39,320 bases of DNA from an uncultured Gammaproteobacteria bacterium. Its GTDB lineage: Bacteria > Patescibacteriota > Patescibacteriia > Magasanikbacterales > GCA-002688135. The notes beneath the pieces were generated by a model that was not told the origin of the DNA, ran no database searches, and saw only the letters and a program-made list of their open reading frames with translations. Location of the stretch: positions 1 to 39,320 of the forward strand of contig CAZHXK010000002.1 in NCBI GenBank assembly GCA_964536565.1, given 5' to 3'. Of the stretch, positions 1-39,320 are shown one piece after another; position 1 is the stretch's first letter, and each line of letters opens with the position of its first letter. The position numbers and the translations under genes were made by a program.

Positions 1-21
1 AAAAAAAATGCAGAGAGCATT
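1..21 (-). terminator. possible intrinsic terminator after the 84..2156 gene
   Basis: The minus strand reads AATGC-TCTCT-GCATT followed by a T run (plus-strand A8 at 1-8). The stem is only 5 bp and the element touches the window edge. Confidence 0.3.
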
Positions 22-83
22 AGTGAGGGAATGATATATTTGAACATAGAGGTAGAATGCTATTTCCTCTATTGTAGCATATT

Positions 84-2156
84 TTATTCAGCCAGAAGAG
101 ACGTGCTTGTAAATACGTTGTTTGAAAGCGTAATAAGCTCAAGGTTTCCATCACCGTCAATGTCAGTAAGTTGTACGCGAGCACCCTGTGACGAATTAAC
201 TGATCCCGCAAAAAACTCTCGCTTGAGTGTTCCATTTCCTGAGAATACCTTCACGTGCGGTCCTCCACCCACTCCCGTACCTGTAATGATTTCACCATTT
301 CCAGCTGTCACAAAGACTCCGCCTCGAAAGTACGACATATATGTAAGCCATGAATTCAGATGCGTGTAGTTTTCAGACACAACATGCACACGAGGTACTG
401 CACCAGCTCCTGTTCCCAAAATAATTTCCGGAATGTTGTCATGATTGATGTCTGCTGCAGCAACATTTACTCCTACATACGAGGGAACCTGACGTACTCG
501 CTGCACGGGCCCGCGTTCTATACCAAAACGAGAATACACACGGTACTCTGGTGCGCCGGATACTCGCCCAATCACCAACTCTTTAATTCCATCATTTTCA
601 AAATCCGTAATCGCAAGAGAGAGCTCTCCGGTGTATCCCACGAACGGCTCCATAACACCCCGCAGCTTCGTACCACCACTCCATGTCTGCAGAAGTCCAT
701 TGTTTCCAGTTATCGTATCATCGATACCGTCGTTATCCAGATCAGCGATGAGCAACTGGGTTCCACCCTGAACCGCCTCATCGTAGGCGAAGAATCCGTT
801 ACGCTTCTTGGTTCCATCTACGTCATATACACGCACAAATGTTCCGTTGCTGTATCCGACGTTCTGGATTGAACCAAGTGGACGAAGAAGAATTTTCCCA
901 TCAAACCCATCAAGCTGCACAGACTCAACAATGCGTCCGTTATTGTGAACAGGATCTTGAATTCCTCGAATAGCCTCGAATTCACCCTGAAGATCGATGT
1001 ATTGTGATTCACCTGTCGCATTTACCACAGATACTCCATTAGCAAACTCGCGTTTCCATATGCCATCAGTAATGTTGTATTTCTCGTGATTGTCATGCTT
1101 CGCCTCACTCTTTGATGGTCCGAGATATGCGTCATATTCATCGTAGTGCCACGTTTCTGTATGAGTCGCATCCCCGCTATCAAAACTGTAATAGCCTTCG
1201 GTGAGTAGCGTACTCGTTAAACCGAATCGCATATGACGATAGTCCTGCTCGAAACCCGTGTTTGCTACATTTGTATTCAAAATTGAGACGTGTGGCTGCA
1301 TCGCCTTACTATCTGCCTCTCTTGTTTTATTTAAACCGTGTGCAAAACTGTCTTCGTCGAAATGTTCGTAAAGTGCACCATTAACATGTGGTGCGTACAC
1401 ATGGCCACCATTTCCAATTATGAGTGTGTTCGGATTAAGATATTTTGTCTTTTGAAACACCGCAACCATACCGTCACGCCATTGATTGTCGTTGTGAGGT
1501 CGTGTCAGATCGAGTCGTCCATTATTATCTAAATCCGTTCCCTGTGGCATGAACCACGAGATGTTGTCCCATGAGTTATCATAAAATACTCCGTCCCATA
1601 GACCAGTTGAAAGAATTTCATCGTTTACAAATTGCGGTAGAAAATCGTTCCACTTCTGTCCTCGTTCGTTTACTCCCGATCCCTCTGTGATATTCAAAAG
1701 ATATGTACCAGGCCACCAACTCATTCGATTTCCAGATGCATCTCTCAGCCACCATGAGTTATCAATAGAGTTGTATAGCTTATAACGAAGTGGCGCAGTT
1801 GTTGCTCGCGTTGGTGCATCGCGTCGAATCTCCTGTGATGTGATGTACGCCAAAATAGTAACATCAGGATTTTTACTTCGAATTCTCTTGATGAGTTGCG
1901 GTGAGTGATGTTGAACTTCCATATCCAACACAACCACATCCCACTGTGAGAGCGCATCTGCTTGTACTGTTGTCAGCTTCCACTCTAGGAAGACATTTGC
2001 GATTTTTGGGTAGTTATCTGTTAGCGCTGAGGTCTGCATCGGCACCATTGCCAACAAAAAAATGAGACCGAAAGTCCCACTCTTTAAGAAGGTGACTACT
2101 CTAGCTGTTTTTACGAGCTTTGATAGTTTTTTTGTATATGCCGACAAGCATTTCAT
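84..2156 (-). CDS. secreted protein: N-terminal glycoside-hydrolase-like (GHL/TIM-barrel type) domain plus C-terminal FG-GAP/VCBS-type repeats
   Basis: The long ORF is 84..2219 (GTG at 2219). I prefer the ATG at 2156: MKCLSAYTKKLSKLVKTARVVTFLKSGTFGLIFLLAMVPMQTSA looks like a signal peptide, and this start limits overlap with the upstream GT gene (stop at 2101). The C-terminal third has repeated Asp-rich blade motifs (IADLDNDGIDD, ITDFENDGIKE, AADINHDNIPE, LTDIDGDGNLE). Confidence 0.8.
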   Translation of the reverse strand: MKCLSAYTKKLSKLVKTARVVTFLKSGTFGLIFLLAMVPMQTSALTDNYPKIANVFLEWKLTTVQADALSQWDVVVLDMEVQHHSPQLIKRIRSKNPDVTILAYITSQEIRRDAPTRATTAPLRYKLYNSIDNSWWLRDASGNRMSWWPGTYLLNITEGSGVNERGQKWNDFLPQFVNDEILSTGLWDGVFYDNSWDNISWFMPQGTDLDNNGRLDLTRPHNDNQWRDGMVAVFQKTKYLNPNTLIIGNGGHVYAPHVNGALYEHFDEDSFAHGLNKTREADSKAMQPHVSILNTNVANTGFEQDYRHMRFGLTSTLLTEGYYSFDSGDATHTETWHYDEYDAYLGPSKSEAKHDNHEKYNITDGIWKREFANGVSVVNATGESQYIDLQGEFEAIRGIQDPVHNNGRIVESVQLDGFDGKILLRPLGSIQNVGYSNGTFVRVYDVDGTKKRNGFFAYDEAVQGGTQLLIADLDNDGIDDTITGNNGLLQTWSGGTKLRGVMEPFVGYTGELSLAITDFENDGIKELVIGRVSGAPEYRVYSRFGIERGPVQRVRQVPSYVGVNVAAADINHDNIPEIILGTGAGAVPRVHVVSENYTHLNSWLTYMSYFRGGVFVTAGNGEIITGTGVGGGPHVKVFSGNGTLKREFFAGSVNSSQGARVQLTDIDGDGNLELITLSNNVFTSTSLLAE

Positions 2157-3342
2157 AGTGCTTTTCAGGATCATTTGTGGTTTCAACCTGTTTGCGTGCT
2201 TTTTCACCCATTTTCTCACTTAAAGGCTTACTATAGCACAATTTTCGGGTTTTGTCAATCCATTGGGCCATATCTTGGTGGTCGCATAAGAAGCCTGTTT
2301 TGCCATCGATAATCATCTCAGGGATACCTCCCAATCGCGATCCTATAGCAGCACGACCGTGTGCAAACATCTCCAGTAATGACAGCGGATAATTCTCATA
2401 CCATTGTGACGGAATGAGCAAAAAAGAAGCACTATCTCGCAGCTTTTTGAGTCGCGCTTTCGACACATGTCCATGTAGTTTTACATTGCCGAGCTTCTGA
2501 CTTTTGATGGTGTACTCCACATGAGTTCGCAATGGCCCATCTCCCGCAACGTCAAACGTGATATCTGGAAATTCCTTAGCTATCTTCAATACCACATCAA
2601 TCCCCTTTTCATCAGCCAGTCGCCCTGCATACAGAACATGCTTGCCAGGCTTAGTGATTTTTCCACTCACTTCCATACCATAATGAAGTACGTCGATATT
2701 TTTTGGAGTTCTCCCCCATTCGACATGCTTCTTTTTCATGAAGGCACTTGGAGCAATGAATCTATCGATGTAGTTGTCGTACCAGCCAAATACTGATTGT
2801 GCGTACATTTCAGTCGCGACAACAGCAGATGCCGCCTTAGAATTGAAAACGCATTTGAATTTTACAGCGTTGTAATACTTACGTCCTTTGCATCGTTCGC
2901 AAATGCTCCCCTGTGTGAACATGGCATGATTTGGACACAGACGCTTGTAATCGTGGAGTGTTTGTACAACAGGAATATTGTGACGACGAAGCACACCAAG
3001 AATGCTCGGCGATAGGTGATGGTAGATGTTGTGGATGTGAGCTATATCAAACTCTTCGTCTTGCAAAAGCTGGTCTAGTTTTTTTGCAGCTTCTTTCGCG
3101 TAAATGATATTGAGCGCCTCCTTAATTTTTGCCGGTGAAAGTTTCTTCTTATAGTCCTCGTTAGAAATATTCCGCTCTTTGATGAAGTACTTCTTGTATC
3201 GTGTCTTGATATTATTCTTATGATCCATCCCAAAATAACTCACGTCGTGACCATGTTTTTTGAGTGCATCTGCAATATCAATCGCGTAAACGTCTGCTCC
3301 ACCATGCCGATACCAGAATTTGTTTATTTGGAGAATCTTCAT
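2101..3342 (-). CDS. glycosyltransferase family 4 (GT-B fold)
   Basis: 413-aa ORF. The N-terminus MKILQINKFWYRHGGADVY and the C-terminal GGIPEMIIDGKTGFL motif are typical of GT4/GT1-type enzymes. There is an ATGA overlap with the next gene. Confidence 0.88.
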   Translation of the reverse strand: MKILQINKFWYRHGGADVYAIDIADALKKHGHDVSYFGMDHKNNIKTRYKKYFIKERNISNEDYKKKLSPAKIKEALNIIYAKEAAKKLDQLLQDEEFDIAHIHNIYHHLSPSILGVLRRHNIPVVQTLHDYKRLCPNHAMFTQGSICERCKGRKYYNAVKFKCVFNSKAASAVVATEMYAQSVFGWYDNYIDRFIAPSAFMKKKHVEWGRTPKNIDVLHYGMEVSGKITKPGKHVLYAGRLADEKGIDVVLKIAKEFPDITFDVAGDGPLRTHVEYTIKSQKLGNVKLHGHVSKARLKKLRDSASFLLIPSQWYENYPLSLLEMFAHGRAAIGSRLGGIPEMIIDGKTGFLCDHQDMAQWIDKTRKLCYSKPLSEKMGEKARKQVETTNDPEKHYEMLVGIYKKTIKARKNS

Positions 3343-3863
3343 ATGATATATCTATACACCGGAACATCTTCCTTGGTGGGCTTGTCGATCACATCTGGCT
3401 CCCACGGGTCGATTTTAAATACATACGAGACAATTCGTGTCCCTGACTTGCAGGACTCAATTAGTTTTTGTGCAAGTTTATTTTTCATTTGTGCTGGCAT
3501 ACCAAACGTATACACCACATCTGCATCACTAAGATCAGATTTGAAACAACTCTCATGTCGCACCGTGAACCGATCCTTCTTCCCCATCTTCTTTCGTATC
3601 TGCGAGACCAGCGCAAGAGGCCACGCTCGTTCAATACCAATAATATCCGCCTCGCTGTTGTCATGCATGTACAAGCTCACACGCCCATTTCCACATCCAA
3701 TTTCATACACTTTTTCTCCTGGCTGTGCATCTATAAGTTTGTGGATGCGACTCAAGTCTTTGGCGCGAGCAGGAACCCATGGCGCGAGCGAATGTCCTGC
3801 TATCCCCAGCGACAAAAGAATGAGAAATACGATTACAAGAATGACAAACAGAAATATGTTCAT
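3339..3863 (-). CDS. class I SAM-dependent methyltransferase with N-terminal membrane anchor
   Basis: 174-aa ORF with a hydrophobic N-terminus (IFLFVILVIVFLILLSLGIAG) and SAM motif I YEIGCGNGRVS. It is tightly packed between two GT4 genes. Confidence 0.8.
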   Translation of the reverse strand: MNIFLFVILVIVFLILLSLGIAGHSLAPWVPARAKDLSRIHKLIDAQPGEKVYEIGCGNGRVSLYMHDNSEADIIGIERAWPLALVSQIRKKMGKKDRFTVRHESCFKSDLSDADVVYTFGMPAQMKNKLAQKLIESCKSGTRIVSYVFKIDPWEPDVIDKPTKEDVPVYRYII

Positions 3864-3864
3864 A

Positions 3865-5061
3865 TTAGCTTTTCACCTCGTCAGTAATAATCTTTTTGAG
3901 CGTATCGCCTGCCCGTGTCCATGTATATTCCTCACAAACTAAGTCTCGAGCTTTCTTTGGTAGGTTTTTTACATTCACCCCTGTTTCGATGAACCATCTT
4001 ATTCCCTTTTCAATTGCTTCGGGCTGGGATGAATCGAAAAGTAACCGCTTATCAAGTTTCGATAAAATCTCTGAGGTCGCGCCAACCGGTGTACCAAGAA
4101 CTGGTAATCCAGATGACAATGCTTCTAGCGTGGCTATTCCCAAACCTTCATATGCTCGAGTCGAAAGCACAAAACAATCAGATGCTTGATAGAACATATG
4201 TAGATCCTCTTCCTTGACGCGCCCCGTCAGAGTAATAGTATCTTCCAAGTCCATACGCTTGATCAGCTTCTCCAGCGGCTCCTTCAGAGGCCCATCACCA
4301 ACAATATATACTTTCAGATTCGGATAGTCTGGGGCAAGCTGCTTCACCGCTTTGATGAAATTTTTGAGCCCCATGCGCGGCACAAGACGGCGTACCGTAA
4401 GTAGGACGAACCTGTCTTCTGGAATTCCGATAATCGATCTGATAATGTTTTTTGCTTTTGTTGGAATGAAACGCTTTGCATCGATTCCTGTTGGAATCTG
4501 TAACGTCCTCTTTTTAGTAAATGGATAAATCCTGTTTACTAGCTTCTTGGAGTACTCCGATAATACGAGTACACGATCAGATCTTCGAAGTGTCTTCGTT
4601 TCTATATCCTCAAGCCATTTAATAAACGCCCAGCTGAAAATACGCTTCCATCCACCCTTACCTGTGATCCCTTGAAATTTTACTTCCTTTGGAACGGACG
4701 CATGGAACATATACAACACAGGAATACCTTCATATCGTTTTGTGTATACGTGTCCAATAGTCGGCTGATGAATGATAACAGCATCTGGCTGAACCTCTTT
4801 CATCACATCAGCAAGCAGATCAGCAGCTTGCGTGACATCCACGTAGCTTTGTCCGAGCGCATGTATGTGCCCAGTTCCATATCGACGAACCTGGACACCC
4901 TGAATAGTCTCCTTTTTCTTTGCAGTTGGTGTTCTTTTGGGAACGACTGCAGTAACTTTAAACCCGCGATCAGCCAGCTCTCGCGCTTGCTCAAAAGCAA
5001 CACGAGCACTACCCCCCAGACTATCCGGGAAAAATTGTTGTGCCAAAATCAGTATGTTCAT
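3865..5061 (-). CDS. glycosyltransferase family 4
   Basis: 398-aa ORF. MNILILAQQFFPDSLGGSARV and EGLGIATLEALSSGLPVLGTPVGATSEIL are typical of the GT4 C-terminal domain. Confidence 0.88.
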   Translation of the reverse strand: MNILILAQQFFPDSLGGSARVAFEQARELADRGFKVTAVVPKRTPTAKKKETIQGVQVRRYGTGHIHALGQSYVDVTQAADLLADVMKEVQPDAVIIHQPTIGHVYTKRYEGIPVLYMFHASVPKEVKFQGITGKGGWKRIFSWAFIKWLEDIETKTLRRSDRVLVLSEYSKKLVNRIYPFTKKRTLQIPTGIDAKRFIPTKAKNIIRSIIGIPEDRFVLLTVRRLVPRMGLKNFIKAVKQLAPDYPNLKVYIVGDGPLKEPLEKLIKRMDLEDTITLTGRVKEEDLHMFYQASDCFVLSTRAYEGLGIATLEALSSGLPVLGTPVGATSEILSKLDKRLLFDSSQPEAIEKGIRWFIETGVNVKNLPKKARDLVCEEYTWTRAGDTLKKIITDEVKS

Positions 5062-6467
5062 GTTTTTGTATTAAACTTCCACTTTCCGTACAAGACCACC
5101 CACGCAAGACCAACCGGGAACCATAACTTAGCATTAAAATACGATGTGTTAAATACCTGAAATGCGAGCGCACCAATCAGTGTGATATATGTAGCGAGTA
5201 TGAGGTTGCGATAATCTTTATTTTGAGACTCATGCCACGTGCGTGCCAATAGAAACAGCATGCGCATGAAGAACATAATGAAGAACACGAGGCCAATAAT
5301 TCCTGTCTCAAATAACAGTTTTTGCCCAAATCCATGAGCTTCGATCGGCCCACCATATTCGAGACTAAATGCAGTAGAGAGCCCAAGCGTAGGAATGAAC
5401 GTGCCGATACCACGCCCGATCCATGGTGTTTGTGCTGCCTGAATGAGCGAGAATCTTGTGAGGTCGAGTCGCGAGTCTGTCGATAGCTTCACAAAATCAC
5501 TTGCTGAAAAGATTGCCATATAACTCACTAATATTGCTCCCACAATGAGTAGTGGCCATGCACGGAGTAGTTTGTGAGACAAGTCGCGCGGTCTTATAAA
5601 CCACCATAATGCAATTAACTGTACCACCAAGACAATCCAAGCTGTTCTACCAAATGTGAGAAGTGTAATGATAATCATTGAAATACCTGCAAGCATGTAC
5701 CACTTTTTGAAATGCTCGTGCGTGTGCGTAGCAACGTAAAAAGTTAACGGAATAGTCGTAACGAGAAATTCAGACAGCAGGTTATGGTTTGTACCAATCG
5801 GAGCGATTCCTGCAAACACGAATGGCGATACTCGCCGCCATATTCCCCAGAACGGTTCACCTACAAAGAGCGATATTGCGCCGAATATAGCGACTAGAAT
5901 TCCTGACCATACAAACACATGAATTATGGTGCGAAGATGTTTCTTTGTTCTGACCATCCAGAATGGAAGTGCGACAAACGCAATGTATGTAAACAACACA
6001 AACCTCATGAAGTACTGGAGGCTGACCATTTGCATGTCTCGAGGTGCCCGGAAAATTGAAAGTATTGCAACAAGTAAAAACGGGACGTACCACTTAAACG
6101 CCGGGAGGTGATCTTTAATATGATGATATATATGCTTTACTCTTTCGTAGTGCACGAGATACATGCCAAATACGATCGTAATCGTCAGTGCAATAAAATC
6201 TCCAATTGGCGCGTCCCAAACACCGATAAAAGGAAGTGACCGAAGAAAAGCAAATTCGCTAAAGTTAAATGTAAGCCCGACAAAGGGGATGAGAAAAATA
6301 GTCAGGTAGAGCAATGGATATTTGAATGCCCATGTAATAACGACGAGCGTAATGACACCAAATATTGACAGCGCGTATTCTGCAGGAAGAAAGGATAATA
6401 TTGCAGCAAAGCCAATAAGGCCCATTACAGCGGTTGCTTTACGCATGGGGTGAGACGCGGTGTTCAT
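5058..6467 (-). CDS. O-antigen ligase / polymerase-like (Wzy_C-type) polytopic membrane protein
   Basis: 469-aa ORF that is almost entirely hydrophobic helices. It has a large loop containing TPWIGRGIGTF, which is typical of O-antigen ligase-like proteins. It overlaps the downstream GT4 gene by 4 nt. Confidence 0.75.
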   Translation of the reverse strand: MNTASHPMRKATAVMGLIGFAAILSFLPAEYALSIFGVITLVVITWAFKYPLLYLTIFLIPFVGLTFNFSEFAFLRSLPFIGVWDAPIGDFIALTITIVFGMYLVHYERVKHIYHHIKDHLPAFKWYVPFLLVAILSIFRAPRDMQMVSLQYFMRFVLFTYIAFVALPFWMVRTKKHLRTIIHVFVWSGILVAIFGAISLFVGEPFWGIWRRVSPFVFAGIAPIGTNHNLLSEFLVTTIPLTFYVATHTHEHFKKWYMLAGISMIIITLLTFGRTAWIVLVVQLIALWWFIRPRDLSHKLLRAWPLLIVGAILVSYMAIFSASDFVKLSTDSRLDLTRFSLIQAAQTPWIGRGIGTFIPTLGLSTAFSLEYGGPIEAHGFGQKLLFETGIIGLVFFIMFFMRMLFLLARTWHESQNKDYRNLILATYITLIGALAFQVFNTSYFNAKLWFPVGLAWVVLYGKWKFNTKT

Positions 6468-6532
6468 AGTTTGGTATTATAGCTTGTTTTGGTGAATAAA
6501 TAAACTCTACTCACATCCTTATGCCCGCAATT

Positions 6533-6559
6533 AAAAAAGCCCACGTATGTAACGTGAGC
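6533..6559 (-). terminator. intrinsic terminator after the 37-codon ORF
   Basis: The minus strand reads GCTCACGT-TACAT-ACGTGGGC followed by TTTTTT (plus-strand A6 at 6533-6538). Confidence 0.5.
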
Positions 6560-6573
6560 ATTGTTCCTACATC

Positions 6574-6687
6574 TCATCGGTTGATATCATTATAGATATC
6601 AGACGGATCATGACTGTATAAATTGCATAACGACAGGAGTATCCAAATCGCGATGCATGTCATGAAAATATCAATTGCTAATTCCAT
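6574..6687 (-). CDS. small hydrophobic peptide (37 aa), stand-alone transcription unit
   Basis: Not in the ORF track because it is under 60 aa. My translation is MELAIDIFMTCIAIWILLSLCNLYSHDPSDIYNDINR*. GAGAGGGGAG lies 4 nt upstream of the ATG. It has its own TTGACA-17-TAGTTT promoter and a downstream terminator. Confidence 0.5.
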   Translation of the reverse strand: MELAIDIFMTCIAIWILLSLCNLYSHDPSDIYNDINR

Positions 6688-6723
6688 TGTACTCCCCTCT
6701 CTGAGCACTCTACACTTATTACA

Positions 6724-6752
6724 AAACTACATCTCCAGCACCCTTCTGTCAA
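6724..6752 (-). promoter_or_regulatory. sigma70-type promoter for the small peptide gene
   Basis: On the minus strand, TTGACA (6752..6747), a 17-nt spacer, then TAGTTT (6729..6724). Confidence 0.45.
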
Positions 6753-6809
6753 TACAGAAAGGTCACTCAAGTATCTCCGCTATTTTTAAGTACCCTGCTT
6801 TCAAAGATT

Positions 6810-6838
6810 AAAAAGCCCTACTTCCGTAGAAGTAGGGC
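6810..6838 (-). terminator. intrinsic terminator of the Cys-rich lipoprotein gene
   Basis: A perfect 10-bp stem GCCCTACTTC/GAAGTAGGGC (6815-6824 / 6829-6838) with a 4-nt loop. It is followed on the minus strand by TTTTT and lies 9 nt after the stop codon. Confidence 0.8.
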
Positions 6839-6846
6839 AGTTGATT

Positions 6847-8757
6847 CTAGTCTCCGCAGGCCGCGTTGTCCTGAGGATCGAGGGCACAATAGCCGCCGTC
6901 CTCATCGCAGTCAGGAGTACCGTTTCCGTCGTAGTCGCCACCACAGAGGATGCAACCAGATGCCGGACCGAAACACACGAAGGCATTAGCCGTAAAGAAC
7001 GGGTCAGGTACCGGACGTGGGTCCATGAAGATGTCGTATGCAACCTCGACTCCTTCAAAGAAGAAGCGAAGCTTACCACATTGATCCGACAGAACCGCAC
7101 CACTCGTATCGCCGTCGACGAAGAGCAGATCATTTCCGTCCAAACCATCGAGATCGAACTCGATGTTGAAGCGGTGTAGACCAGCAAGGCCGCCAGACGT
7201 CGAGGAGTATACCGTATCAGTCGAAAGACCGAGGCCGGGATTCAGCGGCTTGTATGATGGGAACGAGACACTTTCGAAGTCATCGTGCACCACCGGGCCA
7301 CCAAACGAACATGCGCCAGTCGACTTGAAGGTCACCAACACACTACCAGAAACCGTCGGGTTACATTCGAGCTCGTCTTGCAGCCCGTTGCAATTGTCGT
7401 CGGTTGCGTTACCGCACCACTCCGGCTGAGCCGGATTGATGTTTGCATTGGAATCGTCACAGTCTGCGCCTTTGGCACAGCCTTCGCCGAAGCCGTCGTT
7501 ATCCTCGTCAGTGCAAGGAACCACACAATCCTCGTCTGCTTCCCCGTCACAGTTGTTGTCGGCTTCATCGAAGCAGACCTCAGTAACTGGAACGGTTTCA
7601 CCAAGACAGTCAGTCAGCTCGCCGAGCGCACAGACTTGCACACCATCGCCGCACGTACCCACACCAGACGTACCATCGGCACCGGTATAGCATGCAACTT
7701 GAAGTGCCTTGCCGTCGTCCCCTTCGTCAGCGACCGCATCGCAGTCATTGTCTTTGGAGTCGCAGGTCTCAGCCGCAGGGACCGTCTCGCCTACACAGCT
7801 TCCAAACGCACCATCAGCGCAGGTTTGCGTACCACCAGTACACTCACCCACATCTTCAGTTCCGTCTGGGCCGTTATAGCAATCTTGAGTCAATGCATCG
7901 CCGGCATCATCCTCATCGGATGCGCCGTCACAGTCATTGTCGAGTGAGTCACATGTCTCAGGCGACGGATCGCCAGGAGTCACACTACACACCTCACCGT
8001 TTTGCTCAGCGTTGCAGACAACCGTACCCGTGTTCTCGCACTCGCCAGTTCCGACCGTACAACCCGTTCCCAGGTTCGCAAAGTCTTCATCAGCAGCCCC
8101 GTCACAGTCATTGTCGTCACCGTCACATACGTCAGAGCTCGGCACAACTTCGCCATTGCAACTTCCGAATGCAGCGTCAGAACACGTCTGCGTTCCGCCA
8201 ACACACTCGCCTACGTCCTGAGTACCATCGGCACCATTGTAGCAGTCTTGCGTGAGCGGCTGACCAGCCTGATCTTCGTCGACCAGACCTTCGCAGCTGT
8301 TATCGAGACCGTCACAGACCTCCGGAGAGATCTTGAGAAGCGCCTCGAATTCGCAGTCGCTCGGAGAGCCACCAACACAGTTCTCAACCGTCGTCAGGCA
8401 CTCGCCCACACCACACGTGGTCTGGCCGAGTCCTTCATCTACTGCGTTATCGCAGTTGTTGTCCGCGCCATCGCACACTTCGTCACTCGGCGTGACCTCA
8501 CCTTCGCAGTCGGTGTACACACCGCCAACACAGGCTTGAACGCCGAACTTGCACGCACCGACACCAGCAGTGCCAGCCTCGCCAGTGTAACACTGGACAG
8601 ACGCACCATTTTCGTCGCACGCAGTGCCTGGCTCACCAGGCTCGAGAGCGCCTAAGGATTGCCCCAGCGCATTGCTGGGCAATGCGCCCGGCTCAATGTC
8701 TTGAGCACATCCGACGATGAGCACGCTTACTGCCAAAAGAAAAACCAGATATCGCAT
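6847..8757 (-). CDS. Cys/Asp-rich repeat lipoprotein (MopE-like putative metal-binding CDGxDNDCDGxxDE repeats)
   Basis: 636-aa ORF with a lipobox-type signal (MRYLVFLLAVSVLIVGC) and GGGAGG 6 nt upstream of the ATG. About 6 copies of a unit CY.G.DGT..VG.C..G.Q.C..G.F..C.GE..P..E.CD..DN.CD...DE are present. It is visibly GC-richer with GC-ending codons compared with its neighbours. Confidence 0.85.
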   Translation of the reverse strand: MRYLVFLLAVSVLIVGCAQDIEPGALPSNALGQSLGALEPGEPGTACDENGASVQCYTGEAGTAGVGACKFGVQACVGGVYTDCEGEVTPSDEVCDGADNNCDNAVDEGLGQTTCGVGECLTTVENCVGGSPSDCEFEALLKISPEVCDGLDNSCEGLVDEDQAGQPLTQDCYNGADGTQDVGECVGGTQTCSDAAFGSCNGEVVPSSDVCDGDDNDCDGAADEDFANLGTGCTVGTGECENTGTVVCNAEQNGEVCSVTPGDPSPETCDSLDNDCDGASDEDDAGDALTQDCYNGPDGTEDVGECTGGTQTCADGAFGSCVGETVPAAETCDSKDNDCDAVADEGDDGKALQVACYTGADGTSGVGTCGDGVQVCALGELTDCLGETVPVTEVCFDEADNNCDGEADEDCVVPCTDEDNDGFGEGCAKGADCDDSNANINPAQPEWCGNATDDNCNGLQDELECNPTVSGSVLVTFKSTGACSFGGPVVHDDFESVSFPSYKPLNPGLGLSTDTVYSSTSGGLAGLHRFNIEFDLDGLDGNDLLFVDGDTSGAVLSDQCGKLRFFFEGVEVAYDIFMDPRPVPDPFFTANAFVCFGPASGCILCGGDYDGNGTPDCDEDGGYCALDPQDNAACGD

Positions 8758-8861
8758 TGTTGCCTCCCAAATTTAGGCTTTTTCTGAACTGAGAACCGGA
8801 ATGTGTCGTTAAAGATTATTGTCAAAGTGCTTCACTCCCGTCTTATCGGAGTGAATGCAAC

Positions 8862-8890
8862 AGTTAATCATATGTGTCATATATTGTCAA
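8862..8890 (-). promoter_or_regulatory. candidate promoter of the Cys-rich lipoprotein gene
   Basis: On the minus strand, TTGACA (8890..8885), a 17-nt spacer, then TTAACT (8867..8862). This leaves a roughly 100-nt leader containing an 8-bp hairpin (TTCACTCC / GGAGTGAA). Confidence 0.35.
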
Positions 8891-8923
8891 TAGCATTTAC
8901 ACGACAAAAAATGCACTTAATTT

Positions 8924-8951
8924 ACAAAAAAATCCCCGACTTTGCGGGGAT
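8924..8951 (-). terminator. intrinsic terminator of purA
   Basis: A 7-bp stem ATCCCCG/CGGGGAT (8932-8938 / 8945-8951) followed by a T7 run on the minus strand, directly after the purA stop. Confidence 0.75.
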
Positions 8952-8957
8952 CAGTTA

Positions 8958-10274
<1,317 letters not shown>

Positions 10275-10276
10275 TC

Positions 10277-10305
10277 AGAATATCAGCCCGTCTGAATCCT
10301 GTCAA
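10277..10305 (-). promoter_or_regulatory. sigma70-type promoter of purA
   Basis: On the minus strand, TTGACA (10305..10300), a 17-nt spacer, then TATTCT (10282..10277), followed by a strong SD. Confidence 0.5.
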
Positions 10306-10306
10306 T

Positions 10307-10330
10307 ACAAAAAACCGCCTTTTGAGCGGT
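10307..10330 (-). terminator. intrinsic terminator after the membrane-protein gene / nrd operon
   Basis: A short stem ACCGC/GCGGT (10314-10318 / 10326-10330) followed by TTTTTT on the minus strand, immediately before the purA -35 box. Confidence 0.5.
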
Positions 10331-10384
10331 CTTTTGGTATGCAATTACGTCCCAGATTAACACGATTAAAGACGTTCGTCAAAT

Positions 10385-10840
10385 TTATTTTTTTGGAAAA
10401 TAGATGTATGCAGCCCATGAAACAATCAGCGCTATCCAGTACTGTGTGTGTTCCCACAATTCAACACGGTCACCAAAAATTTGATCGCCGATTGAGAAGA
10501 AACTGAAAATGACGAGCCCAACGAGCGTCCCCCAAAAAAACCACGCATGCGCTTTTTCATTTTTCTTTTTAAGAAGGAAATATAACGCACCAGCACATAA
10601 CACAAATGCTATGAGTTCGGCGACGGTTGTTTTTACAAATACTGCGTGTGGAATCCGTGGATCGTCGACACCAATCGATGCAAAGTAATCCATAAACTGC
10701 GCAAGTCGGTTTCTTCCTGCCCAGATATACGTCGGTTCTGTTATGAGTTTGTCGATGAAGTTGAGGAACCAGAATAGTGTCCAGTACAGGACGACACCGA
10801 TCTGAATGATTCTGCCCTCTATTTGTTTTGTGTGTTTCAT
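10385..10840 (-). CDS. hypothetical integral membrane protein (about 4 TM helices)
   Basis: 151-aa ORF with four hydrophobic segments. I recognised no diagnostic motif. Confidence 0.65.
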   Translation of the reverse strand: MKHTKQIEGRIIQIGVVLYWTLFWFLNFIDKLITEPTYIWAGRNRLAQFMDYFASIGVDDPRIPHAVFVKTTVAELIAFVLCAGALYFLLKKKNEKAHAWFFWGTLVGLVIFSFFSIGDQIFGDRVELWEHTQYWIALIVSWAAYIYFPKK

Positions 10841-10860
10841 ATGTGCGTATTATAACATGT

Positions 10861-11568
10861 CTATATCCGAACATCAGCATGCATGACATGCGGACTGAAT
10901 ATATCCCGAGCAAATTCTGTCAGCTTTGCATCCTTGTATGTCGTCAAAGTGCCATACGCCGGGTCGAGTGTTTTTCCTGGACGAAATGCTTGTAGGTACA
11001 GATTCTGAGCACCCTCTACTTCTCTGGCCATTTTCTTCATGATCTCCGGAGTGTGAATTTCCTTGATAACCGTCGTTCTGAATTCATGATCTACTCCTGA
11101 GTTTACGATCGTTCTAATTGAGGATCGAATTTTTTCTGGTTGCACGCACCGACCACTTACCCCTTGGTATTTTTCTGGAATGTGCTTGAGGTCCATCGCA
11201 ATATAGTCAACGAGTTGCTGTTCGATGACTTGTTCAAGTATTTCAGGACGCGCACCATTTGAGTCCAGTTTTATTTTAAGGCCTTCGTCACGGATTTTTT
11301 TCATGAACGTAAGAAGATCGCCTTGAATCGTAGGCTCTCCCCCTGTAATGACAACTCCCTCTAGCATTCCCTTTCGGGCCCGAAGAAACCTAAGCACAGC
11401 ACCTTCCGGAATAAAGCTATCCTTTATTTTGAGAATTTCTTCAGGCAACACAAATTCTGGATTGTGACACATGCCACAACGGAAATTACACCCCGGCGTG
11501 AACACGATACACGCCGGGGTGTCTGGGAAATCGATCAGAGATATTTTCTGGATTCCTGATATGAGCAT
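10861..11568 (-). CDS. nrdG: anaerobic ribonucleoside-triphosphate reductase activating protein (radical SAM)
   Basis: 235 aa with the CNFRCGMCHNPE (CxxxCxxC) cluster motif near the N-terminus and GGEPT. It lies adjacent to nrdD, and its start overlaps the preceding stop (TAATG). Confidence 0.9.
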   Translation of the reverse strand: MLISGIQKISLIDFPDTPACIVFTPGCNFRCGMCHNPEFVLPEEILKIKDSFIPEGAVLRFLRARKGMLEGVVITGGEPTIQGDLLTFMKKIRDEGLKIKLDSNGARPEILEQVIEQQLVDYIAMDLKHIPEKYQGVSGRCVQPEKIRSSIRTIVNSGVDHEFRTTVIKEIHTPEIMKKMAREVEGAQNLYLQAFRPGKTLDPAYGTLTTYKDAKLTEFARDIFSPHVMHADVRI

Positions 11569-11735
11569 TATCCGTATTGTTCAAAAAAGTCTTTGTTTGA
11601 TGCAATACATTCTTCGAAGTGCTTTCGAGAGTAGTGCTCGGCTTTCTTACCAATGTTGAAGTGAGATACCGGACGGTGGTATCCCATGACTCGCGTCCAA
11701 ACCTCGCAACGCTGGCGCTCTATTTTTTGTGACAT
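11568..11735 (-). CDS. detached glycyl-radical C-terminal domain of NrdD (55 codons, -1 frame relative to nrdD)
   Basis: Not in the ORF track because it is under 60 aa. My translation is MSQKIERQRCEVWTRVMGYHRPVSHFNIGKKAEHYSRKHFEECIASNKDFFEQYG*. It contains the class III RNR glycyl-radical motif RVxGY that is missing from the 713-aa ORF. This frame stays open upstream to 11795. No SD precedes the ATG. Confidence 0.6.
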   Translation of the reverse strand: MSQKIERQRCEVWTRVMGYHRPVSHFNIGKKAEHYSRKHFEECIASNKDFFEQYG

Positions 11736-11761
11736 AGCATGGGGGTTAATTAGTAGTCTTT

Positions 11762-13903
11762 TTATAAGCTCAGTATTTTTTGCTTCTCCACCTCTTTATT
11801 CTCTGTATACATCGCTCTGTACTGTTCATCCTTTGCTTCTCCAACGAGCCCAAGTTCCTTGTCACACGTTGGACAGAAGTCATGCTCGCCCGCTATATAT
11901 CCATGTTTCGGACAGATTGAGAACGCTGGTGTGATGGTAATGTACGGCAATTTGAATTTGTTGAGGATATTCCTGACCAGTTTTCTACACGCAACCGCAG
12001 ATGTTATACGTTCCGTCATGTAGCAATGCAGCACCGTCCCACCTGTGTATTTCTTCTGCAGGTCATCCTGAAGCATGAGTGCTTCGAATACATCATCCGT
12101 ATAGCCAACCGGCAGCTGTGATGAATTCGTATAGAATGGTGCTTCCTGTGTCCCTGCTTGTAATATACCCGCATATCGACGCTGATCTTCTTTTGCGAAC
12201 CGATACGTTGCCCCCTCTGCTGGAGTCGCCTCTAAGTTATACAGATGACCTGTTTCCTCCTGATATAGGGTGAGTTTTTCACGCATATGATCAAGTACCT
12301 CTTTCGCGAATGCCTGACCCCACTCCGTCACAATCGACTCTTCGTCATTAGTAAAATTCCGAATTGCTTCATTCAACCCGTTCACTCCGATTGTTGAGAA
12401 GTGGTTGCGAAGTTTTCCGAGGTATCGTTTTGTATACGGAAACAATCCACGATCGATCCATTTTTGAATCTCTTTTCTTTTAATTTCGAGTGACGTTTTC
12501 GCTGTCTGCATGAGATGAGACATTCTTTCAAGAAATTTTTCTTTATCTCCTTGGCATGTATATCCTATACGCGCTGCATTTACTGTCACTACTCCAATCG
12601 ATCCAGTCATTTCCGCTGATCCAAATAATCCTCCTCCTCTACTTCGTAGCTCGTTTAAGTCCAACTGGAGTCGGCAGCACATCGAGCGAACATCTCCAGG
12701 GTTCAAATCCGAGTTGATAAAGTTCTGAAAATATGGTGTTCCATACTTTGCAGTCATCTCAAATAGCGGCAGATTATTAACATTATACCAATCGAATTCT
12801 TTGGTAATATTGTACGTCGGAATAGGAAAAGTGAACGTCCTACCTTTTGCATCTCCTTTTATCATCACCTCAATGAATGCTCGATTAATGATATTCATTT
12901 CGTGTTCGAGTTCTCCATAGGTGTATGCGAATTCTTTTCCGGCAAGTAGTAGTCTTTTGTCTTTGAGGTCATCAGGGACTGTCCAGTCGAGCGTGATGTT
13001 TGTGAATGGTGTTTGTGTTCCCCATCGTGAAGGGATATTCAAGTTAAAAACAAAGGACTGCATGTTCTGATATACATATTGATACACCTCTTTTTCAATG
13101 TACGACGCTCGTGCCTGAGGTGAAGTAAATACCGCACCACCATCAGACAATTTTTCATGCACTTCCATTTCGTATTTCTTCACGAATGGCGCAAGATACG
13201 TGTCGAAGCTCGAGAATGCCTGCGCACCCGCCCACTCGTTCTGAAGCGTTCCAAAAAAGTTGACCATTTGTGCAACTGCTGATGATAGATGCTTTGGCGG
13301 TTTCGATTCGATTTTTTCTGCGGGTCCATTAAAACCTTCTTCCAGCAGCACCCTTAAATTCCACCCAGCACAGTAACCCGCAAGCATGTCGAGGTCGTGA
13401 ATGTGTAGGTCTGCATTCCTGTGTGCACCCCCAACTTGCTTTGGGTAGATATGAGAAAGCCAGTAATTTGCCACCACCTTACCAGCAGTGTTCAAAATTA
13501 ATCCACCCAATGAATATCCTTGATTTGAATTTGCATTCACACGCCAATCTAGTTTGTCGAGATATTCCGAGATAGTTTTACCGACTTCGACCACTACGTT
13601 CCTCTCCTCCCGAGCTTCACGTCTTTTTTCTCGATAGAGAATGTAAGATTTTGCGATATCTTTGTAGTCGTATTGTACAAGCATGTGCTCGACGCCATCC
13701 TGAATGTTTTCTACTGTCGGCACCTGATCTGCATATAATTCCTCCAGCTGCACAAATACATCCTTGGCAAGTGTTGCAGGCAGCGCCCTGTCGCGCTTAC
13801 CCACGGACTCCGCCGCATTTCCTATAGCCACCTCGATCTTTTTTATATCAAAATCAACAACAGCACCGTTTCGTTTCTGCACTTTTAATATGGCCATAGA
13901 CAA
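11762..13903 (-). CDS. nrdD: anaerobic ribonucleoside-triphosphate reductase, large part (ATP-cone + catalytic barrel + Zn site) lacking the glycyl-radical tail
   Basis: 713 aa with an ATP-cone (VQKRNGAVVDFDIKKIE), class III RNR core similarity throughout, and a C-terminal Zn ribbon (CPKH...CPTC). It ends EKQKILSL* without an RVxGY motif. Confidence 0.9.
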   Translation of the reverse strand: MSMAILKVQKRNGAVVDFDIKKIEVAIGNAAESVGKRDRALPATLAKDVFVQLEELYADQVPTVENIQDGVEHMLVQYDYKDIAKSYILYREKRREAREERNVVVEVGKTISEYLDKLDWRVNANSNQGYSLGGLILNTAGKVVANYWLSHIYPKQVGGAHRNADLHIHDLDMLAGYCAGWNLRVLLEEGFNGPAEKIESKPPKHLSSAVAQMVNFFGTLQNEWAGAQAFSSFDTYLAPFVKKYEMEVHEKLSDGGAVFTSPQARASYIEKEVYQYVYQNMQSFVFNLNIPSRWGTQTPFTNITLDWTVPDDLKDKRLLLAGKEFAYTYGELEHEMNIINRAFIEVMIKGDAKGRTFTFPIPTYNITKEFDWYNVNNLPLFEMTAKYGTPYFQNFINSDLNPGDVRSMCCRLQLDLNELRSRGGGLFGSAEMTGSIGVVTVNAARIGYTCQGDKEKFLERMSHLMQTAKTSLEIKRKEIQKWIDRGLFPYTKRYLGKLRNHFSTIGVNGLNEAIRNFTNDEESIVTEWGQAFAKEVLDHMREKLTLYQEETGHLYNLEATPAEGATYRFAKEDQRRYAGILQAGTQEAPFYTNSSQLPVGYTDDVFEALMLQDDLQKKYTGGTVLHCYMTERITSAVACRKLVRNILNKFKLPYITITPAFSICPKHGYIAGEHDFCPTCDKELGLVGEAKDEQYRAMYTENKEVEKQKILSL

Positions 13904-13905
13904 GC

Positions 13906-14889
13906 TTATGTAAGTATTATTTCTTTGTGTTCTTGTGAGCTTTTACGCGCTGCCTCCACGACCTCTAACACACGCATTCCATCAGCAATCGTGCATGAAG
14001 GATGTTTGTTGTGCTCGATCATTTCGATGAACTCCGCAGCGACTTCCTTGAACATATCATTCCTTTCCGACGTATACGTCTGCATCTCTGCTATACCCGC
14101 CTTGTGCACAACGACTTCATTAGGTTCGAAACTCCAGCGAATCGATCCACCATCTCCTACAATGTGAATGTATTTTTCATGAGGTCTTCCGAGCAGATCC
14201 AGATGCATGTTCACACGTGTGCCATTTGCGTATCGAGCAATGAGATCCACCGAATCATCGGAGTTGATTTCCAAATTTCCGATCGTCTCAACATTGGCGA
14301 AAATGTACTTCGGCATACCAAACATCCATATCATCAGGTCAATGAAATGACTCTCATCTAAAAGTGCACCACCACCCATTTCCTTTTTTGCCATGAAGAA
14401 ATCTTTGTAATTTTCCCATGGATGCCAATCTGCTAAATGCGCACTCATCACCATTCGGACATGCCTGACAGTTCCGATATCATGCTCATCCAGTTGTGCT
14501 TTTACGTCAATGAGCGGCTTCCACCAGCGGTATGTATACCCGAGAAGTATTCGTGTATTTATATCTTTGAGTAGCTCAGCATCTACTAGGTGCGCAGAAA
14601 GAGGTTTCTCCATAAGAACCGGAGTACCCTTCTTCGCCAGTTCCTGTGCTTGTGCGATGTGAAAGATTGGTGGAGATGCAATCACCGCACCATCGAAGGT
14701 ATGTTCGCTCCGCAGACGTTCGAGGTCAGTGTCTGTTTTGATACATCCGATCTTCTCAGTAATTTCCTTAAGTCGGTCCTCTCGAGGATCAAACGCAGAT
14801 ATTTCACACCCAAGACTTGAGAGGTTTTGTGCATGGCGCTTTCCAGCCGACCCTGCACCTATAATTAGAATGTGTATTTTTGAACTCAT
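13906..14889 (-). CDS. Gfo/Idh/MocA family NAD(P)-dependent oxidoreductase
   Basis: 327 aa with an N-terminal Rossmann motif ILIIGAGSAGKRH and the EKP motif (LMEKPLS) typical of the family. Confidence 0.85.
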   Translation of the reverse strand: MSSKIHILIIGAGSAGKRHAQNLSSLGCEISAFDPREDRLKEITEKIGCIKTDTDLERLRSEHTFDGAVIASPPIFHIAQAQELAKKGTPVLMEKPLSAHLVDAELLKDINTRILLGYTYRWWKPLIDVKAQLDEHDIGTVRHVRMVMSAHLADWHPWENYKDFFMAKKEMGGGALLDESHFIDLMIWMFGMPKYIFANVETIGNLEINSDDSVDLIARYANGTRVNMHLDLLGRPHEKYIHIVGDGGSIRWSFEPNEVVVHKAGIAEMQTYTSERNDMFKEVAAEFIEMIEHNKHPSCTIADGMRVLEVVEAARKSSQEHKEIILT

Positions 14890-14890
14890 A

Positions 14891-16432
14891 CTATCGGATA
14901 TTTTTTGTCATGGATCGATACTGTTCCTTATCGAATGTGCAGGTTATAAATATAGGACTAATCCCTGCCCAACTTCCCACTATATTCTGAAAATCTGTGA
15001 GGTTTTCTGCAGTACTTGTTTTGCACCCCATCGCGCCAACTATCCCCGCCACATCTCTTTTTTTATGCTCATAAATTTCTTTCGGTGCACCGATTTCTTC
15101 CGCACCCATACCAATCGCCCCATATCCCCCATCCGACATCATCACAAACATGATGGGTAGGTTTTGATCTACCGCAATAGCAATTTCTGATACATAGGGC
15201 ATCACACCCCCATCACCTATGACACATATCGTTTTATTTGCAGCATGAATTGCATGACCTATCGCCGTTGGTATTGCGACCCCCATAAATCTTCCTTGTG
15301 AGCTTCCGATAAAATATTCTGGTTTTGCAGCCTTAAATATTGTTTCTCCAATAGTGCAGAATAGTCCTGTGTCGAGAACCAGCGTTGCTTCTGACAGACC
15401 TTCATTTAAGGTTTCAAATACGTGACCTGGCAGCCACACATCTCCCAGCAACTCCTCTTCGATAGTCTTTCGGACTTGATTACATACTTCTTCGCCCCAT
15501 GATTCTGTAACAACTTCTTTGATATTGCGAGCCGCCTGTTCCAGATCGTGCACCAGAAATTCATCTGCACCGAAACCCTCGTGACATCCCATGACTGTAT
15601 CTATAATGAAAGTTGGTTTGTTGAACGACATTGGTTTTACCACCTCGCTTTGTCGTAGACCGACCGCAACAATACAGTCTGCCTGAGACAAGATAGTCGA
15701 TTCAGGTGACAGATCTTTCACTTCACCCGTGATAACGCCACCCACAAAATCCCCTGTCTCATCAATCACTCCTTTTGCAGCGGCTGTTGTACAAACTGGC
15801 ACGCCGATAGATGACCAATCCACCCCCGTCAAACTTCGCGCCACTGATCCGAGTATGATAGCAATTTTTTTATGTGTCTTTATGCGTTCGGTGTATGATT
15901 TATTTTCTGCATCCAATCCATCATCATCTTGATTGCTTTTTTGTAACCCTGTTACACGATCATTTGAAATATCGAGATGTACTGGGCCTGGAACTCCGGC
16001 CTGTGCACACTGAACCAACGCTTGTAGGCCTGTATGATCACCCAGGATGTCGTATGCCTTGGTCACTGGTGAGACGATCGCTTTTTGATCTATTTTCTTG
16101 TGAACTTTTGAAATGTTTTGTTGTAGATCGTATGCTTCTGAAATACTCAAAGAAGGGCGCTGCTCAAAATGATTTAGGGTGATGCCCGGCATCATGTTTA
16201 TAAATCCCGGCCCTTTAATCGAAATCGCAACCGCCCGCAATGTTCCATCCACGGCCGTTGCTCCGGCCATGATAGGCGCAGCAGCTTCGTGCGAAACAGG
16301 AATATACTCAATCCCCTCACTCATGAGGTGTGTTATGAGCTCCAGACTTGCACCGCCACCAGTAACACCGAATGCATATCTAATGCCACGTGCCTTAAGG
16401 TCATTTGCTAGTTGTTGGATATGAGGTCGCAT
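14891..16432 (-). CDS. thiamine-pyrophosphate-dependent enzyme (acetolactate synthase / 2-ketoacid decarboxylase superfamily)
   Basis: 513 aa with an N-terminal TPP-Pyr domain (YAFGVTGGGASLEL) and a C-terminal TPP-binding motif IGDGGVMPY...MMSDGGYG. Confidence 0.85.
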   Translation of the reverse strand: MRPHIQQLANDLKARGIRYAFGVTGGGASLELITHLMSEGIEYIPVSHEAAAPIMAGATAVDGTLRAVAISIKGPGFINMMPGITLNHFEQRPSLSISEAYDLQQNISKVHKKIDQKAIVSPVTKAYDILGDHTGLQALVQCAQAGVPGPVHLDISNDRVTGLQKSNQDDDGLDAENKSYTERIKTHKKIAIILGSVARSLTGVDWSSIGVPVCTTAAAKGVIDETGDFVGGVITGEVKDLSPESTILSQADCIVAVGLRQSEVVKPMSFNKPTFIIDTVMGCHEGFGADEFLVHDLEQAARNIKEVVTESWGEEVCNQVRKTIEEELLGDVWLPGHVFETLNEGLSEATLVLDTGLFCTIGETIFKAAKPEYFIGSSQGRFMGVAIPTAIGHAIHAANKTICVIGDGGVMPYVSEIAIAVDQNLPIMFVMMSDGGYGAIGMGAEEIGAPKEIYEHKKRDVAGIVGAMGCKTSTAENLTDFQNIVGSWAGISPIFITCTFDKEQYRSMTKNIR

Positions 16433-16434
16433 AC

Positions 16435-17373
16435 TTATACAAGGAATGGCTTGATACGCTGAGCTGCGTATCGAACTGTAATATCTACAGACTCCGGACA
16501 GAACCCACCAATGTGTGGGGTGATAATAACGTTTTTGTGAGACAGACTGTGCTTATAGAGTGGCCTATGAGTAACATCCGGCTCATCAGTTAACACATCT
16601 ACTCCAATTGCTGAAACTATTCCTGACTCGAGCCCAGCAACAACTGCATCCTCATCTATAATATCTCCACGGGATGTGTTAATAATCACTACTCCATCTT
16701 TCATCTTGCCAAGCGCCTCACCGTTTATAAGGTGCTTTGTCTCATCTGACAGATGTACGTGGATTGATAAAAAATCCGCTTTAACATACACCTCATCAAT
16801 TGATGTAAGCGTGACTCCTTCCGGAGATGTCGTAACATACGGATCATATGCAACCACATCCATACCGAAGCCAGCTGCATATGTGGCCATCCATGAACCA
16901 ATTCGACCGTACCCCACAAGACCAAGAGTTTTTCCTTTCAACATAGTTCCAGCAAATTCAGTTCTTTCCCATCCTCCCCCTTCTACATGATGTATAGCAG
17001 CGCGAACATTTCTTGCACACATCATAAGCAATAACCACGAATGTTCGGCTGCGCCCGTCAAACCATGTAATACCTCCTTCTGTCCTTTGAGTGTGAGGAG
17101 TGAAATATTTCTTTCTTCTAGGGTAGACTGATTAATGTGATCAGCTCCTGTTGTTGCTGTAGATATAACTTTTAGCTCAGGTGCTTTTTCGAGAGTCTCC
17201 TTGGGAATTCTTACTTTCATAGAGGCGTCGAGGACTGCAGTCGCCCTCTCAATCATGGGTAGCAGCTCCTCTACAACTGGTTCGGTCCGCACCACCTGAG
17301 CGAGTGAACCCAACTCTTCCTGTACGACTGATAGACTTTCCAATGGCCCTGTGTACACAACTACTGGCTGCAT
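16435..17373 (-). CDS. D-isomer-specific 2-hydroxyacid dehydrogenase (SerA/PGDH-like)
   Basis: 312 aa with the NAD motif GLVGYGRIGSWMA, catalytic-region motifs NTSRGDIIDE and TPHIGG. Confidence 0.88.
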   Translation of the reverse strand: MQPVVVYTGPLESLSVVQEELGSLAQVVRTEPVVEELLPMIERATAVLDASMKVRIPKETLEKAPELKVISTATTGADHINQSTLEERNISLLTLKGQKEVLHGLTGAAEHSWLLLMMCARNVRAAIHHVEGGGWERTEFAGTMLKGKTLGLVGYGRIGSWMATYAAGFGMDVVAYDPYVTTSPEGVTLTSIDEVYVKADFLSIHVHLSDETKHLINGEALGKMKDGVVIINTSRGDIIDEDAVVAGLESGIVSAIGVDVLTDEPDVTHRPLYKHSLSHKNVIITPHIGGFCPESVDITVRYAAQRIKPFLV

Positions 17374-17424
17374 ATAGCTTGATTTAGGGTTTTATAGATA
17401 CGCCCTTACTTTATAAACACCGGA

Positions 17425-17451
17425 AAACAAAAAAGGTGTCATCAGACACCT
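17425..17451 (-). terminator. intrinsic terminator of the PAS-sigma gene
   Basis: A 7-bp stem AGGTGTC/GACACCT (17434-17440 / 17445-17451) with a 4-nt loop, followed by TTTTTTGTTTT on the minus strand. Confidence 0.75.
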
Positions 17452-17485
17452 CTTTGAACATATTTCTATACCTCCGTTATTTCAT

Positions 17486-18598
17486 CTACCCACCTAACAT
17501 GACCCTCAACTTCTTACGTGCTCTACTCAAATGGAGCTTGATTGAGTTCTCAGATTTACCAAGAATGGTTGCAATTTCACGAATTGATAACTCATCCTTG
17601 TATCGCATATGCATGACCACCCTTGCTGACTCAGGAAAATTTGCGATTTGCCTCCACAGCAACATGTTGTCCATCCTCACCTCATGCTTCTGGTTGTATG
17701 GAACTTCCTGCATTTTTTCATTGTCTCCCTTGACCTCCCTAGCAGTGTCTCTGAAATGATTCACGAGTATATTGTGCGCTATACGGAGTAGATATGTCTT
17801 ATATGAGGCATTGAGAAGCTTATATCGATCAAGATACATGAATGCCTTCATGAACGTATCCTGAGCTAAGTCATGAGCGACTGATGCATCGCTTAGCCGA
17901 CGTATAAAGTAGTATCTTACAACATGCTCGTACTTGTTGTAGATTATCTGAAACGCAGCTGGATCTGCCTGCGCATCTACTATGAGTTTGTGATCAGAAT
18001 AGCGCTCTCCAAGAATATCTCGAGTTGGACGTACGAATATGTCAGTCAATGCATCATGAATGGAATTGTATTCAGTTACGAGGTACTCGAATGCGTACTC
18101 TGTTTTAGAATTGGTACTTTCTTCTGGTGCCAACCACGTACCATATTGCATGAGAGCATCCAGCCCAGTTTTTTTACCCGTAGCCAGATTTTTGAATTTC
18201 TCTTGAAATTCTTGTCGTTGTGATTCTGAATCTCCTTCGGGATTACATTCTAAGAATAGCGTCTCGTTTGCATCATTAGTCTCTATCGGTGCGATGTTCA
18301 TCGTATCATCTTGCGTGCCTGATTTGTACTGGTTAGTAACGCAACCTGTCCATGCATTACGATCATTTTTTATTGTGTGCCACATATCTCTGTAGAATGA
18401 TTTCGACATGTATCCACCCCACAACGAACCTGCTTTTGTCCCAATGATTTGTGGTGTATCGTACCCAGTTTTTTTTGCCAGTGCATGGTTTGCATACATG
18501 ACAGTTCCATTTGAGTCAGCAATAAACAGTGTGCCTGATGCACGATCAAAAACCTGTTTTATGTGCTGTTTTAGCTCTTGCTTGCTTGCAGTTGCCAT
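17486..18598 (-). CDS. PAS domain fused to an ECF-type sigma-70 family factor (regions 2 and 4)
   Basis: 370 aa. The N-terminal roughly 120 aa are PAS-like (LFIADSNGTVMYANHALAKKTGYDTPQIIG). The C-terminal half has sigma region 2 (DLAQDTFMKAFMYLDRYK, YLLRIAHNILVNHFR) and region 4 HTH (LSIREIATILGKSENSIKLHLSRARKKLR). Confidence 0.85.
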   Translation of the reverse strand: MATASKQELKQHIKQVFDRASGTLFIADSNGTVMYANHALAKKTGYDTPQIIGTKAGSLWGGYMSKSFYRDMWHTIKNDRNAWTGCVTNQYKSGTQDDTMNIAPIETNDANETLFLECNPEGDSESQRQEFQEKFKNLATGKKTGLDALMQYGTWLAPEESTNSKTEYAFEYLVTEYNSIHDALTDIFVRPTRDILGERYSDHKLIVDAQADPAAFQIIYNKYEHVVRYYFIRRLSDASVAHDLAQDTFMKAFMYLDRYKLLNASYKTYLLRIAHNILVNHFRDTAREVKGDNEKMQEVPYNQKHEVRMDNMLLWRQIANFPESARVVMHMRYKDELSIREIATILGKSENSIKLHLSRARKKLRVMLGG

Positions 18599-18653
18599 AG
18601 ATAAGTAGTGTATCTGACATATACATCTTTTTCAACCATTCTTCATAATTTCC

Positions 18654-19958
18654 TCATTTCACCTCCCCTGCCAACAGTGGCATTCCAAGTCGCTTGCGTG
18701 CACTTTCTCCAAGCATCTTTTTTACTTTTCGTAATGGTTTATCTCCACGCCACCCCTCATGCTGATCGAAACTGTTAGCCGACAAACTAGCCGCTGAATG
18801 CACTGTATGCTTTCCAAATTTTTTAGAAAGAATATCTACTGCATTGTATAGATTCTGCATGTATTCGAGCTTAAGAGGCTCTTCAAATAAGTTTCGCTGT
18901 GTTGGCCTGTGTTCAATCAGACTCGCTAACACAACTCCCGTGGACCTGTATTCACTTCCTTCCTTGTAACACTCTTCGAATAACTGACGTGCGATAGGTA
19001 AGATTTCATGTGGGAAGCATGAGACGCGTGTGAGTTTTGCTTTTGTCCCCTTACTATTGAATGACTGTGTCTTCAGAAAAATAATGAGGTCTTTCGCGCC
19101 AAGCTTATAGCGTCGTGCCTTGATACATGCGTTTTCAATATTCTTGACCAACTGACCCCAGACGAACTCTTTTTGCTTGGCCGGCGGAGTGAAGGTTTTT
19201 GTTTTTGAAATAGATACATATCTTGTTTTTTCTTCCGGTGATACCGGATAGACTGAAATACTCCTAAGTTCTCGATGGATCTCTTGATGTGGTTTTGTGA
19301 AGTGTTGTGAAATCCATTCTGGATCTTTTTCCGCAAAGTCGAGTGCGGTAAATATTCTTAGTTTCGCACAATAGTCTTTTGTCTGTGGACCGATCCCCCA
19401 CACCTTTCCAACAGGAAGCTGCTTCAGGTATCTGTGTGCCTCTTTGCCTGGTATACACAGTAGCCCCATGGGTTTGTTTCTTGTGCTCGCTATTTTTGCG
19501 AGAACCTTAGTTGGAGCTAAGCCTACTGACACACTAATGCCAAGTTCGTTTACAATATCGTCTCGCATTTTTTCTGCGATCGCCTTGTATGACATCCCAA
19601 GAGAACGTCGAAGTCCAGTGATGTCTATGAAACCTTCATCGATAGAATACTCTTCCACCATGGAGCTGTATCGTCTCATGATCTCGAACATTCGTTTTGA
19701 GAAGAGACCGTACGTTTCATAGTCAGATGAGACGAAGATTGCATCGGGGCATATTTTTTTGATGTCTGAGAGTTTCATCGCGCGTGTGACTCCACGCTTT
19801 TTTGCTTCATAGCTCATGGACGCTGCGATGCCACGCTCTTTACCACAAATGACCGGTTTACCTTTCCATTCTGGGTGTAGTGCCTGTTCACATGTCGCGA
19901 AGAATGAGTCTGCATCGATGTGTACGATTGCGCGTGGATATGAGTGTAGAGTTAGCAT
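18654..19958 (-). CDS. Y-family translesion DNA polymerase (DinB/UmuC-like)
   Basis: 434 aa with the N-terminal IVHIDADSFFATCEQ catalytic motif, SIDEGFIDIT, and the little-finger region. It lies immediately downstream of lexA. Confidence 0.88.
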   Translation of the reverse strand: MLTLHSYPRAIVHIDADSFFATCEQALHPEWKGKPVICGKERGIAASMSYEAKKRGVTRAMKLSDIKKICPDAIFVSSDYETYGLFSKRMFEIMRRYSSMVEEYSIDEGFIDITGLRRSLGMSYKAIAEKMRDDIVNELGISVSVGLAPTKVLAKIASTRNKPMGLLCIPGKEAHRYLKQLPVGKVWGIGPQTKDYCAKLRIFTALDFAEKDPEWISQHFTKPHQEIHRELRSISVYPVSPEEKTRYVSISKTKTFTPPAKQKEFVWGQLVKNIENACIKARRYKLGAKDLIIFLKTQSFNSKGTKAKLTRVSCFPHEILPIARQLFEECYKEGSEYRSTGVVLASLIEHRPTQRNLFEEPLKLEYMQNLYNAVDILSKKFGKHTVHSAASLSANSFDQHEGWRGDKPLRKVKKMLGESARKRLGMPLLAGEVK

Positions 19959-20110
19959 AGTGGTGGAGTTATGTTTGTATTTTAATTTTTTGGCAATTTT
20001 AAGATAAGGATTGATGATTGGTCGATGTTAATTATTTTTATATCTGGATTCTATTACTCCGTTTCACTGTGCTTCAGAATGACGAGTTGTTAGCTGGCTC
20101 GCAGATCGGC

Positions 20111-20150
20111 GGGATCCTTCGACTACGTTCCGCTGTCGCTCAGGATGACA
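20111..20150. repeat. family-A palindromic repeat unit (reverse orientation)
   Basis: GGGATCCTTCGACTACGTTCCGCTGTCGCTCAGGATGACA. The same GATCCTTCGA...CGCTCAGGATGACA unit occurs at 32376-32413, and its reverse complement at 28866-28900 and 32329-32363. It sits between the lexA stop and the polymerase gene. Confidence 0.8.
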
Positions 20151-20155
20151 GGATG

Positions 20156-20737
20156 CTAATGGTATTTGCGAATGACGGCAGTGACGACACCTGCTACTTG
20201 GAGTTCTTCTTTAGGTACGATGGTTGGATAGTTTTTGTTAGCTGGTTTGAGTACTGTTTTTCCTCCGACTTTTTCAAAGTATTTCATGGTCCATTCATGG
20301 TCTACTTCTGCAACAATGATATCTCCTACGCGTGGCTGCTTACCTCGTTCGAGGAGTACGAGATCGTCTGGTTGAATTCCAGCCTCTATCATTGAGTCTC
20401 CCGAGACCTTGAGTAAGAAACTTGCAACATGATTTGTTATAAGGAAGTCATCGAGACTCATAATGTCACAGAGCTCTTCTTCAGCTGCTGAGGGAAACCC
20501 AGCCTGTACAGTTCCGATGAGTCGCGGACCACCCTTGATCCCTCGTGGTATCAATCTCCCTGCGCCATCTTTTTCTACCAGGCCATGTTCGATCATTTTA
20601 TCCACGATGCGTGCAACTGCTTGCTTTGACTTGAGCGCAAACAGTTCGCACATTTCAGAGTAACTCGGTAGTCGCTCATGTTCTTTTAAAAATATTCTGA
20701 GTTGTTCAATTCTTTTTTGAAATGTTTCTTTTGACAT
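20156..20737 (-). CDS. lexA: LexA repressor (wHTH + S24 self-cleaving peptidase)
   Basis: The ORF is 20156..20824 (GTG). I prefer the ATG at 20737 because the promoter and operator lie inside the 5' extension. It has the Ala-Gly cleavage site (VQAGFPS), Ser (GDSM) and Lys (WTMKYF) of the LexA/UmuD family, and an N-terminal HTH (SYSEMCELFALKSKQAVARIVDKM). Confidence 0.9.
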   Translation of the reverse strand: MSKETFQKRIEQLRIFLKEHERLPSYSEMCELFALKSKQAVARIVDKMIEHGLVEKDGAGRLIPRGIKGGPRLIGTVQAGFPSAAEEELCDIMSLDDFLITNHVASFLLKVSGDSMIEAGIQPDDLVLLERGKQPRVGDIIVAEVDHEWTMKYFEKVGGKTVLKPANKNYPTIVPKEELQVAGVVTAVIRKYH

Positions 20738-20802
20738 AGAAGGTTGAGCTGCGCGAGAGTCACTACCATCTCCGGCGCAGCTCGTTACTTTGTTATGATT
20801 AT

Positions 20803-20831
20803 ATTGTAGTGAACGATCGTTCACATGTCAA
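20803..20831 (-). promoter_or_regulatory. lexA promoter with embedded LexA operator (SOS box)
   Basis: On the minus strand, TTGACA (20831..20826), a 17-nt spacer, then TACAAT (20808..20803). The spacer is filled by the perfect 16-bp palindrome GTGAACGATCGTTCAC (20809-20824). This matches the GAAC-N4-GTTC Cheo-box type consensus. Confidence 0.75.
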
Positions 20832-20840
20832 TGTGGATAA

Positions 20841-20868
20841 ATATAAAACCGACGACCGTAGTCATCGG
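20841..20868 (-). terminator. second (tandem) minus-strand intrinsic terminator upstream of the lexA promoter
   Basis: On the minus strand, CCGAUGAC-UACG-GUCGUCGG is an 8-bp stem with one G.U pair that would be a C.A mismatch on the plus strand. It is followed by UUUUAUAUUU. Confidence 0.55.
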
Positions 20869-20901
20869 CTACCTGCGATCATCTCTCCGAGAAAGCCATG
20901 T

Positions 20902-20938
20902 AAAAAAAGAGCCGGCAGAGCTCCGTAGAGATACCGGC
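20902..20938 (-). terminator. minus-strand intrinsic terminator ending the candidate 0.4-kb RNA
   Basis: GCCGG...CCGGC outer stem (20911-20915 / 20934-20938) plus an inner CTC-CGTA-GAG stem-loop. It is followed on the minus strand by TCTTTTTTT. Confidence 0.6.
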
Positions 20939-21285
20939 AAGAGAAAAGACGGGCAAGTTATGTAGCAACGAGTAAAGTCGGCTATTAGCAGACAGTCTTT
21001 TAGGATGGTAAAGGTAACGTTACAACTTCGGCCCATCTAAGATGGAAGTGTGGATAAGTTGATGTCAGATGGAATATTAAGTCCTAGATAACCATCAAAC
21101 TTCGACCCACACAATGATTAGGTTAGAGGTGCCCACAGACGAATCCGTGGACACCCCCCTTTTATGGTGATAACCGTACGCCTTCGGCTCACAACGACAC
21201 ACACGTGTCGAGACGAGCAAGGAAATGGAACACGGAAGGTTGATGACCATAGGGCCATCAGTTGGTTCAGACGCCCATTCGGACG
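20905..21285 (-). ncRNA. candidate structured RNA of unknown class (about 0.4 kb)
   Basis: There is no credible ORF. The region is dense in hairpins, three of which contain G.U pairs only when read on the minus strand (21133-21150 with a UUCG loop; 21241-21260; 20849-20868). A perfect TATAAT lies at 21297..21292 (no good -35), and terminators lie at the 3' end. The 5' end is uncertain. Confidence 0.4.
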
Positions 21286-21403
21286 TCTGAAATTATAGAG
21301 GCGGCTTCAATACACTTTTTTACCATCTCTTAGCCACATACAAGCACATCTTGCATATTCCCTTTATATTTGACTAAATTTACCCAGAGAGCACACTCAG
21401 GGG

Positions 21404-21432
21404 TTGACAAGATCCTTTTTTTGTGCTAGTAT
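21404..21432 (+). promoter_or_regulatory. near-consensus sigma70 promoter driving the large candidate RNA
   Basis: TTGACA (21404-21409), a 17-nt spacer ending in TGC (extended -10 TGn), then TAGTAT (21427-21432). No protein-coding gene lies downstream for about 1 kb. Confidence 0.6.
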
Positions 21433-21438
21433 GAAATC

Positions 21439-22362
21439 ATCGTACCTGAGCGCGCCGAGTCTTTCACTAGCTCGCCAGGGACGCACAAGAGAAGTTGATT
21501 AGGCCCCCGCACATCACCCTGAAAAATGGGCCGCGGGAAAAAATTTGATCTTCGCTATTCAAAGAGGAGATAGTCATGAGGGGCTTCGACCCCGCATACT
21601 TTCTAGCGGATCGTGTGGCCGCTCGTTCGTTCCACACAACATGACGCCGGTCATGAGAGCAGCACTTATAGAATGAGACAGATGGTGCTGTTTGTAAGTT
21701 ATGAAGTGGAGCCTTGACGGGCAGAGAAACTTCCAAATGCCATAATGGGGATCCGGTGTTCTCCATTTCAACTATGATCGAAAAATAGAGCGAACGAAGT
21801 TCCCCTCGCATTCGATTGCGTCGGAGCAGGAGTCGCAGGCATGAGCCAAAGGATAGATGACTAGAGCTGCGTTAGTCGCGCAATCCGATGATGTCATTTT
21901 GCAAAGTAAGCACATCATCACAATGATCCCCGAGTGGTTCGTTGTAACAGATCGCTCTATATGTTTTAAAGGCGTGGCTGGAGAGGGCCGTGCACCAGAT
22001 CAGTTATAATCCTCTCAGAGTCTATAAGTGAGTTTGACTCGCTCCTGGCCATGGGTTTGGCTGGACGTAATAAAAACCCGAGCAGGTCACCCATACCTGC
22101 CAAAAGTTCCACGCAAGGACAAAAGGAGTACATGAATTGCGCTGACCACGCACTGTGATTCCCTGATTCACGGCACCGGTCAACCTATGGCGAAGCATTC
22201 TACCGACAACAGACATAGAAAACAAAATACCGATCACCAGAGGTAGCATTACCCAATCCCACGTGCAGTTTACTGCCAGAGAGCTGAGGGTATGCAAAAA
22301 AGCGCCCGCGATGGCGTACTGACGTAAACATCGTTGACGAGGACTCTACGGAGTCCTTTTCT
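21439..22362 (+). ncRNA. candidate large structured RNA of unknown class (about 0.9 kb)
   Basis: It is bracketed by the promoter at 21404-21432 and the terminator at 22340-22366. It has only short, non-protein-like ORFs and is visibly GC-richer than flanking genes. Many perfect 5-8 bp hairpins are present (21641-21656, 21889-21921, 22084-22102). Two helices have G.U pairs valid only on the plus strand (21658-21692, 21745-21766). Confidence 0.5.
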
Positions 22363-22366
22363 ATTT
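22340..22366 (+). terminator. plus-strand intrinsic terminator at the end of the large candidate RNA
   Basis: AGGACTC-TACG-GAGTCCT is a perfect 7-bp stem, followed by TTTTCTATTT. Confidence 0.6.
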
Positions 22367-22431
22367 GCCAAGATTTTTTAGACCCACGTATCCGATTGTC
22401 AGACCTGACTGCACATCAAGTTTTTAATATC

Positions 22432-22460
22432 AAAAAATCGCGATGTTCTCGCGATTTTTA
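22432..22460. terminator. bidirectional intrinsic terminator (end of the S41 protease gene)
   Basis: ATCGCGA-TGTTC-TCGCGAT is a 7-bp stem flanked by A6 on the left and T5 on the right. It overlaps the protease stop codon. Confidence 0.7.
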
Positions 22461-23705
22461 TAACTGTTCTCTGAGGAGTTCTTTTCCTCTTTCTAATACA
22501 GTATCAATCGTCAGATCCTCCCCCTGCTCAACAACTACATCCGGCTCAATTCCCTCTCCATTAATTCCCCTGTTATTTGGCGTGAACCATTCAGCTATCG
22601 TAATTTTTACCGCGGATCCATCAGAAAGTTGTTCTAAATCCTGTACTGATCCTTTTCCGAATGTTGTTGTTCCGATAATTGTTGCTGCTTCGTAATCTTG
22701 CAATGCTCCAGCGACAATCTCTGATCCAGATGCAGAGCCACCATTCACAAGCACGATCGTTGGCATTCCTTCCAAGCGCAACTTCCCTTCTCTCATGTAG
22801 TTTTCTATTGAACCATCTGAGAATCGCTCTATCACAACCGGGCCTGCGGGAATCCATTCTGATGCCATTTGTACTGCGGTTGTGAGGAATCCTCCTGGAT
22901 TATTTCTTAAATCAAGCACAACAGCTTTTGCACCAGCTGCGTGTGCATCACGAACTGCTTCGCCGAATAACTGCATTGTGTCACCTCCGAATTGTGCAAC
23001 CTTGATGACAGCTATGTCATCATCAATTTCCCACTGAACACTTTTGAGTACGATTTCTCCTCGTGTGATTGGCGTATCCTGAACCTCAGTAAATCCTTCT
23101 CTGAAAATTCCGAGTGTTACAATTGTTCCTTTTTTACCTCTGATCAAATCAACAGCCTCTTCAACGGACATCGTCAAAGATTCAACACCATCGATCGTAA
23201 CAATATGATCGCCCGCCTGAACCCCAGCGCGCTCTGCTGGTGTGTCTGGCAGTGGAGCTAGAATAACGAGACGCTTATCGCGTATACCAATCTCAGCACC
23301 AATCCCGAAGAATTTTCCAGACAGGTCACTTGTGAATCGCTCCGCTGTTTTTGGTCGGAGGAATGTAGAGTATGGATCATCGAGTGCACCCACGAGCCCT
23401 TCCAGTGATCCATAAAATAAATCGTCGTCATCCACTGGCTTATCTACAAATCGATCCTGAATAATTGACCATACCTCCCAATACAGTTTTGTGTCGACAT
23501 CATCATTCAGTAGGCCTTCTGCGGGAGTAATCAACGCTGGTGCTGCAGCTTGAACATTGTTAAGGCAACATTCTTTGCCTAGTACAGTCCGCTCAACCAC
23601 AACCCCTCCTGCAAACGCCGCAAGAGCTACGAATACTAAAACGTACCCAACAAAAAAACGCTTTATTGGGCGTGTCTTTTTTCTAGTTGTCCGTTTTTTT
23701 GGCAT
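22458..23705 (-). CDS. S41 family C-terminal processing peptidase (PDZ + tail-specific protease domain)
   Basis: The ORF is 22458..23741 (TTG). I prefer the ATG at 23705 (MPKKRTTRKKTRPIKRFFVGYVLVFVALAAF, a membrane anchor). It has a PDZ domain (GVQAGDHIVTIDG), the catalytic Ser motif NGGSASGSEI and the Lys motif TFGKGSVQ. Confidence 0.9.
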   Translation of the reverse strand: MPKKRTTRKKTRPIKRFFVGYVLVFVALAAFAGGVVVERTVLGKECCLNNVQAAAPALITPAEGLLNDDVDTKLYWEVWSIIQDRFVDKPVDDDDLFYGSLEGLVGALDDPYSTFLRPKTAERFTSDLSGKFFGIGAEIGIRDKRLVILAPLPDTPAERAGVQAGDHIVTIDGVESLTMSVEEAVDLIRGKKGTIVTLGIFREGFTEVQDTPITRGEIVLKSVQWEIDDDIAVIKVAQFGGDTMQLFGEAVRDAHAAGAKAVVLDLRNNPGGFLTTAVQMASEWIPAGPVVIERFSDGSIENYMREGKLRLEGMPTIVLVNGGSASGSEIVAGALQDYEAATIIGTTTFGKGSVQDLEQLSDGSAVKITIAEWFTPNNRGINGEGIEPDVVVEQGEDLTIDTVLERGKELLREQL

Positions 23706-24252
23706 GATCTGTAGTATAACAGAATTGATTAGCAACCTCAATTAGTGTCTTTTTTTGTTCCGATTCTTTTTCTTCTCTTCGAATTTTATCTTTTTTGAGC
23801 CAATCGAGTGCGCGATCCAGGATAAGCATCGTGTTCTCGTATCCGAGCAGTTTTCTTGACGCCGGCATACTTACCCATCGAATAGCTTTAATCTTTTCCT
23901 CTTTTTGTGGCGTTCCTTTTTCTGATGGTCGCACCTCCATGAGGAAATAGTGAACAACCTTATGAATGCGTAAATTTTTTCGAGTAAATGAAAATTTGAT
24001 TTGTCCAAGCGGCGCCTTCACGCGCAATGATTTTAATCCCATTTCTTCTTTGGTTTCGCGGACTGCAGCTGCTTTAATTGTTTTATCTATATCTTCAAGA
24101 TGTCCTTTTGCGAAAATCCACTTTTTGTATGGATCCAAAATGAATCCTATAAGGATTCGTCCATTGACTCTTTTGAAAACAACTCCGCCCGCAGATACTT
24201 CGTTCACATGCTTCAGTTGTTTTTTTGGTTTATTGTGGAGATGTTTGGGCAT
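23683..24252 (-). CDS. NUDIX hydrolase
   Basis: 189 aa with the Nudix box GHLEDIDKTIKAAAVRETKEEMGL (Gx5Ex7REUxEExGU pattern) and a Lys/Glu-rich C-terminal tail. Confidence 0.85.
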   Translation of the reverse strand: MPKHLHNKPKKQLKHVNEVSAGGVVFKRVNGRILIGFILDPYKKWIFAKGHLEDIDKTIKAAAVRETKEEMGLKSLRVKAPLGQIKFSFTRKNLRIHKVVHYFLMEVRPSEKGTPQKEEKIKAIRWVSMPASRKLLGYENTMLILDRALDWLKKDKIRREEKESEQKKTLIEVANQFCYTTDHAKKTDN

Positions 24253-25543
24253 GTTTTTGAATTTGTTTTACTGCCTGTTCGATGGGCTGTGGCAATTCCT
24301 TTTTAATCACTGCTCCGAGCGCAGCAAGACGTTTATCCCATTTGTAGTATCCGCGATCTAAAATATGAGCATCATGAATAGTCGATTCCCCTTCAGCTAT
24401 CAACGCAGCAATAACGAGTGTTGCACCAGCACGCAAATCAATTGATCTGATTTCTCGCCCGTACAGTGGAGTTGGCCCAGTGATGAGAACACGATGTGGA
24501 TCGCAGATCGTTGCGTTTCCACCCATCTTTGTCAGCTCATTAATGTAACCCAATCGTCCTTCAAACATTGTTTCCTGAATCAGAGATGTGCCAGCCGCCT
24601 GCATTGCCACCACTCCAAAAGGAGCTTGAAGGTCCGTAGGGAATGCTGGGTATGGACCAGTTTGCAACTTGAATGCCTTGAGTGATCCATTTGGCATGAC
24701 ATGCAGCGAGTCACCATTGATTTCATATGGTAATCCCATTTTATCCATAAGCGCGAATACAGCGTCGAGATGCTCTGGGACAATTGGTCTCATGTGAATA
24801 TCTCCTCGTGTTGCTGCAGCTGCTGCTATAAACGTTCCGATTTCAATTTGATCTGGGATAATTGCATGCGTACTTCCCTTAAGCGCATCAATTCCGACAA
24901 TAGTAATAGTTGATGTACCCCGACCAGAGATTCGAGCACCCATCCCGACAAGCATGTCGATAAGGTTACACACATGCGGCTCGCGTGCAGCGAGCTTGAT
25001 TGTTGTTGTGCCGTTCGCAAGTGATGCCGCCATCAATGCATTCTCTGTTGCGGTCACTGAGAATCGCGCGAAGAAGGTAGATCCCTTCAACTCTGTTGCA
25101 GAAAGTTTCAGTCCACCTTCAATACGTTTTACTTCTGCCCCGAAACCTCTGAAGACAGCTATGTGATCATCAAGAGGTCTGTTTCCTAAAATGCATCCTC
25201 CTGGTTCTGATAGTTCGATTTGTTTAAAACGCGCCATGAGTGGACCCATCAATAACACACTCGAGCGCATCGATTTTACCTGTTTTTTGTCGAGCAAGTT
25301 AAAGTCGAGATTGTCACACTGAATTTTGACTGTATGTTCTTCGATCCATTCAACCGTTCCACCCAAGCTCTCGATAATCTTGAGCATATTGGCAGCATCG
25401 GTGATTCGTGGTACATTCTTGAGCGTTACTGGTTCACGCGTTAAGATCGTAGCAGCAATACACGGCAAAACCGCGTTTTTCATACCAAAAATAGGCACTT
25501 CTCCACGGAGTTTTGCTCCTCCTAATATGTTTACTGATGGCAT
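24230..25543 (-). CDS. murA: UDP-N-acetylglucosamine 1-carboxyvinyltransferase
   Basis: The ORF is 24230..25627. I prefer the ATG at 25543 (MPSVNILGGAKLRGEVPIFGMKNAVLP matches the usual MurA N-terminus), because a TTGACC-17-TACTAT promoter lies within the longer 5' extension. Active-site loop EPGGCILGNRPLD. Confidence 0.93.
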   Translation of the reverse strand: MPSVNILGGAKLRGEVPIFGMKNAVLPCIAATILTREPVTLKNVPRITDAANMLKIIESLGGTVEWIEEHTVKIQCDNLDFNLLDKKQVKSMRSSVLLMGPLMARFKQIELSEPGGCILGNRPLDDHIAVFRGFGAEVKRIEGGLKLSATELKGSTFFARFSVTATENALMAASLANGTTTIKLAAREPHVCNLIDMLVGMGARISGRGTSTITIVGIDALKGSTHAIIPDQIEIGTFIAAAAATRGDIHMRPIVPEHLDAVFALMDKMGLPYEINGDSLHVMPNGSLKAFKLQTGPYPAFPTDLQAPFGVVAMQAAGTSLIQETMFEGRLGYINELTKMGGNATICDPHRVLITGPTPLYGREIRSIDLRAGATLVIAALIAEGESTIHDAHILDRGYYKWDKRLAALGAVIKKELPQPIEQAVKQIQKHAQTSPQ

Positions 25544-25567
25544 ATAATCATTATCGTTAGGTGGCGT

Positions 25568-25596
25568 ATAGTATAGCAGATAACGTCCTGGGTCAA
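25568..25596 (-). promoter_or_regulatory. candidate murA promoter
   Basis: On the minus strand, TTGACC (25596..25591), a 17-nt spacer, then TACTAT (25573..25568). Confidence 0.4.
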
Positions 25597-25643
25597 CAGC
25601 AATGACGTGATTCCAACGAGAACTCATGTCACACTAAAAAAGT

Positions 25644-26948
25644 ATGGCGAAATTACCAAAATTTGTATTTCCAATATTTTTAACACTTTTTTTCCTCGCA
25701 GCTCCTGCGCTGATTTTTTTTGCGTCTGGATATCGCTTTGATTCTAAGACTGGCCAGGTTTCGCGCGTTGGAATTATCATTGTTGACGGTGAACCACGTG
25801 ATACACATGTGTATTTAAATGATGAGTTGGTTGATACGCGACTACCACTAAAACAGAAAGGTGTGCAGCCAGGCATCTACGATATTCGATTAACAAGTGG
25901 TGGCCATCACGATGCATGGTTCCGTCGCGATTTACGCTCTGGCGAAAGCATGGTTATCTCCCCTATCTTTCTTTTGCTCACATCAATACCCGAGTTAGTT
26001 CGAGAAGGTTCGGTTCTGTCTGTAACTCCACATGCTGATCGAGATCAATTCCTCGTGGAAATAAAACATGCAACAGGTAAACAGCTATTCCTGTACCACG
26101 CACAACAGGACACATGGACATCACTCTACACAACAGATTCGCTTTCTGATTGGGAGCTATCTTTCAACCAAGACTATTCAAAAATACTTTTACAAACACG
26201 CGGACTTTTCCGCATCATCTCTTTGGACGAGTCGCCTATTACACCACTATTCTATAAGAATGTCGCCTGGTCTAAAACACATGGCAATGAACTGTTTGCC
26301 GTAGATGTACTCGGACAACTCGTGCGATTATCGACCCAGGATTTAAAAACACCTTTGGTGCTGTCTGATGCGACATCTCTTATTTCTGTAGCTCCCGACT
26401 ACGCCCTGATTACCCGCCGCGTCGGAGGAGTTGATCAGTTAGCACGAGTTTCTTTTTCAGATGAAGAGGTTACATATGTTGATGAATTCCGAAATACAGC
26501 TTTCTACGCGGATGCAGGAGAGTCCGGACTCTTTATTCATGATGGGAACGTTGCACACCACACAAGCAATGGACTAGAACCTCTCGTAGATTTTGATCAA
26601 CATCGCGTAGTATGGACTGAGGAATCTGGTGAGCACGTTGCCTACATTTATAATGCATTTGAAATTGTGAGATGGAATCCTGGTACACAAGACATCACTG
26701 CAGTTGCGAGATACAGCGGGGATGTTCGTGCAGTTGAACCACTCATCGGAACACCATACATTCTTATTGCGAGAGGTAACGAACTACTCGCACTCAACAC
26801 CACAGAGACAGAACATCAAACAACTGTGCTTTTGCGGGATGTGCTGATCGATCATATTCAGAGTGACTCGAAAGGAACCACTGCTACAATTTCTGGCGCT
26901 ATCGGAGATGAAACTGGACTATTTTCACTCGAGCTTCGGGAGGATTAA
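25644..26948 (+). CDS. membrane-anchored PEGA-domain protein with a large beta-rich C-terminal domain
   Basis: 434 aa with an N-terminal TM (FVFPIFLTLFFLAAPALIFFA) and a PEGA-like module (IIIVDGEPRDTHVYLNDELVDTRLPLKQKGVQPGIYDIRL). The remainder is uncharacterised. Confidence 0.75.
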   Translation: MAKLPKFVFPIFLTLFFLAAPALIFFASGYRFDSKTGQVSRVGIIIVDGEPRDTHVYLNDELVDTRLPLKQKGVQPGIYDIRLTSGGHHDAWFRRDLRSGESMVISPIFLLLTSIPELVREGSVLSVTPHADRDQFLVEIKHATGKQLFLYHAQQDTWTSLYTTDSLSDWELSFNQDYSKILLQTRGLFRIISLDESPITPLFYKNVAWSKTHGNELFAVDVLGQLVRLSTQDLKTPLVLSDATSLISVAPDYALITRRVGGVDQLARVSFSDEEVTYVDEFRNTAFYADAGESGLFIHDGNVAHHTSNGLEPLVDFDQHRVVWTEESGEHVAYIYNAFEIVRWNPGTQDITAVARYSGDVRAVEPLIGTPYILIARGNELLALNTTETEHQTTVLLRDVLIDHIQSDSKGTTATISGAIGDETGLFSLELRED

Positions 26949-26951
26949 GTC

Positions 26952-26980
26952 TTGACATTCTTACCAAATAAGTGTACTAT
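26952..26980 (+). promoter_or_regulatory. sigma70-type promoter for the 27008 gene
   Basis: TTGACA (26952-26957), a 17-nt spacer, then TACTAT (26975-26980). GGAG lies 7 nt upstream of the ATG at 27008. Confidence 0.5.
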
Positions 26981-27007
26981 CGATTCGTTCTTTTATTTGG
27001 AGTTAGT

Positions 27008-27559
27008 ATGGAAACCGAGAGAGTTTATAGTCGAAACACGTGGCACTACAAACGGTACGCAGCGCTGTACAGAAAACGCGATAAGCCGATCCCTGAGCAT
27101 GCTCATATTTGTACGTACTATTGGATGGCGATGCTCGGACCGATGCTGTACACACTAGGCAGCTTTTTGTTCAGATCATGCATTCAATTCGTCAACTTCT
27201 TTGCTGTTGCATGGGGCGTGGGATACTTCAATCGAACTGGTGATGTATTCATCCTTTTCGAAGGTTTCCAAATCGGGAAGCATAAAGTTCGCCCATCAGC
27301 CTTCATGATGTGGGTGCCTCCGACGATGTTCATGGTTGGACATGGAACGGAGATACTTCTAGTAGGCACAGTACTTGGGACATTTGGCTCCATATTGGCA
27401 GCAATGGGAGTACTAGCAGCTGTTTTGTTTGCAGCTTTTGCTCTGATTGAAATTATTGACGATTCCCGAACCTGGGACTTTGCCCAGCTCACTCGCTCCT
27501 ACATCAGTACGAAGTGGAACGGAGTCTGCCCCACCATTACCTTCTCAGACACAGAGTGA
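27008..27559 (+). CDS. hypothetical membrane protein
   Basis: The ORF is 26972..27559 (GTG). The ATG at 27008 is preferred because the promoter overlaps the GTG start and an SD precedes 27008. Several hydrophobic helices are present and I recognised no motif. Confidence 0.65.
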   Translation: METERVYSRNTWHYKRYAALYRKRDKPIPEHAHICTYYWMAMLGPMLYTLGSFLFRSCIQFVNFFAVAWGVGYFNRTGDVFILFEGFQIGKHKVRPSAFMMWVPPTMFMVGHGTEILLVGTVLGTFGSILAAMGVLAAVLFAAFALIEIIDDSRTWDFAQLTRSYISTKWNGVCPTITFSDTE

Positions 27560-27563
27560 CTTA

Positions 27564-27587
27564 CGCCACCTTCGGGTGGTTTTTTAT
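27564..27587 (+). terminator. intrinsic terminator of the 27008 gene
   Basis: CCACC-TTCG-GGTGG followed by TTTTTTATTT. Confidence 0.7.
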
Positions 27588-27593
27588 TTGTAT

Positions 27594-27618
27594 TAAAAAA
27601 CCGAGGATATTTCCTCGG
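27594..27618 (-). terminator. intrinsic terminator of the 27625..28404 gene
   Basis: CCGAGGA/TCCTCGG stem (27601-27607 / 27612-27618) preceded by A6 on the plus strand, which is a T6 run on the minus strand. Confidence 0.65.
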
Positions 27619-27624
27619 TGTGCT

Positions 27625-28404
27625 CTACAGGCCGTAACCCTGGACCCATGTTTTTAAGTATGACGCTGCTCCGGTATTTTCGGGCTTTTTCACCATGCCG
27701 TATTCACAGAGCCATTTCTGTGTGCGGTCCCATCCGAGGCAGTATTCTGCACCCCCACCCTGGTAGTTACCACTGTTTTGAAATGCACTACTTACTGCTA
27801 ATACGTTCAGGCGAGTACTTACACGTGATACATGCAAGAGTAAGGCAACAAGCTCTGTCGCCCCCAAGCCCATTCGCCCAGCAGTCGTTCGCTCGCTCAA
27901 CAGCCTCCGCGCAGATGCACCGCTGTTTCCTCGCGTAGCCAAGCCCATCTCAATATCCAACATCAAATAGCAATCATCATGCGCACTCTTCTGATCCAGC
28001 CGTGCGAATCGCACATCAGACGCACTACGCAGCCCTGCACACTTCACTTGCGCCTTTATGGGAATCTGACATGCCGGAATAGCAATGACAAATGGAATTC
28101 GTCCGGGTTTTACTTCCGGGATATGATGCAAGCCTTCACGTAGTCGCTCAAGCTGACACCTCATATCTTCTTCAGCTGACGGACCTGCTGTCATGAATCC
28201 CTTCTCTACAAGCGTCGCAATCTGACGATCAAACTCTACTTCGTACTCAGCGAGCCGCTCTTGATCTGTTCTCCGGTGCAGCTCTGTGCGTGCTTCACGT
28301 ACAAGCTGTTCCTCATCTTCTGACGCAACCTGTTCTAACGTCATCGTTGTTTGCCTAACAATTGCATCCCACCTCACATACTTCGTCCGCATGCGATCAG
28401 ACAT
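27625..28404 (-). CDS. hypothetical protein (259 aa), visibly GC-richer than its neighbours
   Basis: A long uninterrupted ORF with protein-like composition and its own terminator. I could not assign a family confidently. Confidence 0.65.
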   Translation of the reverse strand: MSDRMRTKYVRWDAIVRQTTMTLEQVASEDEEQLVREARTELHRRTDQERLAEYEVEFDRQIATLVEKGFMTAGPSAEEDMRCQLERLREGLHHIPEVKPGRIPFVIAIPACQIPIKAQVKCAGLRSASDVRFARLDQKSAHDDCYLMLDIEMGLATRGNSGASARRLLSERTTAGRMGLGATELVALLLHVSRVSTRLNVLAVSSAFQNSGNYQGGGAEYCLGWDRTQKWLCEYGMVKKPENTGAASYLKTWVQGYGL

Positions 28405-28508
28405 GTTTTCTCTCTTTGTATACCTGTGTTAAAGAACGCTGTAATCTACTACATTTTTACACTCCTGTCAAGACTCGCAGCAAAAAAATATACCGTGTGA
28501 GGTATATT

Positions 28509-28853
28509 TTAAAACGCGGGATATTCTTTTCTCTCTGTTTCCATTTTATCTAATTGAACATAGACTTTTCCATCTTCTTCCCATATTTTGTATGAGCCTT
28601 GTGATTCTTTTCCAAAACCCTGTCCTGTTTTGAAATGGAATTCCCAGTAGTGCCATGGACATACAATCTTGTCTCCCTTCATCCAACCATCACATAACGG
28701 GCCGTCCTTATGTACACACTTTGAAGTGATGCACCCCAGCTCTCCATCTTTTCGAAAGACAGCACAGTCTTCGAAACCAACAACCACTTTCTTTCCTTTT
28801 CCCTCTGGAAAATCTTCTGAGTTTCCAATGCATTCAATATTTTTATCTGACAT
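28509..28853 (-). CDS. small Rieske [2Fe-2S] domain protein (NirD-like)
   Basis: Rieske motifs CVHKDGPLC...CPWHYWEF (CxH-x17-CxxH). The ORF begins at 28871, but that ATG lies inside a repeat copy, so the ATG at 28853 (MSDKNIE) is preferred. Confidence 0.85.
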   Translation of the reverse strand: MSDKNIECIGNSEDFPEGKGKKVVVGFEDCAVFRKDGELGCITSKCVHKDGPLCDGWMKGDKIVCPWHYWEFHFKTGQGFGKESQGSYKIWEEDGKVYVQLDKMETERKEYPAF

Positions 28854-28865
28854 AATTTCTAGAAA

Positions 28866-28900
28866 TGTCATCCTGAGCGTTTTAGTCGAAGGATCCCGTT
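28866..28900. repeat. family-A palindromic repeat unit (forward), followed by a degenerate inverted partner up to about 28945
   Basis: TGTCATCCTGAGCGTTTTAGTCGAAGGATCCCGTT is identical over 35 nt to 32329-32363. The downstream CTCCGCTGCGCTTCGGATGTTACG resembles the reverse unit. Confidence 0.85.
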
Positions 28901-29063
28901 GGTCTACTGCCGAGTTCTTTCTCCGCTGCGCTTCGGATGTTACGCCGCTTCGGGCGATTTTTAATACTCCGCTCTGCCGTGCAGAGCTGCGGCACTTATA
29001 GTAACGGAAAAGAATGCTATCGCATTCGTTTTCCTAACTTGCTCAGAGCTTTCATGCCAATCT

Positions 29064-30152
29064 TTAGAGCTCTACAAGCGAATTATCCCCAATCACTAAC
29101 TTGTGTCCCGATGGCTTAGTATCATTAGCTGCAACTACCGTTGCACCCTTTCCGATAATGGAATCAGCAATCCGTTTAGGACATTTTATCGTAACATCGT
29201 CGAAAACGATAGAGTGCTCAATTTCGGTTTGATAAATTTCACAATTATTTCCGATTGAAGTGTAGGGGCCGATGTATGAGTTATGAATAACACAGTTGTC
29301 GCCAATTGTTACAGGCCCACGAATGAGCACACCATCAGCAATGACCGTTCCTTTTCCAATCGCAACCTTCCCTTGAATGTTCGCATTATGTGCTACGTTT
29401 GCTTCAGCATGTACACCGACATCACCTGTTTTAATTTCGTCTAAAATAAACTGATTTCCAATGAGCAAGTCCTTTGGCTTTCCTGTGTCCTTCCACCACC
29501 CCGTGATTTCTTCGTATCCAATGTTTAAATTATTGTCGATGTAGTATTGATGAATGTCTGTGATTTCGTATTCACCACGATGTGAAAGCGTCATGTTCTC
29601 AACTGCATCGAGTGCATGCTTATCGTAGAGATAAATTCCTGTGATCGCGTAGTCAGATTTCGGTGCACTTGGTTTTTCCTCAACGCGAATAATTCTTCCA
29701 TCGACAATTTCTGGCACACCGAACCGTTCCGGATCAGGAACTTTTGATAATGCCAGCAAACAATTCATGTTGTCATTTTTGAAACGTTGCACCATTGCGG
29801 ATAGATCTGCGAGCAAAATATTATCACCAAGATACATGAGGAATGGCGTACCATCTAGAAAACCATGATCCTTTGCATTCTTCACAATATGAGCCAATCC
29901 TTTCGCACCACCCTTTTGTTCAATGTATGTAAGTTGGCATCCGAACTGCGATCCATCTCCGCACGCCTCACGAATCTCAGTCTCGCCTGGATTTACGTTG
30001 ATAGCTATATCAGTTACGCCAGCCGCTACAATTTTATCAATAGCATAAGCAAGCATGGATTTATTTGCCAAAGGGATGAGGTGTTTGTTTCGGTTCCATG
30101 TGATGGGGCGGAGGCGTGTTGCGTGCCCGCCGGCGGTGATGAGTGCTTTCAT
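29064..30152 (-). CDS. sugar-1-phosphate nucleotidyltransferase, long form with C-terminal left-handed beta-helix (RmlA-long-like)
   Basis: 362 aa with the N-terminal MKALITAGGHATRLRPIT (GGxGTRL-type) motif and C-terminal hexapeptide repeats (IGDNCVIHNSYIGPYTSIGNNCEI). Confidence 0.88.
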   Translation of the reverse strand: MKALITAGGHATRLRPITWNRNKHLIPLANKSMLAYAIDKIVAAGVTDIAINVNPGETEIREACGDGSQFGCQLTYIEQKGGAKGLAHIVKNAKDHGFLDGTPFLMYLGDNILLADLSAMVQRFKNDNMNCLLALSKVPDPERFGVPEIVDGRIIRVEEKPSAPKSDYAITGIYLYDKHALDAVENMTLSHRGEYEITDIHQYYIDNNLNIGYEEITGWWKDTGKPKDLLIGNQFILDEIKTGDVGVHAEANVAHNANIQGKVAIGKGTVIADGVLIRGPVTIGDNCVIHNSYIGPYTSIGNNCEIYQTEIEHSIVFDDVTIKCPKRIADSIIGKGATVVAANDTKPSGHKLVIGDNSLVEL

Positions 30153-30185
30153 ATTTTAGGGTGTAGGGTGTAGTTTCTTACACGT

Positions 30186-30225
30186 GTCATTCCGGACTTG
30201 ATCCGGAGTCTACTTCGAAAGTAGA
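30186..30225. repeat. intergenic hairpin cluster (family B: GTCATTCCGGACTTGATCCGGAGTC, plus TCTACTT-CGA-AAGTAGA)
   Basis: A TCCGGA/TCCGGA 6-bp palindromic stem and an adjacent 7-bp hairpin. Its GTCATTCCGG start resembles the family-A GTCATCCTGAG start. Confidence 0.6.
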
Positions 30226-30263
30226 TGCCCCGATCAGTTCAGAGTATGACGTGTGCTGGATTT

Positions 30264-31445
30264 TTACCAAACAATCAGTTTTCGTGCAATTCTCCAGTAA
30301 ACATTCAAAATAGGGTTTGCAATGTATTTTAGCGCCGGATTTTCAATTTCCTGAAACTCCACCTTCCCTACAACGCCTTTTAAAAGTTGCTTGTCTGAAA
30401 TCGTTCTTATTGATGTAATCTTTTTTCGCTGTTTCATGATGTGTTTCCACGTCGATGGTTTGAGAAAATACATTTCCGTACGAATTTTTGTCCCGAACCA
30501 ATTTCCCGCAAGTGCATAAAACCACATCCCGAAATCCATGAACATGAGCGCAGGAGTGATCAGGAATATAGTACGCCATTTGAAGAATGTAAGGATAGTT
30601 AAAAATCGATTTCGTTCCATGTAATAGATCTGTCGTACTGATCTACCAAATTCGTACTTGTGATACATGATGGATTTTTGTGCGAGTACAATTCTGTATC
30701 CAGCTATCTTTGCTTTGAGTGAAAGCTCAAGATCATCGTGATACATGAAATATTCTTCGTCGCATCCACCGACGTATTCCGCAACGTTTCGTTTGATGAG
30801 TAGTGATGCACCAGATGCAGAGTAGATGTCTTTTATCCACGCAGTACTCCTCCCCTTTTCAAGGGGAGGCTGGGTGGGGTTACTGCTACCCTCCCCTGCC
30901 CCCTCCCTGAGAGGGAGGGGAACTTTTCTAGTAGCCTCGCTCTCGTATTCTCGTGTTGTAATATCCTCATCTTTATATCCATCACAGAAACTAAACCCCA
31001 AATAATGAAACAGATTCCCAACCGAATTAATCTTCGCATCTGTCTTATCTTGTTGCCACAACAAAATCTTCGCCTGTGCGATACCGATCGTATCATCTGA
31101 ATACGCTGCGTCCACCAGCTCCCTCAGCCACTCACGATCGAACTCTGTATCCATATTTACAAGTGCTGCTGCGTCACATCCATCCTGCCACGCCATCTTC
31201 ATACCAATATTATTTGCATGTCCCCATCCATTCCCCTGCGAAGCTATCACCACAGCCTCTGGATACATTTCTTTCAATCGATTGAAACTTTCTACTGTCG
31301 ATGCATTATCGATAATGTAGACAGTATACTTGTCTCGAGGATAATTGAGTTTTTCAAGCGTTTCACGTGCAGGTGCCAAAAAACGATCACAGTAGTGTTT
31401 GTAATTAATGAGTACGATGCCGATTTTGTGTGTGTATGTGTCCAT
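30264..31445 (-). CDS. glycosyltransferase family 2 carrying an in-frame repeat-derived insertion
   Basis: 393 aa with a GT-A N-terminus (IGIVLINYKHY...YIIDNAST) and the downstream GGCDEEYFMYHDDLELS motif. An insert of about 30 aa (PLPLREGAGEGSSNPTQPPLEKGRS) is encoded by a double-hairpin element. Confidence 0.85.
   Translation of the reverse strand: MDTYTHKIGIVLINYKHYCDRFLAPARETLEKLNYPRDKYTVYIIDNASTVESFNRLKEMYPEAVVIASQGNGWGHANNIGMKMAWQDGCDAAALVNMDTEFDREWLRELVDAAYSDDTIGIAQAKILLWQQDKTDAKINSVGNLFHYLGFSFCDGYKDEDITTREYESEATRKVPLPLREGAGEGSSNPTQPPLEKGRSTAWIKDIYSASGASLLIKRNVAEYVGGCDEEYFMYHDDLELSLKAKIAGYRIVLAQKSIMYHKYEFGRSVRQIYYMERNRFLTILTFFKWRTIFLITPALMFMDFGMWFYALAGNWFGTKIRTEMYFLKPSTWKHIMKQRKKITSIRTISDKQLLKGVVGKVEFQEIENPALKYIANPILNVYWRIARKLIVW
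30848..30920. repeat. double-hairpin G/C-rich element (family C) inside the GT2 coding sequence
   Basis: Hairpin 1 is CCTCCCCTT-TTC-AAGGGGAGG (30849-30869). Hairpin 2 is CCCCTCCCT-GAG-AGGGAGGGG (30900-30920). Each has a perfect 9-bp stem. Confidence 0.75.
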
Positions 31446-31469
31446 TTTTGAAATTAATGCGCTCTTGAA

Positions 31470-32282
31470 TTAATCCTTGATCGCCCGCCACTTCCACATG
31501 TACTTCATCCAGCTCTTCACATGCGTACGTGTCAGTGAATTTAGTGCGACCGCTTTAATGCCTTTTACTTTTGCACTGTCGCGTTGCCAATGATGACGAA
31601 TGCGCACGTCATGTACGTAGTAAATTGGCTGATGGTGATTCCAGAATCTTCGACACCAATCCATATCTTCAAAGTACATGAAATACTCTTCGCTCATTAA
31701 CCCAACTTTTTTGAGCGATTCAGCACGAACAAACATAGCTGAACCCATTATACACTCTACTGGCTGTGTTTGCTTGTGATCCCATTCTTCCATCAAGAAA
31801 TTACGAATTGCTTTTCGGCCGCGTTTAGTATTTCCGAGTGCAGTTCGCCGATACATTGGCACCATGCGCGATGGGAAACGCCAGCATGACAACTGCAGAG
31901 ATCCATCGGTGTTTAAAAGTTTTGGCGCAGCCATACCAACTTTTTTGTTTTCTTCCATGAACGAATGAAGTCGATCGAGCGTTCTATCTTCAAAAAATAC
32001 CAAGTCCGGATTTACAACAAAATAGTATTTCGCTTCAACTGCCTGTATTCCCCTATTCACTCCTCCACCATATCCAAGATTTTCAGAGAGAAAAACAGAC
32101 GTAAGATTTGTGCACCCACTTTCTCCAATAATATCTCGTACATTGTCATCTGAATTATTATCAACCACAACGATGCGAATATTTAAATTTGAGTTCTCGC
32201 ACTGCGTTTTGAGTCCTGAAAGAGAGGCCTTCACAAAGTTAGCCATCTTAAAGTTTACAAGTATAACGGCGATGTCGTGCAT
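31470..32282 (-). CDS. glycosyltransferase family 2
   Basis: 270 aa with VILVNFKM...VVVDNNSDD and EYFMYFEDMDWCRR motifs. Confidence 0.88.
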   Translation of the reverse strand: MHDIAVILVNFKMANFVKASLSGLKTQCENSNLNIRIVVVDNNSDDNVRDIIGESGCTNLTSVFLSENLGYGGGVNRGIQAVEAKYYFVVNPDLVFFEDRTLDRLHSFMEENKKVGMAAPKLLNTDGSLQLSCWRFPSRMVPMYRRTALGNTKRGRKAIRNFLMEEWDHKQTQPVECIMGSAMFVRAESLKKVGLMSEEYFMYFEDMDWCRRFWNHHQPIYYVHDVRIRHHWQRDSAKVKGIKAVALNSLTRTHVKSWMKYMWKWRAIKD

Positions 32283-32328
32283 ATGATTAGTGTGTAGGAA
32301 TTAGAGCGTAGAGTGTAGTTTCTTTTAA

Positions 32329-32413
32329 TGTCATCCTGAGCGTTTTAGTCGAAGGATCCCGTTAATATTCCGACGAGATCCTTCGACTCTGCTGCGCGCC
32401 GCTCAGGATGACA
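32329..32413. repeat. composite inverted repeat of two family-A units (MITE/REP-like, 85 bp)
   Basis: The left arm 32329-32363 (TGTCATCCTGAGCG...TCGAAGGATCCCGTT) and right arm 32376-32413 (GAGATCCTTCGA...CGCTCAGGATGACA) are in inverted orientation. The right arm supplies the last codons (LSS*) of the 32403..33338 gene. Confidence 0.85.
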
Positions 32414-33338
32414 ATCTTTTTGCTTTATGTCTCATTTTCCGTGCTTTCACCAAAATCTCTGGCCAGGCCAGCAAGACGTGAGGTTCTCGGAATAATAGAT
32501 AAAAGAATTTTCCTGTTTCGTAGCTGATGATGTGCGCTGCGTCTGGAATAAATGTTTTTTTAGTTTCGTGCTTAAACAACATCCACATGTGATTTCGGTA
32601 TGCACTGTATCGAGCTGTGTATGTACGATGCGATCTTTTAACGTTTTGAGCCACCGTTCTATCGTGATATGCAATCGCTCCATACACCGTTGATGATGCG
32701 TATCCCAACTTTTTCAATCGATGGGCTACATCCACATCTTCCTTATACATAATGAAATCCTCGTCGAATAGTGTACCAGTTTTCTTGATAGCGTCTACTC
32801 GATACATCGGAAGTGTTCCGGACACACCAAACACATGCTCGTATACTGGATAGTCCGCAAGATGTTCATGCGTAATTGTTTCCCCCGCCTTAATGTCGAC
32901 AGCTTTTCTGTTTCGCTTGAGCGTGATACCGGCCGAATCGATCGTTGCGGCGCTGGATTTCTTCCCATCGAATCGAAGAATGAGTCCTGCGCATGATGCA
33001 ACAGAAGGGTATGTTTCCATATGAGCCATAAGCTTCCCAACATAATCTGGCTTGAGAACCGTATCCTGATTAATCAACAACACATATTTCTGTGTCGTTA
33101 TTTTATCAAACAGATCGTTGTGTGCACCAACAAACCCAGAGTTATGATCGAGTAATTCTAAGTATGCATTCGGGAAAAAGGAATGCGTGTATTGTCGGAG
33201 CCACTCTTGCGTCCCATCTGTACTTCCGTTGTCACGAATCTGAATACGAACATCTTTGTATGTTTGAGATGCGAGGGATGCAAAAAGTTCTGGGAGATAT
33301 GTTAACCCGTTGTATGTGACGATGTGTATTCCTACCAT
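32403..33338 (-). CDS. glycosyltransferase family 2 (rhamnosyltransferase-like)
   Basis: 311 aa with IHIVTYNG...IRDNGSTDGT and DEDFIMYKEDVDVAHR motifs. Confidence 0.85.
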   Translation of the reverse strand: MVGIHIVTYNGLTYLPELFASLASQTYKDVRIQIRDNGSTDGTQEWLRQYTHSFFPNAYLELLDHNSGFVGAHNDLFDKITTQKYVLLINQDTVLKPDYVGKLMAHMETYPSVASCAGLILRFDGKKSSAATIDSAGITLKRNRKAVDIKAGETITHEHLADYPVYEHVFGVSGTLPMYRVDAIKKTGTLFDEDFIMYKEDVDVAHRLKKLGYASSTVYGAIAYHDRTVAQNVKRSHRTYTARYSAYRNHMWMLFKHETKKTFIPDAAHIISYETGKFFYLLFREPHVLLAWPEILVKARKMRHKAKRLSS

Positions 33339-34102
33339 AGACCGTGCTTAGAGAAATACTTTCGCATGCTTGAAAGAAACATTATTTGTTTTTTGGTAGT
33401 GCCCACCTGCGCGAATGATTGACCGACAAGATCAACCGCAACAATGCGAGGATGATAGAGAACTTTGTATCCTGCATTTATAGCTCGCTTACAGAAATCC
33501 ACTTCTTCGAACCACAGAAAGAATCGCTCGTCAAGTGCGCCAATTTTTTCTATGACGGCTCGTGGCATGGCGAAAAAAGACCCTCGGATTGAATCTACAT
33601 GAGCTGGTTTCGTGTAATCGAAATCTCGACAAAGATACGCGTCGAGTGTTGAAGGAAATATTTTTGAAAGCTTTGATACGACGGGGAATTGGTTCCGTGC
33701 TGTCGGGAATGCTCTGACATGCGGAACAATCTCCCCTTCTTCATTTTCCAGGCGTGCACCAATCACGCCTGCTTGTGGATTTTTATCAGCAACATCCAAA
33801 AGATTCTTTAGCGTGTCTTCTTTGAGACGCATGTCAGGATTTAACCAGAGGATGAGTTTTCCGGATGCTTTTTTTATCGCTCTGTTTACCGCACGCGAAC
33901 ATCCTGCATTGTGTGTGTTTTGCATGAGATGCATGACCGGAAATTCTGAGAGTACCATATCTGCCGATCCATCCTGAGAATTATTATCCACAACAAAAAC
34001 CTCATAATCGAGGTTTACTCCAGCCTTTTGAATGGATGTGAGACAGTCACGCAATATATCCTTCACATTCCACGAAACGATAACAATCGAGAGGTCTTTC
34101 AT
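33332..34102 (-). CDS. glycosyltransferase family 2
   Basis: 256 aa with SIVIVSWN...VVDNNSQDGS and DERFFLWFEEVDFCKR motifs. Confidence 0.88.
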   Translation of the reverse strand: MKDLSIVIVSWNVKDILRDCLTSIQKAGVNLDYEVFVVDNNSQDGSADMVLSEFPVMHLMQNTHNAGCSRAVNRAIKKASGKLILWLNPDMRLKEDTLKNLLDVADKNPQAGVIGARLENEEGEIVPHVRAFPTARNQFPVVSKLSKIFPSTLDAYLCRDFDYTKPAHVDSIRGSFFAMPRAVIEKIGALDERFFLWFEEVDFCKRAINAGYKVLYHPRIVAVDLVGQSFAQVGTTKKQIMFLSSMRKYFSKHGLW

Positions 34103-34111
34103 ATCACCGAA

Positions 34112-34139
34112 ATCTTATCATTTGAGCCATTTTAGTCAA
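34112..34139 (-). promoter_or_regulatory. candidate promoter of the GT2 gene string
   Basis: On the minus strand, TTGACT (34139..34134), a 16-nt spacer, then TAAGAT (34117..34112). Confidence 0.35.
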
Positions 34140-34379
34140 TCAATTGTCATCTTACGTATCCTTGTTTATATCGGGTTTGGTATTGACAAAACCTTAATTT
34201 CATTGTCGTATTTTGCCACGTGCACTTTCATGCGTACTGAAGCTCTTTATCAATATCGGGTCTCTCGCGGATGAGCGTGTTGATCATGAACTTTCAGATG
34301 TGGTGATACGTTTCAGAAATAATTTCTGCGGTTTAGTGGAAGCTAAGCCAAAGAAGTTTTTCGGGGATGTAGCCCGCTA

Positions 34380-34799
34380 ATGAAAATCGACGGCACACAG
34401 CTGATTCGATTCATTCAACAGATGATGGCAGCGAATACTCCTATTACCAGCAAACAACTCCTCGCACTTCAGAAAAACCCGGCCGGCCCGATCATGCCCG
34501 AGGATTCGCTCGCATCAGTGGCGCTTGCTGGGGATATTTTGACTCTCAGCTCTCGTGGTGGTGATGTCGTTATCATTCGTGAGGAGCAGACAGGTCCTGA
34601 GACGCAACACCTCATCGTCCGACAAGGGCGCATGATGGACGACCCTTCCATATGGAAAAGCTGGAAGTTGTGTCATGTTGGGTACGACAAATGCTACGCG
34701 AAGCTCTGTGGATTCACCTCTGATAAACGACCTGTCGTCCTCGTTCACGAGGTTGAACTCGATAGCACGCAAAGCCACAAGCATGCTCTTCGTTGGTGA
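34380..34799 (+). CDS. hypothetical protein (139 aa)
   Basis: An uninterrupted plus-strand ORF in an otherwise minus-strand cluster, with protein-like composition. No family recognised. Confidence 0.55.
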   Translation: MKIDGTQLIRFIQQMMAANTPITSKQLLALQKNPAGPIMPEDSLASVALAGDILTLSSRGGDVVIIREEQTGPETQHLIVRQGRMMDDPSIWKSWKLCHVGYDKCYAKLCGFTSDKRPVVLVHEVELDSTQSHKHALRW

Positions 34800-35442
34800 G
34801 GACACGATTCTAGATCATGAAAATATCAAATTCGCCCGAGTCATGCGCTATGGCTCGCTGGTCTACATCACTTCTCGTAAACCTTGCGGACACCTCCCCC
34901 CCATTGAACGAATGATCCGCATCAAGTCGTCCTACGAGCGAGGCATGCTGGAATCCGCTGAAGGGCACCTCTCGCAAGTGTCGGAGGTGTTCGCCTGTCC
35001 TGTGGTCGATCTCGATGGCAACCTCTTGTTCACCAAAGGCATGCAGGGAAAAGCAGGCACCTCAGACACAGCAGCGACTGAATCCGGCGACAAGCTTGAT
35101 TGCTTCCCTTGCATACACGACATTGTTATCGATGACAGCGGATCGGCAGTTATCGTCTATACGGGCAAGGCTTCTGCTCTGGACTCTACTTACGATATAC
35201 GCAATGCACATCATTTTCCCGAAGCCCTGAAGGAATCGCATTTCGGTGGTTTCTTTATTTCAAAGGGAGGTGTGTTCTGCTACATCGGCACCACAACACG
35301 ACACTCGAAGCTGTGTTGGTTTGTTGATGGACAAGAAGGCCCCGGGTTCAAGCGGATCACTCACACATTCCATCGTGGTGATGATCTCTGCTACTACGGC
35401 CTCTACGAAGGCCATCTCCACCTCATGAAGCTGCCTGTGTAA
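34783..35442 (+). CDS. hypothetical protein (219 aa from ATG 34783)
   Basis: The ORF is 34675..35442. The 5' 108 nt overlap the previous ORF and translate to low-complexity sequence, so the ATG at 34783 is preferred (17-nt overlap with the upstream stop). No family recognised. Confidence 0.55.
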   Translation: MLFVGEDTILDHENIKFARVMRYGSLVYITSRKPCGHLPPIERMIRIKSSYERGMLESAEGHLSQVSEVFACPVVDLDGNLLFTKGMQGKAGTSDTAATESGDKLDCFPCIHDIVIDDSGSAVIVYTGKASALDSTYDIRNAHHFPEALKESHFGGFFISKGGVFCYIGTTTRHSKLCWFVDGQEGPGFKRITHTFHRGDDLCYYGLYEGHLHLMKLPV

Positions 35443-35451
35443 GCTTCACCG

Positions 35452-35477
35452 CCGAGACAACATGTCTCGGTTTTTTA
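35452..35477 (+). terminator. intrinsic terminator of the plus-strand gene pair
   Basis: CCGAGAC-AACAT-GTCTCGG followed by TTTTTT. Confidence 0.75.
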
Positions 35478-35509
35478 TACAAAAAAGCACCCTGTCGGAT
35501 GCGTATACA

Positions 35510-35803
35510 CTATACTCTCAGTGACTCAATGACTCTTGCAAATTCAACATTTGCCGTGGGGACGTCTGGCGCATAGCACCACTGATTGGAAGCCCTAATG
35601 AGAGACATACTTTCGACGTTCTCCTGCCTGCGTAAATATGTGCGCATAGGTTTTGGAGTCGTCGCGGACTTTTTTGGATCTGGTATGACAACGACGCTGA
35701 ATACTCCGTAGTTATCTTCCTGTGTTTCTACCCGCAATAGGACGGGCGTAATAGACCCAACACACTTGCAAATCATATCTCCAACTTCCGGTGCTTTACA
35801 CAT
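35510..35803 (-). CDS. small hypothetical protein (97 aa), paralog of the upstream gene
   Basis: It shares LLRVE / ILRVD and QWCY motifs with the 35796..36146 product. It overlaps that gene by 8 nt. Confidence 0.5.
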   Translation of the reverse strand: MCKAPEVGDMICKCVGSITPVLLRVETQEDNYGVFSVVVIPDPKKSATTPKPMRTYLRRQENVESMSLIRASNQWCYAPDVPTANVEFARVIESLRV

Positions 35804-36146
35804 GAGCTATCTCTCCATCTTTATTCTTCTTCTTTTTGGATTTCTGTTTTGAAACATAACACCATTGACCATGCATGCCAATATCATCCTTTTTTTGTAC
35901 TTCTGATGCAGGATGAAGTCGCACAATCGCGCTTTTTTTCTTGACCTCCTTTTTCCCGTCTTTAATCCCCGGAAATTTGAATTGTGACGACGTAGGACGC
36001 ACTTCATATGTGTGTGCATGCGGATCATCAACCCGTAGAATCTGACACTCAACCCGATAGCACTGTCCAATAGCAATATACACACGTGTCCGTGGTGATA
36101 TAGGCACTATCCCCTCCCCTTTGTATGAATGAACGACATAAGACAT
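35796..36146 (-). CDS. small Lys-rich hypothetical protein (116 aa)
   Basis: An ORF with a Lys-rich tail (SKQKSKKKKNKDG). It is a paralog of the downstream 97-aa ORF (QWCY motif). Confidence 0.5.
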   Translation of the reverse strand: MSYVVHSYKGEGIVPISPRTRVYIAIGQCYRVECQILRVDDPHAHTYEVRPTSSQFKFPGIKDGKKEVKKKSAIVRLHPASEVQKKDDIGMHGQWCYVSKQKSKKKKNKDGEIAHV

Positions 36147-36225
36147 GCTAGCAAGATGATGCAGTCATGTCAAAGGTACTATAGACTTAGCTGGATAACA
36201 TACATCAACAATGCGTTTTGTATAC

Positions 36226-36252
36226 TAAAAATCGGCGTTATGCCGATTTTTA
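36226..36252. terminator. bidirectional intrinsic terminator after the RmlB-RmlD fusion gene
   Basis: ATCGGC-GTTAT-GCCGAT flanked by AAAA on the left and TTTTT on the right. Confidence 0.65.
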
Positions 36253-36261
36253 TTTATTATT

Positions 36262-38223
36262 CTAGAGTTGTGGTTGCAACTCTCTTTTGATCGCGAGTTT
36301 TTCCCTGGTATCTTGTGCTACCTTCCCCATCACCTGCGCGCCTTCTTGTGTGGTGAGTTGTTGTTTTAAATCTTGAATGATTTCTGGGAGTCGTTTGTCG
36401 ATAGATTCGAGCTCTATGCCATACGTGCGGAGTTTTTCTCCTGACAGGACGGAATCGATGCGCTCAGCGAATGTCATTTCATTTAACTCTTGTTTTGAAA
36501 TGATTTGCAGCTGCATATCTGGTCTGATGATGCGCTTAAGTAGTTGTGCAATACGGTACGGAGATGTCACTCCTGGATTAACAATGTTGATGATTCCTGT
36601 CGCTTCTTTTTCTATGAGCTGCACTGTTGTTTTCAGTAAATCATCAACAACGGTGCATGAATTATCTTTATCGATGAATTTTGTATACGACAACATTTTT
36701 GCGAGCGCGTTTCGTGGTGATAGTACGCCTGAAAGTAATTGTCGCGGACGAAGAATAAGAACCTTCAATCCCTTACGCGCTCGATGCATCAGTAACTGAT
36801 CTGCAAATGCTTTTGTCCACGCGTAGAAGCATACCGCTGAAATTGGATCTTCTTCTGTGTGTACGGTTTCCTTCGTCGGACTTTCTTGAATGCATCCACT
36901 TGAAACATGTACGAGGTATAAGTTTTTCTCCTGACACACCGCAGCGACGTTATCCGCTCCCATTGTGTTCACCGCGATTGTTTCTGGTTTGTTTTTCTCA
37001 CACCAATCAATATCTGTTTTCGCAACAGCATTTACCACAATGTCTGGTTCAGTTTCTGCAATGAGACGTTGAATGCTTTCGATACTCGTCACATCAACGC
37101 GAGAACTGTTCGCACCCTCTGCGTCGTATCCATTATTATTGAAATAGTCGATGTACTGTGAGCCCAAGAACCCTGTTCCGAGTACGAGTACTTTTGCTTT
37201 AGCTTCATCTTCAATGTGCGGATTGAATTCACCGAAGCGCTCTCGTAATCCCTCAAGCCATTCTGTATTTTCTTTATACCACGTAATTGTTTCACGCATC
37301 CCCTCAACGAACTTATTTCGAGGGTATGATGGCTGATATGAAACGTGTTTGAAAAGTTTTGATGCATCCACCGCATAACGACGATCATGCCCCGGACGAT
37401 CCTTCACATAACGAATACTACTTTCATCTAATCCCATTTCACGCACGATCATGTTTGCAAGATCGCGATTGTTCCACTCATTTCCAATTCCAACATTATA
37501 TACTTCCCCTGGCACACCGTTTTCGATTAATGCCCAAATTGCGCGACAGTGATCATCTACGTGAATCCAGTCGCGTACATTTGCTCCATCTCCGTACAAA
37601 GGAATTTTCTTTCCCTGCATCAACAACTGAATCCAGTATGGAATAACTTTCTCTGGGAATTCACGTGGGCCGTAGTTATTTACACACCGTGTCACAATAA
37701 CTGGTGTTTGGAATGATTCGAAATATGAACGACAAATCAGGCCCGCAGAAGCTTTACTTGATGAGTATGGAGAGTTCGGTCGAAGATGAGACTCTTCGTT
37801 GAATCGTTCTCGCGATTCGAGTGAGAGTGTTCCATACACCTCATCTGTTGAAACTTGAATCATTTTCTTCACACCAAAGTTCTTTGTCGCTTCAAGCAAC
37901 ACCTGCACACCTTTAATATTCGTATCCACGAAAACCTCCGCATTATCATGAACTGATCGATCAACGTGTGTTTCCGCAGCGAAGTTAATGATCGCATCTG
38001 GCTGATATTCTTTCATCAATCGCTCGATAAGTGGTTTGTTTGTGATTGATCCATGCACAAACGATACCCCTGGATTTCCTATCACACCCTCGAGGTTCTG
38101 GAGGTTTCCTGCATATGTCAGCGCATCAAAAATAACCAGTTTTGTTTCTGGTGAGATGCGTCGAATTAATTGGCAGAAGTTTGATCCGATGAATCCTGCT
38201 CCCCCGGTTACGAATAGTGTCAT
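36262..38223 (-). CDS. fusion protein: dTDP-glucose 4,6-dehydratase (RmlB-like) + dTDP-4-dehydrorhamnose reductase-like (RmlD-like) SDR domains
   Basis: 653 aa. The N-terminal half has FVTGGAGFIGSNF, STDEVYG and YSSSKASAG (extended SDR, RmlB type). The C-terminal half has a second Rossmann motif VLVLGTGFLGSQY and YAWTK (YxxxK). Confidence 0.88.
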   Translation of the reverse strand: MTLFVTGGAGFIGSNFCQLIRRISPETKLVIFDALTYAGNLQNLEGVIGNPGVSFVHGSITNKPLIERLMKEYQPDAIINFAAETHVDRSVHDNAEVFVDTNIKGVQVLLEATKNFGVKKMIQVSTDEVYGTLSLESRERFNEESHLRPNSPYSSSKASAGLICRSYFESFQTPVIVTRCVNNYGPREFPEKVIPYWIQLLMQGKKIPLYGDGANVRDWIHVDDHCRAIWALIENGVPGEVYNVGIGNEWNNRDLANMIVREMGLDESSIRYVKDRPGHDRRYAVDASKLFKHVSYQPSYPRNKFVEGMRETITWYKENTEWLEGLRERFGEFNPHIEDEAKAKVLVLGTGFLGSQYIDYFNNNGYDAEGANSSRVDVTSIESIQRLIAETEPDIVVNAVAKTDIDWCEKNKPETIAVNTMGADNVAAVCQEKNLYLVHVSSGCIQESPTKETVHTEEDPISAVCFYAWTKAFADQLLMHRARKGLKVLILRPRQLLSGVLSPRNALAKMLSYTKFIDKDNSCTVVDDLLKTTVQLIEKEATGIINIVNPGVTSPYRIAQLLKRIIRPDMQLQIISKQELNEMTFAERIDSVLSGEKLRTYGIELESIDKRLPEIIQDLKQQLTTQEGAQVMGKVAQDTREKLAIKRELQPQL

Positions 38224-38233
38224 ATGTGGTGTG

Positions 38234-38647
38234 TTAAGAAATCGCGTCTGTTATTTTTTTAGCAACTGCTGCAGCCTCCTCCGGTGATTCGTATTTTTTA
38301 TGTGGCCAGTGTCTCAGTCCATCATCGGACACTCTTGGAATAATATGAAAGTGGATGTGGAATATAGCTTGCCCAGCAACTGAACCATTATTTTGGATGA
38401 CATTGAAACCCTCGACTTCCATTCCTTTCATTATCGCCTTCCCTACTTTCTGAGATGTCTCCATGACGTTCGTAAGGGTAGCCAGCGGTGTTGATCCTAA
38501 ATTCTCATGATGATCTTTTGGAATAACGAGCGTGTGCCCAAGATTATTTGGATTGATATCCAAAAATGCGAGCGTGTGTTCATCCTCAAAAACAATATCT
38601 GAAGGAATCTCTCTTTTTATTATGTTGCAAAATAGACAATCATTCAT
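38234..38647 (-). CDS. HIT family (histidine triad) nucleotide hydrolase/transferase
   Basis: The histidine triad HIHFHIIPR is present. The ORF begins at TTG 38665, but the ATG at 38647 (MNDCLFCNIIKREIPS) matches the usual HIT N-terminus. Confidence 0.88.
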   Translation of the reverse strand: MNDCLFCNIIKREIPSDIVFEDEHTLAFLDINPNNLGHTLVIPKDHHENLGSTPLATLTNVMETSQKVGKAIMKGMEVEGFNVIQNNGSVAGQAIFHIHFHIIPRVSDDGLRHWPHKKYESPEEAAAVAKKITDAIS

Positions 38648-38807
38648 ATACGAGTAGATATGCAATAAGCGCTAGAAGTGCGATGAGTGCGACATGCGCA
38701 ATCCGCATGTGCAACAACACAAACCCGGGCGACTGTTTTTCAATAAGAAACAGGACAATCGAGAGGGCTGTGGATACAATTACAATCTCTTTTAGATGAA
38801 GCTTCAT
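38640..38807 (-). CDS. possible small two-helix membrane protein (55 aa)
   Basis: Not in the ORF track. My translation is MKLHLKEIVIVSTALSIVLFLIEKQSPGFVLLHMRIAHVALIALLALIAYLLVYE*. Its start is 1 nt after the upstream stop, and its stop overlaps the HIT start (ATGAATGA). Confidence 0.35.
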   Translation of the reverse strand: MKLHLKEIVIVSTALSIVLFLIEKQSPGFVLLHMRIAHVALIALLALIAYLLVYE

Positions 38808-38808
38808 A

Positions 38809-39270
38809 TTATCGATTGCCGGCTAAATACGCAAGAATTCGTTCTGATGTAATGGGTGGTTTCTCAAAAACCGCAGAAAACCCAGCAATATCTATCTTAC
38901 CATCTGTGATAAATGAGAATTGATAGCGTTTTGTGTCTGTATGATAAAAGAGTTGTCCGAGGTCGACCGTTATTTGTGTAGTATGCCATTGCCCATCTGG
39001 GATGATCGCAAGCTGCTCATACACGAACTCAAATAACTCAGGGCCAGTCTGATCTCCAAATGAAACCGTTATGGCTTTTTCTGCTCGATACGTAATATCG
39101 ACCGTAGCTGTTTGGAACGGTCGAGGTGTGCGGACATGAAAAAATACCGGACTATCGATGAGCGTATGGAATGTTTCACCATCCTCTGTTTGAAATGGAA
39201 TCATTCTTTCACCCGGTCTGAAGTCTGTGACGTATGAAGATTTTTCTCCGATGTCATATTGAATAGCCAA
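38809..39270 (-). CDS. hypothetical protein (start uncertain, TTG)
   Basis: 153-aa ORF beginning with TTG. The frame is open only to 39300, where an in-frame TGA lies at 39301-39303. No family recognised. Confidence 0.5.
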   Translation of the reverse strand: MAIQYDIGEKSSYVTDFRPGERMIPFQTEDGETFHTLIDSPVFFHVRTPRPFQTATVDITYRAEKAITVSFGDQTGPELFEFVYEQLAIIPDGQWHTTQITVDLGQLFYHTDTKRYQFSFITDGKIDIAGFSAVFEKPPITSERILAYLAGNR

Positions 39271-39320
39271 TGTTCCAAGTGGAATGAGCGATAATAATGT
39301 TCAGACAGTTAGTGATTTTA

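Follow-up and report, generated by a model that had tools for sequence, protein, structure and literature searches.

The window, by which we mean the whole 39,320-nt stretch of DNA analysed, belongs to the chromosome of an ultra-small bacterium of the Patescibacteria (CPR); the closest LexA proteins come from MAGs of the Parcubacteria-group, Uhrbacteria, Komeilibacteria and Falkowbacteria. Its housekeeping genes include glycosyltransferases, purA, nrdD, a PAS-sigma factor, dinB, lexA, an S41 peptidase, a NUDIX protein and murA. An ORF-free gap of 1.7 kb (1720 nt) separates lexA (20156-20740, minus strand) from the S41 peptidase gene (22458-23741, minus strand), and the lexA-side 0.46 kb of this gap holds the RNA unit described here. 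On one side, outside the RNA, lies the lexA promoter (20803..20840, minus strand, TTGACA-17-TACAAT), with the LexA box GAACGATCGTTC (20811-20822, minus strand) abutted by TTATCCACA. On the other side is a large, conserved plus-strand unit, whose promoter (TTGACA-17-TGnTAGTAT) begins at 21404, 107 nt away, in the divergent layout described in the first-pass annotation. The absence of ORFs from 20841-21297, also noted there, holds: the longest stop-free frame has 65 codons under code 11 and 93 under codes 4/25, and the small ORFs of this interval match no Pfam family. Coding under an alternative code was rejected, as codes 4 and 25 give no long ORF.

The region is represented in independent data. 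A single independent Logan unitig covers 20531-22920, and the whole 1720-nt gap is present in two other assemblies at 100% identity, which together rule out an assembly artefact. No further copy was found in the window or among the contigs of one metagenome run carrying the sequence, and an origin as a MITE or another multicopy repeat was rejected on this basis. No RNA-seq run was found to contain it. Blastn against phage and plasmid sequences gave no match.

The region has the features of a structured RNA on the minus strand. Three hairpins on which this strand assignment had initially been based (21133-21150, 21241-21260 and 20849-20868) each contain, when read as minus-strand RNA, a single G.U pair that becomes an A-C mismatch on the plus strand, and the same holds for a fourth hairpin at 21266-21291. 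In the minus-strand MFE structure, 13 G.U pairs are distributed over nine local helices; in the plus-strand reading these hairpins have 0 G.U pairs and are fragmented into pieces of 4-8 bp. Such one-sided wobble pairing is expected if selection acts on an RNA and not on a palindrome in the DNA. The minus strand folds at -164.6 kcal/mol (z -6.6) and the plus strand at -140.5 kcal/mol (z -4.3). When both strands of the window are cut into 457-nt tiles (172 background tiles, mean -0.43, sd 1.41), the minus-strand region ranks first in structure, with a z of -5.3. The one-sided G.U pairs and the top-ranking fold bear out the proposal of a structured RNA on this strand.

Read 5' to 3' on the minus strand, the elements are a possible -10 sequence, hairpins H1, H2 and H3, modules A, B and C, and terminators 1 and 2, followed by the lexA promoter. 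H1 (21266..21291, minus strand) is a putative 5' leader element with an 11-bp stem, UUCAGACGUCC-GAAU-GGGCGUCUGAA, including one U.G pair, and is reduced to 8 bp on the plus strand. H2 (21241..21260, minus strand) has an 8-bp stem, UGAUGGCC-CUAU-GGUCAUCA, with one G.U pair. H3 (21187..21218, minus strand) is composite, with GCUCG...UGAGC around CGACAC-GUGU-GUGUCG; its helix probabilities are 0.86 and 0.99, and its 3' strand shares nucleotides with the start of module A.

The start of the putative transcript is less clear than its end. The perfect TATAAT (21292..21297, minus strand) that had been taken to mark the 5' end is present, without a usable -35 or a TG extension, and on reading the sequence it is the only good -10-like element 5' of the array. 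A promoter scan gave no minus-strand site at this hexamer with at least 9 of 12 matches, and neither the scan nor reading of the sequence revealed a better minus-strand promoter between 21298 and 21440. The start predicted from TATAAT, ~21286-21284, falls inside the 11-bp hairpin H1 (21291-21266), which makes the promoter assignment doubtful; of the proposed 5' end, the hexamer therefore stands and its use as the promoter is in question. At the 3' end, the two minus-strand terminators proposed at the outset were recovered by a terminator scan, at 20924..20908 (T7 tail) and 20870..20847. Terminator 1 (20902..20938, minus strand) reads GCCGGUA..UACG..UGCCGGC and is followed by UCUUUUUUU, and terminator 2 (20835..20870, minus strand) has a 10-bp stem, AGCCGAUGAC-UACG-GUCGUCGGUU, followed by UUAUAUUUAU. 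The tail of terminator 2 extends into the conserved lexA promoter region, so that this terminator, as had been stated, abuts the LexA-operated promoter.

Between the leader hairpins and the terminators, modules B and C form complete hairpins of Y-RNA-like shape, both matched by covariance models (see below). In module B (21048..21113, minus strand) the lower stem GUGUGGGU/AUCCACAC, with a bulged C and GA/UU, is joined to an upper stem UUUGAUGG/CCAUCUGA, a loop UUAUCUAGGACUUAAUAUU and the 3' strand CAUCAACUU. Module C (20946..21040, minus strand) has a lower stem AGAUGGGC/GCCCGUCU with a bulged C, an upper stem UUGUAACG/CGUUGCUA, a loop of ~50 nt starting with UUACC, and the 3' strand CAUAACUU, after which a U-rich tail follows. 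Their common plan is a 5' strand GGGYCGAAG, a bulged C, an 8-bp upper stem and a 3' strand CAUNAACUU. Module A (21120..21191, minus strand) is a partial Y-like unit in which the motif of the 5' strand, UGAGCCGAAG, precedes GCGUACGG-UUAUCA, followed in turn by a hairpin of 15 bp (21158-21125); no recognisable 3' strand and no lower stem with a bulged C were found in it. Across the three modules a 24-nt minus-strand repeat, UGRGYCGAAG-N8-UUAYC, recurs at spacings of 74 and 82 nt (a comparable triple repeat occurred in 0/400 shuffles), and the loops start with UUAUCU (B), UUACCU (C) and UUAUCA (A).

Homologous hairpins were found in phages. IMG/VR was scanned with the repeat motif and then with GGGCCGAAG-N6-GGTTATCA, and ~30 stretches were returned, most of which contain the hairpin seen in modules B and C: a lower stem GGGGY/RCCCC with a bulged C, pairing of GA with UU, 8 bp of upper stem whose sequence is free to vary, UUAUCA at the opening of the loop and a 3' strand CA-N-CAACUU. 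Modules B and C show every one of these parts, of which the 3' strand and the upper-stem complementarity lay outside the search pattern. In longer phage versions a T-arm and a D-arm are set within the loop, which is the YrlA design. R1, a covariance model for which 10 phage copies were the sole input, was run unfiltered on the whole window and matched module B (21110..21050, minus strand, 53.5 bits, E 1.2e-11) and module C (21036..20949, minus strand, 28.7 bits, E 3e-5) as its sole significant hits, all else having an E of at least 2; part of the R1 score is circular, because the phage copies were gathered with a pattern from the window's own 5' motif. Free of this circularity are the match to the Rfam model RF01656 (see below), the 3' strand match and the upper-stem match. 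Module A scored 8.1 bits (E 6) with R1. In an nhmmer comparison, 21191-21087 aligns to positions 3563-3667 of phage stretch L089 (E 5.7e-5), and this alignment places the module A hairpin on GGUCGCGGGUUCGAGUCCCGUC, at the position of the tRNA T-arm of the phage unit. As a check on the YrlA subtype, the module A hairpin does align with the phage T-arm, yet it has a 4-nt UUCG loop and a 15-bp stem, and no D-arm.

In the phage loci R1 identifies 60 copies, usually in tandem. The phage arrays reach up to 10 copies, upstream of rsr and inside phage tRNA clusters, and their spacing of ~70-85 nt compares with 74 and 82 nt in the window. In the alignment of 58 distinct copies, paired cells make up 94.7% and double changes are seen at 8/8 upper-stem pairs; the covariation score is 0.704, compared to 0.222 for shuffled and ~0.09 for slid controls, a score that is favoured by fitting the 58-copy alignment to the model, though the margin over the controls is large. 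All of the tested ORFs adjoining the phage arrays encode Ro60 orthologues with TROVE and Ro60-vWA (10/10), and rsr is located within the fetched stretch in 18/22 module-bearing loci, mostly just downstream and on the same strand.

Rfam gave nothing relevant at gathering thresholds on the window, or at E<=10 on 1.8 kb and 571 nt. The sbRNA model RF01656, which represents the nematode stem-bulge RNAs CeN72/CeN74-2, homologues of Y RNAs (PMC4450293, PMC4726728), surfaced only in a 261-nt scan, where it matched module B end-to-end with 34.6 bits (E 1e-5 in 261 nt, ~1.5e-3 when scaled to the window) and module C with 23 bits (E 0.012), both scores being under the gathering score of 38. On the phage copies this model gives 25-34 bits, again below 38, together with weak YrlA and Y_RNA matches. 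RF00019 and RF02553, models built for eukaryotes or for the tRNA-like YrlA, had no match in the window. Neither Rfam nor ARAGORN matched RNase P, 6S, tmRNA, SRP or riboswitches in the window, and a tRNA or tmRNA identity was rejected with ARAGORN and the Rfam tRNA model. TIGR stem-loop arrays were also considered and rejected, as there is no Nop-domain Tas protein among the window ORFs and the motifs differ from box C/D plus dual spacers. For pairing of the array with the large RNA, another candidate that was rejected, the duplex energy is no better than that of shuffles.

The published plan of sbRNAs and Y RNAs consists of a lower stem with a single bulged cytosine, an upper stem, a loop with UUAUC at its 5' end and a U tail (Kowalski et al., 2015, PMC4450293). 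The R1 and RF01656 alignments of modules B and C both put a C in the bulge, and the lower-stem pairs are all standard. In YrlA and YrlB the presumed Rsr contact is GNCGAAN0-1G, which lies close to the 5' end and is akin to the vertebrate GGUCCGA bound by Xenopus Ro60 (PMC4201824). On the minus strand this motif is present as GGGUCGAAG in module B, GGGCCGAAG in module C and GAGCCGAAG in module A. Judged by these sequence comparisons, the core of the unit is two complete and one partial Y-RNA-like hairpin, a known kind of RNA and not a new class. The RNA had been regarded as unidentified in the first-pass annotation, which is contradicted by R1 for modules B and C and, below threshold, by RF01656; the identification by a covariance model that was named there as grounds for giving up this view has occurred, as a Y-RNA-like element rather than a housekeeping RNA. 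It is rather probable, in our judgement, that the whole forms a minus-strand transcription unit with a tandem array of Y-RNA-like hairpins of the Yrl or stem-bulge type. Unusual here are the CPR host, the lack of rsr within 39 kb and the absence, from the three closest species, of the cassette that holds the unit (see below).

The unit is restricted to one lineage among the loci compared. In two relatives (L001 and L002) homology extends from the lexA promoter to ~20840 (20840-20843) and resumes at ~21361, in the T-tract ahead of the promoter of the large plus-strand unit. This break delimits 20843..21360 as a lineage-specific cassette of ~518 nt that holds the whole unit, as assessed by nhmmer, alignments, ORFs, tblastn and Pfam. 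LexA identity to the window is 90% for L001 and L002, 92% for L078 and 74% for L079; the lexA promoter is kept in L001, L002 and L078, and the large unit also in L001 and L002. Co-occurrence of both RNAs beside lexA in related genomes, put forward as a check in the first-pass annotation, is contradicted by the three closest species (L001, L002 and L078), in which the slot of the cassette is occupied by a divergent gene for a secreted Cys-rich protein of 500-530 aa with a MopE metal-binding motif, with an extra 75-aa gene in L002. L079 is without both RNAs, and its gap shows no similarity. No homologue of the cassette was found across 79 CPR lexA loci, and R1 had no match over 768 kb of these loci. 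That the cassette is a degraded version of the Cys-rich gene found in the relatives, or of the 75-aa one, was rejected, as neither tblastn nor nhmmer detected similarity.

L001 has a small unit of its own (9649-9876), in the position and orientation of the cassette, with a near-consensus promoter and a terminator, and with two paralogous hairpins whose stems covary. No relationship of this unit to the array could be shown: R1 finds no Y module in it and the alignment is not significant. L001 also has a look-alike of terminator 1, a hairpin with U7, directly upstream of the lexA promoter, with a score that is not significant (p ~0.06).

In RNA quality control, Ro60 and Y RNAs act together, the latter as obligate partners. 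Neither Pfam nor tblastn detected an rsr, TROVE or Ro60-vWA gene in the 39-kb window, and a protein search for Rsr in Patescibacteria returned at least 8000 matches, with CPR not named among the best 120, a result that is uninformative on Patescibacteria. Known bacterial Y RNAs are located no more than a few kb from rsr, and Chen et al. (2014) identified theirs by this proximity on the same strand (PMC4201824); within the 39-kb window the array has no such neighbour. As rsr is absent from these 39 kb, the cassette is missing in relatives and module A is degenerate, capture of a phage fragment is a serious rival explanation. The array would then be a relic in decay: part of an rsr-Y RNA cassette, of phage or bacterial origin, that recombined without rsr into a variable slot upstream of lexA and is non-functional, though perhaps transcribed. 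This would fit with a cassette seen in one species only, in a slot that holds a protein gene in relatives, with a module A that has lost its 3' half, with the weak promoter, and with the lack of rsr in the window, whereas phage arrays adjoin rsr. Nevertheless, we consider decay unlikely. The 53.5 bits of module B lie within the range of rsr-linked phage copies (26.7-70.6 bits with R1), the wobbles of the nine hairpins all keep pairing on the RNA strand (13 vs 0), both terminators are intact, and phage modules without rsr in the fetched stretch occur too (L083, L085, L091 and L104).

A different reading of the missing rsr is that the organism has no Ro60/Rsr gene, and that a free-standing, host-encoded Y-RNA array at the locus of the SOS regulator works Ro-free or on a foreign Ro60. 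In the foreign-Ro60 variants it would serve as a decoy titrating the Rsr of large phages, or would use the Rsr of the epibiont's host cell. We regard this reading as improbable. Quite improbable, too, is a counter-phage or Ro-independent role that combines the absence of Rsr from the organism with a decoy for phage Ro60, or with Ro-free action as proposed for the upper stems of Y RNAs and sbRNAs in DNA replication. Many large phages bear rsr with Y-like arrays, the window is without rsr, and Ro-free functions of sbRNAs and Y RNAs are known (PMC4450293), but such a role is speculation, the absence of rsr covers the 39-kb window only, and Pfam on the window ORFs revealed no defence genes flanking the locus.

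Hardly any weight can be given to the possibility that the element acts at the DNA level, insulating or regulating lexA with terminators that block read-through and DnaA-box-like sites, the hairpins being incidental. The terminators do abut the lexA promoter, and there are two perfect TTATCCACA sites, 217 bp apart; against this, the second of these sites coincides with module B, forming its 3' strand, no enrichment of DnaA-like boxes is seen at <=2 mismatches, and the strand-specific G.U pattern and covariance-model matches are features at the level of RNA. A DnaA-box cluster, a datA-like element or an origin was rejected for the same lack of enrichment and because neither gene orientation nor GC skew changes here. 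Finally, an unrelated new class of small RNA, the view taken initially, is scarcely credible: the lack of any Rfam match at gathering thresholds speaks for it, but two independent covariance models, R1 and RF01656, put modules B and C in a Y/sbRNA-like family.

For the tandem array of Y-RNA-like hairpins that we favour, we infer transcription, processing, Rsr binding and a physiological role by analogy with characterized systems. A primary transcript of ~0.38-0.45 kb would be cut into Y RNAs of ~65-95 nt; in M. smegmatis, YrlA and YrlB are cut from one precursor (PMC4201824). Each lower stem would bind one ring of Rsr, the Ro60 orthologue, and the variable loops may recruit PNPase or other partners, or gate their access, so that structured or damaged RNA is degraded or repaired under stress. 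The two intrinsic terminators would stop the transcript ahead of the LexA-controlled lexA promoter. D. radiodurans Y RNAs increase after UV (PMC4201824) and, in Salmonella, expression of the rsr-yrlBA-rtcBA operon is reported as part of the SOS response (PMC9879122); given these two observations, the location beside lexA-dinB may be meaningful. A link of the array to DNA damage is only suggestive: there is no LexA box at the putative promoter of the array, and LexA control of the array was rejected, as the sole perfect box of the window is lexA's own.

Bacterial Y RNAs have so far been found by looking beside rsr. Among the matches listed in a full-text literature search, none links Ro60 or Y RNA with Patescibacteria or the Candidate Phyla Radiation. 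A Y-like array upstream of lexA-dinB, in 39 kb free of rsr, suggests that Y RNAs may be encoded far from rsr, or may exist without it; in the former case, searches anchored on rsr would miss many of them.

Among known systems, the TIGR arrays of CPR bacteria and phages (PMC12045711) resemble the array in being tandem stem-loops in a CPR genome. In contrast to the window, which has no Nop-domain Tas and whose conserved motifs are unlike box C/D, TIGR units have an adjacent Nop-domain Tas and two spacers of 8-12 nt flanked by box C/D (PMC12045711). Shared with YrlA and YrlB of S. Typhimurium and M. smegmatis (PMC4201824; RF02553) are a stem-loop with a variable loop and Y RNAs in tandem, the cutting from one precursor being a feature of M. 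smegmatis. YrlA-type units contain a tRNA-like domain, in the place of which module A has a T-arm-like hairpin; the window array differs in having no rsr in 39 kb and no D-arm or full tRNA-like domain. Moreover, both strands of the Ro-binding helix are recognisable here, and only the 5' strand in the Salmonella and M. smegmatis RNAs.

In Deinococcus radiodurans Yrn1 and Yrn2, as in metazoans, both strands of the Ro-binding helix are kept (PMC4201824). These RNAs are linked to UV and DNA-damage stress, and the window array adjoins the SOS genes lexA and dinB; in contrast, Yrn1 and Yrn2 lie upstream of rsr and need Rsr for their accumulation, and the window array has no LexA box at its putative promoter. 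The IMG/VR phage arrays (L080-L107) have the same module, with R1 scores in range and a tandem spacing of ~70-85 nt, they mix simple hairpins with units having tRNA-like parts, and two of them (L089 and L081) are similar to the window by nhmmer. In the phages, rsr follows on the same strand after tens to hundreds of nt (18/22 loci); in the window, the terminators and lexA follow instead.

Compared with nematode sbRNAs and vertebrate Y RNAs (RF01656, RF00019; PMC4450293, PMC4726728), which are separately transcribed genes, the window has one array with bacterial terminators in a bacterial host, and the A/GUG-CAC/U upper-stem motif is not evident. The likenesses are a single bulged C in the lower stem, 8-9 bp in the upper stem together with G-C clamps, a loop whose 5' end reads UUAUC, a 3' strand ..CAACUUG.. 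and a U-rich tail, which here follows module C. Phage arrays with a two-strand Ro-binding helix of the metazoan type, together with the near-threshold sbRNA match, link the Y RNAs of phages, bacteria and animals more closely than was possible through YrlA alone.

The lexA promoter region of the window carries a perfect DnaA-box 9-mer, TTATCCACA, on the minus strand at 20832-20840, where it adjoins the -35 element. At least 16 further CPR loci, with LexA identity down to about 50%, have the same 9-mer on the same strand, within some 60-370 nt ahead of lexA. The 9-mer is located at position 9883 in L001 and 5034 in L002 (two of the lexA loci of the closest relatives), at 9922 in L003 and at 9927 in L009, and further occurrences were identified in L015, L016, L020, L032, L048, L052, L054, L057, L060, L062, L064, L068 and L078. 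This recurrence is far above chance and suggests that DnaA provides an input to lexA transcription within this group.

An imperfect inverted repeat of 21 nt (76% complementary; 20827-20847 and 21363-21383) flanks the lineage-specific cassette that holds the Y-like hairpin array, almost exactly at both homology boundaries. The repeat is AT-rich and could be due to chance.

In L001, the Cys-rich gene and lexA are separated by a small unit (9649-9876, plus strand, same orientation as lexA). This unit has a TTGACA-17-TACTAT promoter, a paralogous pair of hairpins (9738-9781 and 9790-9835) with compensatory changes in the stems and a conserved loop, GGGNCGAAKCAAAG..CCAAAC, and at its 3' end a terminator similar to terminator 1 of the window (20902-20938, minus strand). 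By R1, the covariance model built from ten phage Y-like copies, this unit is not a Y module. Overlapping its -35 element, the L001 segment 9629-9656, GUUGGCCGAAU-CU-CACUAACUUGAC, resembles a Y module that has lost its middle and kept its 5' and 3' strands; it scores just 5.7 bits with R1 (E 1.9).

The large plus-strand unit of the window (21404-22365) has a TTGACA-17-TGnTAGTAT promoter that is conserved in L001 and L002, as are the first ~25 nt of the unit, several of its hairpins and its terminator. No match to this unit was obtained in Rfam or in the phage loci searched. In a folding scan of tiles, those of the large unit fell outside the most structured set of the window; after the tiles overlapping the Y-like array region, the next most structured was 6399-6855 (minus strand, z -4.45), which covers the start of a Wzy_C-family gene together with the gap that precedes the MopE-motif gene. 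A perfect 11-nt inverted repeat, AAAAATCGCGA / TCGCGATTTTT (22433-22459), follows closely on the stop codon of the S41 peptidase gene (22458-22460) and looks like a bidirectional terminator; it was the source of spurious weak rimP-leader matches.

In phage contigs from IMG/VR, Y-like hairpins are arrayed in tandem, up to 10 at a time, directly upstream of rsr, the gene for the Ro60 orthologue (L102 9483-10286; also L080, L081, L090, L097 and L098). The Y 5' motif or a Y-like hairpin also occurs beside or within tRNA-type sequences (L081 2558-2681; L080 1067-1190 and 1194-1318; L083 12046-12105): some tRNA-model matches of ~124 nt contain an insert of ~50 nt bearing the Y 5' motif, and in a phage tRNA cluster a Y-like hairpin is situated between tRNA-Met and tmRNA.

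What the first reader, a model, noticed from the sequence alone, without database searches (positions are those of the whole stretch)
21404..22366. Promoter-to-terminator 0.9-kb noncoding unit: candidate large structured RNA of unknown class
In a window where genes are separated by 0-150 nt, about 1 kb has no credible ORF.
- **Transcription signals:** It begins with the best promoter in the window (TTGACA, a 17-nt spacer with TGn, then TAGTAT at 21404-21432). It ends with a clean hairpin plus T-tract (22340-22366).
- **Structure:** The interval is visibly GC-richer than surrounding AT-leaning genes and is packed with perfect short hairpins. Examples are CATGAC-GCCG-GTCATG (21641-21656), GATGATGT...ACATCATC (21889-21921), GCAGGT-CACCCAT-ACCTGC (22084-22102), GGGTTT...AAACCC and GGGG-CTTCGA-CCCC.
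- **Strand:** Two 7-8 bp helices (21658-21692 and 21745-21766) contain G.U pairs that would be A.C mismatches on the other strand. This agrees with the plus-strand promoter and terminator.
- **Classification:** Its size and ornate hairpin density recall the giant bacterial RNAs (GOLLD, ROOL, OLE classes). I cannot match it to any family from memory, and it has no RNase P, tmRNA, SRP, rRNA or group II hallmarks.
Basis: partly seen in the sequence, partly recalled or inferred. Interest (0 to 1): 0.85.

Follow-up and report, generated by a model that had tools for sequence, protein, structure and literature searches.

The report
New large structured RNA in Parcubacteria
The 0.93-kb gene-free stretch is a real non-coding RNA gene with its own promoter and terminator, found so far only in one small clade of marine Parcubacteria, matching no catalogued RNA family and of unknown function.

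Summary
Window 21404-22366 (+) is a sigma-70-type promoter, about 930 nt without a conserved ORF, and an intrinsic terminator.

The same unit lies next to ctpA in three other Parcubacteria lineages (L001, L002, L015), which gives three deep lineages in all. In each, the promoter, the 5' end (UCAUCGUAYCUGAGCRCG) and a terminator 860-930 nt downstream are kept, although ctpA synonymous sites are saturated.

It is not coding. Indels are mostly 1 nt, substitutions show no 3-base periodicity, and there is no conserved ORF or Pfam hit.

It is structured. Five 5'-domain helices are 97.5% paired across the four sequences, and 10 of 30 pairs change on both sides. A roughly 100-nt cloverleaf-like four-way-junction module occurs once or twice per RNA. 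A covariance model built without the window finds the window's copy on the + strand (E about 1e-7).

Rfam 15 gives nothing for the window or the homologs.

Caveats: only four distinct sequences are known. The 3' half does not align between deep lineages. The window's MFE z-score is only -1.8. Sister lineages lack the RNA. Expression and function are untested.

Verdict: a credible new large ncRNA family, probably a scaffold or decoy RNA.

The parts
21374..21383 (+). Near-palindrome CTAAATTTAC just upstream of the -35. It is the perfect palindrome CTAAATTTAG in L001, L002 and L015. Possibly a regulator site or UP-like element.
   Evidence: Alignment A1. Function is inferred.
21404..21432 (+). 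Sigma-70-type promoter: TTGACA, 17-nt spacer with extended -10 TG, then TAGTAT.
   Evidence: The same promoter (10/12 plus TG) is present in L001, L015 and L002. It lies in the only blastn-detectable conserved stretch of the gap.
21437..21454 (+). Conserved 5' end of the RNA, UCAUCGUACCUGAGCGCG. The transcription start is inferred at about 21438-21440.
   Evidence: Conserved as UCAUCGUAYCUGAGCRCG in all four sequences. The start site is inferred from the -10 position.
21563..21593 (+). Purine-rich SD-like stretch, then AUG (21576-21578), then hairpin P3 (GGGGCU 21580-21585 / GACCCC 21588-21593).
   Evidence: The motif is conserved in all four. The ORF after the AUG is MRSP* in three lineages and 22 codons in the window, so the ORF is not conserved. 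P3 has a G-C to A-U compensatory change.
21613..21637 (+). Hairpin P4, GUGUGG/CCACAC, followed by the conserved single strand ACAAC.
   Evidence: Invariant in sequence, with one U.G in L002. It therefore says nothing about covariation.
21640..21655 (+). Hairpin P5, CAUGAC-GCCG-GUCAUG.
   Evidence: L015 has CAUAAU/AUUAUG, two both-side changes. L002 has two mismatches.
21657..21693 (+). Hairpin P6 (GAGCAGCA/UGCUGUUU) with a conserved loop motif of the UGAAAGAUUGAG type.
   Evidence: 32 of 32 cells are canonical in the four sequences, at least 5 of 8 pairs change on both sides, and the window has two G.U pairs.
21790..21836 (+). Hairpin domain P8, closed by GCGA/UCGC, with inner helices that differ in sequence between lineages.
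21855..21969 (+). Cloverleaf-like four-way-junction module M1. Closing helix Pm: AGAGC 21863-21867 / GCUCU 21954-21958. H-a: 21869-21872 / 21878-21881. H-b: GAUGAUGU 21887-21894 / ACAUCAUC 21912-21919. H-c: ACAAUG 21920-25 / CGUUGU 21940-45.
   Evidence: Covariance model R1 was built from five copies in L001, L002 and L015 only, and it finds this site: 36.9 bits, E 2e-7 to 1e-6 (default filters; 5e-9 on the 1.7-kb stretch with filters off), against 6.0 bits on the - strand. Over six copies, 97% of cells are paired and 9 of 23 pairs change on both sides.
21970..22338 (+). Fast-evolving 3' region. It cannot be aligned to L015, L001 or L002, and no second module is detected in the window.
   Evidence: In L001/L002 the equivalent region is 76-92% identical in 50-nt windows (outside a 49-nt insertion) and holds a second module.
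22339..22366 (+). Intrinsic terminator, GAGGACUC-UACG-GAGUCCUU followed by UUCUAUUU.
   Evidence: It is homologous to the L015 terminator, with the same loop and tail. L001/L002 have a different hairpin plus U-run at the same place.

Best explanation
Window 21438-22366 (+) is an independently transcribed, non-coding, structured RNA gene of about 0.93 kb. It belongs to a small, previously uncatalogued family confined, as far as the data go, to one clade of marine Parcubacteria (CPR/Patescibacteria).

Shown:
- The promoter, 5' end and terminator are conserved in position in three deep lineages.
- The sequence evolves as non-coding DNA but under constraint.
- The 5' domain of about 400 nt is a series of hairpins whose stems covary.
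- It is followed by one or two copies of a roughly 100-nt four-way-junction ('cloverleaf-like') module. The module's junction strands and one arm (GGGCUAUCYGAUGAUCU ... AUCAUCAC ... GUAAMRGAGACGUGCU) are conserved in sequence.

Inferred:
- The RNA is made at a high level from the near-consensus extended -10 promoter.
- It acts in trans as a folded RNA rather than by simple antisense pairing.
- The sequence-conserved, sometimes duplicated module is a binding platform for a protein partner, or for another copy of the RNA. That would make it a scaffold or decoy in the way OLE, 6S or CsrB-type RNAs work.
- The poorly conserved 3' half serves as spacer or stabiliser.
- The gene arose by insertion into the ctpA-lexA spacer, a local hot spot, in the ancestor of this clade.

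The confidence of 0.7 is for 'bona fide functional structured ncRNA gene'. The specific scaffold/decoy mechanism alone would get about 0.3.
For: Synteny and signals:
- The unit lies beside ctpA in L001, L002 and L015.
- The promoter is the same in all four.
- Each has a terminator 860-930 nt downstream.

Constraint:
- L001 and L002 are 83.6% identical in the RNA, against 65% at ctpA third codon positions.
- Between the deep lineages third positions are about 47% identical, i.e. saturated, yet blocks of 9-18 nt in the RNA stay identical.
- Each lineage's RNA is 99.9-100% identical across independent samples.

Non-coding:
- 11 of 19 indels are 1 nt.
- Substitutions by codon phase are 41/51/45.
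- The longest stop-free runs are not conserved, and reading UGA or UAG as sense opens no conserved ORF.
- There is no shared small ORF.
- Ten stop-free translations give no Pfam hit.

Structure:
- Helices P3-P8 are canonical in 117 of 120 cells, with 10 of 30 pairs changed on both sides. Slid controls give 22-45% and 0-4 pairs.
- Five module copies are 96.4% paired. Six copies are 97% paired with 9 of 23 both-side changes, a level reached by 0 of 500 shuffles. Slid controls give at most 42%.
- The window's module was found by a model that had not seen it.

Strand:
- 36.9 bits on + against 6.0 on -.
- G.U pairs occur in P3 and P6.

Not a known family: Rfam 15 gives no hit, ARAGORN finds none, and literature searches are empty.
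Against: - There are only four distinct sequences, in three deep lineages. No phylogeny-aware covariation test such as R-scape was run.
- Some 3' partner positions were chosen by maximising pairing, and alignment A10 is fitted to the model.
- The window's MFE z-score is only -1.8, and MFE does not tell the strands apart.
- The 3' 370 nt or so does not align between deep lineages, and the window lacks a detectable second module.
- The RNA is absent from the next relatives. L014 (LexA 74%) has other content in the slot, and in L032-L034 (LexA 67%) ctpA and lexA are only 218 nt apart. The RNA is therefore young and dispensable for the wider group.
- There are no expression data.
- No partner protein has been identified, so the scaffold/decoy mechanism is an inference from architecture only.
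Confidence: 0.7

Rival explanations
1. A decoy for the translation machinery, or a 'start-stop' mini-ORF element. On this reading the conserved SD-like stretch plus AUG, and the other SD-like hexamers, bind 30S subunits or an SD-binding factor, and the RNA works by titration.
For: AAGGAG/GAGGAG followed 6-7 nt later by AUG is conserved in all four sequences. SD-like hexamers are enriched on the + strand: 3, 3, 6 and 7 observed against about 1 expected, and 0-1 on the - strand.
Against: The ORF after the AUG is not conserved: 4 codons in three lineages, 22 in the window. The hairpin that overlaps it covaries instead. In L001/L002 at least one SD-like strand is predicted to pair with a downstream CUCC as part of a long stem, so the purine runs may simply be helix strands. 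Enrichment is weak in the window and L015 (z of 2.3 and 1.6).
Confidence: 0.1
2. A transcribed but functionless filler, or a decaying remnant of an inserted element in a recombination hot spot. On this reading the similarity between loci reflects shared ancestry, and the hairpins are incidental.
For: The ctpA-lexA spacer is variable. It holds a MopE-like gene in L001, L002 and L015, an unrelated structured 0.5-kb piece in the window, and ORF211 in L014. In L032 nothing is inserted: the spacer is only 218 nt. The 3' half diverges fast. The window's MFE z-score is unremarkable.
Against: Synonymous sites of the flanking gene are saturated between lineages, while the promoter, the 5' end and several internal blocks are identical. 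Stems change by compensatory substitutions. L001/L002 identity in the RNA far exceeds their third-position identity along the whole length. No repeats or mobile-element genes flank it.
Confidence: 0.1
3. A cis-acting element for the neighbours. For example, a convergent transcription unit that insulates or modulates the 3' end of ctpA, or a long untranslated extension of the upstream MopE-like gene's transcript.
For: The RNA always converges on ctpA, with the two terminators 0-90 nt apart. In three lineages it follows a MopE-like gene on the same strand.
Against: It has its own strong promoter, preceded by the upstream gene's terminator(s), and its own terminator before ctpA. The window lineage lacks the upstream MopE-like gene but keeps the RNA. 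Conserved internal helices and modules are not needed for mere transcriptional interference.
Confidence: 0.07
4. A protein-coding gene, a pseudogene, or a set of small ORFs missed by ORF calling, for example through recoding.
For: Stop-free runs of up to 134 codons exist on the - strand of the window. A 114-aa ORF lies at 21467-21811 (-).
Against: These runs are not conserved in the homologs. Indels between L001 and L002 are mostly 1-2 nt and substitutions show no codon periodicity. Reading UGA or UAG as sense does not open a conserved frame. There are no Pfam hits. Among 1.84 billion protein representatives there were only two weak hits, both to unrelated repetitive proteins. No gene was called there in L015 or L020.
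Confidence: 0.03

Closest known systems
OLE RNA (about 610 nt, Firmicutes). Background from my own knowledge and PMC3413148, PMC12286853.
   Same: A large, stand-alone, structured bacterial ncRNA of unknown biochemical role. It has its own transcription signals, is probably abundant, and is thought to work as a folded RNA or RNP rather than by antisense pairing.
   Different: There is no sequence or structure match (Rfam). The host phylum is different. No oapA-like partner gene lies next to it. The distribution is far narrower. Only part of the RNA is conserved.
ROOL and GOLLD RNAs (about 580 and 800 nt; homo-oligomeric RNA assemblies, PMC12286853; discovery of ROOL in PMC5737381)
   Same: Size class. 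Multi-domain architecture that includes multi-way junctions. No associated ORF.
   Different: No Rfam match. The context is neither phage nor tRNA-rich: the window has no tRNA and no phage genes. Oligomerisation is untested. Self-complementary stretches were seen only in passing (GGGGCGCCCC in L001/L002).
Multivalent decoy RNAs such as CsrB/RsmY (own knowledge)
   Same: A protein-binding unit repeated within one RNA would resemble the one or two sequence-conserved modules seen here.
   Different: GGA motifs are not enriched. The repeat unit here is a 100-nt four-way junction, not a short hairpin loop. There are at most two copies.
tRNA-like cloverleaf elements (own knowledge)
   Same: The module has a closing stem plus three arms.
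   Different: ARAGORN does not call it. Arm lengths, the 11-nt 3' junction strand and the absence of a T-loop do not fit a tRNA.

Membership tests
GOLLD / ROOL / OLE / HEARO / raiA and the other large RNA families held in Rfam 15 | A match to the family's covariance model at or near its gathering score | tested here: not met
   cmscan of the whole window at gathering threshold gave 0 hits. Window 20300-22900 at E up to 10 gave only an Rp_sR47 match inside ctpA and rimP-like terminator matches. The homologs L001, L002, L015 and L027 gave nothing in the RNA region.
OLE RNA | Genomic association with the oapA (OLE-associated protein) gene; Firmicutes host | tested here: not met
   The neighbours are lexA, dinB-like, ctpA, NUDIX and an EPSP-synthase-family gene. 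The relatives are Parcubacteria MAGs.
ROOL / GOLLD | Frequent prophage or tRNA-rich context | tested here: not met
   There are no tRNAs in the 39-kb window or in L001, L002 and L015. The flanking genes are cellular housekeeping genes.
ROOL / GOLLD / OLE | Homo-oligomeric quaternary assembly | not testable with these tools
   Needs cryo-EM, native gels or mass photometry.
RNase P RNA, tmRNA, SRP RNA, 6S RNA, group I/II introns | Rfam model match. For tmRNA also a tag-peptide ORF plus a tRNA-like end | tested here: not met
   (no hits). ARAGORN found no tmRNA.
CsrB-type protein sponge | Many GGA motifs, well above expectation, presented in hairpin loops | tested here: not met
   GGA counts are 15-20 per RNA against 16-18 expected (z from -0.6 to +0.6).
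Generic 'structured ncRNA gene' (the class I file it under) | Own promoter and terminator conserved in homologs | tested here: met
Generic 'structured ncRNA gene' | Non-coding pattern of evolution under constraint | tested here: met
Generic 'structured ncRNA gene' | Helices supported by compensatory changes above controls | tested here: met
   This rests on only 4-6 sequences and has no phylogeny-aware statistic.
Generic 'structured ncRNA gene' | Detected as a discrete transcript of the predicted strand and size | not testable with these tools

The most novel reading that the evidence does not exclude
This is the founding member of an undescribed class of large (about 0.9 kb) structured RNAs specific to CPR/Patescibacteria. 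Its conserved, duplicated four-way-junction module would give it a biochemical role of its own, such as a multivalent RNP scaffold or a self-assembling RNA in the manner of OLE, ROOL or GOLLD. On this reading it is more than a lineage-specific regulatory transcript.
Probability: 0.3. Interest if true: 0.8.

Novelty: new member of a known kind. Interest (0 to 1): 0.65.

Why it matters
Large structured non-coding RNAs over 500 nt are rare in bacteria. The few known classes (OLE, GOLLD, ROOL and others) have each revealed unexpected biology or RNA architecture.

I found none reported for the Candidate Phyla Radiation, whose small genomes leave little room for non-essential sequence. A 0.9-kb RNA gene kept under constraint there is therefore worth explaining.

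The family gives a concrete, testable object:
- defined ends;
- a defined strand;
- a set of covarying helices;
- a compact module of about 100 nt suited to probing, pull-down or structure determination.

If the RNA turns out to be only a young, clade-specific transcript, it still documents how a new RNA gene, with internal duplication of a structural module, arises in an intergenic hot spot.

Tried and rejected
Searches for more homologs:
- The metagenome scan with TANNNTNNNNTCATCGTAYCTGAGCRCG returned only L019, which is 99.9% identical to L001. That scan also missed JGI contigs that do contain the pattern (L028, L029). Absence from that collection is therefore weak evidence.
- The viral scan with the module 17-mer gave five chance hits with no nhmmer support.
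- Neighbour-protein routes (CtpA, MopE-like, LexA, and cluster members) gave only re-samplings of the same four RNAs, or contigs that end before the RNA (L031), or lineages that lack it (L014, L026, L032-35).
- I tried the 'spurious ORF' trick, searching the 134-aa antisense translation against 1.84 billion proteins. It gave two unrelated repeat proteins.
- The R1 hit in L004 (E = 1) lies in what reads as a coding region running off the contig end, so I rejected it.

Structures rejected:
- RNAalifold's long-range helix between the 5' GAGCRCG and CGUGCUY is not supported in the window. It also competes with the module's closing helix Pm, which covaries.
- The L001/L002-only pairing GCAUGA/UCAUGC is contradicted by L015, where the local hairpin P5 covaries instead.
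- A partner for the invariant 5' end could not be fixed. Candidates are GAUGA, AUGAU and UACG upstream of GAGCGA.

Identities rejected:
- pseudogene or recoded gene;
- CsrA-type sponge;
- tRNA-like element;
- SOS regulation: I saw no GAAC-N4-GTTC box in the RNA promoter, whereas the lexA promoter has one.

Full report
**What is there**

The interval is as described.
- A sigma-70-type promoter lies at 21404-21432 (+): TTGACA, a 17-nt spacer with TG, then TAGTAT.
- A hairpin plus T-tract lies at 22339-22366 (+).
- Nothing longer than a 114-aa antisense ORF lies between them.

The promoter is one of the best in the window but not the best. The gene-free gap is wider than stated. It runs from lexA (ending about 20737) to ctpA (starting at 22458), about 1.7 kb. 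In the 100% identical public contig L020, no gene was called in it. GC is 0.498 against about 0.44 nearby. All the named hairpins exist, 1-3 nt from the coordinates given.

By folding energy alone the interval is not remarkable. The + strand z-score is -1.8 to -1.9 and the - strand -1.0 to -1.1.

**Whose genome, and what relatives have**

The flanking genes place the window in Parcubacteria/Patescibacteria. The order ctpA ... lexA-dinB is conserved.

Four lineages carry a homologous unit on the strand that converges on ctpA:
- the window (identical to L020);
- L001 (also L036; L019 is 99.9% identical);
- L002 (also L027-L030 and L038);
- L015 (also L016).

These rest.

All four share:
- the promoter, at 10/12 plus TG;
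- the 5' end UCAUCGUAYCUGAGCRCG;
- a terminator 860-930 nt downstream.

The window, L015 and L001+L002 are three deep lineages. CtpA is 75-77% identical between them and third codon positions are about 47% identical, i.e. saturated. L001 and L002 are close, with CtpA 92% identical and third positions 65% identical.

More distant relatives lack the unit:
- L014 (CtpA 67%) has an unrelated 211-aa ORF plus a GC-rich piece of about 250 nt.
- L026 has a tRNA after its MopE-like gene.
- In L032-L034, ctpA and lexA are 218 nt apart.

The RNA therefore looks like an insertion into a variable spacer in the ancestor of one small clade. In L001, L002 and L015 a 500-530-aa MopE-motif protein gene lies between the RNA promoter and lexA. 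The window has a different 0.5-kb piece there.

**Not coding**

Between L001 and L002 the RNA is 83.6% identical in aligned columns. Of 19 indels, 11 are 1 nt and two are 2 nt. Substitutions fall 41/51/45 by phase. Stop-free runs differ between homologs, and reading UGA or UAG as sense does not help.

The SD-like AUG at 21576 opens MRSP-stop in three lineages and 22 codons in the window. No other small ORF is shared. The ten longest stop-free translations have no Pfam hit. The 134-aa antisense translation finds nothing relevant among 1.84 billion proteins.

Constraint extends along the whole L001/L002 alignment. Outside one 49-nt insertion, most 50-nt windows are 74-94% identical.

**Structured**

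*5' domain.* Anchored on the invariant blocks, five hairpins can be placed in all four sequences.
- P3: window GGGGCU/GACCCC against GGAGUC/GACUCC in the others.
- P4: GUGUGG/CCACAC, invariant.
- P5: CAUGAC/GUCAUG against CAUAAU/AUUAUG in L015.
- P6: window 21657-21664 / 21686-21693. Its stems are GAGCAGCA, AGGCAUCA, GGAUGAUU and GGAUGACU, each with a matching partner and a conserved loop.
- P8: closed by GCGA/UCGC.

Together, 117 of 120 cells are canonical and 10 of 30 pairs change on both sides. Sliding the partner by 1-3 nt gives 22-45% paired and 0-4 such pairs. One caveat applies: three of the partner positions were chosen by best pairing.

*Module.* A module of about 100 nt follows the 5' domain. 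It consists of:
- closing helix Pm;
- arm H-a;
- arm H-b (GAUGAUCU/AGAUCAUC);
- arm H-c, which varies in sequence;
- an 11-nt junction strand (GUAAAAGAGACGU).

It occurs twice in L001 and twice in L002. It occurs once clearly in L015, which may have a weak second copy. On the five copies outside the window, 96.4% of cells pair and 6 of 23 pairs change on both sides.

A covariance model built from those five copies (R1) finds window 21855-21969 on the + strand at 36.9 bits, E about 1e-6 to 2e-7. The - strand scores 6.0 bits. The window's copy keeps all four helices through different sequences: Pm AGAGC/GCUCU and H-c ACAAUG/CGUUGU.

Over six copies, 97% of cells pair and 9 of 23 pairs change on both sides, a level reached by 0 of 500 shuffles. 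Slid controls reach at most 42%. That alignment is fitted to the model.

*3' region.* The 3' 370 nt or so of the window cannot be aligned to the other deep lineages except at the terminator shared with L015. In L001/L002 the 3' half is conserved and predicted to be structured.

**Not a known family**

Rfam 15 gives no hit at gathering score for the window or any homolog. Nothing in the RNA appears at E up to 10. ARAGORN finds no tRNA or tmRNA. GGA motifs are not enriched. Full-text searches for structured or large ncRNAs in Parcubacteria, Patescibacteria or CPR found nothing relevant. The known large RNAs are described in PMC12286853 and PMC5737381.

**How it most likely works**

Shown: it is a conserved, non-coding, structured unit on the + strand with its own signals.

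Inferred:
- It is transcribed strongly.
- It acts in trans as a folded RNA.
- The module is a binding platform for a protein or for another RNA copy, which would make the RNA a scaffold or decoy.

The module's junction strands and the H-b arm are conserved in sequence even though stems elsewhere covary freely. The module is also duplicated in some lineages.

I put about 0.7 on 'bona fide functional structured ncRNA gene' and much less, about 0.3, on the specific scaffold mechanism.

Rivals:
- an SD/AUG decoy, since SD-like hexamers are enriched on the + strand, although at least one is predicted to be a helix strand;
- a functionless remnant in a hot spot;
- a cis-acting convergent unit for ctpA;
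- hidden coding.

**Limits**

- There are four distinct sequences only.
- The public scans I could run are incomplete: the metagenome scan missed JGI contigs that do hold the pattern.
- No expression data are available.
- No phylogeny-aware covariation statistic was run.

**Verdict**

This is a credible new family of large structured ncRNA, narrow in distribution and of unknown function.

Noticed in passing
window 20830-21403 (mainly 20900-21300), minus strand: A second ORF-free piece, directly upstream of the RNA promoter, folds far better than chance on the minus strand: z = -7.2 for 20830-21403 and -6.2 for 20900-21300, against -3.2 on the + strand. It forms a row of long, near-perfect hairpins. 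It ends at minus-strand terminators at 20924-20908 and 20870-20847. There is no Rfam hit and no homolog in any fetched locus except the identical L020. It occupies the slot where relatives carry a MopE-like gene. It could be another ncRNA gene or a relic of an element.
   Followed up: partly
window about 20809-20823; L014 about 11420-11435; L032 7900-7970: Cheo-type LexA boxes (GAAC-N4-GTTC, e.g. GAACGATCGTTC) overlap the lexA promoter at 20831-20803. L032 has two such boxes. I saw no such box in the RNA promoter.
   Followed up: no
window 28853-28929 and 32316-32392: A 77-nt direct repeat (81% identical) containing GTCATCCTGAGCG...CGAAGGATC lies in two intergenic spots. A related fragment is at 20107-20133. 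It looks like a small dispersed repeat element.
   Followed up: no
L015 3560-3980 (minus strand): Three tandem units of about 120 nt, each ending in a terminator-like hairpin (GAGGCCTCCC...GGGAGG plus a T-run), lie between the MopE-like gene and the RNA promoter.
   Followed up: no
L014 10270-10600 (minus strand) and 10601-11236: In the lineage that lacks the RNA, the same slot holds a 211-aa ORF with no Pfam hit, followed by a GC-rich piece of about 250 nt with hairpins and its own terminator. There is no Rfam hit and no similarity to the RNA.
   Followed up: partly
window 21374-21383; L001, L002 and L015 at the equivalent site: The 10-bp palindrome CTAAATTTAG (one mismatch in the window) is conserved just upstream of the -35 of the RNA promoter. 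It follows the T-run of the upstream terminator and may be a regulator site.
   Followed up: no
window 22635-22757 (+), inside ctpA; also L001, L002 and L015: A sub-threshold Rfam match to Rickettsia sRNA47 (41 bits; gathering score 60) recurs inside the conserved part of the ctpA coding sequence in all loci. It most likely reflects protein-coding conservation captured by that model.
   Followed up: no
L001 about 8345-8354 and L002 at the equivalent site (3' tail of the RNA): The self-complementary 10-mer GGGGCGCCCC is conserved in the 3' tail of the L001 and L002 RNAs. It could form a hairpin or an intermolecular duplex. It is not present in the window.
   Followed up: no
window 6847-8757 (minus strand) and 7000-10000: A 636-aa ORF with internal repeats of about 39-52 nt and high GC (0.55-0.58) shows tblastn similarity to the N-terminal MopE-motif region of the MopE-like genes that lie next to the RNA in the other lineages.
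   Followed up: no
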